The notes under the pieces: generated by a model
What the model saw: the letters and a program-made list of their open reading frames with translations, nothing else
Database searches by the model: none
What the model was told of the DNA's origin: nothing
In this document: piece by piece, positions 1-64,000 of the stretch
Layout: each line of letters begins with the position of its first letter
Position numbering within the stretch: position 1 is the first letter of the stretch
Program-made: the position numbers and the translations under genes
Assembly: GCA_045648925.1 (NCBI GenBank)
Contig: JAZROY010000001.1
Coordinates: 88,618-152,617, forward strand
Source: Candidatus Enterousia sp.
GTDB lineage: Bacteria > Pseudomonadota > Alphaproteobacteria > Rs-D84
DNA: 64,000 nucleotides
Direction: 5' to 3'

Positions 1-225
1 TGCCGTCTTGGATTCCCAACACAGACCATTTGCGGCGCGCACATCCATCAACAATGCGTTGAATTACTGTGTTTAACCCCGAACAATCGCCACCTGTTGT
101 CATAATTCCTATCTTTTTTATTGCCAATTTTATCCCCTTTTGTATTTGCTGTTTATTATATCATAAAAAGATTGACAAATAAATATTTTTTGGAATACTT
201 TTGTCAAAGAGCAAAGGAACATAAT

Positions 226-1362
226 ATGACAACTAATAATATTGGAAAAACAAAACGATCCACAGATGATTTAATTGATGATGCAATCGACAGACAACAG
301 TCTTGGTTGAATAATCGCCGCAGATTCACGCGTTATTTTTTAAGAAGATTTAATGTGTTTGAAAAAGACGAACCAGAACAACCAAAAGTTGTTGTTGTAA
401 AAAACGAAAAAGAAACAGAAACACATCAAAAAAATAAAACAATAGTCAAATCTTATTGGTTGCCAATATTGTGTGCTTTGATTGTTATTTTGTTGGCTTT
501 GTTTATAATGTTATTCAAAATTAATGCGCCGGTAAAAGTTATTACTCCACCTGTTCCAGAACCAATTGTAAAACCTGTGGCAAGACAAATTAATGGTCCT
601 TCATTTGATTTGGTACGAATTGAAAAATCTGGTAATATTATTATTGCTGGCCGTAATGTGCGTGAATCTAATATCTCTGTATTAATTAACAAAAAAGTTG
701 TTGCAACAAAACATACTAATAAATCAGGTGAATTTGTCTATGCACCAAACGATGCTTTGAAACCTGGCAATTATGTTATATCGCTAATTGATACGGATAA
801 AAATATCAAATCAGAAGATTCTGTATTCGTTTATGTTTCTGAACGCGGATATAAAAATTCTGTATCGTTGCTTATGACAAAAAATGGTAGCAAAGTTATG
901 CAGGCACCAGAACTCATGGATGGCGATTTGGTCGTGTCAAAAATTGATTATTTGGATACTGGTCGTATGGTTGTGACTGGTCGTGCATTACCAAGATTGC
1001 GCGTATCTTTGTCCTTGGATGATAAATATTTGGGCTTTGCGCGTGTTTCTGATTATAAAAATTTCGGTCTTGGTGCAGACATTGGTAAATTAGAAAGTGG
1101 AAAAGAATATAAGTTAAATATTCGTCTTCACGATGGCGAAGGAACAACAATTGCAAACATAGAACATAAATTTGTTATGCCAGAAATGACTGGTGACGAT
1201 AATACTTTTTATACAGTTAGACGCGGCGATTGTTTGTGGATAATTGCGCGCAACTTTTTGCGCCGTGGTGTTTTGTTTACAATGATAGCCGAAAGAAACA
1301 ATATTGATAATCCTGATTTGATTTACCCAGACCAATTGTTGCAAATACCAATGAAAGATTAA
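226..1362 (+). CDS. Membrane-anchored LysM peptidoglycan-binding protein with Ig-like domains
   Basis: ATG at 226 after AAGGA; one TM segment (YWLPILCALIVILLALFIMLF); C-terminal LysM motif YTVRRGDCLWIIA...NNIDNPDLIYPDQLLQIP. Confidence 0.85.
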   Translation: MTTNNIGKTKRSTDDLIDDAIDRQQSWLNNRRRFTRYFLRRFNVFEKDEPEQPKVVVVKNEKETETHQKNKTIVKSYWLPILCALIVILLALFIMLFKINAPVKVITPPVPEPIVKPVARQINGPSFDLVRIEKSGNIIIAGRNVRESNISVLINKKVVATKHTNKSGEFVYAPNDALKPGNYVISLIDTDKNIKSEDSVFVYVSERGYKNSVSLLMTKNGSKVMQAPELMDGDLVVSKIDYLDTGRMVVTGRALPRLRVSLSLDDKYLGFARVSDYKNFGLGADIGKLESGKEYKLNIRLHDGEGTTIANIEHKFVMPEMTGDDNTFYTVRRGDCLWIIARNFLRRGVLFTMIAERNNIDNPDLIYPDQLLQIPMKD

Positions 1363-1377
1363 AACAAAGGGCGACAT

Positions 1378-1629
1378 ATGAACGACAGACGACAAAATTA
1401 TCGCAATTTTTATTATCCCAAAGAAACAAAAAAACAACAACAAGGGGCTGAAGAACTTTTGGCTTTGATGATGTCGTTTTTATCACACAGTGAATTAAAA
1501 CCATCAGATTGGGTTGCAGTAAACAGAATGATTAAACAACTTGAAGCACACAAGAACAATATAAATAACAAAATTTTAAAATCATTTAAAAATAAATTTG
1601 CAAATATTCAAAAACAATACCAAAGATAA
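1378..1629 (+). CDS. Small hypothetical protein (ends QKQYQR)
   Basis: 83-aa ORF with SD-like AAGGG; fills the gap before the tRNA; no recognised domain. Confidence 0.65.
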   Translation: MNDRRQNYRNFYYPKETKKQQQGAEELLALMMSFLSHSELKPSDWVAVNRMIKQLEAHKNNINNKILKSFKNKFANIQKQYQR

Positions 1630-1676
1630 TTTAATTCTGGACATTCGCCGTATATTTTTGTAGCATCTTGTTCGTT

Positions 1677-1750
1677 GCGGGTGTGGTATAATGGTAGCAC
1701 GAAAGCTTCCCAAGCTTTAGACGAGGGTTCGATTCCCTTCGCCCGCACCA
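1677..1750 (+). tRNA. tRNA-Gly(CCC)
   Basis: Acceptor GCGGGTG/CGCCCGC, anticodon arm AAAGC-TTCCCAA-GCTTT, GGTTCGATTCC T-arm, encoded CCA. Confidence 0.95.
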
Positions 1751-1757
1751 AAAATAG

Positions 1758-1914
1758 AATTGGTCTTGTGCCAATTAAATTTTTGGAATGTGACGATGGA
1801 AGCGAACCCAGCAAAGAGGGTTCGAAAACAAGTAGATTTTGGAAGCGCTAGCGCACCGAAATCGTCACGGTTTGCCCACAGGCAAGAATTGCCGAGGGAT
1901 TCCCTTCGCCCGCA
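1758..1914 (+). repeat. tRNA-linked structured element ending in a 17-bp direct copy of the tRNA-Gly(CCC) 3' end
   Basis: GATTCCCTTCGCCCGCA at 1731-1747 is repeated at 1898-1914; internal hairpins CGAACCC/GGGTTCG, GCGC-TA-GCGC and TTGCC/GGCAA. Confidence 0.75.
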
Positions 1915-1998
1915 TAATTCCACAAAGCCGTTATGGGAAAGTTTTATACGAATAAGAAATTGATAGAATAAAAAAACAAACATAAAAGATGCGCAAAT

Positions 1999-2625
1999 AT
2001 GACAGATAACGAAATACAACAAGTGCTAAAAGATATTTTTGTTCTTACTAATTCAATGGACAAAGAACATTTAATCAAATTATTTCAAACATTAACAGGT
2101 GAAGATAAAGTTGGTTTGGTTTTTGAACCAACCATGCGTAAAACTGTTAAAAAAGCACTTAAAGATTATATCTGTATGGGGCATCTTTGGACACAAATTA
2201 CATACAAGCAAATGAAACAAATGTATACCATTATGGGTGATTATGGACATTATCCCGTGTGTAAATTATGTGGTAAACCAATTCATATCAACAGTCAAAC
2301 TGTTCGTAATTCTGTGATCAAAAGAAATAACAAAGAATTTACTTGGGACCATATTTTCCCAAAATCTTTGGGCGGCGCAAATGATTTGTCTAATATGCAA
2401 CCAACCCATAAAATATGCAATAATCATAAAGGAAACACATTACCAGAAGAACATGTTCATTATGAAATAAATATTGTCATTAATATGTGTTTCGATGATT
2501 GTGCAAACAAGGTTGTTCGTAATAAAAACAGAAATATTAAAAAAGTTAACCCGATTTTACGCAAACAAGATTCATGGTGTCACAAGCACAGAAAATGTCA
2601 CTTTGGCAAGGGGTGTCGCGGATAA
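1999..2625 (+). CDS. HNH endonuclease family protein
   Basis: CKLC zinc knuckle followed by TWDHIFPKSLGGANDLSNMQPTHKICNNHKG. Confidence 0.85.
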   Translation: MTDNEIQQVLKDIFVLTNSMDKEHLIKLFQTLTGEDKVGLVFEPTMRKTVKKALKDYICMGHLWTQITYKQMKQMYTIMGDYGHYPVCKLCGKPIHINSQTVRNSVIKRNNKEFTWDHIFPKSLGGANDLSNMQPTHKICNNHKGNTLPEEHVHYEINIVINMCFDDCANKVVRNKNRNIKKVNPILRKQDSWCHKHRKCHFGKGCRG

Positions 2626-2638
2626 ACACAATAAATAT

Positions 2639-2667
2639 TTGACTTTTCAAGTTTTAAAGTCCATAAT
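2639..2667 (+). promoter_or_regulatory. Sigma70 promoter of the rpsP operon
   Basis: TTGACT-17 bp-CATAAT. Confidence 0.6.
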
Positions 2668-2679
2668 AGACCTGCAAAT

Positions 2680-2779
2680 CCCAAAGATTGCTATTATTGA
2701 AAACCCTGTGTGCGGTATGCACAAGGAACATCAACCGGCGAGTTTTCGCTCTTGATGACGGTTTTGGTATGTTTTTGGG
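2680..2779 (+). promoter_or_regulatory. Structured 5' leader of rpsP (candidate r-leader)
   Basis: Outer stem CCCAAAGA/TTTTTGGG; AAAACC/GGTTTT closes two hairpins (TGTGC/GCACA; CATCAA...GGCGA/TCGCT...TTGATG). Confidence 0.5.
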
Positions 2780-2817
2780 CAAATAAAAAGATTAAAAACA
2801 AAAAAAGGAAAAAAAAT

Positions 2818-3282
2818 ATGGCAACAGTTATTAGATTGGCGCGTTATGGTGCAAAAAAACGCCCTTATTATCATGTGGTGGTCACAGATTCTAGAAATGC
2901 GCGTAATTCAGGTGCAATTTTGGAAACAGTTGGTAAATACAATCCAATGCTCGCTAAAAATGATGAAAAACGCGTTGTTTTGGATGTCGAAAAAGTTAAA
3001 GCATGGATGGCAAAAGGCGCCAAACCATCTGACCGTGTTTACAAATTCTTGGTAAATGCTGGCTTGGTTGCGGCAAAACCAATCCCAACACAAACCAAGA
3101 AAAATCAACCAAGTGAAAAAACACAACAGAAAGCAAAAGACAAAGCAGACAAATTGGCAAAGATAGCAGAAGAAAAAGCAAATGCAGAAGCTGCCGCTAA
3201 GGCTGCAGCCGAAACGCCTGCTGAACCTGTTGCAGAAACACCAGCCGAAGAATCTGCCACACCAGAAAACAGCGCGGAGTAA
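2818..3282 (+). CDS. rpsP: 30S ribosomal protein S16
   Basis: MATVIRLARYGAKKRPYYHVVVTDSR, GAKPSDRV; Ala/Glu/Pro tail typical of alphaproteobacteria. Confidence 0.97.
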   Translation: MATVIRLARYGAKKRPYYHVVVTDSRNARNSGAILETVGKYNPMLAKNDEKRVVLDVEKVKAWMAKGAKPSDRVYKFLVNAGLVAAKPIPTQTKKNQPSEKTQQKAKDKADKLAKIAEEKANAEAAAKAAAETPAEPVAETPAEESATPENSAE

Positions 3283-3285
3283 AGC

Positions 3286-3516
3286 ATGCCTGATATAAAC
3301 GATGCATCGTGTCCGTTTGATGATAAACCTTGTCAAAGCAAACAGAATTATTTTGAAGAATTAAGGATGTTCGCTTTTCGCAGTCCTGAATTAGTTGTAC
3401 CTTATCAGACAAATCTGTTTATTGGATGCCCGATAAAAGCTGATGTAGAACGCAAAGAAATATGCGAAAGGTTTCGTCAATATTGTATAAAAAATAACTA
3501 TGATAAACAACGATAA
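3286..3516 (+). CDS. Small Cys-containing hypothetical protein inserted between rpsP and rimM (ends DKQR)
   Basis: Starts 3 nt after the rpsP stop and overlaps the rimM start; 5 Cys. Confidence 0.7.
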   Translation: MPDINDASCPFDDKPCQSKQNYFEELRMFAFRSPELVVPYQTNLFIGCPIKADVERKEICERFRQYCIKNNYDKQR

Positions 3517-3967
3517 TAGAATCTTGGTTGGAAAGATTGTTGCCTTTCAAGGTGTGCGCGGTGATGTGCGTGTTCAAACATACACTGCCGCGCCATCTGA
3601 TTTTCGTGATTTGAAAATAATCGGCGACAGATTTTCAACTGACGATTTTCACTTTGTTCGTGCTTTGCCAAATTCTAATGTGATAATTGCACATATTAAC
3701 GGCTTTGAAGACAGAACATCTGCCGAAGTTTTGCGCGGAACAGAATTGTTTATAGAACGCGATACTTTGCCAGAAATCAAAGACGGCGAATACTATCAAA
3801 CTGATTTAATCGGTTTTGATGTTATTCGTGACGGTAAAAAAGTCGGTGTTGTTGATGGTTTTCAAAACTTTGGTGCAGGTGACATCATTGAACTGGATAA
3901 CGGTGAAATGGTATCTTTTATTGGCGCAAGTGTTGATTTGGATAAAAAAACAATATTTATAAAATGA
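3500..3967 (+). CDS. rimM: 16S rRNA processing protein RimM
   Basis: VGKIVAFQGVRGDVRV, EYYQTDLIG, NFGAGDIIE; synteny with rpsP and trmD. Confidence 0.95.
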   Translation: MINNDNRILVGKIVAFQGVRGDVRVQTYTAAPSDFRDLKIIGDRFSTDDFHFVRALPNSNVIIAHINGFEDRTSAEVLRGTELFIERDTLPEIKDGEYYQTDLIGFDVIRDGKKVGVVDGFQNFGAGDIIELDNGEMVSFIGASVDLDKKTIFIK

Positions 3968-4650
3968 AAATGCACTTTAACATATTGACAATCTTTCCAG
4001 AAATGTTTCCAGGAACGCTTTCCGGCGGGGTTGTTGGGCGTGCTTTGGAAAAAAAGATTTGGTCGTATGACACCATTAATATTCGTGATTTTGCAATAAA
4101 TAATTATGGCAGTGTTGATGACGAACAATTTGGTGGTGGTGCGGGTATGGTTATGCGCCCTGATGTTGTTGGAAACGCGATAGATTCTATTAAAAATCCG
4201 GGCAAAATCATATTCTTTTCACCGCGTGGGAAACCTTTGACACAACAAATGGTTCACGAATATATAAAAAATGATACGATAACCCTGCTCTGTGGTCGTT
4301 ATGAAGGTCTGGACCAGCGGGTTATCGATGAATACGATATTGAAGAAGTATCAATCGGAGATTATGTGTTATCTGGGGGCGAACTGGCTGCGCAAGTTTT
4401 TGTTGACACTGCCGTTCGTCTGTTAGATAATGTATTGGGTGGCGGTCTTGATTCCACCCAAAATGAAAGTTTTGAAATCGGCGGGCTTGAATGGCCATTA
4501 TATACCCGTCCGTCAGTATGGCGTGGACACAGTGTCCCAGAAGTCCTGCTGTCCGGTCACCATGGCAATATAGAAAGGTGGCGGAAACAACAATCGGACG
4601 ACATAACAAAGGAACGTCGTCCGGACTTAATAAAGGAAAATGAAAAATGA
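3964..4650 (+). CDS. trmD: tRNA (guanine-N1)-methyltransferase
   Basis: [37 protein letters not shown]. Confidence 0.97.
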
Positions 4651-5036
4651 GCATAATTAAAAAAATTGAACAAGCACAAGTCGCAAAATTAAAAGGCGAT
4701 AAAAAAATCCCTGAATTCAAAGCTGGGGATACTGTCAAAGTTCATGTGAAAATTAAAGATGGCGATAAATTCCGTATCCAAATATTCGAGGGTGTTGTTA
4801 TTGCACGCGATGGTGGAAACGGAAACAATGCTTCATTTACTGTGCGCCGTGAATCTTATGGTGTTGGTGTTGAACGCAAATTCCCATTATACACACCTGC
4901 GGTTGAAAAAATTGAAAAGGTTCGTGTCGGTAAAGTTCGCCGTTCTAAATTGTTCTTTTTACGTGGCTTGTCTGGCAAAAAGGCAAGAATCGTTGAAGAT
5001 TTGTCTGCTAATACAAAAAACAGCGAAGACAAATAA
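4647..5036 (+). CDS. rplS: 50S ribosomal protein L19
   Basis: [41 protein letters not shown]. Confidence 0.97.
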
Positions 5037-5064
5037 TTATTAAAATAACAAGGGGGTGAGATAA

Positions 5065-5424
5065 ATGAGTAGAATTAAATTATTATATTTGTTTATAACA
5101 CCCCTGTTTTTGTTATCTGCTGTCCCTGCTTTCGCATATATTGAAAAAAATACCGCGGTTGTTCGTATAATGAACAAGGCCGCAGGCAAGGCACAGCTTG
5201 CCTCTATTCGTGTTGGTCAAACATTTCAACAGGATGGTTTAATTATAAAGATAAGAAATTGCAAACAAAGCGATCCTTTTGATGCAGAAAACTTTTTCGG
5301 TTTTCTTGAAATATACACAAAATCAGAAGGTCGTATTTTTAGTGGTTGGATGAACCGTAACGAACCAGGAAACAACCCATTGCAAGATGATACTTATGAT
5401 GTGTGGCTTGAAAAGTGCGAGTAA
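5065..5424 (+). CDS. DUF2155 domain-containing exported protein
   Basis: Signal peptide; IFSGWM and YDVWLEKC motifs. Confidence 0.8.
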   Translation: MSRIKLLYLFITPLFLLSAVPAFAYIEKNTAVVRIMNKAAGKAQLASIRVGQTFQQDGLIIKIRNCKQSDPFDAENFFGFLEIYTKSEGRIFSGWMNRNEPGNNPLQDDTYDVWLEKCE

Positions 5425-5427
5425 ACA

Positions 5428-5760
5428 ATGACCCGAAAAACCAAAATTCAACAAATAAAACTGGTTATAAAAATATCTATCGTTGTTTTTATGCTGGGAA
5501 TATTTATTGGGCTGGTATTTTTTGTCCAACCAATAAGAACTTTTGAAAAATCACACATGAAAAAATGGTTGTCTTTATCTGAACAAGACAGAATTACAAC
5601 TGTCCAACGAATTATTCCAAACGCAGATCAACAAGATTTGTTAATAGAGTGTATAACCAAAATAGCTGAATTGCCAGATTCTGATAAGATGATAATACAT
5701 GATGCTGCTGTGCTTTGTTATAACGGCATAAAACTTAATTCCCAATCTGATGAAAAATAA
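5428..5760 (+). CDS. Hypothetical membrane-anchored protein
   Basis: One N-terminal TM helix; tight operon packing. Confidence 0.7.
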   Translation: MTRKTKIQQIKLVIKISIVVFMLGIFIGLVFFVQPIRTFEKSHMKKWLSLSEQDRITTVQRIIPNADQQDLLIECITKIAELPDSDKMIIHDAAVLCYNGIKLNSQSDEK

Positions 5761-6445
5761 ATTATTGTTTATATTTTGTTTGTGTCTATTATGTGGATGC
5801 GCGCGCAAAGAACACTATATCGGCGAACAATATCTTGGAACAAAATATTTAATAGACCCACTTGGCGAAGAAAAAGCGCCAGACAAAGACCCGCTAATTA
5901 GATACGATGCGTTTGATTGTATGACATTTGTTGAAACTTGCTTGGCAAATGGCGATGTGGAAAAACTGAATAAAATCAGATATAAAAATGGTAAAATAGG
6001 ATTGCTAAATCGTAATCATTTTGTTGAAACAGATTGGTTGAACAATAATTCGAACTTGCTTGAAAATGTTAGCAATCAATACGGAAAAACCGAAAGAAAA
6101 AAAGTGACTATTGATAAAAAAGCATGGTTTAAAAAGAAATATAATATAAACACAAGATTTAAAACACAAACAGCTATTCTAGAATATATACCCTATTCTG
6201 AATTTAAACCAATTAGCACAGAAGAACCATTAATTGTGTTATTTATTATTGGAAATTTAAAATATTATGCTAAAATGGGTTCGGGTTTGTCTGTTGCACA
6301 CATGGGTTTTTTACTGCCTAATGGCATGTTAAGGCATGCTTCGAAAACAGATATGTGTGTGACAGATGTAGATTTTAATGAATACATACAAAAGCATAAA
6401 AAATATAAAAAACACATTGGCTTTGCATTGGTGAAGATAAAATGA
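5750..6445 (+). CDS. DUF1460 / NlpC-P60-like amidase lipoprotein
   Basis: Lipobox LCGC; YLGTKY, FDCMTFVE (catalytic Cys), RNHF, HMGF, LRHAS. Confidence 0.8.
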   Translation: MKNKLLFIFCLCLLCGCARKEHYIGEQYLGTKYLIDPLGEEKAPDKDPLIRYDAFDCMTFVETCLANGDVEKLNKIRYKNGKIGLLNRNHFVETDWLNNNSNLLENVSNQYGKTERKKVTIDKKAWFKKKYNINTRFKTQTAILEYIPYSEFKPISTEEPLIVLFIIGNLKYYAKMGSGLSVAHMGFLLPNGMLRHASKTDMCVTDVDFNEYIQKHKKYKKHIGFALVKIK

Positions 6446-7566
6446 ATAACGACAAATTAATTATAACAGATATGGGCAGCGATACAGAACACAAGGGTCG
6501 TGATGATTCTATTTTGTGTTTGGGCATTGAATCATCTTGTGATGAAACCAGTGCTGCGATTGTCGATGATAACAAAAATATTCTATCACATATTATATAT
6601 TCTCAAATTCCAGAACACCAACAATACGGTGGTGTCGTTCCAGAATTGGCGGCACGCGCACATATTCTTGCCATAGACGAAGTCATAAAACTGACGCTGG
6701 AACGTGCAGGTAAAACTATTGACGATATTGATGTTGTTGCTGCTACTGCGGGTCCTGGGTTAATTGGCGGTGTTTTGGTTGGATGGCTGGCTGCCACGGG
6801 CATAGCAAACGCAACTAATAAACCTTTGATAGCGGTTAATCATTTGGAAGGTCACGCATTAGTTCCACGGCTTAAAGCAACTTCGGCAAGCGATTCTGCT
6901 ACAAATATTAATGTTGAATTTCCCTATTTATTAATGTTGGCATCTGGTGGGCATTGTCAGATTTTATTGGTGCGTGGTGTTGGAAAATATGAATTAATTG
7001 GGCAAACACTTGATGATAGTGCGGGCGAAGCATTCGATAAAATCGCAAAAATGTTGGGGCTTGGATATCCTGGGGGTCCAATTGTTGATAAACGCGCACA
7101 AATTGGCGACAAAAAAAGATTCCATTTTCCGCGACCACTGTGCGACAAACCGGGGTGTGATTTTTCTTTCTCTGGCATAAAAACAGCAGCGCGTATGTTG
7201 TTGGATAAAACAGATAAATCAAAAATTGATGAAAAATTTATAGATGATTTTTGTGCTTCTTTCCAATCGGCTGTGGTCGATTGTATAACAAACAGATTAC
7301 GCAATGCAATGTCTGACAATCGCGTAAAAAGCGCGCAACCAAAAACTTTGGTTGTTGCTGGCGGTGTTGCCAAGAACAGCGCAATACGTGGCGCCATGGA
7401 AAAACTGGCAACAGATTTTAATATGCAATTTGCCGCACCACCAATGAATTTGTGTACAGATAATGGTGCAATGATTGCATGGGCAGGAATAGAAAATTAC
7501 AAGGTTGGAAAAACTGTCAAAGAACTAATTGCACCCCGCCCCCGTTGGCCGTTGACTGAATTATAA
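6442..7566 (+). CDS. tsaD: tRNA N6-threonylcarbamoyltransferase TsaD
   Basis: LGIESSCDET, GGVVPELAARAH, VNHLEGH, SGGH, DDSAGEAFDK, CTDNGAMIA. Confidence 0.97.
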   Translation: MNNDKLIITDMGSDTEHKGRDDSILCLGIESSCDETSAAIVDDNKNILSHIIYSQIPEHQQYGGVVPELAARAHILAIDEVIKLTLERAGKTIDDIDVVAATAGPGLIGGVLVGWLAATGIANATNKPLIAVNHLEGHALVPRLKATSASDSATNINVEFPYLLMLASGGHCQILLVRGVGKYELIGQTLDDSAGEAFDKIAKMLGLGYPGGPIVDKRAQIGDKKRFHFPRPLCDKPGCDFSFSGIKTAARMLLDKTDKSKIDEKFIDDFCASFQSAVVDCITNRLRNAMSDNRVKSAQPKTLVVAGGVAKNSAIRGAMEKLATDFNMQFAAPPMNLCTDNGAMIAWAGIENYKVGKTVKELIAPRPRWPLTEL

Positions 7567-7587
7567 AAAAATGATACAATATCCGTT

Positions 7588-8088
7588 ATGAAAAGTTACG
7601 CACAGCGATATGAAGAATTTACATCGGCTACCGTTAAATTGGCCGAACAGATTCATAATGCTAATCGTGAAAAAGTGGTTAATGCTAAATACACTCTGCC
7701 ACAAATAACATTGGCTTTGCGCAATATTTATAAAGATCCGCTTTTTCATGAAAAATTTGTGTCCAGCAAAATGTCTGACAATAAATGGTCGTCTGGTTTT
7801 TGCGCTATGGCCAGTGTTGTTATTTATGAAATGTATGGTGGGGAAAATGTGTGGGAATTGATGGCAATTCGTCAAAAAGATTGGCCGCGAAGCCCTGTGG
7901 TGTTTTTGCGTGACAAAATAACCGGTTTGAATTTTGGAACAACAGGCGAACATTTTTATCCGGAAACTATACCATACGAAATAGGAAGACCATTAAACCC
8001 GGAAAAATTAAAAACACCGAACAAAGAAACTTTTAAAAATGTTTTGATGTTTGAATTGGCGCGGTTAAATAAAAATTCTAAAAAGTAA
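7588..8088 (+). CDS. Hypothetical protein, possible degenerate transglutaminase/papain-like fold
   Basis: GFCAMAS...YGG...VFLRD...TGEHF spacing resembles YunG-like proteins; weak match. Confidence 0.6.
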   Translation: MKSYAQRYEEFTSATVKLAEQIHNANREKVVNAKYTLPQITLALRNIYKDPLFHEKFVSSKMSDNKWSSGFCAMASVVIYEMYGGENVWELMAIRQKDWPRSPVVFLRDKITGLNFGTTGEHFYPETIPYEIGRPLNPEKLKTPNKETFKNVLMFELARLNKNSKK

Positions 8089-8092
8089 AATC

Positions 8093-9328
8093 ATGCTACC
8101 GAAACCAGAACCTTTTGTTAAACCAGATATGATTTTCAGTGTAACTGACGCTACAACATTATTGAAAAAAGTTGTCGAAACCGCTTTCCCTGAAATTCGT
8201 ATTCGCGGTGAATTATCTGGGATTACGCGCGCGACATCTGGACATTTATATATGACGATAAAAGATGCCAATGCCGCGATAAACGCGATTATTTGGCGCG
8301 GAACACCGGTTGGGTTTAAACTTGAAGAAGGGACCGAAGTTATCGTTACCGGTCGTTTTACAACCTATCCTGCGCGCAGTAATTACCAGATTATTATAAA
8401 TTCTATTGAACTGGCTGGGGTTGGCGCGATACTCAAAATGTTGGAAATGCGCAAACAAAAACTCGCCACCGAAGGTTTGTTTGATGTATCACGCAAAAAG
8501 CCATTGCCGCGTTTTCCACAAACTATCGGCATTGTGACAAGTCCTACTGGGGCGGCATTTCAAGATATTCAAAACAGATTGCGCGAAAGATTTCCTGTGC
8601 ATATATTGCTTTACCCGGCTACTGTCCAGGGCGCAACCGCGGCAGCTGAAGTTGCGGCAGGTATTGAATATTTCAACGCAAAAAACAATGTTGATGTTAT
8701 TATTGTTGCGCGTGGTGGTGGCGCACTGGAAGATTTATTGCCATTTAGCGAAGAAATTGTTGTTCGTGCCGCTGCAGCAAGTCATATTCCACTTATTTCC
8801 GGTGTTGGACACGAACCAGATTGGATGCTGATTGATTTCGCGGCAGATGTTCGTGCGCCCACCCCTACGGGTGCTGCAGAAATGGTCGTACCAACAAAAT
8901 TATCACTGGTCCAAGAACTTGATAATTTATCACACAGATTAAATACTGCTTTTGTGACCAAGATTTCTCACCTTAAACGCGATATTATAAATGTGAATAT
9001 CAAAAGTCCGAAACAAATATTGATGGAACAAGGACAAAGAATCGATGATTTGGCACGAACCATGTCTATAATCATTGATAACAAAATAAATATGACACGG
9101 CAAAAAATCGAATTGATGTCTAGATTCCCAATGATTATGGAAAACAGATTAAATATATTAAAACAATCTCTGACACATACTGGGCAAATGTTAAAATCTT
9201 TGTCTTATAAAAATGTTTTGGCACGCGGTTTTGCTATTGTTCGCGACAAAGACAACAAGATAATAAGCACCAATACCGCAATTCCAGCCAGTATTGAATT
9301 CAGTGATGGTATATTAAAACTTGATTAA
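8093..9328 (+). CDS. xseA: Exodeoxyribonuclease VII large subunit
   Basis: SGHLY, IVTSPTGAA, IIVARGGG, SGVGHE, RAPTPTGAAE. Confidence 0.97.
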   Translation: MLPKPEPFVKPDMIFSVTDATTLLKKVVETAFPEIRIRGELSGITRATSGHLYMTIKDANAAINAIIWRGTPVGFKLEEGTEVIVTGRFTTYPARSNYQIIINSIELAGVGAILKMLEMRKQKLATEGLFDVSRKKPLPRFPQTIGIVTSPTGAAFQDIQNRLRERFPVHILLYPATVQGATAAAEVAAGIEYFNAKNNVDVIIVARGGGALEDLLPFSEEIVVRAAAASHIPLISGVGHEPDWMLIDFAADVRAPTPTGAAEMVVPTKLSLVQELDNLSHRLNTAFVTKISHLKRDIINVNIKSPKQILMEQGQRIDDLARTMSIIIDNKINMTRQKIELMSRFPMIMENRLNILKQSLTHTGQMLKSLSYKNVLARGFAIVRDKDNKIISTNTAIPASIEFSDGILKLD

Positions 9329-10966
9329 ATTCTTTGCGCTAGCAATTGATTCTGGTGTAATTTGAGCGCCACTGATTATGCGCGCAATTTCATTTATCCT
9401 ATCATCACCAATCAATTCATCCACAGTAGTTGTTGTTTTATCATTTTCACTGTGTTTTGATATTTTAAAATGTTTATCAGCAAAACCAGCAACCTGGGCA
9501 GAATGTGTTATAACCAATAATTGTTCATTGTGTGCCAGTTTATTTAATCTGTCGCCCACCGCAGAAGCAGTCGCGCCACTTATACCCGTATCCAATTCAT
9601 CAAAAACGATTGTCTTTTTATTATTCGGATTGTTAAGTACGACACGCAATGCCAACATAAAACGCGATAATTCGCCCCCAGAAGCGATTTTATTCAATGG
9701 CGCAAAAGGTGTGCCTGGATTGGTCTTAATCATAAATACAACGCTATCTGTGCCGTTTTGCGACGGGTCTGAACTTTGAATATCAACCATAAAGTCGGCA
9801 GACCCCAATTTTAAATCTGGCAATTCAGTCAAAATTTGTTTACGCAAATTATTTGCAGCGGTTTTACGCAATTCTGTTAAACTGTTCGCACATTTATTAA
9901 ATACTATTGAAAATTTATCAACATCCGCCTTGCACTTTTTTAATTCTGCATCACTGTTATCAATAGCATTTAATTCGGTTTCCATTTGCAATAATTTTTC
10001 TGGCAATTCATCTACGATGCATCTGTGTTTGCGTGCAGCCGCGCGCAAAGAAAACAATCTTTCTTCGACAGAATCAATATCATCAACATTTGTATTTTCG
10101 GGATGAATCTGTTCGCCTATTTCTGCAACAATAGCCGCTGCATCATATAATTTATCTATGTGTTCAGAATATGGGTTGGGATCTGTTTTAATTCGTTCCA
10201 AAATATGTGCAACAGAACAAATCTGTTCATCCAAAGAATTTCCATTGTTCTTTAACACTTCTATTGCGTCGGTCAAAATACCAGCATTTTTTTCAGCATC
10301 CATCATTTTTGCACGCGCATTTGCCAATTCTTCTTCTTCACCAATTTGCGGATTTAATTTGCGCAGCTCTGATACATTGTGTTCCAGAAATTCGCGCTCT
10401 GATTCCGATTTTTTCAATATTTCTGTTAATTCTTTTAACCTTTTTTGTGCAGAATAAAAATTAGAATAGGCATTTTTTGTATCACACAACGCCACCATAA
10501 AATTCGAATTAGTTAATGCAGCATATTCGTCCAAAGAAGATAAATGTGTGGTTGCATCCAAAAGCGAATGACTTTCAAATTGCCCATGAATTTCAACCAA
10601 TTCATCACCAATTTGTTTTAATGTTTTTATTGATACAGGAATGTCATTTATCCATGCCCTGCTTTTGCCATCGCGCGATAAAGTGCGTCGCAAAATCAAC
10701 CCGTCATTATAATCAATGCCGTTTTCGTCCAAGATTACTTTTGCATTATCATTTACAAAATCAAACTCGGCACTGACCGATGCCATATCGCAACCAGCCC
10801 TTATCAAGTCCGTACCAGAACGCGCACCAAGCGCCAGAGACAATGCATCCAACAAGATACTTTTACCCGCCCCGGTTTCACCGGTCATAATATTCAAACC
10901 ATCACCGAATTGTAAATTCAGTTTTTCAATTAAAACAATATTTGAAATGTTTAAACTTAATAACAT
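9314..10966 (-). CDS. recN: DNA repair protein RecN
   Basis: TGETGAGKS, ASGGELSRFML, FDELDTGISG, ITHSAQVA. Confidence 0.97.
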   Translation of the reverse strand: MLLSLNISNIVLIEKLNLQFGDGLNIMTGETGAGKSILLDALSLALGARSGTDLIRAGCDMASVSAEFDFVNDNAKVILDENGIDYNDGLILRRTLSRDGKSRAWINDIPVSIKTLKQIGDELVEIHGQFESHSLLDATTHLSSLDEYAALTNSNFMVALCDTKNAYSNFYSAQKRLKELTEILKKSESEREFLEHNVSELRKLNPQIGEEEELANARAKMMDAEKNAGILTDAIEVLKNNGNSLDEQICSVAHILERIKTDPNPYSEHIDKLYDAAAIVAEIGEQIHPENTNVDDIDSVEERLFSLRAAARKHRCIVDELPEKLLQMETELNAIDNSDAELKKCKADVDKFSIVFNKCANSLTELRKTAANNLRKQILTELPDLKLGSADFMVDIQSSDPSQNGTDSVVFMIKTNPGTPFAPLNKIASGGELSRFMLALRVVLNNPNNKKTIVFDELDTGISGATASAVGDRLNKLAHNEQLLVITHSAQVAGFADKHFKISKHSENDKTTTTVDELIGDDRINEIARIISGAQITPESIASAKNLIKF

Positions 10967-11048
10967 ACGGTGTATTATAGACAAATTATTAGTGTTTTTT
11001 CAAGAAATTTAATAGAATTATACCGCTCAAAAAAAGCGGTATATTTCA

Positions 11049-11804
11049 TTATCTAACATATTGCCATTTCATGTAATTATTGCGTCTTTCTCTGTCTTCT
11101 TTAAGACATCTAATAAGTTCTCTGGTGTTTGATATTTTAGAACGAAATTGCTCTTCGCCATTATGAAAATATATCACTTCAAAAGCCATATCTGCACTGT
11201 AGATTTTGTACCAAGAATAAAAATCTCTGGCGGATTTTATTAAAAATGCAGAATCTGGTGAAACAGAATATTTTTGTGGTTTTCCATTGATTTTTGGTAA
11301 AGGCGTAAAAAATCTATTAGATGTTTGATATGTAAAATCGTCAAAACCCATATCTTGTATAATATCAAAACACATGTTTTCAACAGCTGATTGATTTGTT
11401 TTTGTATACTTTGGATTGTCCACAACCTTTGGACCCGCCAACAAACACAATCGGGGCTCAAAAATAATCGGCTGTTGCCTGTCATCACGATCAAACCAAT
11501 TAATTTTTCTTGGGGTATTATCAAGTGTGATTTGATCATAAATCGTGATACGGTTTTCTTTTTCATCACACACGACAAGGAAATCATCAACAGAGCGTGT
11601 CTTGAAACCTTTGATTGCATTGAAATCAATAAACGGTCCAAAACAAACATTTTTGAATTTTGGTATACGTACATCTGATTTCAACCATGATAATCTATAA
11701 TCCAAGTCAGAATCATAAATAGGATAATCCCCAAAATAACCATAACTATTATTGTCATACAAATGAATTTGTGGGACATTAAAGGATTGTTCTTTCTTTG
11801 CCAT
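11049..11804 (-). CDS. Hypothetical protein (ends WQYVR)
   Basis: 251-aa ORF with its own promoter-like TTGATT-17-TATGTT; no recognised domain. Confidence 0.75.
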   Translation of the reverse strand: MAKKEQSFNVPQIHLYDNNSYGYFGDYPIYDSDLDYRLSWLKSDVRIPKFKNVCFGPFIDFNAIKGFKTRSVDDFLVVCDEKENRITIYDQITLDNTPRKINWFDRDDRQQPIIFEPRLCLLAGPKVVDNPKYTKTNQSAVENMCFDIIQDMGFDDFTYQTSNRFFTPLPKINGKPQKYSVSPDSAFLIKSARDFYSWYKIYSADMAFEVIYFHNGEEQFRSKISNTRELIRCLKEDRERRNNYMKWQYVR

Positions 11805-11894
11805 TTGATACTCTTCTTTTCTTATCTCTCAACGCCCCCCCCCACTTGGACATTAACATAGCAATAAACACACTAAAAATCAATAAAAAACAAA

Positions 11895-12341
11895 TTAAAT
11901 AATTTTGTTTAATTCCCAATCTTGTAACCACAAAATATAACTATTGATTTTATAATCTGGATACGCAGATTCCAGCAACAGCGCATATTCATTTAATTGT
12001 TGTTTATATTTTTCAATAAATTCTTCTTTGTTAATATCTGTTTTGTAATCAATAAAATCTATGGTTTTTGTATCGTGATTTATCAGCAATCGGTCAATTC
12101 TACGACTGATAAAAACATTATTAATATATCCTGCAATCGGTACTTCGGTTTTAGCATCACGCGTAAAAAATCGCTTTAATTCCGGTTTGTTTTTGATAAT
12201 TTTAACAATGTCTTCATTGCCACAATTACCAGAATCATCAACAATAACATGTTGCAAAATCGCATGCATTTGAGTTCCTTGTTTTGTTGCAAAATCTTTA
12301 TTCTTGGCACCATTTAAAAAATTTTTTAAGGTCTGTGTCAT
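11895..12341 (-). CDS. PD-(D/E)XK nuclease, AddA C-terminal domain encoded in a separate frame
   Basis: GTQMHAILQ, TEVPIAG, RIDRL, IDYKT, QLNEY; SD AAGGA before the ATG. Confidence 0.85.
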   Translation of the reverse strand: MTQTLKNFLNGAKNKDFATKQGTQMHAILQHVIVDDSGNCGNEDIVKIIKNKPELKRFFTRDAKTEVPIAGYINNVFISRRIDRLLINHDTKTIDFIDYKTDINKEEFIEKYKQQLNEYALLLESAYPDYKINSYILWLQDWELNKII

Positions 12342-14934
12342 TTGTAATCCTTATTGTGTTTTCATCAACAAACAATTCTTTGGCAGAACCAAAAACATTC
12401 CATAATTGTTTATGCCATACCATTTCAGGCGCCCTATCCATTTCACATCCATATATGTACAATTCATCTTTTGCGCGCGTCATTGCAACATAAAGCAATC
12501 GATAATATTCGGCAATTTCATCTTGGGTGCTTTTATCCACTATTGATTCCAGAATCGCGGAGTTTCCAGTTTTCCAAAGCCATAAATCATAATTTTTATT
12601 ATTGTGCAAATGGTTGATATTTAATATTTGATTCGGCTTTGGAAATGTTAGAGTATCTATTAAAAACACTATTTTTGAATCAAGCCCTTTGCTGCCATGC
12701 ACCGTCATTATACGCACACCTGTGGAGGCGTCCATATCGCGTTTAATTTCACTGTCACCCGTTATAAACCATTTCAAAAAATGATAAAGTGTTCCAGATT
12801 GTGTTCTTTCATATGCTAAACACATTGTCATAAATTCTTCCAATGGATCAATAACATGTTTCCCAAGCGCAGAAATAATTTTTTCCCTGTTGTTATTTTT
12901 GTTTAAAACATATGTAAAAAATGAATAAGGTGCCAATTTTTTTGATTGGTCTATAATGTCTAATAAATCTTTGTAAATATCTGGATATAAATCATGCAAA
13001 ACATCAAATACAGTCAATGTTTTATCAGAATTTTTAATTTTACACAATTCAAAAATATCGCGTTCTTTCAATCTATAAATCGGACTTTTTAACACACAAC
13101 ACAAACTATAATCGTCTACAGTATCAATACAAAACCGTGTTAAATACAGCATGTCTTTTATGGCGGAAAATTCTGGCAGTTTTATTCTGTCATTACCCGC
13201 AATATCTATTCCGCGTTTCTTTAACGCAGTTGATAACAAATCAACAAAGGCGCCACGTTTTTGAACCAAGACCATTATATCTTTTGGGCTAATATCTTTT
13301 GTTTTTAACAAATATTCAATTTTATCAGCCAACATATTTACATAAAGTTTATTTTTTGTCGTTCCGGTTTCATCGCATTTAAAAGTATCGTGTATTTCAA
13401 CAATTCCCGGCACATCAATTCTGTGACATTTGTGTTTATTATTATAAAAACCAGTAGCATTAACAACATCTGGACAGTCAAAAAAACAATCCACCGTATC
13501 CAAAATCGGCTTTGTTGAACGAAAACTTTGGTCTAGTGAAACTTCTTTTATCGTCCGGTAATTATGTTTTATTTGTTCGGCTATTGCCTGACGGCTGGCC
13601 GCAAATGCGCGCGGATCCGCGTTTTGAAAACCGTATATAGATTGTTTTGTATCGCCAACAACAAATATTGAACGATTGTTTTTTGTATCACCATCGGTAA
13701 AAAAATCACCAGATAAATTGCGTAAAATATTCCATTGCTGGGGACTTGTGTCTTGTGCTTCGTCAACCAAAATATGTGACAAAGAAACATCCAATTGCGA
13801 CAACACCCAACCCATAACATCTGGTTTTTCAAAAAGTTTTTGCGTGTATAAAATTAAATCTTCAAAATCAAGCACACTATGTTCTTGTTTGATTGTTTTG
13901 TATGTGTTCGCAAAATCCATTGCCAAATCAAATAAAGCAACAGTGTTTTGAAATATTTTTTTGTTCAATAAATGCTGTTGTATATTATACACACGATTGG
14001 CTTCGACAGAAAATATATCATCTTTAAAAAACTTTTTATCTACACTGTTTTGTTTGGTCAAATATAAATCTTTGTATTTTTCAAAATCTACCGTTTTATC
14101 AATGTATTGTTGTGTAATGTTGATAATATTTAATACATATTGTGCCGGCTTTTTTGATTCTTTTTCAATTTGTTTAGCATATTCAATAATTGACGATAAA
14201 TGCTCATAATTTAAAGATAAATCTATTGGATGAGCGATATCCAAAATACTTTGTATTGTATTAATAAAATATTCGCGATATTTGTTCACATCTTTAACCA
14301 AGAAAAAAGCACGATAATGTCCAATCAGTAATTCACGCAAATCATTTAAAAAATATTCAGATTTTAATTTTATAATCTGGTTAAAAGCATCAAGTGTATT
14401 TGACGGGGTATTCCCAGAATTTTTTATCATGCGATTAAATGCCGCATCTAACAAAACAGTTTGAGCCGAACCAGATACAAGTGCCCAAGTGGGTGAAAAT
14501 CCTGCTTCCAATGGGAATCTGTGTAAAATTTCTTCACAGAAACCATGTATTGTTTTTATTTTTAACATATCTGGATTATCAATATATGTATAAAAAATCT
14601 TGCGAGCCAAAGCCAAATCTTTTTCTGTTGGCACACTGTTTTCAACCACAGATTCCAGTAATTCTGACAGTTTTTTATCATTCGCAGTTGCCCATTCGTG
14701 AAGTTCTTTTAAAATACGGTCCCGCATTTCACCCGCGGCGGCATTTGTATAAGTTAAACACAAAACACCAGATGTATCGTTTTTGTTATAAAGAGCATCT
14801 CGAAATAATATGCGCAGCAACCGTAGCACCAAAACCTTGGTCTTTCCAGTACCTGCGTTAGCCTGAACCCAAATGTTTTCAGATGGATTCGAAGCTGCCA
14901 GTTGTGCATCAGAAAATTCTTCTTTTTGTTTCAT
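12298..14934 (-). CDS. addA: AddA-type UvrD/RecB helicase (nuclease domain detached)
   Basis: ANAGTGKT, TIHGFC, LVDEAQDT, VGDTKQSIYGFQ, MTVHGSKGL, RLLYVAMTRAKD. Confidence 0.9.
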   Translation of the reverse strand: MKQKEEFSDAQLAASNPSENIWVQANAGTGKTKVLVLRLLRILFRDALYNKNDTSGVLCLTYTNAAAGEMRDRILKELHEWATANDKKLSELLESVVENSVPTEKDLALARKIFYTYIDNPDMLKIKTIHGFCEEILHRFPLEAGFSPTWALVSGSAQTVLLDAAFNRMIKNSGNTPSNTLDAFNQIIKLKSEYFLNDLRELLIGHYRAFFLVKDVNKYREYFINTIQSILDIAHPIDLSLNYEHLSSIIEYAKQIEKESKKPAQYVLNIINITQQYIDKTVDFEKYKDLYLTKQNSVDKKFFKDDIFSVEANRVYNIQQHLLNKKIFQNTVALFDLAMDFANTYKTIKQEHSVLDFEDLILYTQKLFEKPDVMGWVLSQLDVSLSHILVDEAQDTSPQQWNILRNLSGDFFTDGDTKNNRSIFVVGDTKQSIYGFQNADPRAFAASRQAIAEQIKHNYRTIKEVSLDQSFRSTKPILDTVDCFFDCPDVVNATGFYNNKHKCHRIDVPGIVEIHDTFKCDETGTTKNKLYVNMLADKIEYLLKTKDISPKDIMVLVQKRGAFVDLLSTALKKRGIDIAGNDRIKLPEFSAIKDMLYLTRFCIDTVDDYSLCCVLKSPIYRLKERDIFELCKIKNSDKTLTVFDVLHDLYPDIYKDLLDIIDQSKKLAPYSFFTYVLNKNNNREKIISALGKHVIDPLEEFMTMCLAYERTQSGTLYHFLKWFITGDSEIKRDMDASTGVRIMTVHGSKGLDSKIVFLIDTLTFPKPNQILNINHLHNNKNYDLWLWKTGNSAILESIVDKSTQDEIAEYYRLLYVAMTRAKDELYIYGCEMDRAPEMVWHKQLWNVFGSAKELFVDENTIRITNDTDLKKFFKWCQE

Positions 14935-15014
14935 TTATACTCTTGCTTTATCAAAAAGATTTTAGTATAAATTCTCCTATAGTTCAAGGAAGTTATTTTT
15001 TAGGGAGAAAAATT

Positions 15015-16934
15015 ATGAATCAAGTATTGATTATCACCGCTTTGTCATTAGGGATTTTGTTGTTTATAAATTTAATTTGCTTGTTTTTTATTTCACGCAA
15101 ATCTCAACGGGTTATGCAATCTCTCTTGGAAATAATGACACATCCAGAAAACGCAAAAATTCAAGATGCATCTCGTGTTTTACAAACAATATTAAAAGAT
15201 GAAATTAATAAGATAGACGATAATTTCAAAAATATGGCAAATGCTCTACAAAACCAGATTACACACACAGAAGAAATTAAAAAGAATCTTGGGGAACAAA
15301 ACGATAGAATGGTCGCAACCGCAGATGAAGCGGTTAAAAAGATTGCCACAATGTCCCAGCGTCTTGATAATACCGTAGAAGGTCTTGGTGACATAGTGAC
15401 ATCGGCGGGATGGACCGATGTGCAACACAGTGTTGATAACTTTTCTGCCACAACAGAAAGTTTATTAAACAGAATATCTGCAACAACAACAACAACAACT
15501 GAATATTCTACAAAATTACAGGAACAAATCGCACAATCTTTGGATACAGAACGCCAAATTAGCGAGCAATTACAATCAACATTCGCCACAAACAGTGAAA
15601 ACATGGAAAAATTAACTACCACTGCGGGGGCATTACAGCAACAATTAACAGACCTGGAAACCAGTGTAACCAATGGTTTTGAAAGTGTGACAAAATCATC
15701 TGCTACATATGGTGAAAACATGCATCAAAACGATAAATTATTAAGTGATTACCTAACAAAACTGGCAGAATTCACAAAACATGCCAACAAAGAATTAACT
15801 CGTCAGGTTAATACTATGACAGAAACTGCTAATGTAGTCGGGGCAAATATAAGATTGGCAGAAACATCTATTGATAAACAATTACGAAAATTGGAAACTG
15901 CAATCGAAGCGTTAAACAATTCTACAACAAACACCACAACATCTGTTCGCGGAATTACAAATGAACTGGCGGGATTAACCAATCGGTTTGATAATGAAAT
16001 TCACGATTTTTCAACAGGCGTGGTCAAAGAAATCAAAGATGTATCTGGTGTTGCCAATGAGACATTAGAAAATACAAAATCAGCAGCAATGGAATTTGCT
16101 AATTCTGTAAAAACAATGGGTATCGGTGTTCGTGAAACATTGATAGAAATGAACAAAGCCCACACTCAACTGGCTGGTCAATCTGAAAACCTTATCAAAA
16201 TGTCTACGGAAACAACCGAGCAGTTAAAACCATTGTCTGAATTGATTGAAAAATACTATGTTGCCCTGCCCGATTTATCTGCTGGGTCACGAGATATGAG
16301 TGAAAATTTGAATCAAATCGTTAACACCTTGGTTGACAAGATTAATGTTATGAAGACAACGATTGCAGAATCTTTGGAAAACATAAATGATTCTTCTGTT
16401 CAATTGTCTGATATTGCTGGTCAATCGCGTCAACAAATGATTGATTTAATGTCTGATTATGCCAAGGCGGTTGATGCGATGCAAAGTTTGAACAAGCAAA
16501 TGATGGTTGCGCGTGCTTCTGCACCAATGGATGCGATTAAGGTTACACCTGCAACTTCCTATAAACCAATCAGCACCAAAGATTTTCTTAACCAGACAGA
16601 CAAATTATTTGAAAAATTGTATGAACAATCTGTGGATTTAACACGTGCTTCGGGGGCCACTATACCGGATGTTGTGTGGAAAAAATATAATGATGGTGAT
16701 AGTAAAATTTTTGCCAAATGGCTCGTAAAAATGTTTAATGCCAGCGACAAAAAGCAAATTCGTGATATGTTAAAGTCCGATAAAGTATTTAACTCCCAGG
16801 CGACCCAATTCATTCGCAATTTTGAAAAAATATTAAAGAGTGCAGAACAAACAAATGATTCCGATAAAGTAAAAGCAACATTACTTAAAACCGATTTGGG
16901 TATTATATACACAACAATAAGCAAAAATGTATAA
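15015..16934 (+). CDS. Membrane-anchored coiled-coil protein, TipN/GPR-like
   Basis: N-terminal TM, about 500 aa of heptad-rich helix, C-terminal WKKYNDGD...F...FEKIL...LLKTDLG.IY block; SD GGGAG. Confidence 0.65.
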   Translation: MNQVLIITALSLGILLFINLICLFFISRKSQRVMQSLLEIMTHPENAKIQDASRVLQTILKDEINKIDDNFKNMANALQNQITHTEEIKKNLGEQNDRMVATADEAVKKIATMSQRLDNTVEGLGDIVTSAGWTDVQHSVDNFSATTESLLNRISATTTTTTEYSTKLQEQIAQSLDTERQISEQLQSTFATNSENMEKLTTTAGALQQQLTDLETSVTNGFESVTKSSATYGENMHQNDKLLSDYLTKLAEFTKHANKELTRQVNTMTETANVVGANIRLAETSIDKQLRKLETAIEALNNSTTNTTTSVRGITNELAGLTNRFDNEIHDFSTGVVKEIKDVSGVANETLENTKSAAMEFANSVKTMGIGVRETLIEMNKAHTQLAGQSENLIKMSTETTEQLKPLSELIEKYYVALPDLSAGSRDMSENLNQIVNTLVDKINVMKTTIAESLENINDSSVQLSDIAGQSRQQMIDLMSDYAKAVDAMQSLNKQMMVARASAPMDAIKVTPATSYKPISTKDFLNQTDKLFEKLYEQSVDLTRASGATIPDVVWKKYNDGDSKIFAKWLVKMFNASDKKQIRDMLKSDKVFNSQATQFIRNFEKILKSAEQTNDSDKVKATLLKTDLGIIYTTISKNV

Positions 16935-16938
16935 AACA

Positions 16939-16963
16939 AAAACGCCTTTTTTAAAAGGCGTTA
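16939..16963. terminator. Bidirectional intrinsic terminator
   Basis: AACGCCTTTT-TT-AAAAGGCGTT between convergent genes. Confidence 0.65.
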
Positions 16964-17581
16964 TTTTGTTTGCGAATAAATTTCATTAAGGAGATACGAT
17001 AAACAAGTTTTTTTATCTTGTTTATATATTTCATAACCTTCGGGCAGTATTCTTTTTATGCTAAAATCCGGTCGCAGATGTGCGTTTTTAAAATCTTTGC
17101 TGTCACAAGTATTGTCTTTGCGAACCAGCATGTCATTTGGCATATTTTGACGTAAAACGACAATATCTTGGCTGTTAACAAATGGTTTGAACCACAAAAT
17201 TTTGAAATTATAGTATTTGTTTAAATTTTTATTTTTGAACCAATCTATCATTTGACGAACATAACGCGGTTGAATGACATCGTATGTAAAATTAGCACCC
17301 AAATGGTCAAAAACTTCAAATTCTGGCACACCATAAAGCCATTTTGGTTGACCAGGTTTCCAAAATTGTTCATTAACAAATAATTTTGTTGCGAATTTTT
17401 CGTGTTCAAAATATTCTTCGTCACGAAAATAATATTCACGGCCATCCTGTTCCCCATCACGCATAGGACGCGTCGTAGCAGATTTAAGATTATAAAAAGC
17501 ATTTTTAGGTAAAATATTTTTTATAAAATAAGATTTTCCACTGCCCGACTCTCCAGTGCAGAACAATACTGTTTTTTTCAT
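16961..17581 (-). CDS. Guanylate kinase-like P-loop protein
   Basis: GESGSGKS, SATTRPMRDGEQDGREYYF, LYG; C-terminal half diverged. Confidence 0.75.
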   Translation of the reverse strand: MKKTVLFCTGESGSGKSYFIKNILPKNAFYNLKSATTRPMRDGEQDGREYYFRDEEYFEHEKFATKLFVNEQFWKPGQPKWLYGVPEFEVFDHLGANFTYDVIQPRYVRQMIDWFKNKNLNKYYNFKILWFKPFVNSQDIVVLRQNMPNDMLVRKDNTCDSKDFKNAHLRPDFSIKRILPEGYEIYKQDKKTCLSYLLNEIYSQTK

Positions 17582-17582
17582 T

Positions 17583-19667
17583 TTAATCTTCCAAGAAACT
17601 GCGTAATTTGCGTGCACGCGTTGGATGTTTCAATTTGTTAAGCGCTTTTTGTTCAATCTGACGAATACGTTCACGGGTTACACCGATATATTCACCAACT
17701 TCTTCCAAAGTGCTGGTTTTATTGGTCGACATACCAAATCTTTGACGCAAGACCGTTTCTTCTTTTGGGTCCAATTCAGATAAAATTTGTGTAACAATTT
17801 TTCGTAAATTCTTTTGTGCAGCCGATGTAAATGGATTTTTTGCTGTCTCATCGGCGATAATTTCACTGCGTGAACTGTCGTCTTCTGTCCCAACTGGCGC
17901 ATCCAAAGACATTGGTTTAAGGTTCACTTTTAATGCCTTGTGAATCTTTTCAACTGGCAAATAAATAATCTTTGATAATTCTTCGGCAGTTGGTTGACGA
18001 CCATATTTGTGCATAAATTGACGCGAAGCGCGTTGAATTTTATGTATATTATCAATCATATGCACAGGGATACGAATTGTGCGCGCTTGGTCAGCAATAC
18101 TGCGTGAAATACCCTGTTGAATCCAGTTTGTTGCGTATGTAGAAAATTTATTACCCAGGCGATAATCAAATTTATCAACCGCCTTCATCAAGCCAATATT
18201 TCCATCTTGAACCAAGTCAGAAAAGTCCAGCCCCAGACCACGATTACTTGATTTCTTGGCAAATTTTATAACAAGACGCAAATTGGCTTCTATCATTTCG
18301 CGTTTTGCGCGCGCCGCTTCTGCCTGTCCGCGACGAACCAATTCCACAACCTTTTTATATTCAGATGTTGGTTGACCTGTTTCTTTGGCTATGGCTGTGA
18401 TATCTTCTTGGATTTTAAGGACATCTGCCTGGTGTTTAGTGGCAAAGTTCTGCCATGCAGCACTTTTGTTTTTTGCCAATTTTTTAACCCAATTACGGTT
18501 TAACTCATTTCCAACATATTCAGCCAAAAATTCTTCGCGTTTAACCTTGCAAGATAATGCCAGGCGCAACATTTTGCCCTCTAGTCCCATCAACAATTGA
18601 TCGCGCTTAGTCAATTTTTCCATAATTTCTGCGATTCTGTCGTCATTAAGGCGGATTTTGCCGACATATTCAAATAATTCAAGACGCAATTTATTGTATT
18701 TCTTTTCCAATACTTCATCAGGTTTAGAAGAAACCAACAAATTAGCAAGGCGCTTTTCTTGTAACTTCTGCATAGTGGAAAAGACGCGTTTAATCTTGGT
18801 GAATAATTCGGTAATCATCGGCATCAAAGAATCTTCCATCACAGGAATTGGAACCCCGGAAGATCCGCGCTGTCCATCTTCTTTTTTGTCGTCTTCGTCA
18901 TCCATATCATCATCTTCATCGTCATCATCAGATACAGATTCTTCCAAAGCATCCAAATCATCATCATCCAAATCGTCAACCTGGTCAACCCCTTTGGATT
19001 TCAATGTATCCGTCAAAGCAGCCAATGATTTCTGTTCAGATTCACTGGAATACATAACCTCTAAATTAACGATGTGACGCAGACGAATATCACCATTTAA
19101 CAATTGTTGATACCAATCAAGCATGGCCCGAATTGTCATCGGACTTTCGCAAAGGCCATAAACCATCAATCTGGACGCAGCTTCAATGCGTTGTGCAATG
19201 GCGATTTCCCCAGCGGCAGTTAATAATTGTACTGTCCCAATTTGTTTTAAATAAGATTGTATTGAATCTTGTATCCCCAAAACCAGATTGCCAGTGGCAC
19301 TGCGTTCTAGTTGTTTGGCATAATGTTCATAATCTTCATCGCTGACATCAACCTGTTCTGCATCAGCATTTAATAAATCGCGGGTTTTATCACGAGAATA
19401 ACTGTCTTCATCTTCTTCGTAATATTTTTCCATATCCCTTGTAAATCTGTTGCTGTCTGTTTCCAGAACTTCCAGTCCCAAATCTTGCTTAAAGAAATCA
19501 ACGACTTCATCTTGTTCTTCGTCCGGAACTTCGTCTGATTGGAACGCGTTATCAAGATCCATCTGGGAAAGATAGCCAACTTCGCATGAAGATAACGCTA
19601 ATTCTTTCAAACTTTCCGGCAGAGAATCTATCAATAATCTTGTTGCTTCATCTAGTTTTTTAGCCAT
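17583..19667 (-). CDS. rpoD: RNA polymerase primary sigma factor
   Basis: Region 1.1, acidic non-conserved region, ANLRLV, GNIGLMKAVDKFDY, QARTIRIPVHM, TLEEVG...VTRERIRQIE. Confidence 0.95.
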   Translation of the reverse strand: MAKKLDEATRLLIDSLPESLKELALSSCEVGYLSQMDLDNAFQSDEVPDEEQDEVVDFFKQDLGLEVLETDSNRFTRDMEKYYEEDEDSYSRDKTRDLLNADAEQVDVSDEDYEHYAKQLERSATGNLVLGIQDSIQSYLKQIGTVQLLTAAGEIAIAQRIEAASRLMVYGLCESPMTIRAMLDWYQQLLNGDIRLRHIVNLEVMYSSESEQKSLAALTDTLKSKGVDQVDDLDDDDLDALEESVSDDDDEDDDMDDEDDKKEDGQRGSSGVPIPVMEDSLMPMITELFTKIKRVFSTMQKLQEKRLANLLVSSKPDEVLEKKYNKLRLELFEYVGKIRLNDDRIAEIMEKLTKRDQLLMGLEGKMLRLALSCKVKREEFLAEYVGNELNRNWVKKLAKNKSAAWQNFATKHQADVLKIQEDITAIAKETGQPTSEYKKVVELVRRGQAEAARAKREMIEANLRLVIKFAKKSSNRGLGLDFSDLVQDGNIGLMKAVDKFDYRLGNKFSTYATNWIQQGISRSIADQARTIRIPVHMIDNIHKIQRASRQFMHKYGRQPTAEELSKIIYLPVEKIHKALKVNLKPMSLDAPVGTEDDSSRSEIIADETAKNPFTSAAQKNLRKIVTQILSELDPKEETVLRQRFGMSTNKTSTLEEVGEYIGVTRERIRQIEQKALNKLKHPTRARKLRSFLED

Positions 19668-19709
19668 GAAAAAACCTTTGATTTATTTAGGGGTAAAACA
19701 TTAAATGTA

Positions 19710-20240
19710 TTATTTGCCAGATTTGTGTTGTGCCTTGTTCACAGCATCACGCACAGCAGATTCAGAAACCAAACCCAATACAATCGGGCTTTGAATTTGA
19801 ATCATCGAATACGACTTATGAGTTTTATCGCGTATAGATTTAACGGTTGGATTGGTGCTTCGCATCAATCTTGCAACCTGACCGTCCGATAATTCAGGAT
19901 AATTCTTTAAAATCCACAAAATTCCGCCCAAACGATTTTGACGATGAAGTTTTGGTGTGTATCCAACACCCTTTTTGTTTTGTTTCTTTTGCGCTTCGAT
20001 AATTGCTTCGCGCAGGGTAAGACGTGCAGACGGGTCGTTTTCACATTTTTCAATATCTTCACGAGTAACCTGACCACTGATAATCGGGTTCAAGCCCTGC
20101 ATTTTATTAGATTCTGCATCGGCGATATTTTTAACTTCTAATTCGTGTAAACCGCAGAATTCGCCAATTTGTTCAAATGTTAACGCAGTATTTTCAATCA
20201 ACCATAGTGCGGTAGATTTAGGCATATATGGATAGTTCAT
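19710..20240 (-). CDS. trcR: DUF1013 family cell-cycle regulator TrcR
   Basis: MPKSTALWLIENTALTFEQIGEFCGLHELEV, YTP, PELSDGQV. Confidence 0.85.
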   Translation of the reverse strand: MNYPYMPKSTALWLIENTALTFEQIGEFCGLHELEVKNIADAESNKMQGLNPIISGQVTREDIEKCENDPSARLTLREAIIEAQKKQNKKGVGYTPKLHRQNRLGGILWILKNYPELSDGQVARLMRSTNPTVKSIRDKTHKSYSMIQIQSPIVLGLVSESAVRDAVNKAQHKSGK

Positions 20241-20316
20241 GGATTTTCCCTTTGGTTAAGACCGCTATAATATATCACAAAATACACTATATTCAAGCAG
20301 TTTTTTTAATATTTTT

Positions 20317-21741
20317 TTATTGTTTTTTGACCAGTTTGAAACCGTCCGCGGTATCCATTACTGTCCACCCCTTGGCATCAATTTGATTACGCAAATCGTC
20401 TGCGGTTGCAAAATCACGCGATTTTTTCGCCATCAATCGTTTTTGCGCCAAATCTTCAATTTCATCTGGTGCCTTAACAGATTCTGCATCAATCAACTTT
20501 TTCGCGTTTTCGATAAACCTTAACCCCAACAAATCGTCAACGAATTCAACCAAAGCCAATTTAGTTGCCGCATTGACCGCACCGTCTTTCAACAAATCTT
20601 GGAAAACAACCAAAGATTCTGCGGTTTTAAGATTGTCTGAGACCGGTACCAACAATTTATCATGCCATTGTTGATACAAATCTTTATCCAATTCGCCAGA
20701 TTTATTATTTATCAAATCTGCGATTTTACGAACAAGATTTTTATAACCCGTCGCCGCAGATTCCAATGCTTCAAACGAAAATGCCAGTTGTGATTGATAA
20801 TGTCCCAAAACAATCCAATAACGATAAATTATCGGGTCAATATTGCGCGCACGAACAGCATTCATACCCAAAAATTCCCCTTTGGACTTTGCCATTTTGT
20901 CACCACTTTTATCCAGCAGAAAACTGAAATGTACCCAATAATTCACCCAAGGTTTACCAACAATTGGTTCACTTTGTGCTATTTCATTTGTATGATGAAC
21001 ACGGGATAAATCTTCACCGCCAGTATGAATATCAAAATGATCGCCCAATAATTTCATACTCATAACACAACATTCTGTGTGCCAGCCAGGAAACCCAACA
21101 CCCCAAGGACTATCCCATTCCATTTGCCGCTTCACATCTTTTGGCGAATATTTCCACAACGCAAAATCCGTAGGATTTCGTTTTGCATCGTTATATTCAA
21201 CACGCGCACCCGCCCGTTGACCAGATAACGAACCACCTGTTAATGCACCATAATCCGCAAATTTCGATGTATCATAATAAATACCATCGTTTGGTATTTC
21301 GTATGTGTACCCAAGTTCTTCAAGTTTTTGAATTAATTCTATTTGTTCGTTTATGTATTCCGTTGCACGTGGCATATCTGTTGGACGCATGATATTCAAA
21401 TCATCACTATCGCGCAAAAATTCATCCAAATAAAACTTTGCAATATCCCATACAGATTTCTTATCACGCGCGGCGCCCTTTTCCATTTTGTCTTCGCCAG
21501 AATCATCGTCTTCGTTTGTCAAATGTCCCACATCTGTAATATTCATAACATGATGAACAACAAAACCATTCGCCAAAAACATGCGTTTTAATAAATCGTT
21601 ACCAACCATTGTGCGCATATTTCCAAGATGTGCATAATGATACACTGTTGGACCACAAGAATAAAAACCAACATGATTTGGAATAAGTGGTTTGAATTCT
21701 TCCACTTTGCGAGTCATTGTATTAAATAATCTTATCTGCAT
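20317..21741 (-). CDS. cysS: Cysteine--tRNA ligase
   Basis: CGPTVY, HLGN, DFALWK, PGWHTEC, KMAKS. Confidence 0.97.
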   Translation of the reverse strand: MQIRLFNTMTRKVEEFKPLIPNHVGFYSCGPTVYHYAHLGNMRTMVGNDLLKRMFLANGFVVHHVMNITDVGHLTNEDDDSGEDKMEKGAARDKKSVWDIAKFYLDEFLRDSDDLNIMRPTDMPRATEYINEQIELIQKLEELGYTYEIPNDGIYYDTSKFADYGALTGGSLSGQRAGARVEYNDAKRNPTDFALWKYSPKDVKRQMEWDSPWGVGFPGWHTECCVMSMKLLGDHFDIHTGGEDLSRVHHTNEIAQSEPIVGKPWVNYWVHFSFLLDKSGDKMAKSKGEFLGMNAVRARNIDPIIYRYWIVLGHYQSQLAFSFEALESAATGYKNLVRKIADLINNKSGELDKDLYQQWHDKLLVPVSDNLKTAESLVVFQDLLKDGAVNAATKLALVEFVDDLLGLRFIENAKKLIDAESVKAPDEIEDLAQKRLMAKKSRDFATADDLRNQIDAKGWTVMDTADGFKLVKKQ

Positions 21742-21816
21742 TATAAAATCCTTTCGTCTGGTGATGATAATAATAGAACAAAAACAATAATGCAAACATA
21801 ATGTTTATAAAAAAAC

Positions 21817-21840
21817 AAAAACCGGCAAATGCCGGTTTTT
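21817..21840 (-). terminator. Intrinsic terminator
   Basis: AAAACCGGCA-AA-TGCCGGTTTT directly after the stop of the 21842-22699 gene. Confidence 0.65.
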
Positions 21841-21841
21841 G

Positions 21842-22699
21842 TTATCTGGTATATTGTATGGCTTTTGCCAATGTATCAGTAACGGTTGGCGCTTCTGTTC
21901 GGGTAAGTTTACCAGGAACCCAACCTTCGATTTGTTTAATTGTTTTGACCACACGTTCAAATTCTTCTTCGTTTAAATCACACAATTTTTTGTTCAAATC
22001 GACACCTGTCAATCTTTTGATATCGGCTTGATATTTTGTTGTGTTGTTTTCGTGTGGCGGCGCATATTTGAATATCGCAGATTTAAGTGTTAAATTACGA
22101 TAGTTTTCACCACGCAACAAAGCCCGCAACGCTTCGAAACCGACTTCTTCTGATGGGAACACAGCGAACTTGTTAGCCGTGCCAACGGACATTTCGCTTT
22201 TTCTGATTGCGCCTGGATTTTTGTTGCGCCATGGCAATGTTCCACCCTGACGAACTTCAACAGTTCCATCTTTATAGATATACTTTACTGTCTTTTTGCC
22301 AAGGACTATTTTAACCCCGTATCTTTCATCAAAAACAATGTTTTCATTTTTGTTTGTGTTTTTTGCAACTGATACTGTTTTGTCTGTTGGTGTCGCTTCT
22401 TCCACTTTGGGTTCTGCCAGAGTATCTTTAAAGCCATAATCGTTTACAAACAAATTGTTATTATTGCTAATCAACGACATTGCATTGTTTGCACAAGGTG
22501 CAGCCATCGCGTATGTGTTTGAAAATTCCAGACGCGGCATAATCCCAAGTGGAAAAACCGTAGCCGTGGTTTTGGGGTCTTGGGTTTTATTAGAATTATC
22601 ATCTTGACCGCCATGCAAACTAAGTGTGCCAAACAATACTGTTGTAATGAATGCCTTGGCTTCATATGGTAAATGTTTCAAAAATTTTCTTTGTTTCAT
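21842..22699 (-). CDS. Putative lysozyme-like (RNNNPGNI-type) cell-wall hydrolase domain protein (ends QYTR)
   Basis: WRNKNPGAIR, FAVFPSEEVG, AIFKYAPPHENNT, IKQIEGW; hydrophobic N-terminus; SD AAGGAG. Confidence 0.65.
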   Translation of the reverse strand: MKQRKFLKHLPYEAKAFITTVLFGTLSLHGGQDDNSNKTQDPKTTATVFPLGIMPRLEFSNTYAMAAPCANNAMSLISNNNNLFVNDYGFKDTLAEPKVEEATPTDKTVSVAKNTNKNENIVFDERYGVKIVLGKKTVKYIYKDGTVEVRQGGTLPWRNKNPGAIRKSEMSVGTANKFAVFPSEEVGFEALRALLRGENYRNLTLKSAIFKYAPPHENNTTKYQADIKRLTGVDLNKKLCDLNEEEFERVVKTIKQIEGWVPGKLTRTEAPTVTDTLAKAIQYTR

Positions 22700-22793
22700 T
22701 TGGTTCTCCTTTGGTTATCACAGCATTAAATAATAGATAAATACGTTCCAAAAGACCGCATAAACCCACATAAAACACTTAGTTTTTTTGAGA

Positions 22794-22947
22794 TTGGTTC
22801 ATCGACAACAAACAAAAAGTTGCGATGTACATTCGAACATTTGATCAGACAAATATCCCGGCTTATCAGAAAGTTTTTCGACAGCCCGCCCCGCTATTCA
22901 GGGAACCAAGTTAATACTAGTATAAGGAAAAACAGCCGATTTGTCAA
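22794..22947 (-). promoter_or_regulatory. Sigma70 promoter plus multi-hairpin 5' leader
   Basis: TTGACA-17-TATACT on the minus strand (22947-22919); four hairpins closed by TTGGTTC/GAACCAA. Confidence 0.6.
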
Positions 22948-22998
22948 TAGGTTTTTCGTCTTTCTTGTGATTTTTTATAAAAAATCTGAAAAACACCC

Positions 22999-23027
22999 TT
23001 GCATTTGATAAATCGTTTATATATAAT
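22999..23027 (+). promoter_or_regulatory. Sigma70 promoter of tRNA-Ser(GCT)
   Basis: TTGCAT-17-TATAAT. Confidence 0.6.
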
Positions 23028-23039
23028 ACCCCTCAAGCT

Positions 23040-23128
23040 GGAGCGTTGGCAGAGTGGTAATGCAGCGGATTGCTAATCCGTGACCGTGTTTTAGCGGTCC
23101 ATAGGTTCGAGTCCTATACGCTCCGCCA
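23040..23128 (+). tRNA. tRNA-Ser(GCT)
   Basis: GGAGCGT acceptor, anticodon arm GCGGA-TTGCTAA-TCCGT, long variable arm, GGTTCGAGTCC, CCA; followed by hairpin AAACCGAC-GAAA-GTCGGTTT. Confidence 0.95.
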
Positions 23129-23161
23129 TAAAAATTAAACCGACGAAAGTCGGTTTTATTT

Positions 23162-24901
23162 TTACACTTGTTTTTCTTCAGGTGTGTGCTCTGGTTGAAA
23201 GATTTCGACATCGCGTGTCATAGATAAAAACTTTTTTACACGATTTGGAACAAGTTCAGAGACCGGCACTTCCTGTAATTCTTTAATTGCATCAGCCACA
23301 GTTTTTCCGACCATTTCCATGGTTGTTTGCCAATCTTTGTGTGCACCACCCGCTGGTTCACTTATGATTTTATCAATCACATTAAGGGACGCCATATCAC
23401 GCGCAGTTAATTTAAGTGCAGTTGCTGCCTGAGCTTTGAATTTATTATCTTTCCATAAAATACTCGCACAAGATTCAGGCGCAATTACGGAATAAATGGC
23501 ATTTTCCAACATAAACACTCTGTCCCCTGTTCCAATAGCGATTGCACCCCCAGAACCACCTTCGCCCACATTTACAGCGACATACGGTGTTTTTACACTT
23601 AATCCAACCGATATTGTTGATGCTACCGCCTGGGATTGTCCGCGTTCTTCTGCCGCACCACCGGCAAATGCGCCCGCAGTATCAAACAAAGAAATTATTG
23701 GTAAATTGAATTTTTCTCCCAATTTCATCAACCGTTGCGCCTTTCTGTATCCTTCGGGATTTGGCATACCAAATCTGTGTTTTTGACGGGTTTCTATGGT
23801 ACGCCCTTTTTCCTGACCAAGAATCACAGCAGGGATACCATACCAGTACCCAATACCGCCACACATTGCCGCGTCTTCGGCAAAGCATCTGTCACCCGCA
23901 AGGTATGTCCATTTGTCTACAATACCGTTCACATAGTCCAACAAATGTGGTCTATTCTCATTGCGTGCCAGCAAAACCCTATCATATTCAGGGGATTTAC
24001 CCATATCACGCGATTTTTTGGGTGTATCAAATTTTGGCGTTTTAATATCTATAACCTTTGGCTCACACGGTTGTTTTGTTAAAACAGATAAAATTCTTTC
24101 AAGATTCGCTTTTAATTCAGAACGATCTGCGACAACATCAACCATACCATGGTCATATAAATAATCTGCTGTTTGGAAATTAGATGGTAATTTTTCATGT
24201 ATATTTTGCTCAATAACACGACGACCGGCAAACCCTATCCTTGCGCCGCGTTCTGCAATATGAATATCGCCAAGCATAGCAAACGAAGCCGTCACACCAC
24301 CAAAAGTCGGGTCTGTTAAAATCACAATATATGGCAACCCGTTCTCGTGTAGTTTATTTACAGCGACAGTTGTTCGTGCCATCTGCATCAAAGACAAAAT
24401 GTTTTCTTGCATACGCGCACCACCACTGCATGTCACCATAATAAATGGATTCTTTAACTCAATTGCATGTTCAATACTTGCAATGATTGCGTCACCCGCC
24501 GCGCGCCCCATTGAACCCATCATAAAATCGCCGTTCATTACACAAATTGTTGCTGGCATTCCCCCTATTTTGCCATCAGCAGTTGAAATAGCATCTTTGG
24601 CGCCTGTGTCTTCGCGCGCTTCTGCCAATCTCTCCTTGTAAGAAACCCTGTCCGTAAAATTAAGCGGGTCATCACTTGGCATAACAAAATCAAATTTTTG
24701 CCAATCTACATTATCAAACAGCAAATCAAATCTTTGCTTCGGATTCATTATGAATGCACGATTGCATTTCGGGCAAACATAATGATTGTTTTTATAATCT
24801 TTAAAGAACACCAAACGACCACATGCTTCGCATTTTATCCACATCAGTCGACGCACACGTTCATATCTGTCACGATTGTGATTTTTTATTCCAGCAGACA
24901 T
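23162..24901 (-). CDS. accD/accA: Acetyl-CoA carboxylase carboxyltransferase, beta and alpha subunits fused
   Basis: AccD part: CEAC...CPKC, SGGARMQE, PTFGGVTASFA. AccA part in the same frame: FGMPNPEGYRKA, AEERGQ, GEGGSGGA, YSVIAPE. Confidence 0.93.
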   Translation of the reverse strand: MSAGIKNHNRDRYERVRRLMWIKCEACGRLVFFKDYKNNHYVCPKCNRAFIMNPKQRFDLLFDNVDWQKFDFVMPSDDPLNFTDRVSYKERLAEAREDTGAKDAISTADGKIGGMPATICVMNGDFMMGSMGRAAGDAIIASIEHAIELKNPFIMVTCSGGARMQENILSLMQMARTTVAVNKLHENGLPYIVILTDPTFGGVTASFAMLGDIHIAERGARIGFAGRRVIEQNIHEKLPSNFQTADYLYDHGMVDVVADRSELKANLERILSVLTKQPCEPKVIDIKTPKFDTPKKSRDMGKSPEYDRVLLARNENRPHLLDYVNGIVDKWTYLAGDRCFAEDAAMCGGIGYWYGIPAVILGQEKGRTIETRQKHRFGMPNPEGYRKAQRLMKLGEKFNLPIISLFDTAGAFAGGAAEERGQSQAVASTISVGLSVKTPYVAVNVGEGGSGGAIAIGTGDRVFMLENAIYSVIAPESCASILWKDNKFKAQAATALKLTARDMASLNVIDKIISEPAGGAHKDWQTTMEMVGKTVADAIKELQEVPVSELVPNRVKKFLSMTRDVEIFQPEHTPEEKQV

Positions 24902-24906
24902 TTGTA

Positions 24907-25185
24907 TTATCCATTCATTTTCTTGGTTAAATCACGACTTGGTTTAAACAATATAGTTTTTCCCGCAGGCACTATCATTGTTTCGCCAGTTGTTGGATTA
25001 TATCCGTTTTTTGTAGAGTGTTTACGCATCTGAAACGAACCAAATCCGCGAATTTCAATTCTGTCATCATTTGCAATTGCAGAAATCATTTCGTCCATAA
25101 CAGTATCCAACACGGTCATTGCATCCCCAGTGCGCATATTTTTGAATTGCACCTGGATTGTTCTTATAATATCTGAACGTTTCAT
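24907..25185 (-). CDS. ihfB: Integration host factor beta / HU family protein
   Basis: RIEIRGFGSF, GYNPTTGE, FKPS. Confidence 0.8.
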   Translation of the reverse strand: MKRSDIIRTIQVQFKNMRTGDAMTVLDTVMDEMISAIANDDRIEIRGFGSFQMRKHSTKNGYNPTTGETMIVPAGKTILFKPSRDLTKKMNG

Positions 25186-25321
25186 AATAAACACCTTTTA
25201 TTGTTTCAACAATATAATACCATATTTTATAAAAAATAAAGCATTTTATTATCTAAGAAAACTGTCTTATTAAAATCACGCAGATTTACTGGCATATTTA
25301 TAATATTAAAAAGGATTTATT

Positions 25322-26032
25322 ATGCACGAAGATAGTTACACTTTACCTTTGATTGGTGATGTTGCACCCAAATTTATTGCGAATACAACCAATGGACCAA
25401 TACATTTTCCCGATGATTTTGTTGGTCGTTGGGTTGTTTTGTTTTCGCACCCAATGGACTTTACCCCAGTATGCACCACAGAATTTTTATCTTTTCAATC
25501 TTTGATGCCAGAATTTCAAAAATTAAATACTAGTTTGATTGGATTGTCTGTGGGGGGGATATCTTCGCACCTTGCTTGGTTTCGTTCTATATACAATGAG
25601 ATAGATTTCAAAGATTGGAAAAATGTTGAAATAACTTTTCCTGTAATTGCAGATATGGATTTAAATGTATCAAAATTATACGGTATGCTTCATCCGAATA
25701 CTTCTGACACAAAGACAGTTCGCGCAGTATTTATAATTGACCCGCACGGAATTATTAGAACAATTTTATATTATCCACAAACAGTTGGCAGAAACATAAG
25801 AGAAATATTAAGAATTTTAATTGCATTACAGACAAACGATGCTTGCGGATTATCTACACCGGCTGATTGGATTCCCGGGGAGCCGGTCATAGAGCCATCA
25901 CCAAAAACTACAAAAGAAATGCAAAAACGTGTAAAGACCAAAAATAAAAATGAACAAGCATGGTATTTAACATTTCGCGATTTACCAGAATCAGAAATCT
26001 ATGAAAAGATTATGAAAAAGAAAAAACATTAA
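25322..26032 (+). CDS. Peroxiredoxin (Prx6/TDXH-type)
   Basis: FSHPMDFTPVCTTE, RAVFIIDP, GRNIREILR, TPADW. Confidence 0.92.
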   Translation: MHEDSYTLPLIGDVAPKFIANTTNGPIHFPDDFVGRWVVLFSHPMDFTPVCTTEFLSFQSLMPEFQKLNTSLIGLSVGGISSHLAWFRSIYNEIDFKDWKNVEITFPVIADMDLNVSKLYGMLHPNTSDTKTVRAVFIIDPHGIIRTILYYPQTVGRNIREILRILIALQTNDACGLSTPADWIPGEPVIEPSPKTTKEMQKRVKTKNKNEQAWYLTFRDLPESEIYEKIMKKKKH

Positions 26033-26082
26033 AATTTTATTTTGCATATAATGTAATTATCTTTGGCAAAAAATAATTATTG

Positions 26083-26111
26083 TTGCTTTTAATCGTTTTA
26101 ATATATATAAT
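26083..26111 (+). promoter_or_regulatory. Sigma70 promoter of tRNA-Ser(CGA)
   Basis: TTGCTT-17-TATAAT. Confidence 0.55.
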
Positions 26112-26123
26112 CTGACTCCATAC

Positions 26124-26214
26124 GGAGATGTGGCAGAGCTGGTTGAATGCGCGCGACTCGAAATCGCGTATACGGGCAACCGTATCGGGGGTTCGAACCC
26201 CTCCATCTCCGCCA
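26124..26214 (+). tRNA. tRNA-Ser(CGA)
   Basis: GGAGATG acceptor, CGCGA-CTCGAAA-TCGCG, long variable arm, GGTTCGAACCC, CCA. Confidence 0.95.
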
Positions 26215-26370
26215 TGAATAAAAAAGCCCCAAAATGGGGTGTTTTTTATTCATCGTGTATAGTTAATGGGTTAAACACTGCAACGAAATCACAATTTCTA
26301 AAAAAACACTTGCGTTGAATATCAATTTTTTTCTAAGATAAATAAAGGAATGTCAAGGAAAGGGATTTAA

Positions 26371-29300
26371 ATGCCTGATTTTGTGCGTTTTTCAAGTATT
26401 TTGAAAACTGCATTTTTTGCAATTGTGATGGTATTTGGCTTGTCAAATGCATGTTCTGCATCATCAATTTGTCCAGGCGGATACAAGGTGCAAACAAATC
26501 TTTTCGCGGATTTGCAGCACTGTGGTGTTTCCGGCAGTGTCGGATACGAACACACCGGCAACGCATCAACATCTGATGCAAGCACTAACACATGGATATC
26601 TTATTTTCCATCTTTCCGTGTAAAGGGTCGGTCATATTGTTCGACGACTGCGCCTGGTGATGCATCCCAAGATGTCGCATGCCCCAGTATCCCACGCAGA
26701 CCCATGGCGGATGCAATTAACACCAGCGGTTCCGGAAGATATTGTTGGTGTCAGGCAACAGAACACCAGGCTTTTTCGACTGTTTCAAACAGCTGGGCGG
26801 CACCGTTTCAAAAAATATACGCTAAATATGTTTTTTTAAAGGACATGGGCAGTAGTTGCCAAAGTTCATGTGCGGAATATTGTTCTTATATGACCAAAAA
26901 TTTTATCTTGGACGGTTCAACAGACAATCCTGTAATCGGTGTGAATTTACGTGCCTCGATATACGATTCGTTGCTGCAATGCATGCCAATTGAAAATAAA
27001 ATTACATATATAAGTGATGGTGATATTATTGATTACCAATATTATACTGGGAATTCCGTTACCTTGAAAGATGAAATCACAAAAAGTTATTATTCTTTTA
27101 AGGGCTGGTGCGAAACAGAAACTTGCAGCAATCCGATGTCTGGTGGCAGTGTAAAGACCGGTTGGTCTGGCGAAAAAACACTTTATGCCCAATGGGAACT
27201 TTCTAGTTGTGAAAATGGTTTAAAAACACAATATGTTAACGGAACACTTACTTGCACAACAGAATGTGCCGACGGTTACGAAGAACAGTTTAACCCATTC
27301 CGTGCGGAATACAGTTCTGCCCCGAACGAGGGTACATATTGTGCAAGAAAAGGAAATGGTTCTGAAACCAATGGAACAAATTGGACGGCTTCTTTTTCAA
27401 GTTATGGATATATGGTAAAGGGTGAATCGTATTGTTCTGCCACAGCACCATTAGAATCAACAGGAACATTTGATGAAGCATGTGAAATGCGACTTCTACC
27501 TATGCTTGAAAATATAGATACTGAAACTTCTGGAAAACATTGTTGGTGCAGAGCAACAGAATATGACCAGCTGGTTTCTAATTCCACTCATACTGCTTAT
27601 GTTGTATCCACTTCCACACCATTAGATTCCAAATATGTATACACGACACAATTACAACGGTGTTCTGTTGATTGTCCATCACTTTGTGGTGCTATGTGGG
27701 GTCAAAACATTTTTTATGGTGTTGTCTCGGTTAATCTGCGTACATCTATTTACAGATCACTGAAAAAGTGCCAGAAAACAAATTATACTCTTACTCTTAA
27801 AGATGGCGAACAAACAATAGATATAATGGATTATTCTGTGTCTGATACTGTCGATTTGCCTGTACCATCAACCGTTCATACAGGATATGAATTTGTTGGT
27901 TGGTGTGAAGATTTAAACGATTGTCCAGACCCTATGGTTGGCGAACAGACAGGTTTGTTCGGAAATAAGACACTTTATGCAAAATGGGTTCCAGAACCGT
28001 ACCCAATAGAATATTCACTAAATGGGACAACATTAACAAAAAGCGCCCCGATGACGTATACTGTTGACAGAACTGTTGTACTGGATGCTCCAATTGTTGA
28101 AGATGGATATGAATTTGATGGCTGGGTAGATGAAACATCGGGACAAGATGTCGAAGTTTTGCCAACAAACACCATAAAATCAGGAACTGCCAGATTGGCT
28201 GCGCGTGTGTCAGTAAGGGCATCTTCTGCAGGCAACACCACTGGATCTGGTTCTGGTTCAACATCTGGTCTTAACTTTGATTCTGTCACAGATTATACAA
28301 TTCCTGCAACTTGTGATGCAGGATACGAACACAGCAATATTGCTGGTGCAGTATTGGATCCAAAAAAAGACACAAATGCTACAATAACCGCGCATATAAG
28401 TGGCGATAATCAATCGAAAAAAATGTCATCTTTTGTACCAGATATAAAAAACGATGGAACCAGTCCACTTGGGGTTTGGGGCTTGCTTTATGCCGCAGGA
28501 TATAACAGCAGCACACAGACCGTAAGCAATCCTTTTTACTGGGTATACGGGGAATCAAGTTGTAATGGTGATACTGGTGGAACACCGCCGGATAATTTGG
28601 TTTATTCTAACGGTTATCACGAAACAATGAACGGTCAAGATAACAACGGACAAAACTGTTGGTGCAGAATGACCGACTATCAAATATATAATAATGAAAA
28701 ACAGACCAATTTACAGACCCCATGGGTGTATTTACAGATGTTTAATACAACTGAATTATGTTCTAGAAATTGCGCGCCTGCTTGTCGTGCTGCCATGGTA
28801 TCAAACGCGTTCTTCCGCTCCCAGGTGTTTGGTGATTATTCGGCATGCAAACCGAAAGAATACACCATAACTTATGAATTAAATGGTGGACATTGGACTG
28901 GCAACGAACCGGAAACAACATACACAATCGTGTATCACGATGTGACGGTTCCAAACACCGTGGCACGTGAAGGTTTTGAATTCGCTGGTTGGTGCGAAGG
29001 TGTAAACAACCCAAAATCATCTGCATGCCATGCAGCCAATGAAACATTGACAATACCAACAGGATCTTCTGGCGATAAAACATATTACGCAAGATGGAAA
29101 ACAACTATCAATTTTTATGCAGGAACAGTAGCAGTAGAAAATAATGTTCCTTTCCCTATGAGTCCGAAAGATGTTTATTACAAAGAAACAAATATCACTT
29201 TGCCACAAAACACTTTCAATAGAAACGGTTATAGTTTTACTGGTTGGAGATGCGTGGCAAAAGATAATAATAACAATGATGTTATATTGGAATATCCAGA

Positions 29301-32300
29301 TCAGGGAAAGATTACTAGTTATGATTATAACAGTGGTATGACTTGTACAGCACAATGGGATACTGTTAATTATTCTATAAACTACAACAACAGTAATAAC
29401 AATATAACTTTTTCCGATGCTTGGTATTGGAATCAAACATTTACTTATACCATTGAATCTGACCCGATAACAATATCAGACGATGCGACAGCACAAGACA
29501 ATCATTATGATTTTGCTGGCTGGTGTGTTGGTGAAAACGACAATTGTAATGATAATGCATTGGTACAAACTTATACAATACCATCAGGAAGTACTGGCGA
29601 TGTCTATTTATGGGCGCACTGGCAGGTGGCAAAATATGATATTACATATTACGGAAATATAGAAGACTACAATGCAAACCCACAAGTACCACTTACATCA
29701 GAACAAATTACAAGTTATGGTTTGCCCGCAACATATACCTATGGAACGGAACAAGAATTGCCACCATTAACAATGGAACACTATGATTTCTTGGGATGGT
29801 ATTATAGCGACAATTTAAATGGTAACGCCATTACATCTATCGTGGCAGGAACAGAAGGCAATAAAACCCTTGTAGCCAAATGGGAACCACATACTTATAC
29901 AATTACATATTATAAAGATTCAACCAAAACAGATAATTATACTGGCGATGGATATGTGACTGAATATACTGTCGAAGACAATAATATCACACCTTTGCCA
30001 ACACCAACAGAAACATATTTTGAATTTGATGGTTGGACAAATTGTAGTGACGATAATGTGATTGATACTATTTACACTGCAAATGGTGGCGACAGAGAAC
30101 TTTGTGCGACATGGATACGCGTATCTTGCCCAGATGGTAGTTATTTAGTAAATCAAACATGTTATTCTTGCGCAACAGAAACGAGTGGGGTGTATCCATA
30201 TTCCGATGGCACAACAGCAACAGATTTATCGGCATGTTATACAACCTGCCCCGCAACACCAACTTGTCCAGAACATTCTGAAAATTGCGCGTATGATATT
30301 TATGTCGGTGGGAACAATATGTTTTTTGAAAAATCTATAACAACCGTCATTAATAATTATTATCACGAAGAAGATGGAGAAATGTTGTTGCCTTGTGGTG
30401 TTACATATGATTGTATGGAACGTTATCACCATGATGATTCTGGAACAACATGCGAACCAGACATATATAATGTCACATATTATGACGGCGAAACATCCAT
30501 GGAAGCGCTTTCTACCGATTTTGGTTCATATACCTATGGAACGGGTTTAACTTTGCCAACTGTCGCCAATATTGGTAATTATTATACAAAACCACACTAT
30601 ACATTTGTTGGCTGGCACAGAAACCCTGATTTAACTGATGAAGCCGTCACAGAAATATCAACCTCAGATGCTGGGGCGAAGGTATTTTATTCAGAATGGG
30701 AACCAACTGTGTATAAAATACAATTCTTGCGCGGGACAGAGGGCGATGGTGGCACAATGACTTATCAAGAAGCAAAGTTTGAACAATCGGTGACATTGAA
30801 CCCCAATGGGTTTACTGCTACCGGGCACACATTTGATAAATGGCTTTGCACAGCAACATATGAAAGTGGCGAAACATTCAATGGTGAATATCAAGACCAA
30901 GGGACTATTGCCAGTTACGATTTCAACAGCGATATGGAATGTACCGCAAAATGGAACCCGAATCAATATTCTTTAACATATAATTGTAACGGCGGAACAC
31001 TGGCTGTTTCCAACAATCCTGTGACTGTGTATTACAACAGAGAATATGTTTTAGATTCTTCTGTGTGTACAAAAGATAATAACAGCATATCTTCTTGGTC
31101 GTGTACGAACGGTTTTAATCCAACAAGCAGTTCAAAGTGGAATATTACCAATGATTCAACATGTACTGCGAATTGGACAGAAACAGAATATACTATCACA
31201 TACAAAGAAAAAGATGGAACAGTGTTAAGTAATTTACTGCCAAAGAAATATCGTTCTTCGCAAACACCTGTTGAAAATGTCCCAACGAGCAATCCACCAG
31301 CCACAGACCATTTTGAATTTGCTGGTTGGTGTGATGATGTGAATTTGACACAAAATTGTGCTTTGACACGCGAAATTCCACTAAATCATTCTGGCAATGT
31401 GGTATTTTATGCAAAATGGAATGCCACAGGATGCCCGGCTGGGCAATATCTGGACAATGGACAGTGTCTAACCTGTGAATCACCATTTACTTCGGATGCA
31501 TGGACGGCAACCCAGGCAACAGATTGCTATTATGACTGTAATGTCGTATGCCCAGACAATGCTTCGACATGTACTTTTACTGGGATTGAAAATGGGTTCA
31601 TTCATTATGGTTCCGGAATATCCATTTCTTCATGCCAAACAAACATGGTTTTTGATTGTGAACGCGGATATAAAAAGAATGCCAATTCATGCGTACTTGA
31701 TACATACAATATAAATTATCATAATATGGAAGACGCATCTTGGGAAAGTAATGCAATTCATCCAATATCTTATACAATAGAAAGTTCTTTGATTACAATC
31801 AGCGAACCTGTGCGTGATTGGTACAGATTTGATGGATGGTGTGTTGATAACGATGATTGTAATACACCGACAAAATCTTTTGTAATAAATCCAGAAATAA
31901 CTATTGGAAACATTGATTTATATGCCCAATGGACATTTAATGGATGCAGAACAGGTTATGTTGAACAAGACACTGCCACAGGAACAACATGCGTTCCAAG
32001 ATACTATCATATTACATACATAGATGGTGGGCAAGAATTGCCGAATTTTGCTACTGAGTTTACCATTGAAGACGAATTAATATCTTTGCCGTCTATGACA
32101 AAGCATGGGTATACTTTCAACGGGTGGTGTGTCAATGATTCTTTGTGCACACCAAATCAAATTGTTAAAGGCAGTATAACAGGTCCTTGGACGGTCGGGA
32201 ATAAAGTACTGTATGCGCAATGGAGCAAGAATGAATTCGTTTGTGATTCTAATAAATTCTTGCATATTGGTAATGACAAAGCATGTTTGATTACAACAAA

Positions 32301-32466
32301 ACCGTCATCGCCTGCGCTCGCCATCCGCAAGGGTAATCAGACATATTATTTGCACATGACACAAAATGAGCGTTTAAAAATGAACGAAAAATCCAACAAA
32401 CGGTTGAAAATTTTGTACGAAGGGGATATATACAATGTCCACGATGATTCATCAGCAACAAAATAA
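26371..32466 (+). CDS. Giant Cys-rich surface protein with InlB B-repeat (Listeria-Bacteroides) domains
   Basis: Signal peptide; many YTITY...P...GY.F.GW...LYAKW repeats; three CS...CWC...C...C[A/P]..C modules; basic C-terminal domain. Confidence 0.85.
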   Translation: MPDFVRFSSILKTAFFAIVMVFGLSNACSASSICPGGYKVQTNLFADLQHCGVSGSVGYEHTGNASTSDASTNTWISYFPSFRVKGRSYCSTTAPGDASQDVACPSIPRRPMADAINTSGSGRYCWCQATEHQAFSTVSNSWAAPFQKIYAKYVFLKDMGSSCQSSCAEYCSYMTKNFILDGSTDNPVIGVNLRASIYDSLLQCMPIENKITYISDGDIIDYQYYTGNSVTLKDEITKSYYSFKGWCETETCSNPMSGGSVKTGWSGEKTLYAQWELSSCENGLKTQYVNGTLTCTTECADGYEEQFNPFRAEYSSAPNEGTYCARKGNGSETNGTNWTASFSSYGYMVKGESYCSATAPLESTGTFDEACEMRLLPMLENIDTETSGKHCWCRATEYDQLVSNSTHTAYVVSTSTPLDSKYVYTTQLQRCSVDCPSLCGAMWGQNIFYGVVSVNLRTSIYRSLKKCQKTNYTLTLKDGEQTIDIMDYSVSDTVDLPVPSTVHTGYEFVGWCEDLNDCPDPMVGEQTGLFGNKTLYAKWVPEPYPIEYSLNGTTLTKSAPMTYTVDRTVVLDAPIVEDGYEFDGWVDETSGQDVEVLPTNTIKSGTARLAARVSVRASSAGNTTGSGSGSTSGLNFDSVTDYTIPATCDAGYEHSNIAGAVLDPKKDTNATITAHISGDNQSKKMSSFVPDIKNDGTSPLGVWGLLYAAGYNSSTQTVSNPFYWVYGESSCNGDTGGTPPDNLVYSNGYHETMNGQDNNGQNCWCRMTDYQIYNNEKQTNLQTPWVYLQMFNTTELCSRNCAPACRAAMVSNAFFRSQVFGDYSACKPKEYTITYELNGGHWTGNEPETTYTIVYHDVTVPNTVAREGFEFAGWCEGVNNPKSSACHAANETLTIPTGSSGDKTYYARWKTTINFYAGTVAVENNVPFPMSPKDVYYKETNITLPQNTFNRNGYSFTGWRCVAKDNNNNDVILEYPDQGKITSYDYNSGMTCTAQWDTVNYSINYNNSNNNITFSDAWYWNQTFTYTIESDPITISDDATAQDNHYDFAGWCVGENDNCNDNALVQTYTIPSGSTGDVYLWAHWQVAKYDITYYGNIEDYNANPQVPLTSEQITSYGLPATYTYGTEQELPPLTMEHYDFLGWYYSDNLNGNAITSIVAGTEGNKTLVAKWEPHTYTITYYKDSTKTDNYTGDGYVTEYTVEDNNITPLPTPTETYFEFDGWTNCSDDNVIDTIYTANGGDRELCATWIRVSCPDGSYLVNQTCYSCATETSGVYPYSDGTTATDLSACYTTCPATPTCPEHSENCAYDIYVGGNNMFFEKSITTVINNYYHEEDGEMLLPCGVTYDCMERYHHDDSGTTCEPDIYNVTYYDGETSMEALSTDFGSYTYGTGLTLPTVANIGNYYTKPHYTFVGWHRNPDLTDEAVTEISTSDAGAKVFYSEWEPTVYKIQFLRGTEGDGGTMTYQEAKFEQSVTLNPNGFTATGHTFDKWLCTATYESGETFNGEYQDQGTIASYDFNSDMECTAKWNPNQYSLTYNCNGGTLAVSNNPVTVYYNREYVLDSSVCTKDNNSISSWSCTNGFNPTSSSKWNITNDSTCTANWTETEYTITYKEKDGTVLSNLLPKKYRSSQTPVENVPTSNPPATDHFEFAGWCDDVNLTQNCALTREIPLNHSGNVVFYAKWNATGCPAGQYLDNGQCLTCESPFTSDAWTATQATDCYYDCNVVCPDNASTCTFTGIENGFIHYGSGISISSCQTNMVFDCERGYKKNANSCVLDTYNINYHNMEDASWESNAIHPISYTIESSLITISEPVRDWYRFDGWCVDNDDCNTPTKSFVINPEITIGNIDLYAQWTFNGCRTGYVEQDTATGTTCVPRYYHITYIDGGQELPNFATEFTIEDELISLPSMTKHGYTFNGWCVNDSLCTPNQIVKGSITGPWTVGNKVLYAQWSKNEFVCDSNKFLHIGNDKACLITTKPSSPALAIRKGNQTYYLHMTQNERLKMNEKSNKRLKILYEGDIYNVHDDSSATK

Positions 32467-32494
32467 AAAGCCGCGTTTACCGCGGTCTTTTTTT
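32466..32494. terminator. Bidirectional intrinsic terminator
   Basis: GCCGCG-TTTAC-CGCGGT flanked by A and T runs between convergent genes. Confidence 0.65.
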
Positions 32495-33685
32495 TTATAC
32501 ATCAAAATCATATGAATTTATAGATTTTACAATCGCAGCAACCAATTTATTTTGATGTGAATCTGATTTCAAAAGGTTCTCTTCGTTTTTATTAGACAAA
32601 TGCCCCAATTCAATCAATGCCCCTGGCACAGTTGAACGCAATACCGCAAAAGGTGCATGACGAACGGATGGTCCTTTTTGTTGTTCTATGGACGCACGAT
32701 TTAATGATTTGGCGCAACTGTTTGCGTATTCTTCGCTTAGTTCTGCAACAGCATGTTGCTGTAATGATGACAAAGCGACACGAATATCTTTGGAAAATTG
32801 TTCAAAACCATTTACATCGATTTTGTCTGCTGCATTTTCGGATTCCGCCAATTTTTGCGCTTCTTCGTCCGAGGCCTTTTCTGACAAAGTGTAAACAGAA
32901 AAGCCCTTTACATTACGGCTTGGGTTAGCATTGGCGTGCAAAGATATAAACAAATCAGCGCGTTTCTTTTCCGCGAATTCCGCGCGTTCCGCCAATTTCA
33001 GAAAACTATCGCTCGAACGCGTTAAAAATGTTTTGTAACCCGCGGCATCCAGTGAATTTTTTAATTTTTTTGCAACAGATAATACAACCGTTTTTTCCTT
33101 GGTTCCGCCCTTTCCAATACAGCCAGGGTCTTTACCACCATGTCCAGGATCAATAACAATTATATGTTTATTATTATTTGTTGATTGAGCATTTGTTTTG
33201 GTTTCTTTGGTTGGTTGTGTCGTTGCCGCCCGTGCTGTTGTGGTTTCGGTTATCCCCTTACCCGTTCCGGCAACAAAATCAATCACAAGACGATAATCAT
33301 TATCACCATTTGGTTCCAAAAGCATTATTTGTTTTTTATCAATCGCATCTATCATCGAACCCAATGTTGCAACAATTTTTAATACAGAACCTTCTTGAAT
33401 TTGTGTAACCCTTTTTACCAGTGTTCCGTTTGCCAATTTTGGTTGAATATCTGATTTACCATTTGTATTAGACAAATTAACAATCAATTGTTTATCACCA
33501 TAAGACAATGTATAAGATGGTCGAGATGCCGTTTCGATTACTAATCTTGTTTTACCACCCGGTTGCAATCCTGTTCGCATTGAACGCAGCACATTTGGCA
33601 CAGAAAAAGCCACCCGCGGCGCAAGCCCGATAACCAAAGCAGAAAAACTTACCGTTTTTAAAAATCCCCTTCGCGATACTTTCAT
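32495..33685 (-). CDS. amiC: N-acetylmuramoyl-L-alanine amidase (AmiC-like, Tat signal)
   Basis: SRRGFLK Tat motif, AMIN-like region, IDPGHGGKDPG, FISLHAN, LIELG. Confidence 0.9.
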   Translation of the reverse strand: MKVSRRGFLKTVSFSALVIGLAPRVAFSVPNVLRSMRTGLQPGGKTRLVIETASRPSYTLSYGDKQLIVNLSNTNGKSDIQPKLANGTLVKRVTQIQEGSVLKIVATLGSMIDAIDKKQIMLLEPNGDNDYRLVIDFVAGTGKGITETTTARAATTQPTKETKTNAQSTNNNKHIIVIDPGHGGKDPGCIGKGGTKEKTVVLSVAKKLKNSLDAAGYKTFLTRSSDSFLKLAERAEFAEKKRADLFISLHANANPSRNVKGFSVYTLSEKASDEEAQKLAESENAADKIDVNGFEQFSKDIRVALSSLQQHAVAELSEEYANSCAKSLNRASIEQQKGPSVRHAPFAVLRSTVPGALIELGHLSNKNEENLLKSDSHQNKLVAAIVKSINSYDFDV

Positions 33686-33747
33686 AGCATGAATTATATC
33701 AAAAAAATCCATAAGTTTCAAGCAAGGCGATTAAATTTTTCCCAATA

Positions 33748-33770
33748 AAAAAGCGCCGATTGGCGCTTTT
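33748..33770 (-). terminator. Intrinsic terminator
   Basis: AAAAGCGCC-GATT-GGCGCTTTT. Confidence 0.6.
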
Positions 33771-33788
33771 GTTAAAAAATTTCAAAAC

Positions 33789-35036
33789 CTATCTGCTGAC
33801 ACAATTTGCAAAAGCGTTCGCAATCAATGAAGTTTCTGATTGAGTCAAAGTTGTGACCGGTACAGTATAACAGCGCGTACTGTCGCGAATAATAAACACC
33901 TTGGTTCCACGTTTATATGCCTTTTGCATTAAATCCATTTGTGTTGAAGTCAAAAATGGATTCTGGGTCAAAGAACTGTTTGTTAAACCCGCCTGGACAA
34001 CCTGGTTTGCACTGGTATAATCATACAATTCAGACATCGAAGTTACTTCCATAAAAATACTTTGGTCTTCGTATGGATTTTGCTTGGTATTATTGGTTGA
34101 TGGAAATGCCACATTTGCAACCAATGACACCGCATTTTGTAAATTAGGTGTTGTATTAGTTGTTGTCGGATGAGATACAGTATTTAACTGTAAATCATCA
34201 CCGCATGCCAAATTCATACGATTCGTATAACTGGCCAACACGGCATCAACCGCAGATTCCCAATTTGCACCCTTGTTATTCAAATCTAAACTGACTATTT
34301 TTTCAGCCCATCCCCAAACACTGGCCCCAACATTACCAGCATTAACAAATCGTGTTACCATCTCGGCAGAACCACCAGCAACCCCAGCACCACAATAATC
34401 AGTAAGTTGTGTTGTTAACATACTGGTTGTTTCATTGCCGTACGCCAAAGCCACAGAATGGCACGCCATTGCCGCTTCTAATTCACGACGACGTTGGATA
34501 CACAAATCAGAATGGGATTTTGTCAGTTTATCCGCCATATTCGCCATCGATAAATAAGACATCAATTCTTGCTGAACATAGGACGGACAAAGACGCGCAG
34601 CAGTATTCATTCCACCTGCGCCGTTCCTTGTCATAGTGTTATATTGCGGTAATAAAATAGAAGTATCTTTTTGCAAGCAAAGCAATGCATAATTATATAA
34701 TTCTGTTTCAGTTGCATACATACAACGACTGGAAGTTTTGCCAGGGACCGCCGTAGAATCACCACAGTAGTCAGATAAACAGTTCATAATTTTACGACGA
34801 CACGCAGTATCCACATCTGGTTGAGTAATCAAGAAATATGTATTGCGCTGATTTTGAATATACGCATTGGCAATGCCCTTTTGTCCGCGACTGCCCGCGG
34901 TTGAAACACCAGCAGAATTAGTATAAACCGATGCACGCGATGAATCAGTGACAACCGTCCCAGCAGAAACAGCCATCGCTGCATCGCCCATCAAAAAAGC
35001 GCCGATACATCCAAAAGTCAACCAAAAATTTTTCAT
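33789..35036 (-). CDS. Secreted Cys-rich hypothetical protein (ends CVSR)
   Basis: Signal peptide ending AMA; about 12 Cys; no recognised domain. Confidence 0.75.
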   Translation of the reverse strand: MKNFWLTFGCIGAFLMGDAAMAVSAGTVVTDSSRASVYTNSAGVSTAGSRGQKGIANAYIQNQRNTYFLITQPDVDTACRRKIMNCLSDYCGDSTAVPGKTSSRCMYATETELYNYALLCLQKDTSILLPQYNTMTRNGAGGMNTAARLCPSYVQQELMSYLSMANMADKLTKSHSDLCIQRRRELEAAMACHSVALAYGNETTSMLTTQLTDYCGAGVAGGSAEMVTRFVNAGNVGASVWGWAEKIVSLDLNNKGANWESAVDAVLASYTNRMNLACGDDLQLNTVSHPTTTNTTPNLQNAVSLVANVAFPSTNNTKQNPYEDQSIFMEVTSMSELYDYTSANQVVQAGLTNSSLTQNPFLTSTQMDLMQKAYKRGTKVFIIRDSTRCYTVPVTTLTQSETSLIANAFANCVSR

Positions 35037-35152
35037 AAGAAATCCCTCTCGTTAGATTTATTTTATCACATTTAAAATATAAACGCAATAAAACTTTGAT
35101 GATAAAAATACAAAAATGTTGATTTAGGCAAATAAATTGCTATATTTTGAAC

Positions 35153-36224
35153 ATGATTGCGATAAACAACGATATTTTGAATCAAATACATGACGACATT
35201 TGCGCGTTAAGGGGGTTTCTTTGACCCAAAAAAAATCCAATCTGAAATAAATAAGTTAAATGATATTTCAAACGCACCAGATTTATGGAACAATCCAGAA
35301 TATGCCCGCGGAGTTTTACAGAAAAAATCAAATATGGAAAAGCAGTTATCTGAATTTAACCATTTGGAACAAGAATATAAAAATCTGGTTGAATTATACG
35401 AACTGTCCCCAGACGACAAAGATGTTCTGAGTGCAATTTCCATTTTGGCAGATGAAGTACATCACGCAAAGTTTATCACCCTGTTTCGCGATCCAATGGA
35501 CAACAATGGTGCGTTTTTGTTTATCCAGGCGGGTGCCGGTGGAACCGAGGCGCAAGATTGGGCGCAGATGCTTTCGCGTATGTACACAAGATGGTGCGAA
35601 AGACACGGATTTAATATCGAAACAGTTGAAGAACATGCTGGCGATGTTGCAGGTATAAAAAGTATAACCTTTCGTATATCTGGTGAACGCGCGTTTGGCT
35701 GGCTTAAAAACGAAATCGGTGTTCACAGATTGGTTCGCATATCACCTTTTAACGCAAACGGGAAAAGACAGACCAGTTTTGCATCCATAGATGTGTGGCC
35801 TGATGTTGATGATTCCATAGAAATCGAAATAAATGAAAAAGATTTGCGTATTGATACTTATCGTGCAAGCGGTGCCGGCGGACAACATGTTAACAAGACA
35901 GATTCTGCGGTCAGAATCACACATATCCCAACAAATACCGTTGTGACTTGCCAGAATGAACGCAGTCAAATTCAAAATCGCGAAATGGCGATGAAGATGT
36001 TAAAATCGCGTCTTTATGAATTAGAAATGCAAAAACGCGCTGCCGAAGAAGATGCTGCCAAGGCAGCACAAAAAAAGATTGAATGGGGCAGTCAAATTCG
36101 CAACTATGTCCTTTATCCATATCAATTGGTCAAAGATGTGCGCACGAATGTAGAAAAAACAGATTCTGCCGCTGTTCTGGACGGCGATTTAGACGATTTT
36201 ATGCTTGCAATGTTGGGGAGATAA
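35153..36224 (+). CDS. prfB: Peptide chain release factor 2 with programmed +1 frameshift
   Basis: Internal SD AGGGGG then TTT-CTT-TGA-C at 35210-35225; the +1 frame contains SPF and GGQ motifs. Confidence 0.97.
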
Positions 36225-36226
36225 TT

Positions 36227-37003
36227 ATGAACAAGAAAGATTCACAAATCTTAGAAATAAAAAAGATATACCCAAACACAAAAGATATTTTTAAACTTGA
36301 TGTTGCGGCAGGCAATGTCCACGATATTTATGTCGCAATTACTCAGAACGAAGACAAATTTATATGCAGATTTTCACCTAAAAATACCGCCATACATAAT
36401 ATTTATGTCAGCAAACTTTTGACATCTTATGATATAAATGCCCCGAAAGTATCTTTGCACAAATCTGCCCAAGGATATTGCGAAACATACCCTTTTATCG
36501 AAGGGAAAACCTTTTACGAACGCATAAACGAAGGTATTTCAAAAGAAAAACAAGCACACATATATATGCAAATGTTCAATCTTGCATGTAAAATTTCAAA
36601 AATACCCTATAATTGCAAAGTGCGTCCATCCGTCTGTTTAACTTGCAAAATTTCGGGGGCTTTTTTCAATCATCTTAATTTAAGCGATTTTGTATTATGT
36701 CATACAGATATGCACGCTAAAAATGTTATCTTGGATGCTCAAGATAATTTATTTGCCATTATTGATTTAGATGCTATATTTCCAGATTATATCGCATTTT
36801 CTCTAATAAATCTTATCAGAGATGCCAAAACTCATGGATGTGATACAACAGAAATAATTAAACTTTGTGAAGAACAATATATTTTACCCAAATTTATGGA
36901 TATAGAAACGCAATCAAAAATTTATTCAAAAATGAAATCTGTTATCATATCAATGCTTGGCGATAAAATGGTTAAACAAATATTGAAAATTCGCGTAAGA
37001 TGA
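36227..37003 (+). CDS. Aminoglycoside phosphotransferase/choline kinase-like protein (ends KIRVR)
   Basis: Brenner-like LCHTDMHAKNVIL and IIDLD motifs. Confidence 0.75.
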   Translation: MNKKDSQILEIKKIYPNTKDIFKLDVAAGNVHDIYVAITQNEDKFICRFSPKNTAIHNIYVSKLLTSYDINAPKVSLHKSAQGYCETYPFIEGKTFYERINEGISKEKQAHIYMQMFNLACKISKIPYNCKVRPSVCLTCKISGAFFNHLNLSDFVLCHTDMHAKNVILDAQDNLFAIIDLDAIFPDYIAFSLINLIRDAKTHGCDTTEIIKLCEEQYILPKFMDIETQSKIYSKMKSVIISMLGDKMVKQILKIRVR

Positions 37004-37021
37004 TATAAAATATACATACAA

Positions 37022-37098
37022 GCACCCATAGCATAACTGGATAATGCATTGCCCTCCGAAGGCAAAGATTGCAGGTTCGAATCCCGCTGGGTGCACCA
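37022..37098 (+). tRNA. tRNA-Arg(CCG)
   Basis: GCACCCA/TGGGTGC acceptor, TTGCC-CTCCGAA-GGCAA, GGTTCGAATCC, CCA. Confidence 0.95.
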
Positions 37099-37104
37099 TA
37101 AATT

Positions 37105-37262
37105 AAACCGACCGTTTTGGTCGGTTTTATTTGTGGCGTTTTCTCCCAAGGGAGAAGAACCGAAAAAGTTGCGAAGCAACGACAGGTTCGCTCTTTCTCC
37201 CCCTCCGGGCGGGGAATATTTGCTCTCATCGCGGTACAAATTCTTCCCATTTAGGGGAATCG
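37105..37262 (+). repeat. Terminator plus GC-rich multi-hairpin tRNA-linked element
   Basis: AAACCGACC/GGTCGGTTT terminator, then TTCTCCC/GGGAGAA, GAACC...GTTGC/GCAAC...GGTTC and TCCCC/GGGGA. Confidence 0.6.
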
Positions 37263-37291
37263 ACCATAAAAAATTATCACTCTACTACTTA

Positions 37292-37319
37292 TTGACAAAT
37301 GTATATTTTGTATTATAAT
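37292..37319 (+). promoter_or_regulatory. Sigma70 promoter
   Basis: TTGACA-16-TATAAT. Confidence 0.6.
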
Positions 37320-37348
37320 ACAAGAAAGAACTCTAAGGGTGGTTATAA

Positions 37349-37807
37349 ATGAAAAAACAACATTATATTTTGGCTTTCGGTTTATTGTTGCTGTTATCGA
37401 CTGGGTGCAACAAAGAAAAAACAGTTACCAGAAAAACTGTCGTTGTTGAACATGAAAAATTTCATGATTTTGACGAAGATGACCCGGGGTTCGGTTCTTT
37501 ATTCTGTCGTGATTTGGAAGACACCGTCTTGCGCTTTATACCATACGATGGATACAGTTATGACTATGTTGAACTTGGGGACACTCTTGTTCTGGAAATG
37601 TCAAAGAAAATGTACAAAAAAGAATACAACAGATGCAACACCATGTTTCCCGAAGAAATGGTTATTGACCCAGATTCTGTTCTTTACAAAAAAAATCAAA
37701 TATTGAAAAACGATTCATTAACCAACGCAAGACGCGCAAAACTGCGCAGAAAACTTATGCGAAACCCTATTCAAATCGTTGCATCAAAAGCAGAACGCAT
37801 AAGATAA
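37349..37807 (+). CDS. Hypothetical lipoprotein (ends AERIR)
   Basis: Signal peptide with lipobox STGC. Confidence 0.75.
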   Translation: MKKQHYILAFGLLLLLSTGCNKEKTVTRKTVVVEHEKFHDFDEDDPGFGSLFCRDLEDTVLRFIPYDGYSYDYVELGDTLVLEMSKKMYKKEYNRCNTMFPEEMVIDPDSVLYKKNQILKNDSLTNARRAKLRRKLMRNPIQIVASKAERIR

Positions 37808-37820
37808 ACATATTAACATC

Positions 37821-37850
37821 AAAAAAGCGCAATAATTTTGCGCTTTTTTA
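37821..37850. terminator. Bidirectional intrinsic terminator
   Basis: AAAAAAGCGCAA...TTGCGCTTTTTT. Confidence 0.65.
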
Positions 37851-37868
37851 TTTTTATTGCCCACCAAG

Positions 37869-38702
37869 TTATCTTGTCTTCCCAGCAATGTAAATGTAAT
37901 TTGTGAAAGAGTGAGCATCAAGATAAAATGTCGAAATCGCCCAACCTTTATATGCCAACACTATGCTGTTATACAATTTTTTGTTGTTATCCAAAGCTTT
38001 CTTAATTATGCCCATCGCACAATCAATTCTTGCGTTGTATTCTTTCACATCAATTTTTCCAGATTTAACTTTACTTACCAAATCATCAGCAATGGCAGAC
38101 AACTTTTTTGTATCCGCTTTGTCCATATTTGCAATCAATAATGCAGTGATGTTATCTGCTAAGCCAGGATTATATTCATGCAACATACTGTCGTCCAGTT
38201 CAGGATGTATAGTTTTTAAATAATCAAATAAGTATACCGACAATCTGTTGTAAATATCTTTATTGTTTTTATCCGATTGCTTGGTTCCACCAACACATGC
38301 GCAAAAGCAAACCAAACAACCCAGCACACCCCACGCAACCATTGCACTGGTTTTGTGTTTTTGATTAAGGTTACCCATGTTCCAATGGTCTTCTTCATAA
38401 ATCATTCCTGTTCCAATTGCTGTTATTCCCCCACCCAAAAGGCTGCAATAGATTATCAAGCCCCACTCCAATGGTGCCAAATTTCTTAACACTTCTTTCA
38501 AAGGCATACGGCGTTTAATTTTTTTATTGTTATCTGATACAGTTTTATCAAAATCTGTTTTTGATTTTAAATTTTTAATATATTGCGCCCTTTTTTCTTC
38601 TGGATGGAGAAAATCGTGTTCTTTTTCAAGAATCTTTTGAACATCTTTCATATTTTTTACCCTTTGTTGCTGTTTATATGCCCCATAATAGTCCAAAAAC
38701 AT
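37869..38702 (-). CDS. Hypothetical membrane protein with two TM helices (ends GKTR)
   Basis: Two hydrophobic segments; the true start may be the downstream MKDVQ. Confidence 0.7.
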   Translation of the reverse strand: MFLDYYGAYKQQQRVKNMKDVQKILEKEHDFLHPEEKRAQYIKNLKSKTDFDKTVSDNNKKIKRRMPLKEVLRNLAPLEWGLIIYCSLLGGGITAIGTGMIYEEDHWNMGNLNQKHKTSAMVAWGVLGCLVCFCACVGGTKQSDKNNKDIYNRLSVYLFDYLKTIHPELDDSMLHEYNPGLADNITALLIANMDKADTKKLSAIADDLVSKVKSGKIDVKEYNARIDCAMGIIKKALDNNKKLYNSIVLAYKGWAISTFYLDAHSFTNYIYIAGKTR

Positions 38703-38789
38703 AATCAGTCAACATTTTTTGTATTTCCCTTGATTTTATATCCGAAAACAAATATTATTGTCGCGTAAATATTAAAGGATTTTTATAAT

Positions 38790-40541
38790 ATGGTAAAAGT
38801 AAAAGAAAAAATCGCAGATAAACCTGCACACGAAAATGATAATAATGATGAAAAAATATATTTTATGGCTCTTGGCGGACTGGAACATGTCGGTCAAAAT
38901 ATGTATATCTATAAATACAAGGGTAAATATTTAGTTGTTGATTGTGGTATGGGTTTCTTGGAAGAAGAAATCGGTGCTGGCGATGTTCAATATTGTGATA
39001 CAACTTGGCTTGAAAAGCATAAAAAAGATGTTGTTGCCTTTGTTATGACACACGGTCACGAAGACCATATTGGTGCATTAAAATACATTTGGCCAAAGTT
39101 TAGGAAACCAATTTATTGCACGCGTTTCCCGGCGGAAATTTTGCGCAGAACATTTAATGGTCTGGAAATGGATTACAACCCAGAAAAAGATATTATTGAA
39201 TTTGATGCGGCGGGTACAACATTAAACCTGGACCCATTTGTGGTTGAAACCTTCCATGTTTCCCACTCTATCCCAGAGGCACAAATGTTAATTATAAAAA
39301 CACCGGCTGGAAAAATTTTGCACACAGGCGATTGGACTTTTAATGATGACAACCCAATCGAACCGGGTACAGATTATGCGAGATTAAAAGAAATCGGTTC
39401 TGACCCCGAACTTTTGGCATGCGTTTGTGATTCTACATCATCCGAAAGACAGACACCACAAACAACAGAAATTCAGGTTCGCGATTCATTAACCGAAATT
39501 ATGAAAAAAGCCCCAGGTCGCGTATTTGTGACCGGCTATTCCAGAAGTTTGGCACGCATCAAGATGTTCGCAGAGGCAGCACATGCCGCGGGACGAGTTG
39601 CCGCAATTAAAGAACGCAGTAATCCAAACCCTGTGCCTTATGTGGGATTACCAGAATTTCGTGAAATTGGTATCGAATACGGATATCTTAACCAAAATGA
39701 TGTTTTAACATTTGAAGAAATCAAAGATTTGCCTGCGGAAAAACAAGCCGTGTTTTTAACTGGTTCCCAGGGTGAAAAATTTGCTATGTTAACCCGCCTT
39801 TGCAATGGGCATGTCAAAGAATTAAAGTTATTGCCAACTGATACTGTGATATTTAGCGCCATTATCATCCCAGGACGCGAACAAGATGTTTCTTATCTTT
39901 ATAACAAATTGGCGCGCATGGGTATCAAAACATACACTATATTTGACACAGACCATATTCACGCAAGTGGACATGCTGGACGACCAGAGTTTGAAAAATT
40001 CTATGATATGGTTCATCCCCAGGTTTCAATACCAATGCACGGGGAATACATTTCTGAAATGTTAAATGGGAAAATGGCAATGGAACGCGGTGGCGCAAAA
40101 CATATGATGATTGTCCATAATGGTGATATGATTGCACTGAAAAACGGCGAAGAACCATATGTATGCGAATCTATACCAACCGGCTTTGTCGTCATGGAAG
40201 GCGAAACCGAACGCAGCGCCGATGACCAGGTTTATAAAAATCGTAAAAAAATCGCATCAAACGGGGCTATATTTGTGACTTTGCCAATTGACAAGAAAGG
40301 TTTCTTGAAAGGTGTGCCAGAGGTTTCAAGTGCCGGTATCTTTGAATCTGATGATACAGGTTTTATGAAACGTCAGATTCAAATTGAAATCACTAATGCG
40401 ATTGATAAACTAACAAAAACAGAACGAAAAAGCCAAGACAACCTTTATAAAGCGGTTCAAGTAGCATCGAACAAGGTTGTTCGTGCAGCATTGGGTGCCG
40501 ATAAAAAACCACAATACAATGTTCATTTTGTGATGAAATAA
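38790..40541 (+). CDS. rnj: Ribonuclease J
   Basis: ALGGLEHVGQNM, THGHEDHIG, HSIPE, HTGDW, GSQGE, HASGH, PMHGE. Confidence 0.95.
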   Translation: MVKVKEKIADKPAHENDNNDEKIYFMALGGLEHVGQNMYIYKYKGKYLVVDCGMGFLEEEIGAGDVQYCDTTWLEKHKKDVVAFVMTHGHEDHIGALKYIWPKFRKPIYCTRFPAEILRRTFNGLEMDYNPEKDIIEFDAAGTTLNLDPFVVETFHVSHSIPEAQMLIIKTPAGKILHTGDWTFNDDNPIEPGTDYARLKEIGSDPELLACVCDSTSSERQTPQTTEIQVRDSLTEIMKKAPGRVFVTGYSRSLARIKMFAEAAHAAGRVAAIKERSNPNPVPYVGLPEFREIGIEYGYLNQNDVLTFEEIKDLPAEKQAVFLTGSQGEKFAMLTRLCNGHVKELKLLPTDTVIFSAIIIPGREQDVSYLYNKLARMGIKTYTIFDTDHIHASGHAGRPEFEKFYDMVHPQVSIPMHGEYISEMLNGKMAMERGGAKHMMIVHNGDMIALKNGEEPYVCESIPTGFVVMEGETERSADDQVYKNRKKIASNGAIFVTLPIDKKGFLKGVPEVSSAGIFESDDTGFMKRQIQIEITNAIDKLTKTERKSQDNLYKAVQVASNKVVRAALGADKKPQYNVHFVMK

Positions 40542-40569
40542 AAACCGCCCCAAACGGGGCGATTTTTTC

Positions 40570-40690
40570 TTGCATTTCTTAAAAAAATATGTAGAATACG
40601 CCTTGCTGGATAACCAGAACTGATTAATCGACGGTGTCTTTTGGTCCCGTTTGAGATAAGGATTCTGATGAAAGTTCGGCACAATAAAAA
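40570..40690 (+). promoter_or_regulatory. rpsD promoter and structured leader
   Basis: TTGCAT-16-TAGAAT; CTGG/CCAG, GAACT/AGTTC and GACGG/CCGTT pairings. Confidence 0.45.
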
Positions 40691-40711
40691 CCAAAACAAA
40701 AGGATAATAAA

Positions 40712-41344
40712 ATGGCAAGAGCTGGTGCAAAACGTAGCACTCGTAAATTAAAGATTGGACGTTCACTCGGTTGCAATCTTTGGGGTCAGGCAAAATCCCC
40801 ATTTAATAAACGCAAATATAAACCTGGTCAACACGGACCAACTTCACGTGGGTCTTCTTCGTCTGATTACGCAAAACAGATGCGCGCAAAACAGACATTA
40901 AAAGGTTATTATGGTAATATTGGCGAAAAGAAATTCTATGCTTATTACAAAGAAGCAGATAATATGAAAGGCGACACACCAGATAATTTAATTGGTTTGT
41001 TGGAAAGACGCTTGGATGCAGTTGTATATCGTTCTAAATTGGCACCAACTGTGTTCTCTGCCCGTCAATTGGTCAGCCATGGTCACATTTATGTTAACGG
41101 GAAACGCGTTAAAATTGCTTCTTACCGCGTGAATCCTGGCGATGTTATCACAGTCAGCGAGAAAGCAAAACAAATGCCTTTGGTGGTGTTGGCACTTGAA
41201 TCTGGCGAACGCAATTTTCCAGATTATATCACTGTGGACAGCAATGCTTTCACAGCAACATATACCCGTGTTCCAGCATTTGAAGATGTTCCATATCCTG
41301 TGCAAATGTTCCCAGAATTGGTCGTCGAATTCTATTCTCGTTAA
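40712..41344 (+). CDS. rpsD: 30S ribosomal protein S4
   Basis: PGQHG, LERRLDAVVYR, ARQLVSHGHI, LVVEFYSR. Confidence 0.97.
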   Translation: MARAGAKRSTRKLKIGRSLGCNLWGQAKSPFNKRKYKPGQHGPTSRGSSSSDYAKQMRAKQTLKGYYGNIGEKKFYAYYKEADNMKGDTPDNLIGLLERRLDAVVYRSKLAPTVFSARQLVSHGHIYVNGKRVKIASYRVNPGDVITVSEKAKQMPLVVLALESGERNFPDYITVDSNAFTATYTRVPAFEDVPYPVQMFPELVVEFYSR

Positions 41345-41362
41345 TAAAAAACAGAACAGATT

Positions 41363-41391
41363 TAAAATCCCACGTTCTGTGGGATTTTTTT
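41363..41391 (+). terminator. rpsD terminator
   Basis: AAAATCCCAC-GTTCT-GTGGGATTTTTT. Confidence 0.7.
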
Positions 41392-41446
41392 ATTGAAATC
41401 GCAACGGCAAAAGTGTTATTATTTGTCTGATAAAAAGGGTAAAAAA

Positions 41447-42442
41447 ATGAGTGATGATAAAATTGTTTTAACAGGTATCAAACCAACTGGCACACCACAT
41501 ATTGGCAACTATATTGGTGCGTTAAAGCCATTGATTGATATGTCGCAAAACCATAAAACTTTTATGTTCATCGCAGATTTACATGCCCTTAACAGTATAC
41601 ATGATGCAAAAGAAATAAAAAAACATACCTATGAAATTGCCGCGCTGATGATTGCGATGGGATTAAATCTTGAAAACACTATTTTATTTCGTCAATCAGA
41701 TATCAATGAAATATACCAATTAACCGAATTTTTAATGAATGTCACACCAAAGGGATTGATGAACCGCGCACATTCTTACAAGGCGATGGTTGAAAAAAAC
41801 ACAGAATCTGGGATTGATATAGATTCTGGGATAAATATGGGGTTGTATACTTATCCTGTATTAATGGCGGCTGATATTTTGCTTTACAATTCTGATATTG
41901 TTCCGGTTGGCAAAGATCAAAAGCAACATGTTGAATTTGCACGCGATATTGCTGGATATTTTAATAATATTTATGGTGAAACATTTAAATTACCAGAACC
42001 AATAATTGGCGAAGATTGCGGATTAATTCCGGGGCTGGACGGTCGCAAGATGAGCAAATCTTATGATAACACCATCCCCCTGCTTTGCCCAAGCAATGAA
42101 TTAAAAAAGAAAGTTATGCGTATTATCACAGATTCAAAAACACCCGAAGAATCAAAAAATCCGGACGAATCTACGATATTTCAAATGTATTCGCACTTTG
42201 CCAGTGCCGATGAAATCGCGGCATTGCGTAAACGGTTTTTAGATGGTGGCATGGGATACGGCGAAGCAAAAACGATATTATTCGATAAAATAGATTCTAT
42301 ACTAAGTGAACCACGCAAAAAGTACGAACATTTGATGGCTAATCCATCTGAAATTGATACAATATTAAATCAAGGTGCAGAACGCGCACGCGTTGTGGCG
42401 GCGCGCACACTGACCAAAGTAAAAAAGAAAATGTTAGGTTAA
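41447..42442 (+). CDS. trpS: Tryptophan--tRNA ligase
   Basis: TGIKPTG.PHIGN, YPVLMAADIL, VPVGKDQKQH, KMSKS. Confidence 0.97.
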   Translation: MSDDKIVLTGIKPTGTPHIGNYIGALKPLIDMSQNHKTFMFIADLHALNSIHDAKEIKKHTYEIAALMIAMGLNLENTILFRQSDINEIYQLTEFLMNVTPKGLMNRAHSYKAMVEKNTESGIDIDSGINMGLYTYPVLMAADILLYNSDIVPVGKDQKQHVEFARDIAGYFNNIYGETFKLPEPIIGEDCGLIPGLDGRKMSKSYDNTIPLLCPSNELKKKVMRIITDSKTPEESKNPDESTIFQMYSHFASADEIAALRKRFLDGGMGYGEAKTILFDKIDSILSEPRKKYEHLMANPSEIDTILNQGAERARVVAARTLTKVKKKMLG

Positions 42443-42461
42443 ATAAAAATGGAGAGAGAAA

Positions 42462-43202
42462 ATGAAAAGAACACTTGCGTTAACAACTGTTATTATTGGT
42501 GCAGCGGCTATATTGGATTTGGTTTTTGGTGTATTTGAAAAACCAAAGGAAATTCGAAAAATAAATGTTAGTGGCGAATGTTTGACATCTGTTCCAAAAG
42601 ACAGAACTGCGATTACTTTGCGTGTCACAACACTCGATAAAAATGCTGCAACTTCTATGCGTTTGGCTACCGAGAAAATGGCACAAATCACAGATTACCT
42701 GAAAACAATTGATGTTAAAATGCAGACGACTGAATTCAATTCTTATGAAAAAACAAGATGGAATCGCGCATTGGAGCAAGATGAAAACCTTGGGACAGAA
42801 ACAAGAATCGCGGTTGAAGTTTCTGCATCAAATCCAGAATTGATTGAATCTGTTTTGAATAAATACGCAGGTCAGGAAAATGTTTATACCGAAAATTTCC
42901 GTATGTTCACAAGTTCTGAGGCATTAAAACCAGTAATGGACAAATGTCTGGGGGCTGCAGTTATTGATGCACGCGCACGCGCAAATGCGCTGGTAAAGGA
43001 TGATGGATTAAAGGCAGGAAAACTATTAAATGTATCTTATGGAAATGTGTCTTATAACGAAAGACCAACTGCTAATTACAGAGTCATGAGTGCCAAAATG
43101 GCAATGGGTGCAATGGAAGAATCTATGGACACAGGTGGCAGTTTGGTTTCCAAAGATACAGAAATCACAGTCACTGTATCTGCAACTTTTGAAATAAAAT
43201 GA
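42462..43202 (+). CDS. SIMPL (DUF541) domain protein
   Basis: N-terminal anchor; INVSGE...VPKD, AVIDARARA, EITVTVSATFEI. Confidence 0.8.
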   Translation: MKRTLALTTVIIGAAAILDLVFGVFEKPKEIRKINVSGECLTSVPKDRTAITLRVTTLDKNAATSMRLATEKMAQITDYLKTIDVKMQTTEFNSYEKTRWNRALEQDENLGTETRIAVEVSASNPELIESVLNKYAGQENVYTENFRMFTSSEALKPVMDKCLGAAVIDARARANALVKDDGLKAGKLLNVSYGNVSYNERPTANYRVMSAKMAMGAMEESMDTGGSLVSKDTEITVTVSATFEIK

Positions 43203-44113
43203 ACGAAACAATTGCCGAATTTATAGATTATCTGTTGAATACGAAAAACTATTCAACACATACGGCTACGGCATACGAAACTGATATTCGTGATTTTATA
43301 AAATTTATTGCGCGTTTCGGCGATACCGCAGAACTCAGCGATATTGCACATGCCGATACTTTTGCTTTTCGTGGCTGGCTGGCAGACCGTGCAAAGCGCG
43401 AATTAACACACAAATCAACTGCGCGGGCTTTATCATCTTTGCGTACTTTCTATAAATGGCTTGGGCGATATAAAAATATTCAAAATGATGCGATTGGCCT
43501 TATATCTTCGCCAAAGGTGGAACGCAAATTATCAAAAGCAATCGAAACCACAGATGTTTCAGATATGCATGGTGCAATTCGCGCAATAGATATGAACGAA
43601 CCATGGATTGCGGCACGCGATTGGGCGCTGGTAGTTTTAATTTTTGGATGCGGTTTGCGTATAAGCGAAGCATTATCATTAAAAAATCGCGATGTTATGG
43701 GCGCGCCAGAGTCATTGCGCATAATCGGTAAAGGGAATAAAGAACGAATTGTTCCTGTATTACCGGCGGTTAATACGGCAATCGAAAAGTACATGAAAAT
43801 AAATCCGTTTGGTATGCGCGCGGAAGAACCATTATTTCGAAGTGTTCGCGGATTACCAATGTCATCGCGGATGGCAGAAAAAGTAATTGAAAATCTGCGC
43901 CATTATTTACAATTACCAGATTATGTAACACCACATGCTTTGCGACATACTTTTGCGACCGCCCTGCTGGCTGGTGGCGCAGATTTACGCAGTTTACAAG
44001 AATTATTGGGTCACGCATCGTTATCCACAACTCAACTTTATACCAAGGTCAATATGGCAGAGATTATGGAAGCATATAAACATGCACATCCATTAGCAAA
44101 TAGCGATGATTAA
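43199..44113 (+). CDS. xerC: Tyrosine recombinase XerC
   Basis: YSTHT..AY..D, GLRISE, GKGNKERIVP, TPHALRHTFAT, LLGHASLSTTQLYT. Confidence 0.88.
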   Translation: MNETIAEFIDYLLNTKNYSTHTATAYETDIRDFIKFIARFGDTAELSDIAHADTFAFRGWLADRAKRELTHKSTARALSSLRTFYKWLGRYKNIQNDAIGLISSPKVERKLSKAIETTDVSDMHGAIRAIDMNEPWIAARDWALVVLIFGCGLRISEALSLKNRDVMGAPESLRIIGKGNKERIVPVLPAVNTAIEKYMKINPFGMRAEEPLFRSVRGLPMSSRMAEKVIENLRHYLQLPDYVTPHALRHTFATALLAGGADLRSLQELLGHASLSTTQLYTKVNMAEIMEAYKHAHPLANSDD

Positions 44114-44140
44114 AAAAAACCGCCAAATCGGCGGTTTTTA
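44113..44140. terminator. Bidirectional intrinsic terminator
   Basis: AAAAACCGCC-AAATC-GGCGGTTTTT. Confidence 0.7.
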
Positions 44141-44142
44141 AA

Positions 44143-44487
44143 TTATTTTTTCCAAAAAGCGAATCCAGAACGTTTTTCACGATGTTTTTCCCTAGATTTT
44201 CTTTCTTCGCGTGCGCGTCTGCGTTCTGCGCGCCGTTCTTGGAATCTTTTTGCAGCTTCTTCATCCCTTTGAATCAATTTCAATGTTGTCACAGATAATT
44301 TACCGTTTCTTACCTCCTCTTCGAATTCAACAATATCATTTTCGTTCAAAAAACGAATATCTGCCGCCTTTAATGCAGAAGAATGAACGAATACATCATC
44401 TGTATTTCCATCTTCGTTTGGTGTATCTGGCGCAATAAAACCAAAGCACTTTTTACTGTTATACCATTTAACCTTTCCTTGACGCAT
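44143..44487 (-). CDS. Cold-shock domain protein with charged C-terminal extension
   Basis: GKVKWYN..K.FGFI, DVFVHSS. Confidence 0.9.
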   Translation of the reverse strand: MRQGKVKWYNSKKCFGFIAPDTPNEDGNTDDVFVHSSALKAADIRFLNENDIVEFEEEVRNGKLSVTTLKLIQRDEEAAKRFQERRAERRRAREERKSREKHREKRSGFAFWKK

Positions 44488-44603
44488 AATTAAATCCTTT
44501 CCTATGCTTGTTATGGTTATTGTAAAACCCATCAATAACCTGATTTTATTTTACATCAATTGCGCACAAAAACGCAAGTGAATATAATAGGAAAAACGAT
44601 ACA

Positions 44604-46010
44604 TTACTTTTTGTAATAGCGCTGCAATTCTTTCATAATAAATTCAAAGAATTTGCCCGCCATCGTATCTGTCTTTACATCCCAATTAGCATGAGAATAT
44701 GGCATCGCAGTCACAAGTATGAATTTTGCCATCCATCTGAAAATACGAATTTCTTGGTCGCGTGTTAATTTTGCAGGCGCATTTTCGACATAAAAAACTT
44801 CGTTTTCCACAGCGGTATCAACCTTGCCCATAATAACATCTACAATTTTTTGCGGATAATACACAGTTGATATTTTCGGGAATCCTTCAAAAAGCATATC
44901 TTCATTGCCATCACTATATAAAATGTTCCAGCCTATTCTGTCAAATAATCCTTCGACACAATCACAAATCATCAAATTGTATGTTTTAACGCCTTCGATA
45001 TGCAAACTTTCTGTATGCATTGATACAGATGCCACAGTATTCGCTTTTTTACTTTTTTTGTTTTCAACACCGCGTGCTTTTTCATAAGCCATATGTGTTC
45101 TGTGTTCATATTCAAAAAAAGTTCTAACCTGACAAATAATTTCCATTGGGATTATTTTACCATCACGACCAATATTTATAATTAACTTTGCATCCCTGTA
45201 TCCGCGTGGGTTGGTGATATCAAAAAATTTATCGCGCACAGCAATAATTTTATCAGGCCACATCTTGTTTATGCGTTCAATAAATGTTCGTGCCTGGGGC
45301 ACCAAATCAAACAAACATTTTATGCGCCATACATCTTCCAATCGCGCATAAGGTGTCCGAATTTTATCCAAAGCGCGCACAAGATTCGCAGCAATCTTTT
45401 GATGTCTGCAACCGATTATACCAAGCACTGTGGACGAAGCATCTGTAATAAAAGATTTTGAAAAAACTTCTATAATCTTATCGTGTACCGCCTGGGCAGC
45501 GGCAACCCGTTCTGTCTTTGAAATCACATTATATGCAGTTTGTGCAACTTCGTTGATATAATCTTTGTAATATTTTCCTGTGATTTTATCCACCGCGCGT
45601 GAAACACTTTTTTGCGCACCAACAATAACCGTCACAATTGACGATACCGCTAGGTCTATTTTATGTCCTTGGGTTGATACGAAAAACTGATTACGCATTG
45701 GGTCTGCATCCAGACGATGATTGACCACATATGGTTCCAATGGATTAATATCTGGAATCGTTATCTGGGTACGCAAAGCCGTATCTTTTTCATAATCATA
45801 AACATGCACAGCCGCCTTTGGCGCGCCGAAACATTTGCCGATAGACATAAATACTTCGCGAAACCAATTCATAGAATCAGAATAAAGGTTTGTTAAATAT
45901 TTATGCGTCGCTTCATCTATGCGACCTGATTTCAACGCATTATCCAAATATTCCAGATTTTCTTCATCATGTAATTTGGTTGTGGCAACAACATCTTTGG
46001 CGGGCGGCAT
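44604..46010 (-). CDS. Divergent RelA/SpoT-like nucleotidyltransferase domain protein
   Basis: KSVSRAVDK, LEDVWRIK, RDKF..NPRGYRD, MEIICQVRT, HMAYEK. Confidence 0.55.
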   Translation of the reverse strand: MPPAKDVVATTKLHDEENLEYLDNALKSGRIDEATHKYLTNLYSDSMNWFREVFMSIGKCFGAPKAAVHVYDYEKDTALRTQITIPDINPLEPYVVNHRLDADPMRNQFFVSTQGHKIDLAVSSIVTVIVGAQKSVSRAVDKITGKYYKDYINEVAQTAYNVISKTERVAAAQAVHDKIIEVFSKSFITDASSTVLGIIGCRHQKIAANLVRALDKIRTPYARLEDVWRIKCLFDLVPQARTFIERINKMWPDKIIAVRDKFFDITNPRGYRDAKLIINIGRDGKIIPMEIICQVRTFFEYEHRTHMAYEKARGVENKKSKKANTVASVSMHTESLHIEGVKTYNLMICDCVEGLFDRIGWNILYSDGNEDMLFEGFPKISTVYYPQKIVDVIMGKVDTAVENEVFYVENAPAKLTRDQEIRIFRWMAKFILVTAMPYSHANWDVKTDTMAGKFFEFIMKELQRYYKK

Positions 46011-46021
46011 TTTTTAACCTT

Positions 46022-47488
46022 TTATTTCATCATTGGGAACAAGATTACATCGCGCAAGGTTGGCTGGTCAAAAACAATACATGCCAATCTGTCTATGCCG
46101 ACACCCACACCAGAAATTGGTGGAAAACCATGTTCCATTGCACGCACGAAATCATTATCTGGATTAAAAGCTTCTTCGTCACCATCTGCAATATTTTTTG
46201 CTTGTTCTTCAAAAGCATGTAATTGTTGAATTGGGTTTACCAACTCGGAATAACCCTTGCTTAATTCTGCACCAGCAACCAACAATTGATACATATCCAA
46301 ACATCTGTCGTCTTTATCATTATGACGCGCCAATGGCACCATATATGTCGGATAATTATAAAGGAATGTCGGTTGAATAATCTTGTCACGAATCTTGCGT
46401 TTATAGACATAATCAACCAGTGTCGGCAAAGATTTTAAATCTTCCAATTCTGACATTGGGAACATACCTTCATCAACTAACTTTTGACGCAAAGTATCAA
46501 CATTGTCAAAGTCCAAAATATTACAACCGAAAAATTCGTTCATTTTCGCAGTGTAATCAATCATTTCGTATTTCGAAAAATCTAACTTGGTTCCTTGGTA
46601 TTCAATCTGCAATGTTCCACGCGCTTTTTGAATCAGGTTTTGAACCAAAGCCCATGTAAATTCAATATTCTTTTTATAATCCCAATATGCCGCATACCAT
46701 TCAATCATAGTAAATTCTTGAAGATGCATCGCATCCATACCTTCGTTTCTGAAATCTTTGGCAACTTCATAAACCTTGTCAAAGCCGGCACCGATTGCTT
46801 CCTTTAAAAATAATTCTGGGGAAATACGCAACTGAAAATCTATATCCAAAGCATTATGGTGCGTCATAAATGGTCTTGCCGCAGCACCAGAAGCAACATT
46901 TTGCATAATCGGTGTTTCGATTTCCAAGAACCCATGTTCATTCATAAATTCACGCAAATTTTGGGTCATTTTGAAACGACCAAGCAAAGCATTTCTTGAT
47001 TCAGGATTAGAAATTACATCCAAATATCTTTGGCGATAACGCGTTTCCATATCGGTCAGCCCGTGATACTTTTCAGGCAACGGGCGCAAGGCCTTGGACA
47101 ATATAACATAATTCGATACCCGCACAGTTAATTCACCCGCAGTAGTGTGGTAAAGCGTCCCGGTAATTCCGATAAAATCCCCAAGGTCTACATTGGCTTT
47201 CATAAACTTATAATTTTCTTCGCCCAATTCTTCGCGGGACATAGAAAATTGAATTTCGCCTTCGATATCATAAATGCGACCAAACATTAATTTGCCCAAC
47301 CAACGAAGCGCTGTAACACGACCAGCCAACACCACAGGTGTTTCATCAGCCAATTCGCGCGCATCTTTGATAGTATGAGAACGTTCAAATTTATCTTTCC
47401 AAACGACACCATCGCGTTTTTTAATATTTTCAACTTTTTGTAATCTGGCCTGTAATTCGTTTGTAGATATATTTGTATTTTCTGACAT
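46022..47488 (-). CDS. lysS: Lysine--tRNA ligase (class II)
   Basis: KALRPLPEK, RYRQRYLD, GAAARPF.THHN, LRISPEL, FRNEG, EFTMIEWY, G.GIDRL. Confidence 0.97.
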   Translation of the reverse strand: MSENTNISTNELQARLQKVENIKKRDGVVWKDKFERSHTIKDARELADETPVVLAGRVTALRWLGKLMFGRIYDIEGEIQFSMSREELGEENYKFMKANVDLGDFIGITGTLYHTTAGELTVRVSNYVILSKALRPLPEKYHGLTDMETRYRQRYLDVISNPESRNALLGRFKMTQNLREFMNEHGFLEIETPIMQNVASGAAARPFMTHHNALDIDFQLRISPELFLKEAIGAGFDKVYEVAKDFRNEGMDAMHLQEFTMIEWYAAYWDYKKNIEFTWALVQNLIQKARGTLQIEYQGTKLDFSKYEMIDYTAKMNEFFGCNILDFDNVDTLRQKLVDEGMFPMSELEDLKSLPTLVDYVYKRKIRDKIIQPTFLYNYPTYMVPLARHNDKDDRCLDMYQLLVAGAELSKGYSELVNPIQQLHAFEEQAKNIADGDEEAFNPDNDFVRAMEHGFPPISGVGVGIDRLACIVFDQPTLRDVILFPMMK

Positions 47489-47514
47489 TTCTGTTTCCTT
47501 TTTTGGTTTATTAT

Positions 47515-47570
47515 AAAAAAACGGACACATAAAAGATGCGTCCGTCAAATTTGTTTGATGGTCGCACCCT
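47515..47570 (-). promoter_or_regulatory. Attenuator: overlapping antiterminator and terminator hairpins
   Basis: Terminator ACGGACGCAU-CUUUU-AUGUGUCCGU-U6; alternative stem AGGGUGCG.CC.UCAAA/UUUGA.GG.CGCAUCUU. Confidence 0.7.
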
Positions 47571-47599
47571 TAATTGTAAGATTTTTTTATCAATTTCAT
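47570..47599 (-). CDS. Putative lysS leader peptide MKLIKKSYN
   Basis: ATG AAA TTG ATA AAA AAA TCT TAC AAT TAA; 3 Lys codons; the stop abuts the antiterminator arm. Confidence 0.55.
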   Translation of the reverse strand: MKLIKKSYN

Positions 47600-47655
47600 G
47601 TTCAATTACTTCTTTCGGCAACCATTATAATCAAAAGAATTTAAAAGTCCAGTAA

Positions 47656-48915
47656 TTAATTAATATAAAATTTATGCCATGCACTAACAATATCAAAATC
47701 ATACATTGGCCCCTGCGTAACAATAGAAACGGGGGCATTTAATAAACTTTGTCCGATTTTTATGATATCGTTCAATTTCAAATTATCCAATATTTGTTTT
47801 TCTGTATCAACATCATACAATTTACCATAATACATCATATGCTGTGCATAAATTTCACAACAGGTGTCAACAGAATCCATTTCACGCAAAATCGAATATT
47901 TGAAAGTGTTTTTAGCAGACTGTAATTCTTCTGCTGTTATTAAGTTTTGTTCCAAAATATTTTTACAAACTGTGGCAATATTTTCAATGATATTTTCTGT
48001 ATTTTCTGGCAGGCTTTCCGTTTCTATGGTGTACAACCTTGTATCAATATTACCCATTGTTGCACATTGTATTGTATAAACCAAACCTTTTTCATAACGC
48101 AAAACCTTTCTTAATCTATCTTGTAATATTTTTTTGAATACCCCAATAGCAATTTGGTCTTTGCGTTCATCTGGTATTTTTGCAGCAAACGCCAATACCA
48201 ACTTAATATTTTTTTCTTCTGGTTTCAAATTGTGTTCACACGTTTGTTGAACAGATTGAATATAATGCTCATAATGAATATACGGAATATTACCAAATAA
48301 ATTTTCTAATTCAGATAATAAATTTTGTTTGTCTTTTACCTGTCCAACAACAACTATATTGCATTTATCATTGGACAAATGTGAAAAATAGTAATCAGAC
48401 ACCATTGTTTTGTTAAAAGATTTTATGATTTCGGGGGTTCCCAATATATAGTGTCCAAAACCAGTGTTTTTAAACAGGTTTATTTGTTTAAACAAAAGCC
48501 ATGATTTATTACCCAGAGAACGCCTGTATTCATCTAATATTATGTTTTTTTCTTTTTCTATATTTTGTTCATTGAAAAGTGGTGTAACTATTTGTGGCGC
48601 AATAATTTTTACTACATCAGGCAAATATTCTGGCAACACATTAACAAATAAATTTATTTTGCTGTAAGTAGTGTATAAATTTATATTTCCACCAAAAACT
48701 TCTATTTTTTTCTTTAATTGATCAAAACTTGGTTCACCGACTACACTTTGCCCTATTAAATGTTCAACAAAGTGGGTTATACCATATTCTTGTGCTTTTT
48801 CATCACGTGCACCAAAACCCAAGTTAACAGATATTTTACACGTTTGGAATGCTACATCACAAAAAATGACCGGGATACCGTTTGATAAAAAATGAACATT
48901 AACTTTATGTTTCAC
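47656..48915 (-). CDS. M16 family (pitrilysin-like) zinc peptidase
   Basis: GITHFVEH inverted zinc motif, EKNIILDE, LRYEKGLVY. Confidence 0.88.
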   Translation of the reverse strand: MKHKVNVHFLSNGIPVIFCDVAFQTCKISVNLGFGARDEKAQEYGITHFVEHLIGQSVVGEPSFDQLKKKIEVFGGNINLYTTYSKINLFVNVLPEYLPDVVKIIAPQIVTPLFNEQNIEKEKNIILDEYRRSLGNKSWLLFKQINLFKNTGFGHYILGTPEIIKSFNKTMVSDYYFSHLSNDKCNIVVVGQVKDKQNLLSELENLFGNIPYIHYEHYIQSVQQTCEHNLKPEEKNIKLVLAFAAKIPDERKDQIAIGVFKKILQDRLRKVLRYEKGLVYTIQCATMGNIDTRLYTIETESLPENTENIIENIATVCKNILEQNLITAEELQSAKNTFKYSILREMDSVDTCCEIYAQHMMYYGKLYDVDTEKQILDNLKLNDIIKIGQSLLNAPVSIVTQGPMYDFDIVSAWHKFYIN

Positions 48916-49002
48916 AACAAAATACCTTCATTGAATACGAATATACACTAAAAAATATAGGTTGCCAATAAAATTATCAACAACCTATCATGTTGTTATT
49001 CA

Positions 49003-49242
49003 TTAACGAGTATACTTTTTACTTACCCTATTAAATGCTAAAATATTTTTGTATATTGAATTTCTTTGTTTCACTTCAATCCATTCGCCATCTGTGTCCA
49101 TTATAGCTATACCACAACTAGGTTCATCCGTATCTGTTCCTGCACACGGTTCAACATCGCCAGGTTGAGAATCTGGATGATCGCAAAAATACCTGATTTT
49201 TTGTACATTTGGTAACGTGATATTTGTTGTATATATTGTCAT
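49003..49242 (-). CDS. Small hypothetical protein (ends KKYTR)
   Basis: Strong SD AAGGAG; 3 Cys. Confidence 0.65.
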   Translation of the reverse strand: MTIYTTNITLPNVQKIRYFCDHPDSQPGDVEPCAGTDTDEPSCGIAIMDTDGEWIEVKQRNSIYKNILAFNRVSKKYTR

Positions 49243-49394
49243 TGTTTTGCTCCTTTGGTTATGAAACACATACATGTTCCACAAACATTATCAAAACAAC
49301 TAAAATATTTGTCACCTTAAATATTTTAAAATTCACAACATAAACATGTTGCTATTTTTTATTTTTGTGCAAAAATGGATGTTGTCCCGCCCTT

Positions 49395-50504
49395 TTATAC
49401 TGAATATTTTTCAAATACCTTGTTCAATTGGTTATGAACCTGGATAATTGTTGCGCATTTTGACATATGCTTTATCGATGTAGCACCAATATAAGTGCAA
49501 CAAGATGCGATTCCGCCGTTAATATCTTGCAAAATCTTATCTATGGAACCGGTATATGGTATCAACAATTCACGCCCTTCGGATGTTTTATAATTGCACA
49601 TACCGCCGGCAAATTTATTATTTGCATATTCCGAAGACATACCATAATATTGCTTGAAATATTTTGTTTGAATAACATGTTTTCCATCAATAATTTCATT
49701 TGTTTCAAAATGCTTTTCTATTGTTTCGCCTTCGGCTTCATCTGTTCCAGCAAACATACCACCAGCCATAACAAAATCAGAATTCAAACAAAATGCTTTG
49801 CATATATCGCCAATATCAACAATTCCACCATCTGCGCAAATGTGTCCACCGACAGAATGTGCGATATCGGCACATTCTAAAATCAACGATACCATCGGTG
49901 TTCCGCAACCCGTCTGTTTGCGCGTTAAACAGGCAGAACCACTGCCGATACCGCATTTAATAATGTCTGCATAATCCAGTAATTTAAGACATATATCACC
50001 ACTGGCGATATTTCCCGCCATGATCACAGCATCTGGAAATTCATTGCGCACACGCGCCAAAACATCCAATGCCTTTTGAATATAAAAATTAGGTGCATCA
50101 ATACAAATATTACGCGGCGATTTCCAATCGTATTTAGATTCTAATTCTTTTAATTTTTTTATTTCATCATCAATATTTTTTAACCCGATTGTTATAAATA
50201 AATTATCAAGCGGAATATTTTCGCGCCGTGCGTTTGAAACAAACCGCCCTATTTCATCCACAGAATAATGTTTATGTAATGTTGCAAACATCCCACGCGC
50301 CAACAGTTTTTTCGCCACAGAAAAATTTCCCACAGTCGCCATATTCGCATTAAAAACACCCAAGCCAGTCCGTATTTGACCATGTTTGAATTTGAAGGTC
50401 CGCTGTAAATTAACATCTTTTCTGGAATTAAGGTTTATACCCATTTTCGGTCTTATTAAAATATCAGAATAATCAAGATTGATTTCATGTAATATCTGTG
50501 TCAT
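49395..50504 (-). CDS. guaC: GMP reductase (type 1)
   Basis: LDYSDILIRPK, ANMATVG, LHKHY, GIGSGSACLTR, ADGG, YGMSS, TSEG; no CBS domain. Confidence 0.9.
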   Translation of the reverse strand: MTQILHEINLDYSDILIRPKMGINLNSRKDVNLQRTFKFKHGQIRTGLGVFNANMATVGNFSVAKKLLARGMFATLHKHYSVDEIGRFVSNARRENIPLDNLFITIGLKNIDDEIKKLKELESKYDWKSPRNICIDAPNFYIQKALDVLARVRNEFPDAVIMAGNIASGDICLKLLDYADIIKCGIGSGSACLTRKQTGCGTPMVSLILECADIAHSVGGHICADGGIVDIGDICKAFCLNSDFVMAGGMFAGTDEAEGETIEKHFETNEIIDGKHVIQTKYFKQYYGMSSEYANNKFAGGMCNYKTSEGRELLIPYTGSIDKILQDINGGIASCCTYIGATSIKHMSKCATIIQVHNQLNKVFEKYSV

Positions 50505-50619
50505 AAAAACTCCTTTGCGTATGTGATTATAGCCCAAACCAAAGCAGTATTTCAATAAATTAAATAACAATAAAAAACACTTGCATTATAAAAAAAAGTA
50601 TGCCAGAATAACCCCACAT

Positions 50620-50696
50620 GCGGGCGTAGCTCAGTTGGCTAGAGCGCAACCTTGCCAAGGTTGAGGTCGTGGGTTCGAGCCCCATTGCCCGCACCA
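50620..50696 (+). tRNA. tRNA-Gly(GCC)
   Basis: GCGGGCG acceptor, CAACC-TTGCCAA-GGTTG, GGTTCGAGCCC, CCA; promoter TTGCAT-17-CAGAAT upstream. Confidence 0.95.
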
Positions 50697-50935
50697 AAAT
50701 TTTAAAAACCATCCGTTAGGGTGGTTTTTTGATTTTGTCGGCAATGGGGCGAGTTGCGAGGCGAGACAACCAACAAGGTTGTCGAAGTACATTGCCCGCA
50801 CCAAAATTTTAAAAACCATCCGTTAGGGTGGTTTTTTTATTTTGTTGGCAATGGGGCGAGTTGCGAGGCGAGACAACCAACAAGGTTGTCGAAGTACATT
50901 GCCCGTTAGGGTGGTTTTTTGATTTTGTCGGCAAT
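50683..50935 (+). repeat. Tandem 107-bp repeat (about 2.3 copies) beginning with the tRNA-Gly 3' end
   Basis: Units start with CATTGCCCG at 50683, 50790 and 50897; the third copy is internally deleted. Confidence 0.9.
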
Positions 50936-50947
50936 TTTATTCAAAAA

Positions 50948-50976
50948 AACACCGCCCAATTCAACGGGCGGTGTTT
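50948..50976 (-). terminator. Intrinsic terminator
   Basis: AAACACCGCCC...GGGCGGTGTTT. Confidence 0.65.
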
Positions 50977-50997
50977 ACATGGTCATTTATGTTTCAA

Positions 50998-51981
50998 TTA
51001 AAACCATTTCCACGGCTGGAAAGCACTTAAAAGTCCCATAGCAGTGCGTTTATCTGCAATTGTGTGACCACAACGCGGGCATACCAAGAATGGTTTCAAG
51101 AATGCATTAACCTTGCTGAACGCGAACATCCAGATAATAAACCCAGCAACCCATGCCGCGATTACCAATCCCCACGCGACATAGCCGAAATATTTATTGA
51201 CTGTGTTGGTTAAAATCTGGACCACACCCAAATTAGATTTTTCCAAATCATTATAGATTTTTACCGCCACAGGCCAACTGGATGGGCGCCATGGATACAC
51301 ATGTTTAATGCCATAATTGGTTAACAAAGTTGTCCCAAGACCGCCGGAATTTTTATCCAGTTGTTTTTTGATGGCTTCATCAATCATTTTATCAACTTCG
51401 ATTTGAGAAACCTTTACCAATTCTGTTTTAACAGAATCAAGTTTTTTATTAACCTGGGCCGCGACATCATCAACCTTTGCGATACCTTTATCAGCTGTTG
51501 CAACTGCTTTATTCGCTTGATCAACTGCTTTATCAACACCACCTGTCTTAATACCCAATTTATTTGCAAACCCAGCCAAAGCAGAAACTTTTTCTGTTTC
51601 TTGTTTAACCTTGTTTGTTTGTTCTTTGGCCTTGGCAGTGGTATCTGTCACCTTGCCAACCTGATTTTCAACAATCTTGACTTTTTCAATTGCAACACCA
51701 ATTGGTTTTTCAAGGTTGATAGAATCTTTGATTCCAGCCAATAATCTTTCGTATTGTTCCACAATATTTCTTTGCAAATCAAAGAACATTGATACAACCA
51801 TTGACTTTTTAATTGGACCCGCATAAGTGTTCTTTACATGCAACGGGAACCAAGCAACAAATATCAACCATATAACCGATATAATCGCAAATGTGCGCTT
51901 AGTCACCTTAATCACAGATGTTTTTTTGGCGACTGTCTTGGCGCCGCCTCTATCAATAACTTCTACTTCTTTTCTTGCCAT
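50998..51981 (-). CDS. Hypothetical membrane protein (two TM, coiled coil, CPRC)
   Basis: TM at both ends of a Lys/Ala/Val heptad region; C-terminal CPRCG. Confidence 0.75.
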   Translation of the reverse strand: MARKEVEVIDRGGAKTVAKKTSVIKVTKRTFAIISVIWLIFVAWFPLHVKNTYAGPIKKSMVVSMFFDLQRNIVEQYERLLAGIKDSINLEKPIGVAIEKVKIVENQVGKVTDTTAKAKEQTNKVKQETEKVSALAGFANKLGIKTGGVDKAVDQANKAVATADKGIAKVDDVAAQVNKKLDSVKTELVKVSQIEVDKMIDEAIKKQLDKNSGGLGTTLLTNYGIKHVYPWRPSSWPVAVKIYNDLEKSNLGVVQILTNTVNKYFGYVAWGLVIAAWVAGFIIWMFAFSKVNAFLKPFLVCPRCGHTIADKRTAMGLLSAFQPWKWF

Positions 51982-52008
51982 AATTTTTCCCTTTTTAATC
52001 AATGTTTA

Positions 52009-52329
52009 TTAAAAACAAGATGGCCAATTCAAAGCGACATAACAAATGTAAACACCAAGTGTTATGAAAAATACAGACCATGAAATTTTTGTATATTTGC
52101 TTTCTTTTGGTAAAAGAATCGCGAAAACAAACATAGCGATTATCAAGGCAAGCCATATTTCAAAAGAAAACCAAGGTGTTCTTAGCGGTAAAAAAGCCCG
52201 CATAGACATACTGCCCAAGGCGGCACATTTTACAGGGACTGTTCCTTTGAATCCCGCCCAAACAATACCAAAATAAGACGCAACAAATGCGACAATTGAC
52301 CATAACAATGTTTTAAAATATTTGTTCAT
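52009..52329 (-). CDS. Small integral membrane protein
   Basis: Three hydrophobic segments; SD AAGGAG. Confidence 0.7.
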   Translation of the reverse strand: MNKYFKTLLWSIVAFVASYFGIVWAGFKGTVPVKCAALGSMSMRAFLPLRTPWFSFEIWLALIIAMFVFAILLPKESKYTKISWSVFFITLGVYICYVALNWPSCF

Positions 52330-52465
52330 TATGTTTCTCCTTTTGTTTTACACACATGATGATACAAAAATTATCAAACAGATTTCAATAGTTTTTTATC
52401 TTTGGTTGTCGTTTATAAAAGCATCAATAATTTTTTCATCCATACTTAATGTTAAATCTGGTTTA

Positions 52466-53593
52466 TTATTGTTGTTCATCTTTATTTTCCTTTGTGTATT
52501 TTTTTATAAATTCATCTTTGAATTCTTTGAATTGACCCTGCTCTATGGAATCGCGAATATCGCGCATTAAATCTTGATAAAACCACAAATTATGCTGGGT
52601 CAATAATGTTGCGCCCAATATTTCATTACACTTAATCAAATGATGAATATAAGCACGTGATAATTTACAAGCCGGGCAACCACATTTATCATCAATTGGA
52701 TTTTTATCATCTGTAAACCTGGCATTTCGCATATTCAATGTTCCATGTCTTGTAAATGCCTGGGCTGTGCGTCCTGCGCGCGTAGGCATAACACAATCAA
52801 ACATATCAATACCGCGTTCAACCGCCCCCAATATATCAAGCGGTGTTCCAACACCCATCAAATATCTTGGTTTATCGTCTGGCAAATGCGGTGTGGTTGT
52901 TGCAATCATATCAAACATAACAGATTGAGGTTCCCCGACGGCCAGTCCACCGATTGCATAACCATCAAAACCAATTTCTGTTAAAGCTTTTGCAGATTTT
53001 TCCCGCAAATCTTTGAAATCAGCACCCTGAACAATACCAAAAATTCCGTAACCATCACGGTCAACAAACGCGTCCTTGCTACGTTTTGCCCAACGCGTCA
53101 CCATATCTACATTTTTTTCAGCCCTTTCACGCGTGGTTGGTAAATGCAAACACTCGTCCAGAACCATTGTTATATTGGAATCAAGCTGATGTTGAATATG
53201 AACACTATCTTCGGGGCGCATAAAATGTTTTATTCCACCATCAATATGCGAAGTAAATTCTACACCTTCTTCCTTCATCTTTACAAGGTTAGAAAGCGAC
53301 ATAACCTGGAATCCACCACTGTCTGTTAAAATCGGTCCGTGCCAACCACTGAATTTATGCAGACCGCCCATTTTTTCAACCAAATCACCGCCGGGACGCA
53401 TCATTAAATGATAAGTATTCCCAAGTATCACTTGGGTGCCAGTTGCGGCAACCTGTTCCATGGTAAGCGCTTTGACCGTGGCTGCTGTCCCCACAGCCAT
53501 GAATGCGGGTGTTTCAAAATCGCCATGTGCAGTATGAACACGACCACGCCGCGCATTTCCATCAGTTTTAATTAAATCAAATTTTAACGACAT
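52466..53593 (-). CDS. tgt: Queuine tRNA-ribosyltransferase
   Basis: LGNTYHL, LTDSGGFQV, AIGGLAVGE, PRYLMGVG, DMFDCVMPTR, CGCPAC. Confidence 0.97.
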   Translation of the reverse strand: MSLKFDLIKTDGNARRGRVHTAHGDFETPAFMAVGTAATVKALTMEQVAATGTQVILGNTYHLMMRPGGDLVEKMGGLHKFSGWHGPILTDSGGFQVMSLSNLVKMKEEGVEFTSHIDGGIKHFMRPEDSVHIQHQLDSNITMVLDECLHLPTTRERAEKNVDMVTRWAKRSKDAFVDRDGYGIFGIVQGADFKDLREKSAKALTEIGFDGYAIGGLAVGEPQSVMFDMIATTTPHLPDDKPRYLMGVGTPLDILGAVERGIDMFDCVMPTRAGRTAQAFTRHGTLNMRNARFTDDKNPIDDKCGCPACKLSRAYIHHLIKCNEILGATLLTQHNLWFYQDLMRDIRDSIEQGQFKEFKDEFIKKYTKENKDEQQ

Positions 53594-54604
53594 TTACACA
53601 TCCTTTTTAAATAACAAACAGCAATCACCATAACTGAAAAATCTGTATTTTTCTTCAACCGCGTGTTTATATGCTGCTTTCATTTCATCAAGCCCCGCAA
53701 ATGCAGACACCAACATAAATAATGTTGATTTTGGTAAATGAAAATTGGTTAACAATACATCAACCGCACCAAATTTATATCCCGGTGTAATAAATATATC
53801 AGTCGTTTGGCAAATTGGCGCAACACGATGATTACCATCCGTCAATCTATGTGCGCTTTCGAGGGTACGCAAAGATGTTGTTCCAACTGCGATTACACGC
53901 TTTGCATTGTTTATAATTTCCGCTTGTTCTGGTGTAATACAGCACCATTCAGAATGCATTTTATGTTCGTCCAGGTTTTCTGTTTTAACAGGCATCCAAG
54001 TCCCCGCCCCAACATGCAATGTTATTTTGACTATTTTTGCGCCGGCCTTTTCAATTTCGTGCATTAAATCTTCTGTGAAATGAAGACCCGCAGTTGGCGC
54101 AGCCATTGACCCCAAAGGTTCTGCATACACCGTTTGATATCTGTCCCTGTCCGCTGATTCTTCTTCGCGTTTCATATACGGTGGCAACGGCATTTTGCCA
54201 ACCCTGTCCAATACTTCAAAAACATTATCACAATTAAAACGCAACAGCAATCCGCTTTCATCGTCTTTATCAATAACCGTGATTCCTGTGCCGTCCGCCA
54301 TAACTAAAACATCGCCGACCTTGATTTTGTTGAACTTTTTACAAAGCCCCCACCAATCTTTATCTGTCTTGGCAGTATGCAAAGTTATCTCGTGTCCAGA
54401 TGCGTCAAATCGTGCCGGTATTACACGGGAATTATTGAATACCACCACATCACCCGGTTGCAAATAAGATATAAAATCACGGATGTGTCGGTCTTCTATG
54501 CATGGACCAACAACCAGCATACGCGAAGAATCGCGTCTTTCCAAAGGATGTGACGCGATTAATTCGTTTGGTAATTCAAAATCAAAATCAGATGTGTGAT
54601 ACAT
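53594..54604 (-). CDS. queA: S-adenosylmethionine:tRNA ribosyltransferase-isomerase
   Basis: PLPPYM, YQTVYA, AAPTAGLHF, TNFHLPKSTL, YRFFSYGD. Confidence 0.97.
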   Translation of the reverse strand: MYHTSDFDFELPNELIASHPLERRDSSRMLVVGPCIEDRHIRDFISYLQPGDVVVFNNSRVIPARFDASGHEITLHTAKTDKDWWGLCKKFNKIKVGDVLVMADGTGITVIDKDDESGLLLRFNCDNVFEVLDRVGKMPLPPYMKREEESADRDRYQTVYAEPLGSMAAPTAGLHFTEDLMHEIEKAGAKIVKITLHVGAGTWMPVKTENLDEHKMHSEWCCITPEQAEIINNAKRVIAVGTTSLRTLESAHRLTDGNHRVAPICQTTDIFITPGYKFGAVDVLLTNFHLPKSTLFMLVSAFAGLDEMKAAYKHAVEEKYRFFSYGDCCLLFKKDV

Positions 54605-54979
54605 TTATCTTACATGTGTTGCTTTTTCTTTTGCGATTATTTCTTGATCTTTTCTGATTTGGATAGTATCCAATGGATATATAACTTTGTAATCTTCGGT
54701 TGTAAAGACACGGCGACCATCATAATTATTGCCAAACACTTTTGTTTGCTTTAATTTGATTTGATCGCCTTTTCTGAAATAAGGAATATCTTTTAATAAT
54801 TGGTCTGTTTGTGCTGTTTTTTTGGAACAATCAATCATGCGTTCTTCGCCTTCGGCATTTTCCATCAATATCTTTTTACCATCAAAAACATTTGTGACAG
54901 TATTCAAATAAGTTTTACAAGCACCCATTGTCAAAGCCATTGCAGGTACAATAAAAATCAATTTATATTTTACTTTCAT
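54605..54979 (-). CDS. Hypothetical lipoprotein between era and queA (ends THVR)
   Basis: Lipobox MGAC; SD AAGGA; stop directly adjacent to the queA ATG. Confidence 0.75.
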   Translation of the reverse strand: MKVKYKLIFIVPAMALTMGACKTYLNTVTNVFDGKKILMENAEGEERMIDCSKKTAQTDQLLKDIPYFRKGDQIKLKQTKVFGNNYDGRRVFTTEDYKVIYPLDTIQIRKDQEIIAKEKATHVR

Positions 54980-54996
54980 TTTGTTTTCCTTTTGTT

Positions 54997-55887
54997 TTAT
55001 TTAAATTCTAATCCTTGGTCGGTATAGTTTTCTGCCACATCTTCCCAATTTGGTTCAACACGAACAAACAGGTGCAGGCGCGCATTTACACCCCATTGAT
55101 CTTGGATATCATGACGCGCCGCGGTTCCAATCTTTTTTAACTGGGTGCCACCACGACCAACAACGATTTTTTTGTGTCCTTCGTTTTGAACAACAATTTT
55201 TTGATATATTTCCAGAACACCTTCGGCGTCTGTTTCAACTTTTTCCGTCACAACATTGATATGATAAGGCAATTCTTGGTGAATATATTTGTATACCTTC
55301 TCACGCGTCAATTCTGCCAGATACAACATATCTGGGACATCAACTGAATCTTTGGTTTCAAACAAATATGGAGATTCTGGCATAACATCGGCCAGTGATT
55401 GTAGCATTTGTTTTACACCATCATTTTTAAGCGCAGAAATCATAAATATTCCTTTGAATTCTGCCATATTCGACAATTCTGCCACCATTGGCAAAAGTGT
55501 TTCTTTGGAAATCACATCAACCTTGTTCAATGCGACAAATAAATTCTTGTGATTTTTGATTTTTTCAATTAAATCGCGCACAGTTTGGGTTATGCCTTTT
55601 TGTGCATCTATCAATAATAATACTGCATCAGCATCATCAATCGCAGACATAGCCGCACCCACCATCGCCCTATCAAGGCGGCGCGATGGCTTAAAAACAC
55701 CCGGGGTATCAACAAAAATCAACTGTTTATCGCCAACCATTTTTATTGCGCGAAGGCGGGTTCGTGTGGTTTGCACCTTGTGCGAAACAATCGACACCTT
55801 GCGTTTCATAATTTGATTAAGCAAGGTTGACTTACCGGCATTTGTCGGTCCAATAATCGCTATAAATCCAGAATATGTTTTCGTCAT
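54997..55887 (-). CDS. era: GTPase Era
   Basis: GPTNAGKSTL, QTTR, DTPG, NKVD, ISAL, KH domain. Confidence 0.96.
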   Translation of the reverse strand: MTKTYSGFIAIIGPTNAGKSTLLNQIMKRKVSIVSHKVQTTRTRLRAIKMVGDKQLIFVDTPGVFKPSRRLDRAMVGAAMSAIDDADAVLLLIDAQKGITQTVRDLIEKIKNHKNLFVALNKVDVISKETLLPMVAELSNMAEFKGIFMISALKNDGVKQMLQSLADVMPESPYLFETKDSVDVPDMLYLAELTREKVYKYIHQELPYHINVVTEKVETDAEGVLEIYQKIVVQNEGHKKIVVGRGGTQLKKIGTAARHDIQDQWGVNARLHLFVRVEPNWEDVAENYTDQGLEFK

Positions 55888-55988
55888 AATAAAAACCATA
55901 CCACACGATTTACGAAAAACAACAAAAACCTTGAAAAATCGAATAAATATTCTATGCTGGAACAGAAACAAGCAAAAAGGTGTGTATT

Positions 55989-56504
55989 ATGGATATTAAT
56001 TTTTCTGATAAATGGAATTATCGTTTTATGGAATTGGCGCTTCACATATCTACTTGGTCCAAGGACTCAAGTACCAAAGTTGGCTGTGTAATAGTCAGCC
56101 CTGAGAAAGCGATATTGTCTATGGGATACAACGGTTTTCCACGCGGTGTGAACGATGATATTTCTACCCGTCACGAAAGACCGACAAAATATGATTTTGT
56201 GGTTCATGCCGAAGAAAATGCTATTTTAAATGCTGGTCGACGCGGAACAAGATTAGATGGTGGCATTTTATATGTGACAATGCCTCCTTGCACAAGATGC
56301 GCCGGGTCTATTATTCAATCTGGAATAAAAGAGGTTGTATATTTGTCCCCAAACGAACAAAAAAGAATCCCTGGATGGAGAGATAATTTAAAATATTCAT
56401 TCGAAATGTTTAATGAATCAGGGGTCAAAGTTACAGAATTAAATCGGGATTTGGTAAATATCAATATGACAATAAAATTCCAAAATATTCAGAACCAAAA
56501 ATAA
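55989..56504 (+). CDS. dCMP deaminase family protein
   Basis: SKDSSTKVG, GYNGFP, HAEENAI, PCTRC. Confidence 0.92.
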   Translation: MDINFSDKWNYRFMELALHISTWSKDSSTKVGCVIVSPEKAILSMGYNGFPRGVNDDISTRHERPTKYDFVVHAEENAILNAGRRGTRLDGGILYVTMPPCTRCAGSIIQSGIKEVVYLSPNEQKRIPGWRDNLKYSFEMFNESGVKVTELNRDLVNINMTIKFQNIQNQK

Positions 56505-56528
56505 AAAATGCCCGTTTGGGCATTTTTT
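56503..56528. terminator. Bidirectional intrinsic terminator
   Basis: AAAAATGCCC-GTTT-GGGCATTTTT. Confidence 0.7.
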
Positions 56529-57246
56529 ATTTTAACTTTTTCGTCCATTCGTTGTCTGGGAAATTTTTACGCAACATTTCGGCATAGCCGTTTGCCTGCT
56601 CTGGCAAGCCAATCGCGGTGTAGCATTCGGTTAATCTAAACATTGCTTCTGGTGTCATGACGGTTTCTTGGGCAGTTGACACAATAGACTGTAATCTGGT
56701 TATCGCCGCAGTCCAATTTTCACGTTGCATATCTTCGTGTGCAGCATACATAACCTTGCCCGCAATATAGTTTTTCAAAATCAAAATTTTGTTTTCTGCG
56801 TTTTTGGCATATTCACTATGTGGGAATCTGTCCACCAACTGTTGAAACTGTTGCAAAGCATACGCAGACATTCCAGGATCACGACGAACATCACTGACCT
56901 GGCGATAATAGCACATTCCGCGCAAATACATCATATATGGAACGTCCCGATGCCCCGGATGAAAGCGCATATATCTGTCGATTGCTAATATAGAGCCCGC
57001 AAAATCTTTATCCATATATCGTGAATAAGCCATCATAACCAGCGCATCTGCCGCCCAAGGGGAAGCAGGATATTGTGATTCTGCCGTTTCAAATAATTCT
57101 GCGGCATCATCATAATCTTTGTCATTAAATTCTTTATACGCGTCCGCATAAATTTCTTCCAAAGGTCTGTCTGATTTGATTTCTTCGCCCCCGCTGCATG
57201 CGTATAGCAATGGGATACAACAAAATAATAAAATGATTTTTTTCAT
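56527..57246 (-). CDS. bamD: Outer membrane protein assembly factor BamD
   Basis: Lipobox LYAC; TPR pattern YPASPWA, RFHPGHRDVPY, VRRDP, RFPHSEYA. Confidence 0.92.
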   Translation of the reverse strand: MKKIILLFCCIPLLYACSGGEEIKSDRPLEEIYADAYKEFNDKDYDDAAELFETAESQYPASPWAADALVMMAYSRYMDKDFAGSILAIDRYMRFHPGHRDVPYMMYLRGMCYYRQVSDVRRDPGMSAYALQQFQQLVDRFPHSEYAKNAENKILILKNYIAGKVMYAAHEDMQRENWTAAITRLQSIVSTAQETVMTPEAMFRLTECYTAIGLPEQANGYAEMLRKNFPDNEWTKKLK

Positions 57247-57318
57247 ACTTGAAATTCCTTAAACAATCGCAGTATAATAAACCAGATAAAAAAATAAAAG
57301 CAAAAAATAGGTTTTATC

Positions 57319-58785
57319 ATGAAATTAGGAAAAAATATATTCGGTGTTGGCGCAATGACCGGTATCAGCCGCGTATTTGGATTTATTCGCGATATGTTAA
57401 TTGCACGTTTTTTAGGTGCAGGAAGATTGTCAGATATATTCTTTGCCGCGTTTAAATTACCAAACCTGTTTCGCGACTTATTGGGCGAAGGCGCACTTTC
57501 CGCCATATTCATTCCCATGTACACAGATATGAAAAAGGATGAAAGTTTCGCAAAAAATGTTTTTTCTTGGTTAATGGTTATATTACTTGGCATAACAATT
57601 GTTTTTGAAATCTTTATGCCACTGATTATATGGGCGTTGGCACCCGGCTTTTCCGAAGACCCTGGAAAACTACAATTAACTGTGACCATTGCGCGTATAA
57701 TGTTCTTTTATGTTATATTTATCTGTGGGGCTGCGTTTTTATCGGCTGTGTTAAATGCACATTCACGATTTTTATTGGCAGCTTTTATGCCTGTGTTGTT
57801 AAACATTATGTTGATTTGTGCCTTGGTTGCGTCAATCTGGTATGGGAATCAGTATATTATCTATGTAATGGCAGGAACCGTAGTTCTTTCCGGAATAATC
57901 CAATTCTTGACTCTTTGGAAACGAATACGCAGTAAGCATTTTGGGCTGCGTCTGATAATCCCACATTGGAACAGCCAGATTAAAAACATGTTCAAAAGAT
58001 TCGGGGTCAGTTTGGTTGGTTCTGGCTTTTATCAAATAACCATTATTGTTGGAACCTTGGTGGCCAGCTGGCAAAGCGGTGCTGTATCATGGCTTTATTA
58101 TTCAGACCGTATGGTTCAATTACCTTTTGCGATGATTGGTCTGGCGGTTGGGACAGTGTTAATTTCTTCTATTTCAAAAGCATTAACTGAAAAAAATATG
58201 CGAAGTGTTTATTTACAACAAAATTCATCTATGCGCCGTTCTATGATGTTGATTATGCCTTGCGTGGTTGGGCTGTTCGTGTTGGCAGAACCAATTATTC
58301 GGATTTTATTTCAACACGGTGCTTGGACCCCAGAATCTACCCAAGCAGTTGCGCTGGCGATAAAAATTCAATGTCTGGTATTACCTGCAATGTTAATCAG
58401 CCAGATTTACAGTAAAACATTATATGCTTCCCAAGATGTAAATACCCCGGTTCGAACAAGTGTTGTTTCTTTGGGGGTTGCGACTGTTATATATCTTGCC
58501 CTATTTCCTATTGTTGGTTATTTATCTATCCCTGTTGGTGTTGTAATCAGTGGTTATGTTAAAAACTATCTTTTGGGACGCGTATGTCGCAAACGCGCAC
58601 TGGTCAAAACAGACAGAAAAACAATTATTTCAATGTTTGTTTTTGCATTGTTGGCGGTGGCACTTGGTGGATTATTATCAATGTTTAGCATCGCAAATGT
58701 TTTGGTGCTTGGTATCGCGATTTGTGCGTTTGGGATTTTATACCTGCCGATTGCGTTTGTGATTGATAGATTTATCATAAAATAA
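57319..58785 (+). CDS. murJ: Lipid II flippase MurJ
   Basis: SRVFGFIRD, AFKLPNLFR...EGALSA.FIP, LYYSDRMVQLP. Confidence 0.95.
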   Translation: MKLGKNIFGVGAMTGISRVFGFIRDMLIARFLGAGRLSDIFFAAFKLPNLFRDLLGEGALSAIFIPMYTDMKKDESFAKNVFSWLMVILLGITIVFEIFMPLIIWALAPGFSEDPGKLQLTVTIARIMFFYVIFICGAAFLSAVLNAHSRFLLAAFMPVLLNIMLICALVASIWYGNQYIIYVMAGTVVLSGIIQFLTLWKRIRSKHFGLRLIIPHWNSQIKNMFKRFGVSLVGSGFYQITIIVGTLVASWQSGAVSWLYYSDRMVQLPFAMIGLAVGTVLISSISKALTEKNMRSVYLQQNSSMRRSMMLIMPCVVGLFVLAEPIIRILFQHGAWTPESTQAVALAIKIQCLVLPAMLISQIYSKTLYASQDVNTPVRTSVVSLGVATVIYLALFPIVGYLSIPVGVVISGYVKNYLLGRVCRKRALVKTDRKTIISMFVFALLAVALGGLLSMFSIANVLVLGIAICAFGILYLPIAFVIDRFIIK

Positions 58786-58864
58786 AGTTTGCAAGTCGCT
58801 TTTATTTATGATACAATAACAAATGTAAGAATAAACGGGGTTGCCCCATAAAAGGAGTGAGAAT

Positions 58865-59752
58865 ATGAAAAAAGTGGTATCTTTGGCGGTATTGACCGCT
58901 TTGGTTGCTGGATGTATGGATTTAAATTCCAAAGACAATAATGCTACGTATGGCTATGACGGATTTGCCGAAGAACAATTGGCACCTGCCGACAACACAT
59001 TAAATACGAATGCCTATTTGATGGCGGCTGCACCAAAATATTATATCGGCAGTCCGTACAAGGTTGAAGATGTTCAATATATCCCTGGCGAAGATTTGTC
59101 TTATAATCAAACTGGTGTTGCAGGCATAATTCCAATGGAATTGAACGGTTCAAAAACAAGCGACGGTGAAACATTTGATTCAAATCAAATGGTTGCAACC
59201 AGTAAAACATTGCCATTACCATCTATTGTAAAGGTTACAAATCTTGACAACGGAAATGCAGTTGTGGTTCGTGTAAACAATCGTGGTCCATTTGTAAATA
59301 CTCGTATTATGGATTTATCATCTGCTGCGGCTGAAAAAATTGGGTTAAAAGGCACAGCAAAGGTTCAAATTCAGGTTATGTCTGATGAATCAATTGCTGT
59401 GAAAAATGCTACATTGGGCGAAACGGTAAAGACAGAAACAACAACTGTCCAAGAAACAGTAACTGAAACACCTGCCCCGGCACCAACACCAGTTGCTGCT
59501 GCACCGGTTGCTGGCGATTACAGTGTCCAGGTTGCCGCGGTTTACAGCGAAGATAACGCAAATGCGTTGGCACGCGAATTGGCATCTTATGGAAACGCCG
59601 TGGTTGTTCGTGAAAATGATATGTACAAGGTGCGTATTATCAACCTTGACGCAGCGGGCGCGCGCCGTGTTATTGATGCATTGCGTAATGACAAAGGTAT
59701 GTCCCCTGGTCTGTTAAAATCTGGAAAATGGATTAACGCAGATAGCATTTAA
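58865..59752 (+). CDS. rlpA: Septal lytic transglycosylase RlpA family lipoprotein with SPOR domain
   Basis: Lipobox VAGC; IGSPYKV, KTLPLPS.VKVTNL, VRVNNRGPF, RIMDLS; SPOR-like C-terminus. Confidence 0.88.
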   Translation: MKKVVSLAVLTALVAGCMDLNSKDNNATYGYDGFAEEQLAPADNTLNTNAYLMAAAPKYYIGSPYKVEDVQYIPGEDLSYNQTGVAGIIPMELNGSKTSDGETFDSNQMVATSKTLPLPSIVKVTNLDNGNAVVVRVNNRGPFVNTRIMDLSSAAAEKIGLKGTAKVQIQVMSDESIAVKNATLGETVKTETTTVQETVTETPAPAPTPVAAAPVAGDYSVQVAAVYSEDNANALARELASYGNAVVVRENDMYKVRIINLDAAGARRVIDALRNDKGMSPGLLKSGKWINADSI

Positions 59753-59770
59753 TTCAATATAAATTATTAG

Positions 59771-59793
59771 ACCGCCCAATTGGGCGGTTTTTT
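59771..59793 (+). terminator. Intrinsic terminator
   Basis: ACCGCCC-AATT-GGGCGGTTTTTT. Confidence 0.7.
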
Positions 59794-59848
59794 TATGCTT
59801 GATTTATTTTTGCATCGTGTTATAAATCACAAAAAAAGGAAGAAAATC

Positions 59849-60382
59849 ATGCGTATTTTTATTTTTATCACTTTGTGTTTATCACTAGCCGGTTGTAATA
59901 GTGTTTATATGAAACCAGGCACAATGGACACCAGTAAATTGATTTATGCGCCACGCGCAGGGTATTCAATGGCGCGTTCTATTAAACAGACAATGGAAGA
60001 ACGCGGATATAGTATTAGTGTTGGCAAACTGACCCGTGTTTCCGAAGTTTCTGGTACCGAAACATATCAAATTCCAGACAACGCAAGATATGCAGTTAAT
60101 GTCAAAGAACGCAGTGAAAAATTGCGCCCAATATGGTGTATGTTTAATGGCTTTTGGTGGTGGAGTTTTAATGTATCTATCATAGACAGATCCAACAACA
60201 ATGAAATCATGACTTGGCGTGGACGCGGATGTGCAAATTCGTCTTTGCGCAAATTGAACAAGATTTTGGACGAATTAGAAATGGAAGAATCAGAAAAACA
60301 ACCTGTTCAAAAAGCGACCCCTAAACCGAAAAAGAAAAAACAAAATAATAATTTAGTTATTCTTGCACCAAAAGCACAATAA
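59849..60382 (+). CDS. Hypothetical lipoprotein
   Basis: SD AAGGA; lipobox LAGC. Confidence 0.75.
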   Translation: MRIFIFITLCLSLAGCNSVYMKPGTMDTSKLIYAPRAGYSMARSIKQTMEERGYSISVGKLTRVSEVSGTETYQIPDNARYAVNVKERSEKLRPIWCMFNGFWWWSFNVSIIDRSNNNEIMTWRGRGCANSSLRKLNKILDELEMEESEKQPVQKATPKPKKKKQNNNLVILAPKAQ

Positions 60383-60408
60383 AAAACACCGCAATTGCGG
60401 TGTTTTTT
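60381..60408. terminator. Bidirectional intrinsic terminator
   Basis: AAAAAACACCGC-AATT-GCGGTGTTTTTT. Confidence 0.7.
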
Positions 60409-60412
60409 ATTT

Positions 60413-61033
60413 TTAATCTTTGTTTGCGTATTCACAAAAACCTTCGCTGGTGTCACAACGTGAAATCACGCCTTCGCTGATAAAATATCCTTGGGTATGA
60501 AGGCATGCTGGGCAAATCTTTGGTGCTTCCTTGCCAATATGCCAATTTCCACAGTTTGTGCAACGCCACATTACGATTTTATCAGATTTGAACAATGTTC
60601 CGTTTTCGATTGCTTCCGCCAATGCGCGAAATCTTGATTCATGATAACGTTCTGCATATCCGATGTTTTTAAGCACTTCTGCGATTGCGGTAAAGCCCTC
60701 TTTGGCGGCGATTTCTGCAAAGCGCGGATACATATCTGTATTTTCTTCGTGTTCACCAAAAGCCGCGGCTTTTAAATTTTCAAGCGTATCGCCGATTTTA
60801 CCAGCTGGGAAAGCGGCGGTGATTTCCAATTCGCCCCCTTCGAGATATTTAAACAAACGTTCTGCATGTTCTTTTTCTTGGGCGGCAGTTTCTTCGAATA
60901 TTTTTCCAATCGCCTCAAACCCGTCTTTTTTGGCAGCGGATGCAAAGAAAGTATAACGATTACGCGCCTGGGATTCACCAGCAAAAGCGATTAAAAGATT
61001 TTTTTCTGTTTGGGTTCCTTTTAAAGATGACAT
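60413..61033 (-). CDS. rbr: Rubrerythrin
   Basis: AFAGESQARNRY, EKEHA, GEHEE..MYP, E.YHE, CTNCG...CPAC. Confidence 0.95.
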   Translation of the reverse strand: MSSLKGTQTEKNLLIAFAGESQARNRYTFFASAAKKDGFEAIGKIFEETAAQEKEHAERLFKYLEGGELEITAAFPAGKIGDTLENLKAAAFGEHEENTDMYPRFAEIAAKEGFTAIAEVLKNIGYAERYHESRFRALAEAIENGTLFKSDKIVMWRCTNCGNWHIGKEAPKICPACLHTQGYFISEGVISRCDTSEGFCEYANKD

Positions 61034-61167
61034 TTATATTCTCCTTTGTTTTGTTTATGACAAAAGCGATACTATCAAAAGGTATAAAAAAAATCAACAA
61101 ATTTGAAAAAATAGTTGTTGACCAAGATTTTTGTTTTTTAGTAGCATATTATTGATTGGAAAGGATA

Positions 61168-64000
61168 ATGGGAATAAAAAAGCATTTTATCTTTGCGATA
61201 TTTGCTGTGTTTTTTGCCGTATTCGGCGGTGTTTGTGGTGCGTGGGCAGTAGACAATTTACCAGAATGTAACAATCGCATTCCAATTGTGAATTTGGATC
61301 AAGGATTTGGCGGAGCAACTATTGATGGTGAAGATATTTCGGGCTTTGATATAACGGTAAATCTGTCAAATGGCCGTCAAATATTTGCGGTCGCATATTG
61401 CAGTGATACTGATGATGGCTCTGGTTCCACCCCCGGCGAAGGTCTTGGGGAACATTGTTGGTGTGGTATAAATCGTTATAATGATGGGACCCATATGTTT
61501 TCACCAAACATTACAACATGGAGATATTTTCAACCTTTGGGGTCTTATTCCGATTGTGAAGCACAATGCGCAACAGAGTGTTTTGGTACTGTAATTCGTC
61601 CGGATTATGAGTATTTTGGAAATCAAATTGGACTCTGTCTGGAATTTGAAGAACAATGCTCAGACACGAATCTGAGCCACATTGCCGATTATGACGGTGA
61701 TTTTTGTGCTTCAATCGCCACTACTTCTGATCCAGCTTATCCCAATTGGTCAATGGAATTTGATGGCGGACAAAGAATAATCGGAACAGCATTTTGCAGT
61801 TATGCCAATGATGGTTCTGGCAACACAACACCGGGAATACTGCCTGGACAACACTGTTGGTGTGGTATAACCGAATACACCGATGCCGGTGGCAATACAT
61901 ATCAATCAAGCCCCGCAACATGGTGGTATAATGGAGGTTTGGGTGATATCGATTCTTGTGAATCTGTCTGTGCTGATAATTGTTTGCGAGATTATGAAGA
62001 TCGTGACAAACGTTGTACCATAGATGAAGCAACAGGAATTTGTTATTCGGCATCACCATCAACATATTCTGTGACATATTCATGTAATGGTGGGTCTGGC
62101 TCAATAGCTGATCAGGGGCCGTATTCACCCGGCACAACAGTGACAGCACCAGCATCTAACAGTTGCACTGCACCAGCGAACTATACTTTCGCAAATTGGT
62201 CTTGCACCGGTGGGGTTGGGAATGTATCTGGTAGTGGAACATTTACGATGCCTGCGACAGATGTGACATGCAGCGCACAATGGAATCCAAATATTTACAC
62301 CATAACATTAAGAAATTATACCAATAATTCTACACACGGTTATGCATATGAAAAATACGGAACTGGGTGGTACAGTAATGCCGCAGCAACAACAATTCTT
62401 AGTACGGCAACCGTTCCAACACGTTCAAATTATACATTCCGTGGATATTATACCACGACACAATCTGATTTGACTTCCAGCGGGGGTAGCGGAACACGTC
62501 GCATTACGAACTCTGGTGGGTTACCATCGAACACAACATTTAGTTCAAACACAAATTTGTATGCAGCGTGGGCAAGAAATTGTTCCGCAGGAACTGGATG
62601 TAACTGTACATTAACCGTAAACAATAACGGAACTGTCACATATACAACAAGTGCGCAAACTGGATACACATTAACCAGTGGTTCTGGAACATATGCACCG
62701 GTGTGTTCATTGGTTGATTATACCGTATCTTTTGCGCGTGGCAATGGCGGTGCTGGCGGGACAATGTCCAGCCAAACCGGTAAACATTATGGCGACACTA
62801 TAACTTTACCAGCAAATGGATTTACCGCTCCGTCGGGATATGTATTTAATGGTTGGTCTTGTGACAACGGTATTGGCAACAAGGCGGTTGGTGCAACATT
62901 TAGTATGCCCGCAGCGAATGTGACCTGCACTGCACAATGGGCAAATACTTTTCCATTTACATTGACAACAACAAGTTTGACCGCCAACACCAGAACATTC
63001 ACATTTAATATATCTGCAGCAGGAACCTTTTATGTTAATTGTGGCAGCGGTGGAACATTATCTGGAACTGGGGTTTCTGGAAACACAATAACAAAAAATG
63101 ATACCACCCAGTACGAATACACATGTACATATAGCACTAATGGTATAAAAACAATCGAATTCGGTGGTACTGCAACATCTTATACAACAAGCAACAACAT
63201 GTACCCAGCAATTAGTTTTACCCCCAGCGCATCCAAGGTGGCAAGTATCACTGGCGATTTATCCGCGATATTTCCATACCTGGGGTCAACTGATGGGCAA
63301 TATCCGCGCTTTATTCAAACATTTGAAGGTTGTACCCATTTAACATCAATTCCATATACATTGTTTGCTAGTTTATCTGGCAGTGGAAAATTTATGTTTT
63401 CAAGCACATTTTCTGGATGTACAGGATTGACATCTATCCCAAGTGGTCTGTTTGATTTTAATGGCACAAATGTATCTGGCGCAACAGGCATGTTCTCAAG
63501 CACATTTTCTGGATGTACTGGTTTAACTGGGGCAAACGCAATTCCATCTGGATTATTTTCACATGTCACATCCAGCGCAGGAAACATGTTCAGTTCCACA
63601 TTTTCTGGGTGCACAAGTTTAACGACACTGCCGTCTGGGTTATTTGATTTTAATGGAACAGCTGTAGCGGGCGCACCCACTATGTTTTCAAGCACGTTTT
63701 CTGGATGCACTGGATTGACATCTGTACCATCTGGATTATTGGGCAGTTTTACCAGCGGTGGCACATCTATGTTCCTTAACATGTTCGATAGCTGTTCTAA
63801 TTTGGATACCTTACCAAACAATCTGTTTTCATTCACCACCAACATAACTGGTGGGGCTTATATGTTTGCCAACACATTTGCCAACTGTGTCAGTTTAACA
63901 ACATTGCCCGATAATTTGTTTGGTTTTAACAATCATACTGCAACTGGTAATCAGGGTATGTTTGAACGCACTTTTGACGGATGTACTGGATTGACAACAC
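61168..64000 (+). CDS. Large surface protein, partial (runs off the window): Cys-rich modules, B-repeats, BspA-like LRRs
   Basis: Absent from the ORF track because it has no stop in the window. ATG after AAGGA; signal peptide MGIKKHFIFAIFAV...AWA; HCWC modules; MFSSTFSGCTGLTSIPSGLF repeats from about 63310. Confidence 0.88.
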   Translation, partial: MGIKKHFIFAIFAVFFAVFGGVCGAWAVDNLPECNNRIPIVNLDQGFGGATIDGEDISGFDITVNLSNGRQIFAVAYCSDTDDGSGSTPGEGLGEHCWCGINRYNDGTHMFSPNITTWRYFQPLGSYSDCEAQCATECFGTVIRPDYEYFGNQIGLCLEFEEQCSDTNLSHIADYDGDFCASIATTSDPAYPNWSMEFDGGQRIIGTAFCSYANDGSGNTTPGILPGQHCWCGITEYTDAGGNTYQSSPATWWYNGGLGDIDSCESVCADNCLRDYEDRDKRCTIDEATGICYSASPSTYSVTYSCNGGSGSIADQGPYSPGTTVTAPASNSCTAPANYTFANWSCTGGVGNVSGSGTFTMPATDVTCSAQWNPNIYTITLRNYTNNSTHGYAYEKYGTGWYSNAAATTILSTATVPTRSNYTFRGYYTTTQSDLTSSGGSGTRRITNSGGLPSNTTFSSNTNLYAAWARNCSAGTGCNCTLTVNNNGTVTYTTSAQTGYTLTSGSGTYAPVCSLVDYTVSFARGNGGAGGTMSSQTGKHYGDTITLPANGFTAPSGYVFNGWSCDNGIGNKAVGATFSMPAANVTCTAQWANTFPFTLTTTSLTANTRTFTFNISAAGTFYVNCGSGGTLSGTGVSGNTITKNDTTQYEYTCTYSTNGIKTIEFGGTATSYTTSNNMYPAISFTPSASKVASITGDLSAIFPYLGSTDGQYPRFIQTFEGCTHLTSIPYTLFASLSGSGKFMFSSTFSGCTGLTSIPSGLFDFNGTNVSGATGMFSSTFSGCTGLTGANAIPSGLFSHVTSSAGNMFSSTFSGCTSLTTLPSGLFDFNGTAVAGAPTMFSSTFSGCTGLTSVPSGLLGSFTSGGTSMFLNMFDSCSNLDTLPNNLFSFTTNITGGAYMFANTFANCVSLTTLPDNLFGFNNHTATGNQGMFERTFDGCTGLTT

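Follow-up and report, generated by a model that had tools for sequence, protein, structure and literature searches.

The window, a 64,000-nt stretch of a Candidatus Enterousia genome, carries on its minus strand the lysyl-tRNA synthetase gene lysS, whose product (LysRS) matches PF00152 (E = 1.3e-72) and PF01336. The host, an uncultured alphaproteobacterium of gut and rumen, has a genome of less than 1 Mb. Between lysS and the stop codon of the upstream M16 peptidase gene (47656) lie a candidate promoter, a mini-ORF, two overlapping hairpins and a Shine-Dalgarno-like sequence (Table 1). The leader measures ~85 nt from the mini-ORF ATG to the U-tract, and a terminator scan from the M16 stop codon to lysS found no other terminator. 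A preliminary description of this DNA had placed upstream of lysS a TGGACT-16-TATAAT promoter (-10 at 47629-47624), the 9-codon frame MKLIKKSYN with three AAA codons, two of them tandem (47599-47570), a stem beginning with the last base of the stop codon (47570-47533) and a terminator using the 3' arm of that stem (47545-47515), and each of these was found again. The promoter scored 10/12 in a promoter scan; because such matches are common in the region (24 found, 17.6 expected), it is not significant alone. Transcription of the leader would start near 47617-47615. The AAA codons of the mini-ORF occupy 47596-94, 47587-85 and 47584-82, and Lys5 begins 20 nt 5' of the arm GTGCG. The Shine-Dalgarno sequence of the mini-ORF is weak in the window. 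For lysS, AAGG or AGGA stands at the equivalent position in the relatives compared.

Table 1. Features of the lysS leader region; positions are counted from the first letter of the window.
Feature	Position	Strand	Remarks
-35-like hexamer TGGACT	47646..47651	-	candidate leader promoter
-10 hexamer TATAAT	47624..47629	-	24 nt 5' of mini-ORF ATG; 16-nt spacer to -35
Leader mini-ORF MKLIKKSYN (stop)	47570..47599	-	ATG AAA TTG ATA AAA AAA TCT TAC AAT TAA; 9 codons + TAA
Tandem Lys codons AAA AAA (Lys5, Lys6)	47582..47587	-	proposed sensing codons
Antiterminator hairpin	~47533..47571	-	5' arm GGGTGCGACC (47569-47560) pairs with GGACGCAUCU
Intrinsic terminator	47515..47546	-	11 pairs, 47546-47520, then T7 (47521-47515)
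Shine-Dalgarno-like AGGAAA of lysS	47494..47499	-	read from sequence
lysS, class II lysyl-tRNA synthetase, 488 aa	46022..47488	-	ATG at 47488; regulated gene

The segment 47617-47487 was folded with RNAfold (-24.9 kcal/mol overall, z = -3.1). Its minimum-energy structure contained the antiterminator AAGGGUGCG.CC.UCAAA-CAAA-UUUGA.GG.CGCAUCUU, with TCAAA/TTTGA (47558-47554 with 47549-47545) as the inner helix, and paired the A-run of the Lys codons with the terminator U-tract. That the A-run is kept merely for pairing with the U-tract was rejected, as many leaders read AAG AAA or AAA CGY. The terminator stem joins ACGGACGCAT (47545-47536) to ATGTGTCCGT (47530-47521) around a CTTTT loop. ACGGACGCAU (47545-47536) is common to both folds, being at once the 5' arm of the terminator and the 3' arm of the antiterminator. 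Among the genus leaders this common strand reads CGGRCGCAY, and the two folds are mutually exclusive. The antiterminator was present in 22/22 leaders folded, and each leader examined could form both hairpins, which were of comparable energy (mean dG over 106 leaders -11.2 kcal/mol for the antiterminator and -14.3 kcal/mol for the terminator). In the alignment of lysS upstream regions that had been suggested as a check, the Lys codon and the stop position are kept, the outer helix of the antiterminator is 96.9% paired (91 distinct rows), and the terminator, which appears in the RNAalifold consensus with 98.6% of cells paired, covaries (pair 101/121: GC 34, AU 32, GU 24). The inner antiterminator segments, of which 80 were distinct, gave better folds than their shuffled counterparts (mean z = -1.25). 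A clear pause or protector hairpin (1:2) was not found in the leaders. Complementarity between the upstream stretch and the arm is modest (mean duplex dG -8.5 vs -5.7 for shuffled sequences, mean z = -1.4, z < -2 in 36/106), and in the window this complementary segment runs over the predicted start of transcription.

Of 107 further genomes of the genus, 101 matched a covariance model built from the leader and 6 did not; the model also matched 8 of 14 genomes from other genera of the family and none of 29 from other families of the order. By genome search the leader was present at 22/22 same-genus lysS loci, and in a further set of genome contigs at 74 of 80. Upstream DNA is short or missing in four of the remaining six; the other two relatives (L073 and L090) do without the leader despite upstream DNA. 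LysRS orthologues behind the leader in relatives are 72-99% identical. The gene upstream of the leader differs between species, being an M16 peptidase gene here and a tRNA gene or others elsewhere, and therefore the leader unit travels with lysS. Promoter, ORF, antiterminator and terminator are kept together in five genera; outside the genus the arms have another sequence (GCGCC with GGCGC), yet both folds are retained. The ribosome-coupled attenuation layout that the preliminary description had recognized is thus conserved across the genus and part of the family, and by the comparative data such a pattern is far beyond chance. Relatives carry TTTACT, TTGACA, TTTACA or TGGACT at the -35 position, and in 69 of 106 distinct leaders a promoter match of at least 9/12 lies no more than 75 nt from the mini-ORF ATG. 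The -10 box stands just 7-10 nt from the ATG in 13 of these 69, so that translation there would need to be leaderless. Across leaders the Shine-Dalgarno sequence is weak or absent, in line with the earlier remark on its weakness, and some leaders are near-leaderless.

The mini-ORF is kept in all 106 distinct leaders of the genus, against 5.1 predicted by shuffles: in 105 a frame of at least 6 codons opens with ATG and ends 2-7 nt 5' of the arm, and the sole leader with a TTG start (L031) has a better Shine-Dalgarno sequence. When the anchor was slid 10-25 nt upstream as a control, just 0-5 of the 106 qualified. The frame is kept across differing upstream genes, 5' UTR lengths and ORF lengths, and was also recognized by eye in each of the 8 leaders from four further genera. 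One further leader (L013, MKNSSKKFF followed by a stop) was left out of the 106 by the stricter pattern on account of its short U-tract. The first regulatory codon encodes Lys in 106/106 (AAA 94, AAG 12). Because the ORF is maintained and its Lys codons vary synonymously, the reading frame is under selection. The second regulatory codon is AAA in 56 leaders, AAG in 1 (L087, AAA AAG), CGT in 38, CGC in 10 and CAT in 1, which gives Lys 57, Arg 48 and His 1 with no other residue seen. Of the tandem Lys codons proposed earlier as the sensor, the first therefore stands, whereas the tandem Lys does not hold throughout the genus; Lys-Lys was read by eye in 8/8 leaders of the four other genera. The notion that CGY is an unusual Arg codon picked for pairing was rejected, CGT and CGC making up 65% of the Arg codons of the genome. 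On a LysRS tree the second position switched between Lys and Arg repeatedly, with at least 6 label changes, and well-supported branches force 3-4. Lys accounts for 24% of leader residues compared with 6.7% in the long ORFs of the genome, and 7/106 leaders have a single Lys codon; classical attenuators usually have more regulatory codons. Residues 5' of the Lys motif vary freely in a peptide of 8-11 residues. The codon after the regulatory pair is TTT in 62 and TCT in 29 of 106 leaders.

From the Lys codon to the antiterminator arm there are 18-23 nt (mode 20) and from the stop codon to the arm 2-7 nt in the 106 leaders, and codon number and spacer length compensate each other (r = -0.69). The footprint of a ribosome reaches to about +15 nt from the P site. 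At these distances the arm would be covered by a ribosome at the stop codon but stay accessible with the ribosome at the Lys codons, which bears out the geometry envisaged in the preliminary description.

Two other synthetase genes of the same genome have comparable leaders. Upstream of ileS, the frame MNKKTIIIIK and its stop precede an antiterminator, a terminator and T6; the mini-ORF is kept at 24/24 same-genus loci, and a run of T5 or more follows its stop at 24/24. The thrS leader MVYKLFIFATTTTTPLGV, which ends in a stop and has five Thr codons, is kept at 22/22 same-genus loci with upstream DNA. From the cognate-codon leaders of ileS (IIII) and thrS (TTTTT) it follows that the lineage applies this logic to synthetase genes. 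No convincing cognate-codon run was found upstream of 14 other synthetase genes in the genome of the window (valS, leuS, metG, serS, proS, glyS, argS, pheS, tyrS, trpS, gltX, alaS, cysS and aspS). A scan of this genome listed 40 terminators shortly 5' of long ORFs, with a mini-ORF and antiterminator at lysS only; it demanded perfect stems and missed the ileS attenuator, and is hence insensitive.

Known RNA regulators were searched for with Rfam models. The T-box model (RF00230) had no match in the leader (E up to 10) or in the whole genome, and the lysine riboswitch model (RF00168) had none in the leader or genome. The ~70 nt from the inferred transcription start to the terminator stem are far below the 182 positions of the RF00168 model. 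Scanned against Rfam with E up to 10, the segment 46800-48300 returned only a chance CrcZ match (E = 1.3).

Sequence elements, conservation, two exclusive folds, a maintained frame and fixed geometry are all seen directly, and from them we judge the lysS leader to be a ribosome-mediated (leader-peptide) transcription attenuator, most likely one that senses Lys-tRNA charging, with a probability of roughly 0.7. The observation made in the preliminary description is confirmed and its interpretation supported; the response to lysine is itself a prediction. Transcription would begin at the promoter directly upstream of the leader, and a ribosome would translate the nine codons as RNA polymerase transcribes the switch. 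With ample Lys-tRNA(Lys) the ribosome would reach the stop codon, 2-7 nt from the arm GUGCGACC, and cover it, so that CGGRCGCAY would pair downstream, the terminator and U-tract would form and transcription would end ~30 nt 5' of lysS. When charged tRNA(Lys) is scarce, whether lysine or LysRS is in short supply, the ribosome would wait at the invariant Lys codon or a Lys after it, ~20 nt from the arm; the free arm would form the antiterminator once transcribed, the terminator would be blocked and lysS transcribed. The outcome would be a negative feedback loop on LysRS supply. Two features fit this scheme poorly: a pure hungry-Lys-codon model leaves the basic-only second position unaccounted for, and the TTT/TCT preference after the regulatory pair has no explanation under it.

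Both features speak for a rival reading in which the leader is still translated and drives the switch through the ribosome, but the conserved nascent motif Lys-(Lys/Arg)-(Phe/Ser)-x would slow or arrest that ribosome; the leader might then answer to another cue (a free basic amino acid, a metabolite, or Arg-tRNA as well as Lys-tRNA) or act constitutively and set coupling. Small-molecule-sensing arrest peptides such as TnaC and SpeFL exist, and the repeated exchange of Lys and Arg would agree with such a motif. However, the residues preceding it are free to vary, the peptide is short, CGT and CGC are merely the commonest Arg codons, the 8 leaders from other genera all have Lys-Lys, and the ileS and thrS leaders obey a plain cognate-codon rule; we regard arrest by the nascent chain as unlikely. 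The leader could also be a general gauge of translation-transcription coupling, in which any ribosome lag would favor the antiterminator and lysS expression regardless of the amino acid. The two-hairpin design does default to read-through when no ribosome gets to the stop codon, a firm protector hairpin was not found, and a general slowdown of translation of any kind would also yield read-through. Against this stand the invariant Lys codon with its fixed spacing to the arm and the different cognate codons that precede ileS and thrS; specificity is therefore indicated, and a gauge blind to the amino acid is improbable.

Control by a trans-acting factor without translation, such as LysRS or tRNA(Lys) binding the RNA with the ORF incidental, draws on the terminator loop, which is often CUUUU-like and resembles the tRNA(Lys) anticodon loop. 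Many loops start U-rich (TTTTA, TTTTT, TTTTC), that of L002 is CUUUUAA, and in E. coli an anticodon-arm mimic mediates the autoregulation of thrS. Mimicry of tRNA(Lys) was nevertheless rejected since the loop sequence is not conserved among leaders (CUGGAC in L005, CCAAUCGG in L016, UCUAGGGG in L017); a T-box match is absent, and the maintenance of the ORF (105 + 1 of 106) with synonymous Lys variation also speaks against an incidental frame, leaving this route very improbable. Hardly credible is the idea that there is no regulator at all and that hairpin and U-tract simply terminate the M16 peptidase gene, with the mini-ORF arising by chance. It would account for the want of another terminator between that gene and lysS and for a 151-nt RNA-library contig (47559-47709) that spans positions upstream of the predicted start, but the leader remains with lysS where the upstream gene differs and all elements are co-conserved over five genera, so that the comparative data refute it for practical purposes.

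In E. coli pheM-pheST, a synthetase gene stands under a leader peptide rich in the cognate codon, and exclusive terminator and antiterminator hairpins provide feedback from tRNA charging. This is among the known systems closest to the proposed attenuation of lysS by Lys-tRNA charging, with a synthetase target, a cognate-codon leader and exclusive hairpins in common. The lysS leader differs in reading Lys rather than Phe, with 1-3 regulatory codons in a frame of 8-11 codons, in showing two hairpins rather than the classical 1:2, 2:3, 3:4 set, and in its host, a reduced alphaproteobacterium. In the classical attenuators (trpL, hisL, thrL, leuL, ilv) the position of the ribosome on the leader ORF likewise selects antiterminator or terminator, and amino-acid operon attenuators were reportedly treated by Vitreschak et al. 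in 2004; their targets are biosynthetic operons, whereas here it is lysS. T-boxes, which control synthetase genes including the class I lysK of Bacillus cereus, share the uncharged-tRNA input and antitermination before a synthetase gene, but they bind tRNA directly with no need of translation, and the lysS leader has no T-box match. Elsewhere the sensors of lysine supply are riboswitches or T-boxes, and we know of no classical leader-peptide attenuator for lysine. No published leader-peptide attenuator reading lysine codons or controlling lysS was found in the open-access literature. Most likely the lysS leader applies an established mechanism to an amino acid and a target gene for which it is new.

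Lysine genes are described as usually under L-box riboswitches in the accessible text of a 2005 study (PMC1262725), which also predicted leader-peptide attenuators computationally before synthetase genes outside Enterobacteria. Those given in that text concern other amino acids and another phylum and do not include lysS. Leader peptides of alphaproteobacteria offer a further likeness: one is made from a leaderless mRNA, the trpL attenuator RNA of Sinorhizobium meliloti, and SEP5, an sORF in which Thr and Lys codons cluster, has been put forward as a possible leader peptide and lies ahead of a gene for aspartate dehydrogenase (PMC10117765). The SEP5 target is thus not lysS, and the accessible part of the source describes no SEP5 switch.

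The host bacterium is reported, in the accessible part of one source, to be without amino-acid biosynthesis (PMC12306168). It is conceivable, and we put it forward tentatively, that Rs-D84/Enterousia, being without amino-acid synthesis and T-boxes, built a cognate-codon leader regulon over lysS, ileS, thrS and perhaps others. The lysS leader would then be a minimal attenuator of two hairpins, with an 8-11 codon, sometimes leaderless frame, one invariant Lys and an obligatory basic residue after it that would prolong stalling by way of the nascent chain or the A site. A like switch design precedes lysS and ileS, and thrS has a cognate-codon leader; such an arrangement would offer an obligate symbiont a compact means of matching synthetase levels to tRNA charging. 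The lysS leader would also make a small system for the study of ribosome-polymerase coupling, with natural Lys-Lys and Lys-Arg variants with or without a 5' UTR, and could serve as an annotation marker for regulation in metagenome-assembled genomes.

Parts of the stretch are covered in six sequencing runs, in each case by assembled contigs from which ends, strand and level are not readable and in which DNA carry-over is possible. A 712-nt contig from an L031-like strain bridges leader and lysS, the RNA status of its run being a guess, and a polyA library, again with possible DNA carry-over, yielded a second 151-nt contig (47381-47531) besides that at 47559-47709. As a DNA operator palindrome, AAACGTTT or AAAAAATTTTTT was set aside, the KKS variants (AAAAAATCTTT) not being palindromic. 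The metG gene of the genome of the window is without a mini-ORF of the kind seen in one relative (G128, L152), where metG is preceded by the mini-ORF MRMYK with its stop and then a terminator.

From the comparisons reported here, lysS in the window is very probably controlled by a genuine leader-peptide attenuator of transcription, conserved in relatives, which most likely senses Lys-tRNA charging (probability about 0.7). This reading, first offered in a preliminary description drawn from the sequence alone, is supported by a conserved frame, Lys codon, geometry and switch, and by the leaders of ileS and thrS. The promoter, mini-ORF (MKLIKKSYN), antiterminator and terminator of that description were all found in place (Table). 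A consensus scan of the window listed both the promoter (10 of 12) and the terminator, and in the minimum-energy structure of 47617-47487 (RNAfold; -24.9 kcal/mol, z = -3.1) the proposed antiterminator hairpin was present. No Rfam family matched the lysS leader. A 468-residue ORF begins 12 nt past the lysS stop codon and may be co-transcribed, hence under the lysS attenuator.

Table. Features of the lysS leader region in the window, and leaders or related elements elsewhere in the same genome (G000; C numbers denote its contigs, L numbers loci compared).
Feature	Position	Strand	Details
-35-like hexamer TGGACT	47651-47646	minus	16 nt before TATAAT
-10 hexamer TATAAT	47629-47624	minus	24 nt before mini-ORF ATG
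Mini-ORF	47599-47570	minus	ATG AAA TTG ATA AAA AAA TCT TAC AAT TAA
Switch, 3' of mini-ORF	ends at 47515	minus	GGGTGCGACC A TCAAA CAAA TTTGA CGGACGCAT CTTTT ATGTGTCCGT TTTTTT
Terminator (consensus scan)	47546-47520		11 pairs and T-run
Spacer, switch to lysS		minus	26 nt, includes AAGGAAA
lysS, class II lysyl-tRNA synthetase	ATG at 47488	minus	488 residues
ORF 3' of lysS	44604-46010	minus	no Pfam match
M16-family peptidase gene	47656-48915		upstream neighbour of lysS leader
ileS leader	L154:296-400 (G000 C3:139847-139951)	+	outside the window
thrS leader	L157 (G000 C3:18668-18724)	minus	MVYKLFIFATTTTTPLGV, stop; outside the window
hisS 5' frame	L161:253-318 (G000 C1)		MIKKFVSLSFQLHHAARAVCL, stop; outside the window
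rplT-pheS gap	L163:320-400 (G000 C3)		outside the window
Double-hairpin region	G000 C4, ~9400-9560	+	outside the window
Double-hairpin region	G000 C9, ~41230-41420	+	outside the window

Conservation in relatives was borne out. The leader stood directly 5' of lysS in all 22 same-genus loci of a first set (LysRS 72-88% identical), and a covariance model built from these matched 74 of 80 further lysS loci. Two of the six loci missed had no upstream DNA (L043, L107), and two had 42 and 52 nt (L052, L074), in which the 3' half of the terminator was visible; in the last two (L073, L090), Enterousia species with LysRS 85-86% identical to that of the window, upstream DNA was present and the leader absent, lysS lying directly behind another gene. 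The model was also run on 150 genomes of the order, with matches in 101 of 107 from the genus (six without a match), 8 of 14 from other genera of the family (g12 2/3, g13 1/1, g14 4/4, g18 1/1; five further genera 0/1 each) and 0 of 29 from other families, these sets being samples of their groups, in which the lack of a match does not equal absence from the group. Inspection and the model likewise found no leader at seven lysS loci from other families. Different genes lie 5' of the leader: that of an M16 peptidase, one for a tRNA that carries its own terminator, and others. This indicates that promoter, ORF and switch belong to lysS. At one g12 locus (L144, genome G147), ~270 nt separate the Lys-Lys leader and its terminator from lysS, and a second short frame (MTVKTPELVMCGYHGCH..) starts within them.

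A pattern search recovered 125 genus loci, comprising 106 distinct leaders; it missed L013, where the leader is present with a short U-tract. All 106 contain a short frame, starting with ATG in 105 and with TTG in L031 (LysRS 99% identical), where GGGGA serves as Shine-Dalgarno; in the window this element is weak, as the preliminary description had cautioned. The frames run to 6-10 residues from the most proximal in-frame ATG, some having more in-frame ATGs upstream, and end in TAA (80), TGA (22) or TAG (4). The stop position was retained as predicted, 2-7 nt before the antiterminator 5' arm (hereafter the arm; its partner strand is also the terminator 5' arm). A frame was counted when it had an ATG, at least six codons and a stop 2-7 nt ahead of the arm. 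When the 55 nt concerned were mononucleotide-shuffled, the chance of such a frame was 0.048 (5.1 of 106 expected), and sliding the anchor 10-25 nt upstream in the real sequences left 0-5 of 106 qualifying. Because the leaders are related, these figures are no true probabilities, although the frames do differ in length, preceding residues, stop codon and distance to the arm. In 69 of 106 leaders a promoter scored 9 or more of 12; in 13 of the 69 the -10 box is so near the ATG (7-10 nt) that the frame would be leaderless, as documented for trpL of the alphaproteobacterium Sinorhizobium meliloti (PMC10117765).

Residues preceding the proposed sensing codons vary. The first of these codons is Lys in 106 of 106 leaders (AAA 94, AAG 12; genome usage 82:18), and Lys makes up 24% of leader residues vs 6.7% in long ORFs. 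Conservation of the Lys codons thus held for the first, but not for the tandem pair: the second position is AAA in 56, AAG in 1, CGT in 38, CGC in 10 and CAT in 1, and is never non-basic (Arg in 48, His in 1, otherwise Lys). Seven leaders hold a single Lys codon. The choice of CGT and CGC is unremarkable, since these are the commonest Arg codons of the genome (65%). The third position is TTT in 62, TCT in 29, TTG in 6, ATT in 6 and others in 3. Neither the restriction to basic residues nor the TTT/TCT preference after it is accounted for by the attenuator reading. The leaders with a single Lys codon, the weak Shine-Dalgarno of the window and the -10 boxes close to the ATG also sit uneasily with it. 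By eye, leaders from four other genera were Lys-Lys in 8 of 8 (MRKNNKKFI, MRKQIKKS, GTG/TTG-started ..KSKKLM, MLMVSKKFK, GTG-started MSKQIKKFI twice, GTG-started MLKQIKKFI and MKRMCKKFR), which suggests tandem Lys as the older state. Lys-Lys and Lys-Arg labels placed on a LysRS FastTree required at least six changes, 3-4 of them forced by well-supported branches.

Counted between their first bases, the invariant Lys codon and the arm (GTGCG) are 18-23 nt apart (mode 20; 20 in the window). Two codons (46 leaders) or three (60) separate the second position from the stop, a difference offset by the length of the stop-to-arm spacer (means 4.4 nt and 2.7 nt, r = -0.69). A ribosome footprint reaches ~15 nt 3' of the first P-site base. 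A ribosome holding the first Lys codon in the P site and awaiting the second Lys would leave the arm free, as would one awaiting the first; once the stop codon occupies the A site, the arm would start at +8 to +13 and much of it would be covered.

Both hairpins formed in 22 of 22 leaders folded singly, and over 106 leaders the core antiterminator had a mean dG of -11.2 kcal/mol, the terminator one of -14.3. Covariation, a further expectation for both stems, was seen in the terminator. When 100 leaders (91 distinct rows) were aligned under guidance of the model, an alignment fitted to the terminator structure and so favouring it, the terminator was 98.6% paired, one pair covarying (GC 34, AU 32, GU 24); the antiterminator outer helix was 96.9% paired and nearly invariant, offering little covariation. 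The inner helix (80 distinct sequences) folded better than shuffles (mean z = -1.25). In other genera the arm reads GCGCC with GGCGC instead of GTGCG with CGCAC, both folds being retained by eye. Opposite the conserved A of the arm stands a base that is mismatched in every antiterminator and paired in the terminator, so that with the arm blocked the terminator is the more stable of the two folds. A stretch 5' of the ATG is complementary to the arm beyond shuffles (mean dG -8.5 vs -5.7; z < -2 in 36 of 106). One clade has AGGGTGCAC here, a second GGTC..GCAC, and the window GGTTGCC, which runs over the predicted start of transcription. The stretch may act as a protector or be no more than a Shine-Dalgarno.

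Seventeen other synthetase genes of G000 were located by Pfam models and named by NCBIfam. Upstream of ileS lie a promoter-like site, a frame encoding MNKKTIIIIK (four Ile codons in a row), an antiterminator beginning 3-8 nt past the stop and a G+C-rich terminator with T6, 72 nt before the gene. The frame M-x3-4-I(3-5)-K/R-stop and a T5+ run within 95 nt past it were kept in 24 of 24 same-genus loci; by this pattern ileS has its own predicted leader-peptide attenuator. At thrS, at least three tandem Thr codons (mixed ACC/ACT/ACA) precede the gene in all 22 same-genus loci for which upstream DNA is at hand, as they do in 3 of 7 loci from other families. An AACCCC..GGGGGT hairpin forms at the end of the thrS frame and no U-tract terminator was seen there; thrS may therefore be controlled otherwise than lysS and ileS. 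Before hisS, tandem His codons overlap a G+C-rich hairpin; the frame could be a His leader or chance. The remaining 14 genes had no convincing cognate-codon pattern upstream. This lineage thus places putative cognate-codon leaders before synthetase genes, and at lysS the probable sensor is therefore the Lys codons.

Full-text searches of open-access papers returned no Lys-codon leader before lysS; subscription journals and supplements may hold more. Seliverstov et al. 2005 (PMC1262725) report attenuators of the classical type upstream of the Streptomyces genes trpS and leuS and give lysine genes as usually L-box riboswitch-controlled, and PMC10117765 proposes a Thr/Lys-codon leader before an aspartate dehydrogenase gene of Sinorhizobium. 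PMC12306168 places Enterousia in the order Rs-D84, describes these genomes as without amino-acid biosynthesis pathways and suggests a symbiotic or parasitic life. G000 comprises 0.88 Mb in 11 contigs (37.5% G+C) with 44 tRNA genes, including tRNA-Lys UUU and tRNA-Lys CUU; contigs near-identical to that of the window came from Candidatus Enterousia or uncultured Alphaproteobacteria of rumen and animal gut.

Other elements were observed in passing. The rplT-pheS gap contains a hairpin AGACCG..CGGTCT followed by a T-run, an alternative pairing CTTTACGG/CCGTAAAG and an enclosed mini-ORF, MICFVKIRP, with one Phe codon only. In one relative (G128, L152), a mini-ORF MRMYK and a terminator lie directly 5' of the MetRS gene metG; the metG of G000 differs (49% identical) and has neither. 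Contigs C4 and C9 carry similar regions, each with a promoter-like site upstream and two successive hairpin and T-run elements. Both close with TTTTATTTAACAAAGG..ATG, behind which lie ORFs of 170 and 357 residues; the pair may represent small RNAs or attenuators that are paralogous.
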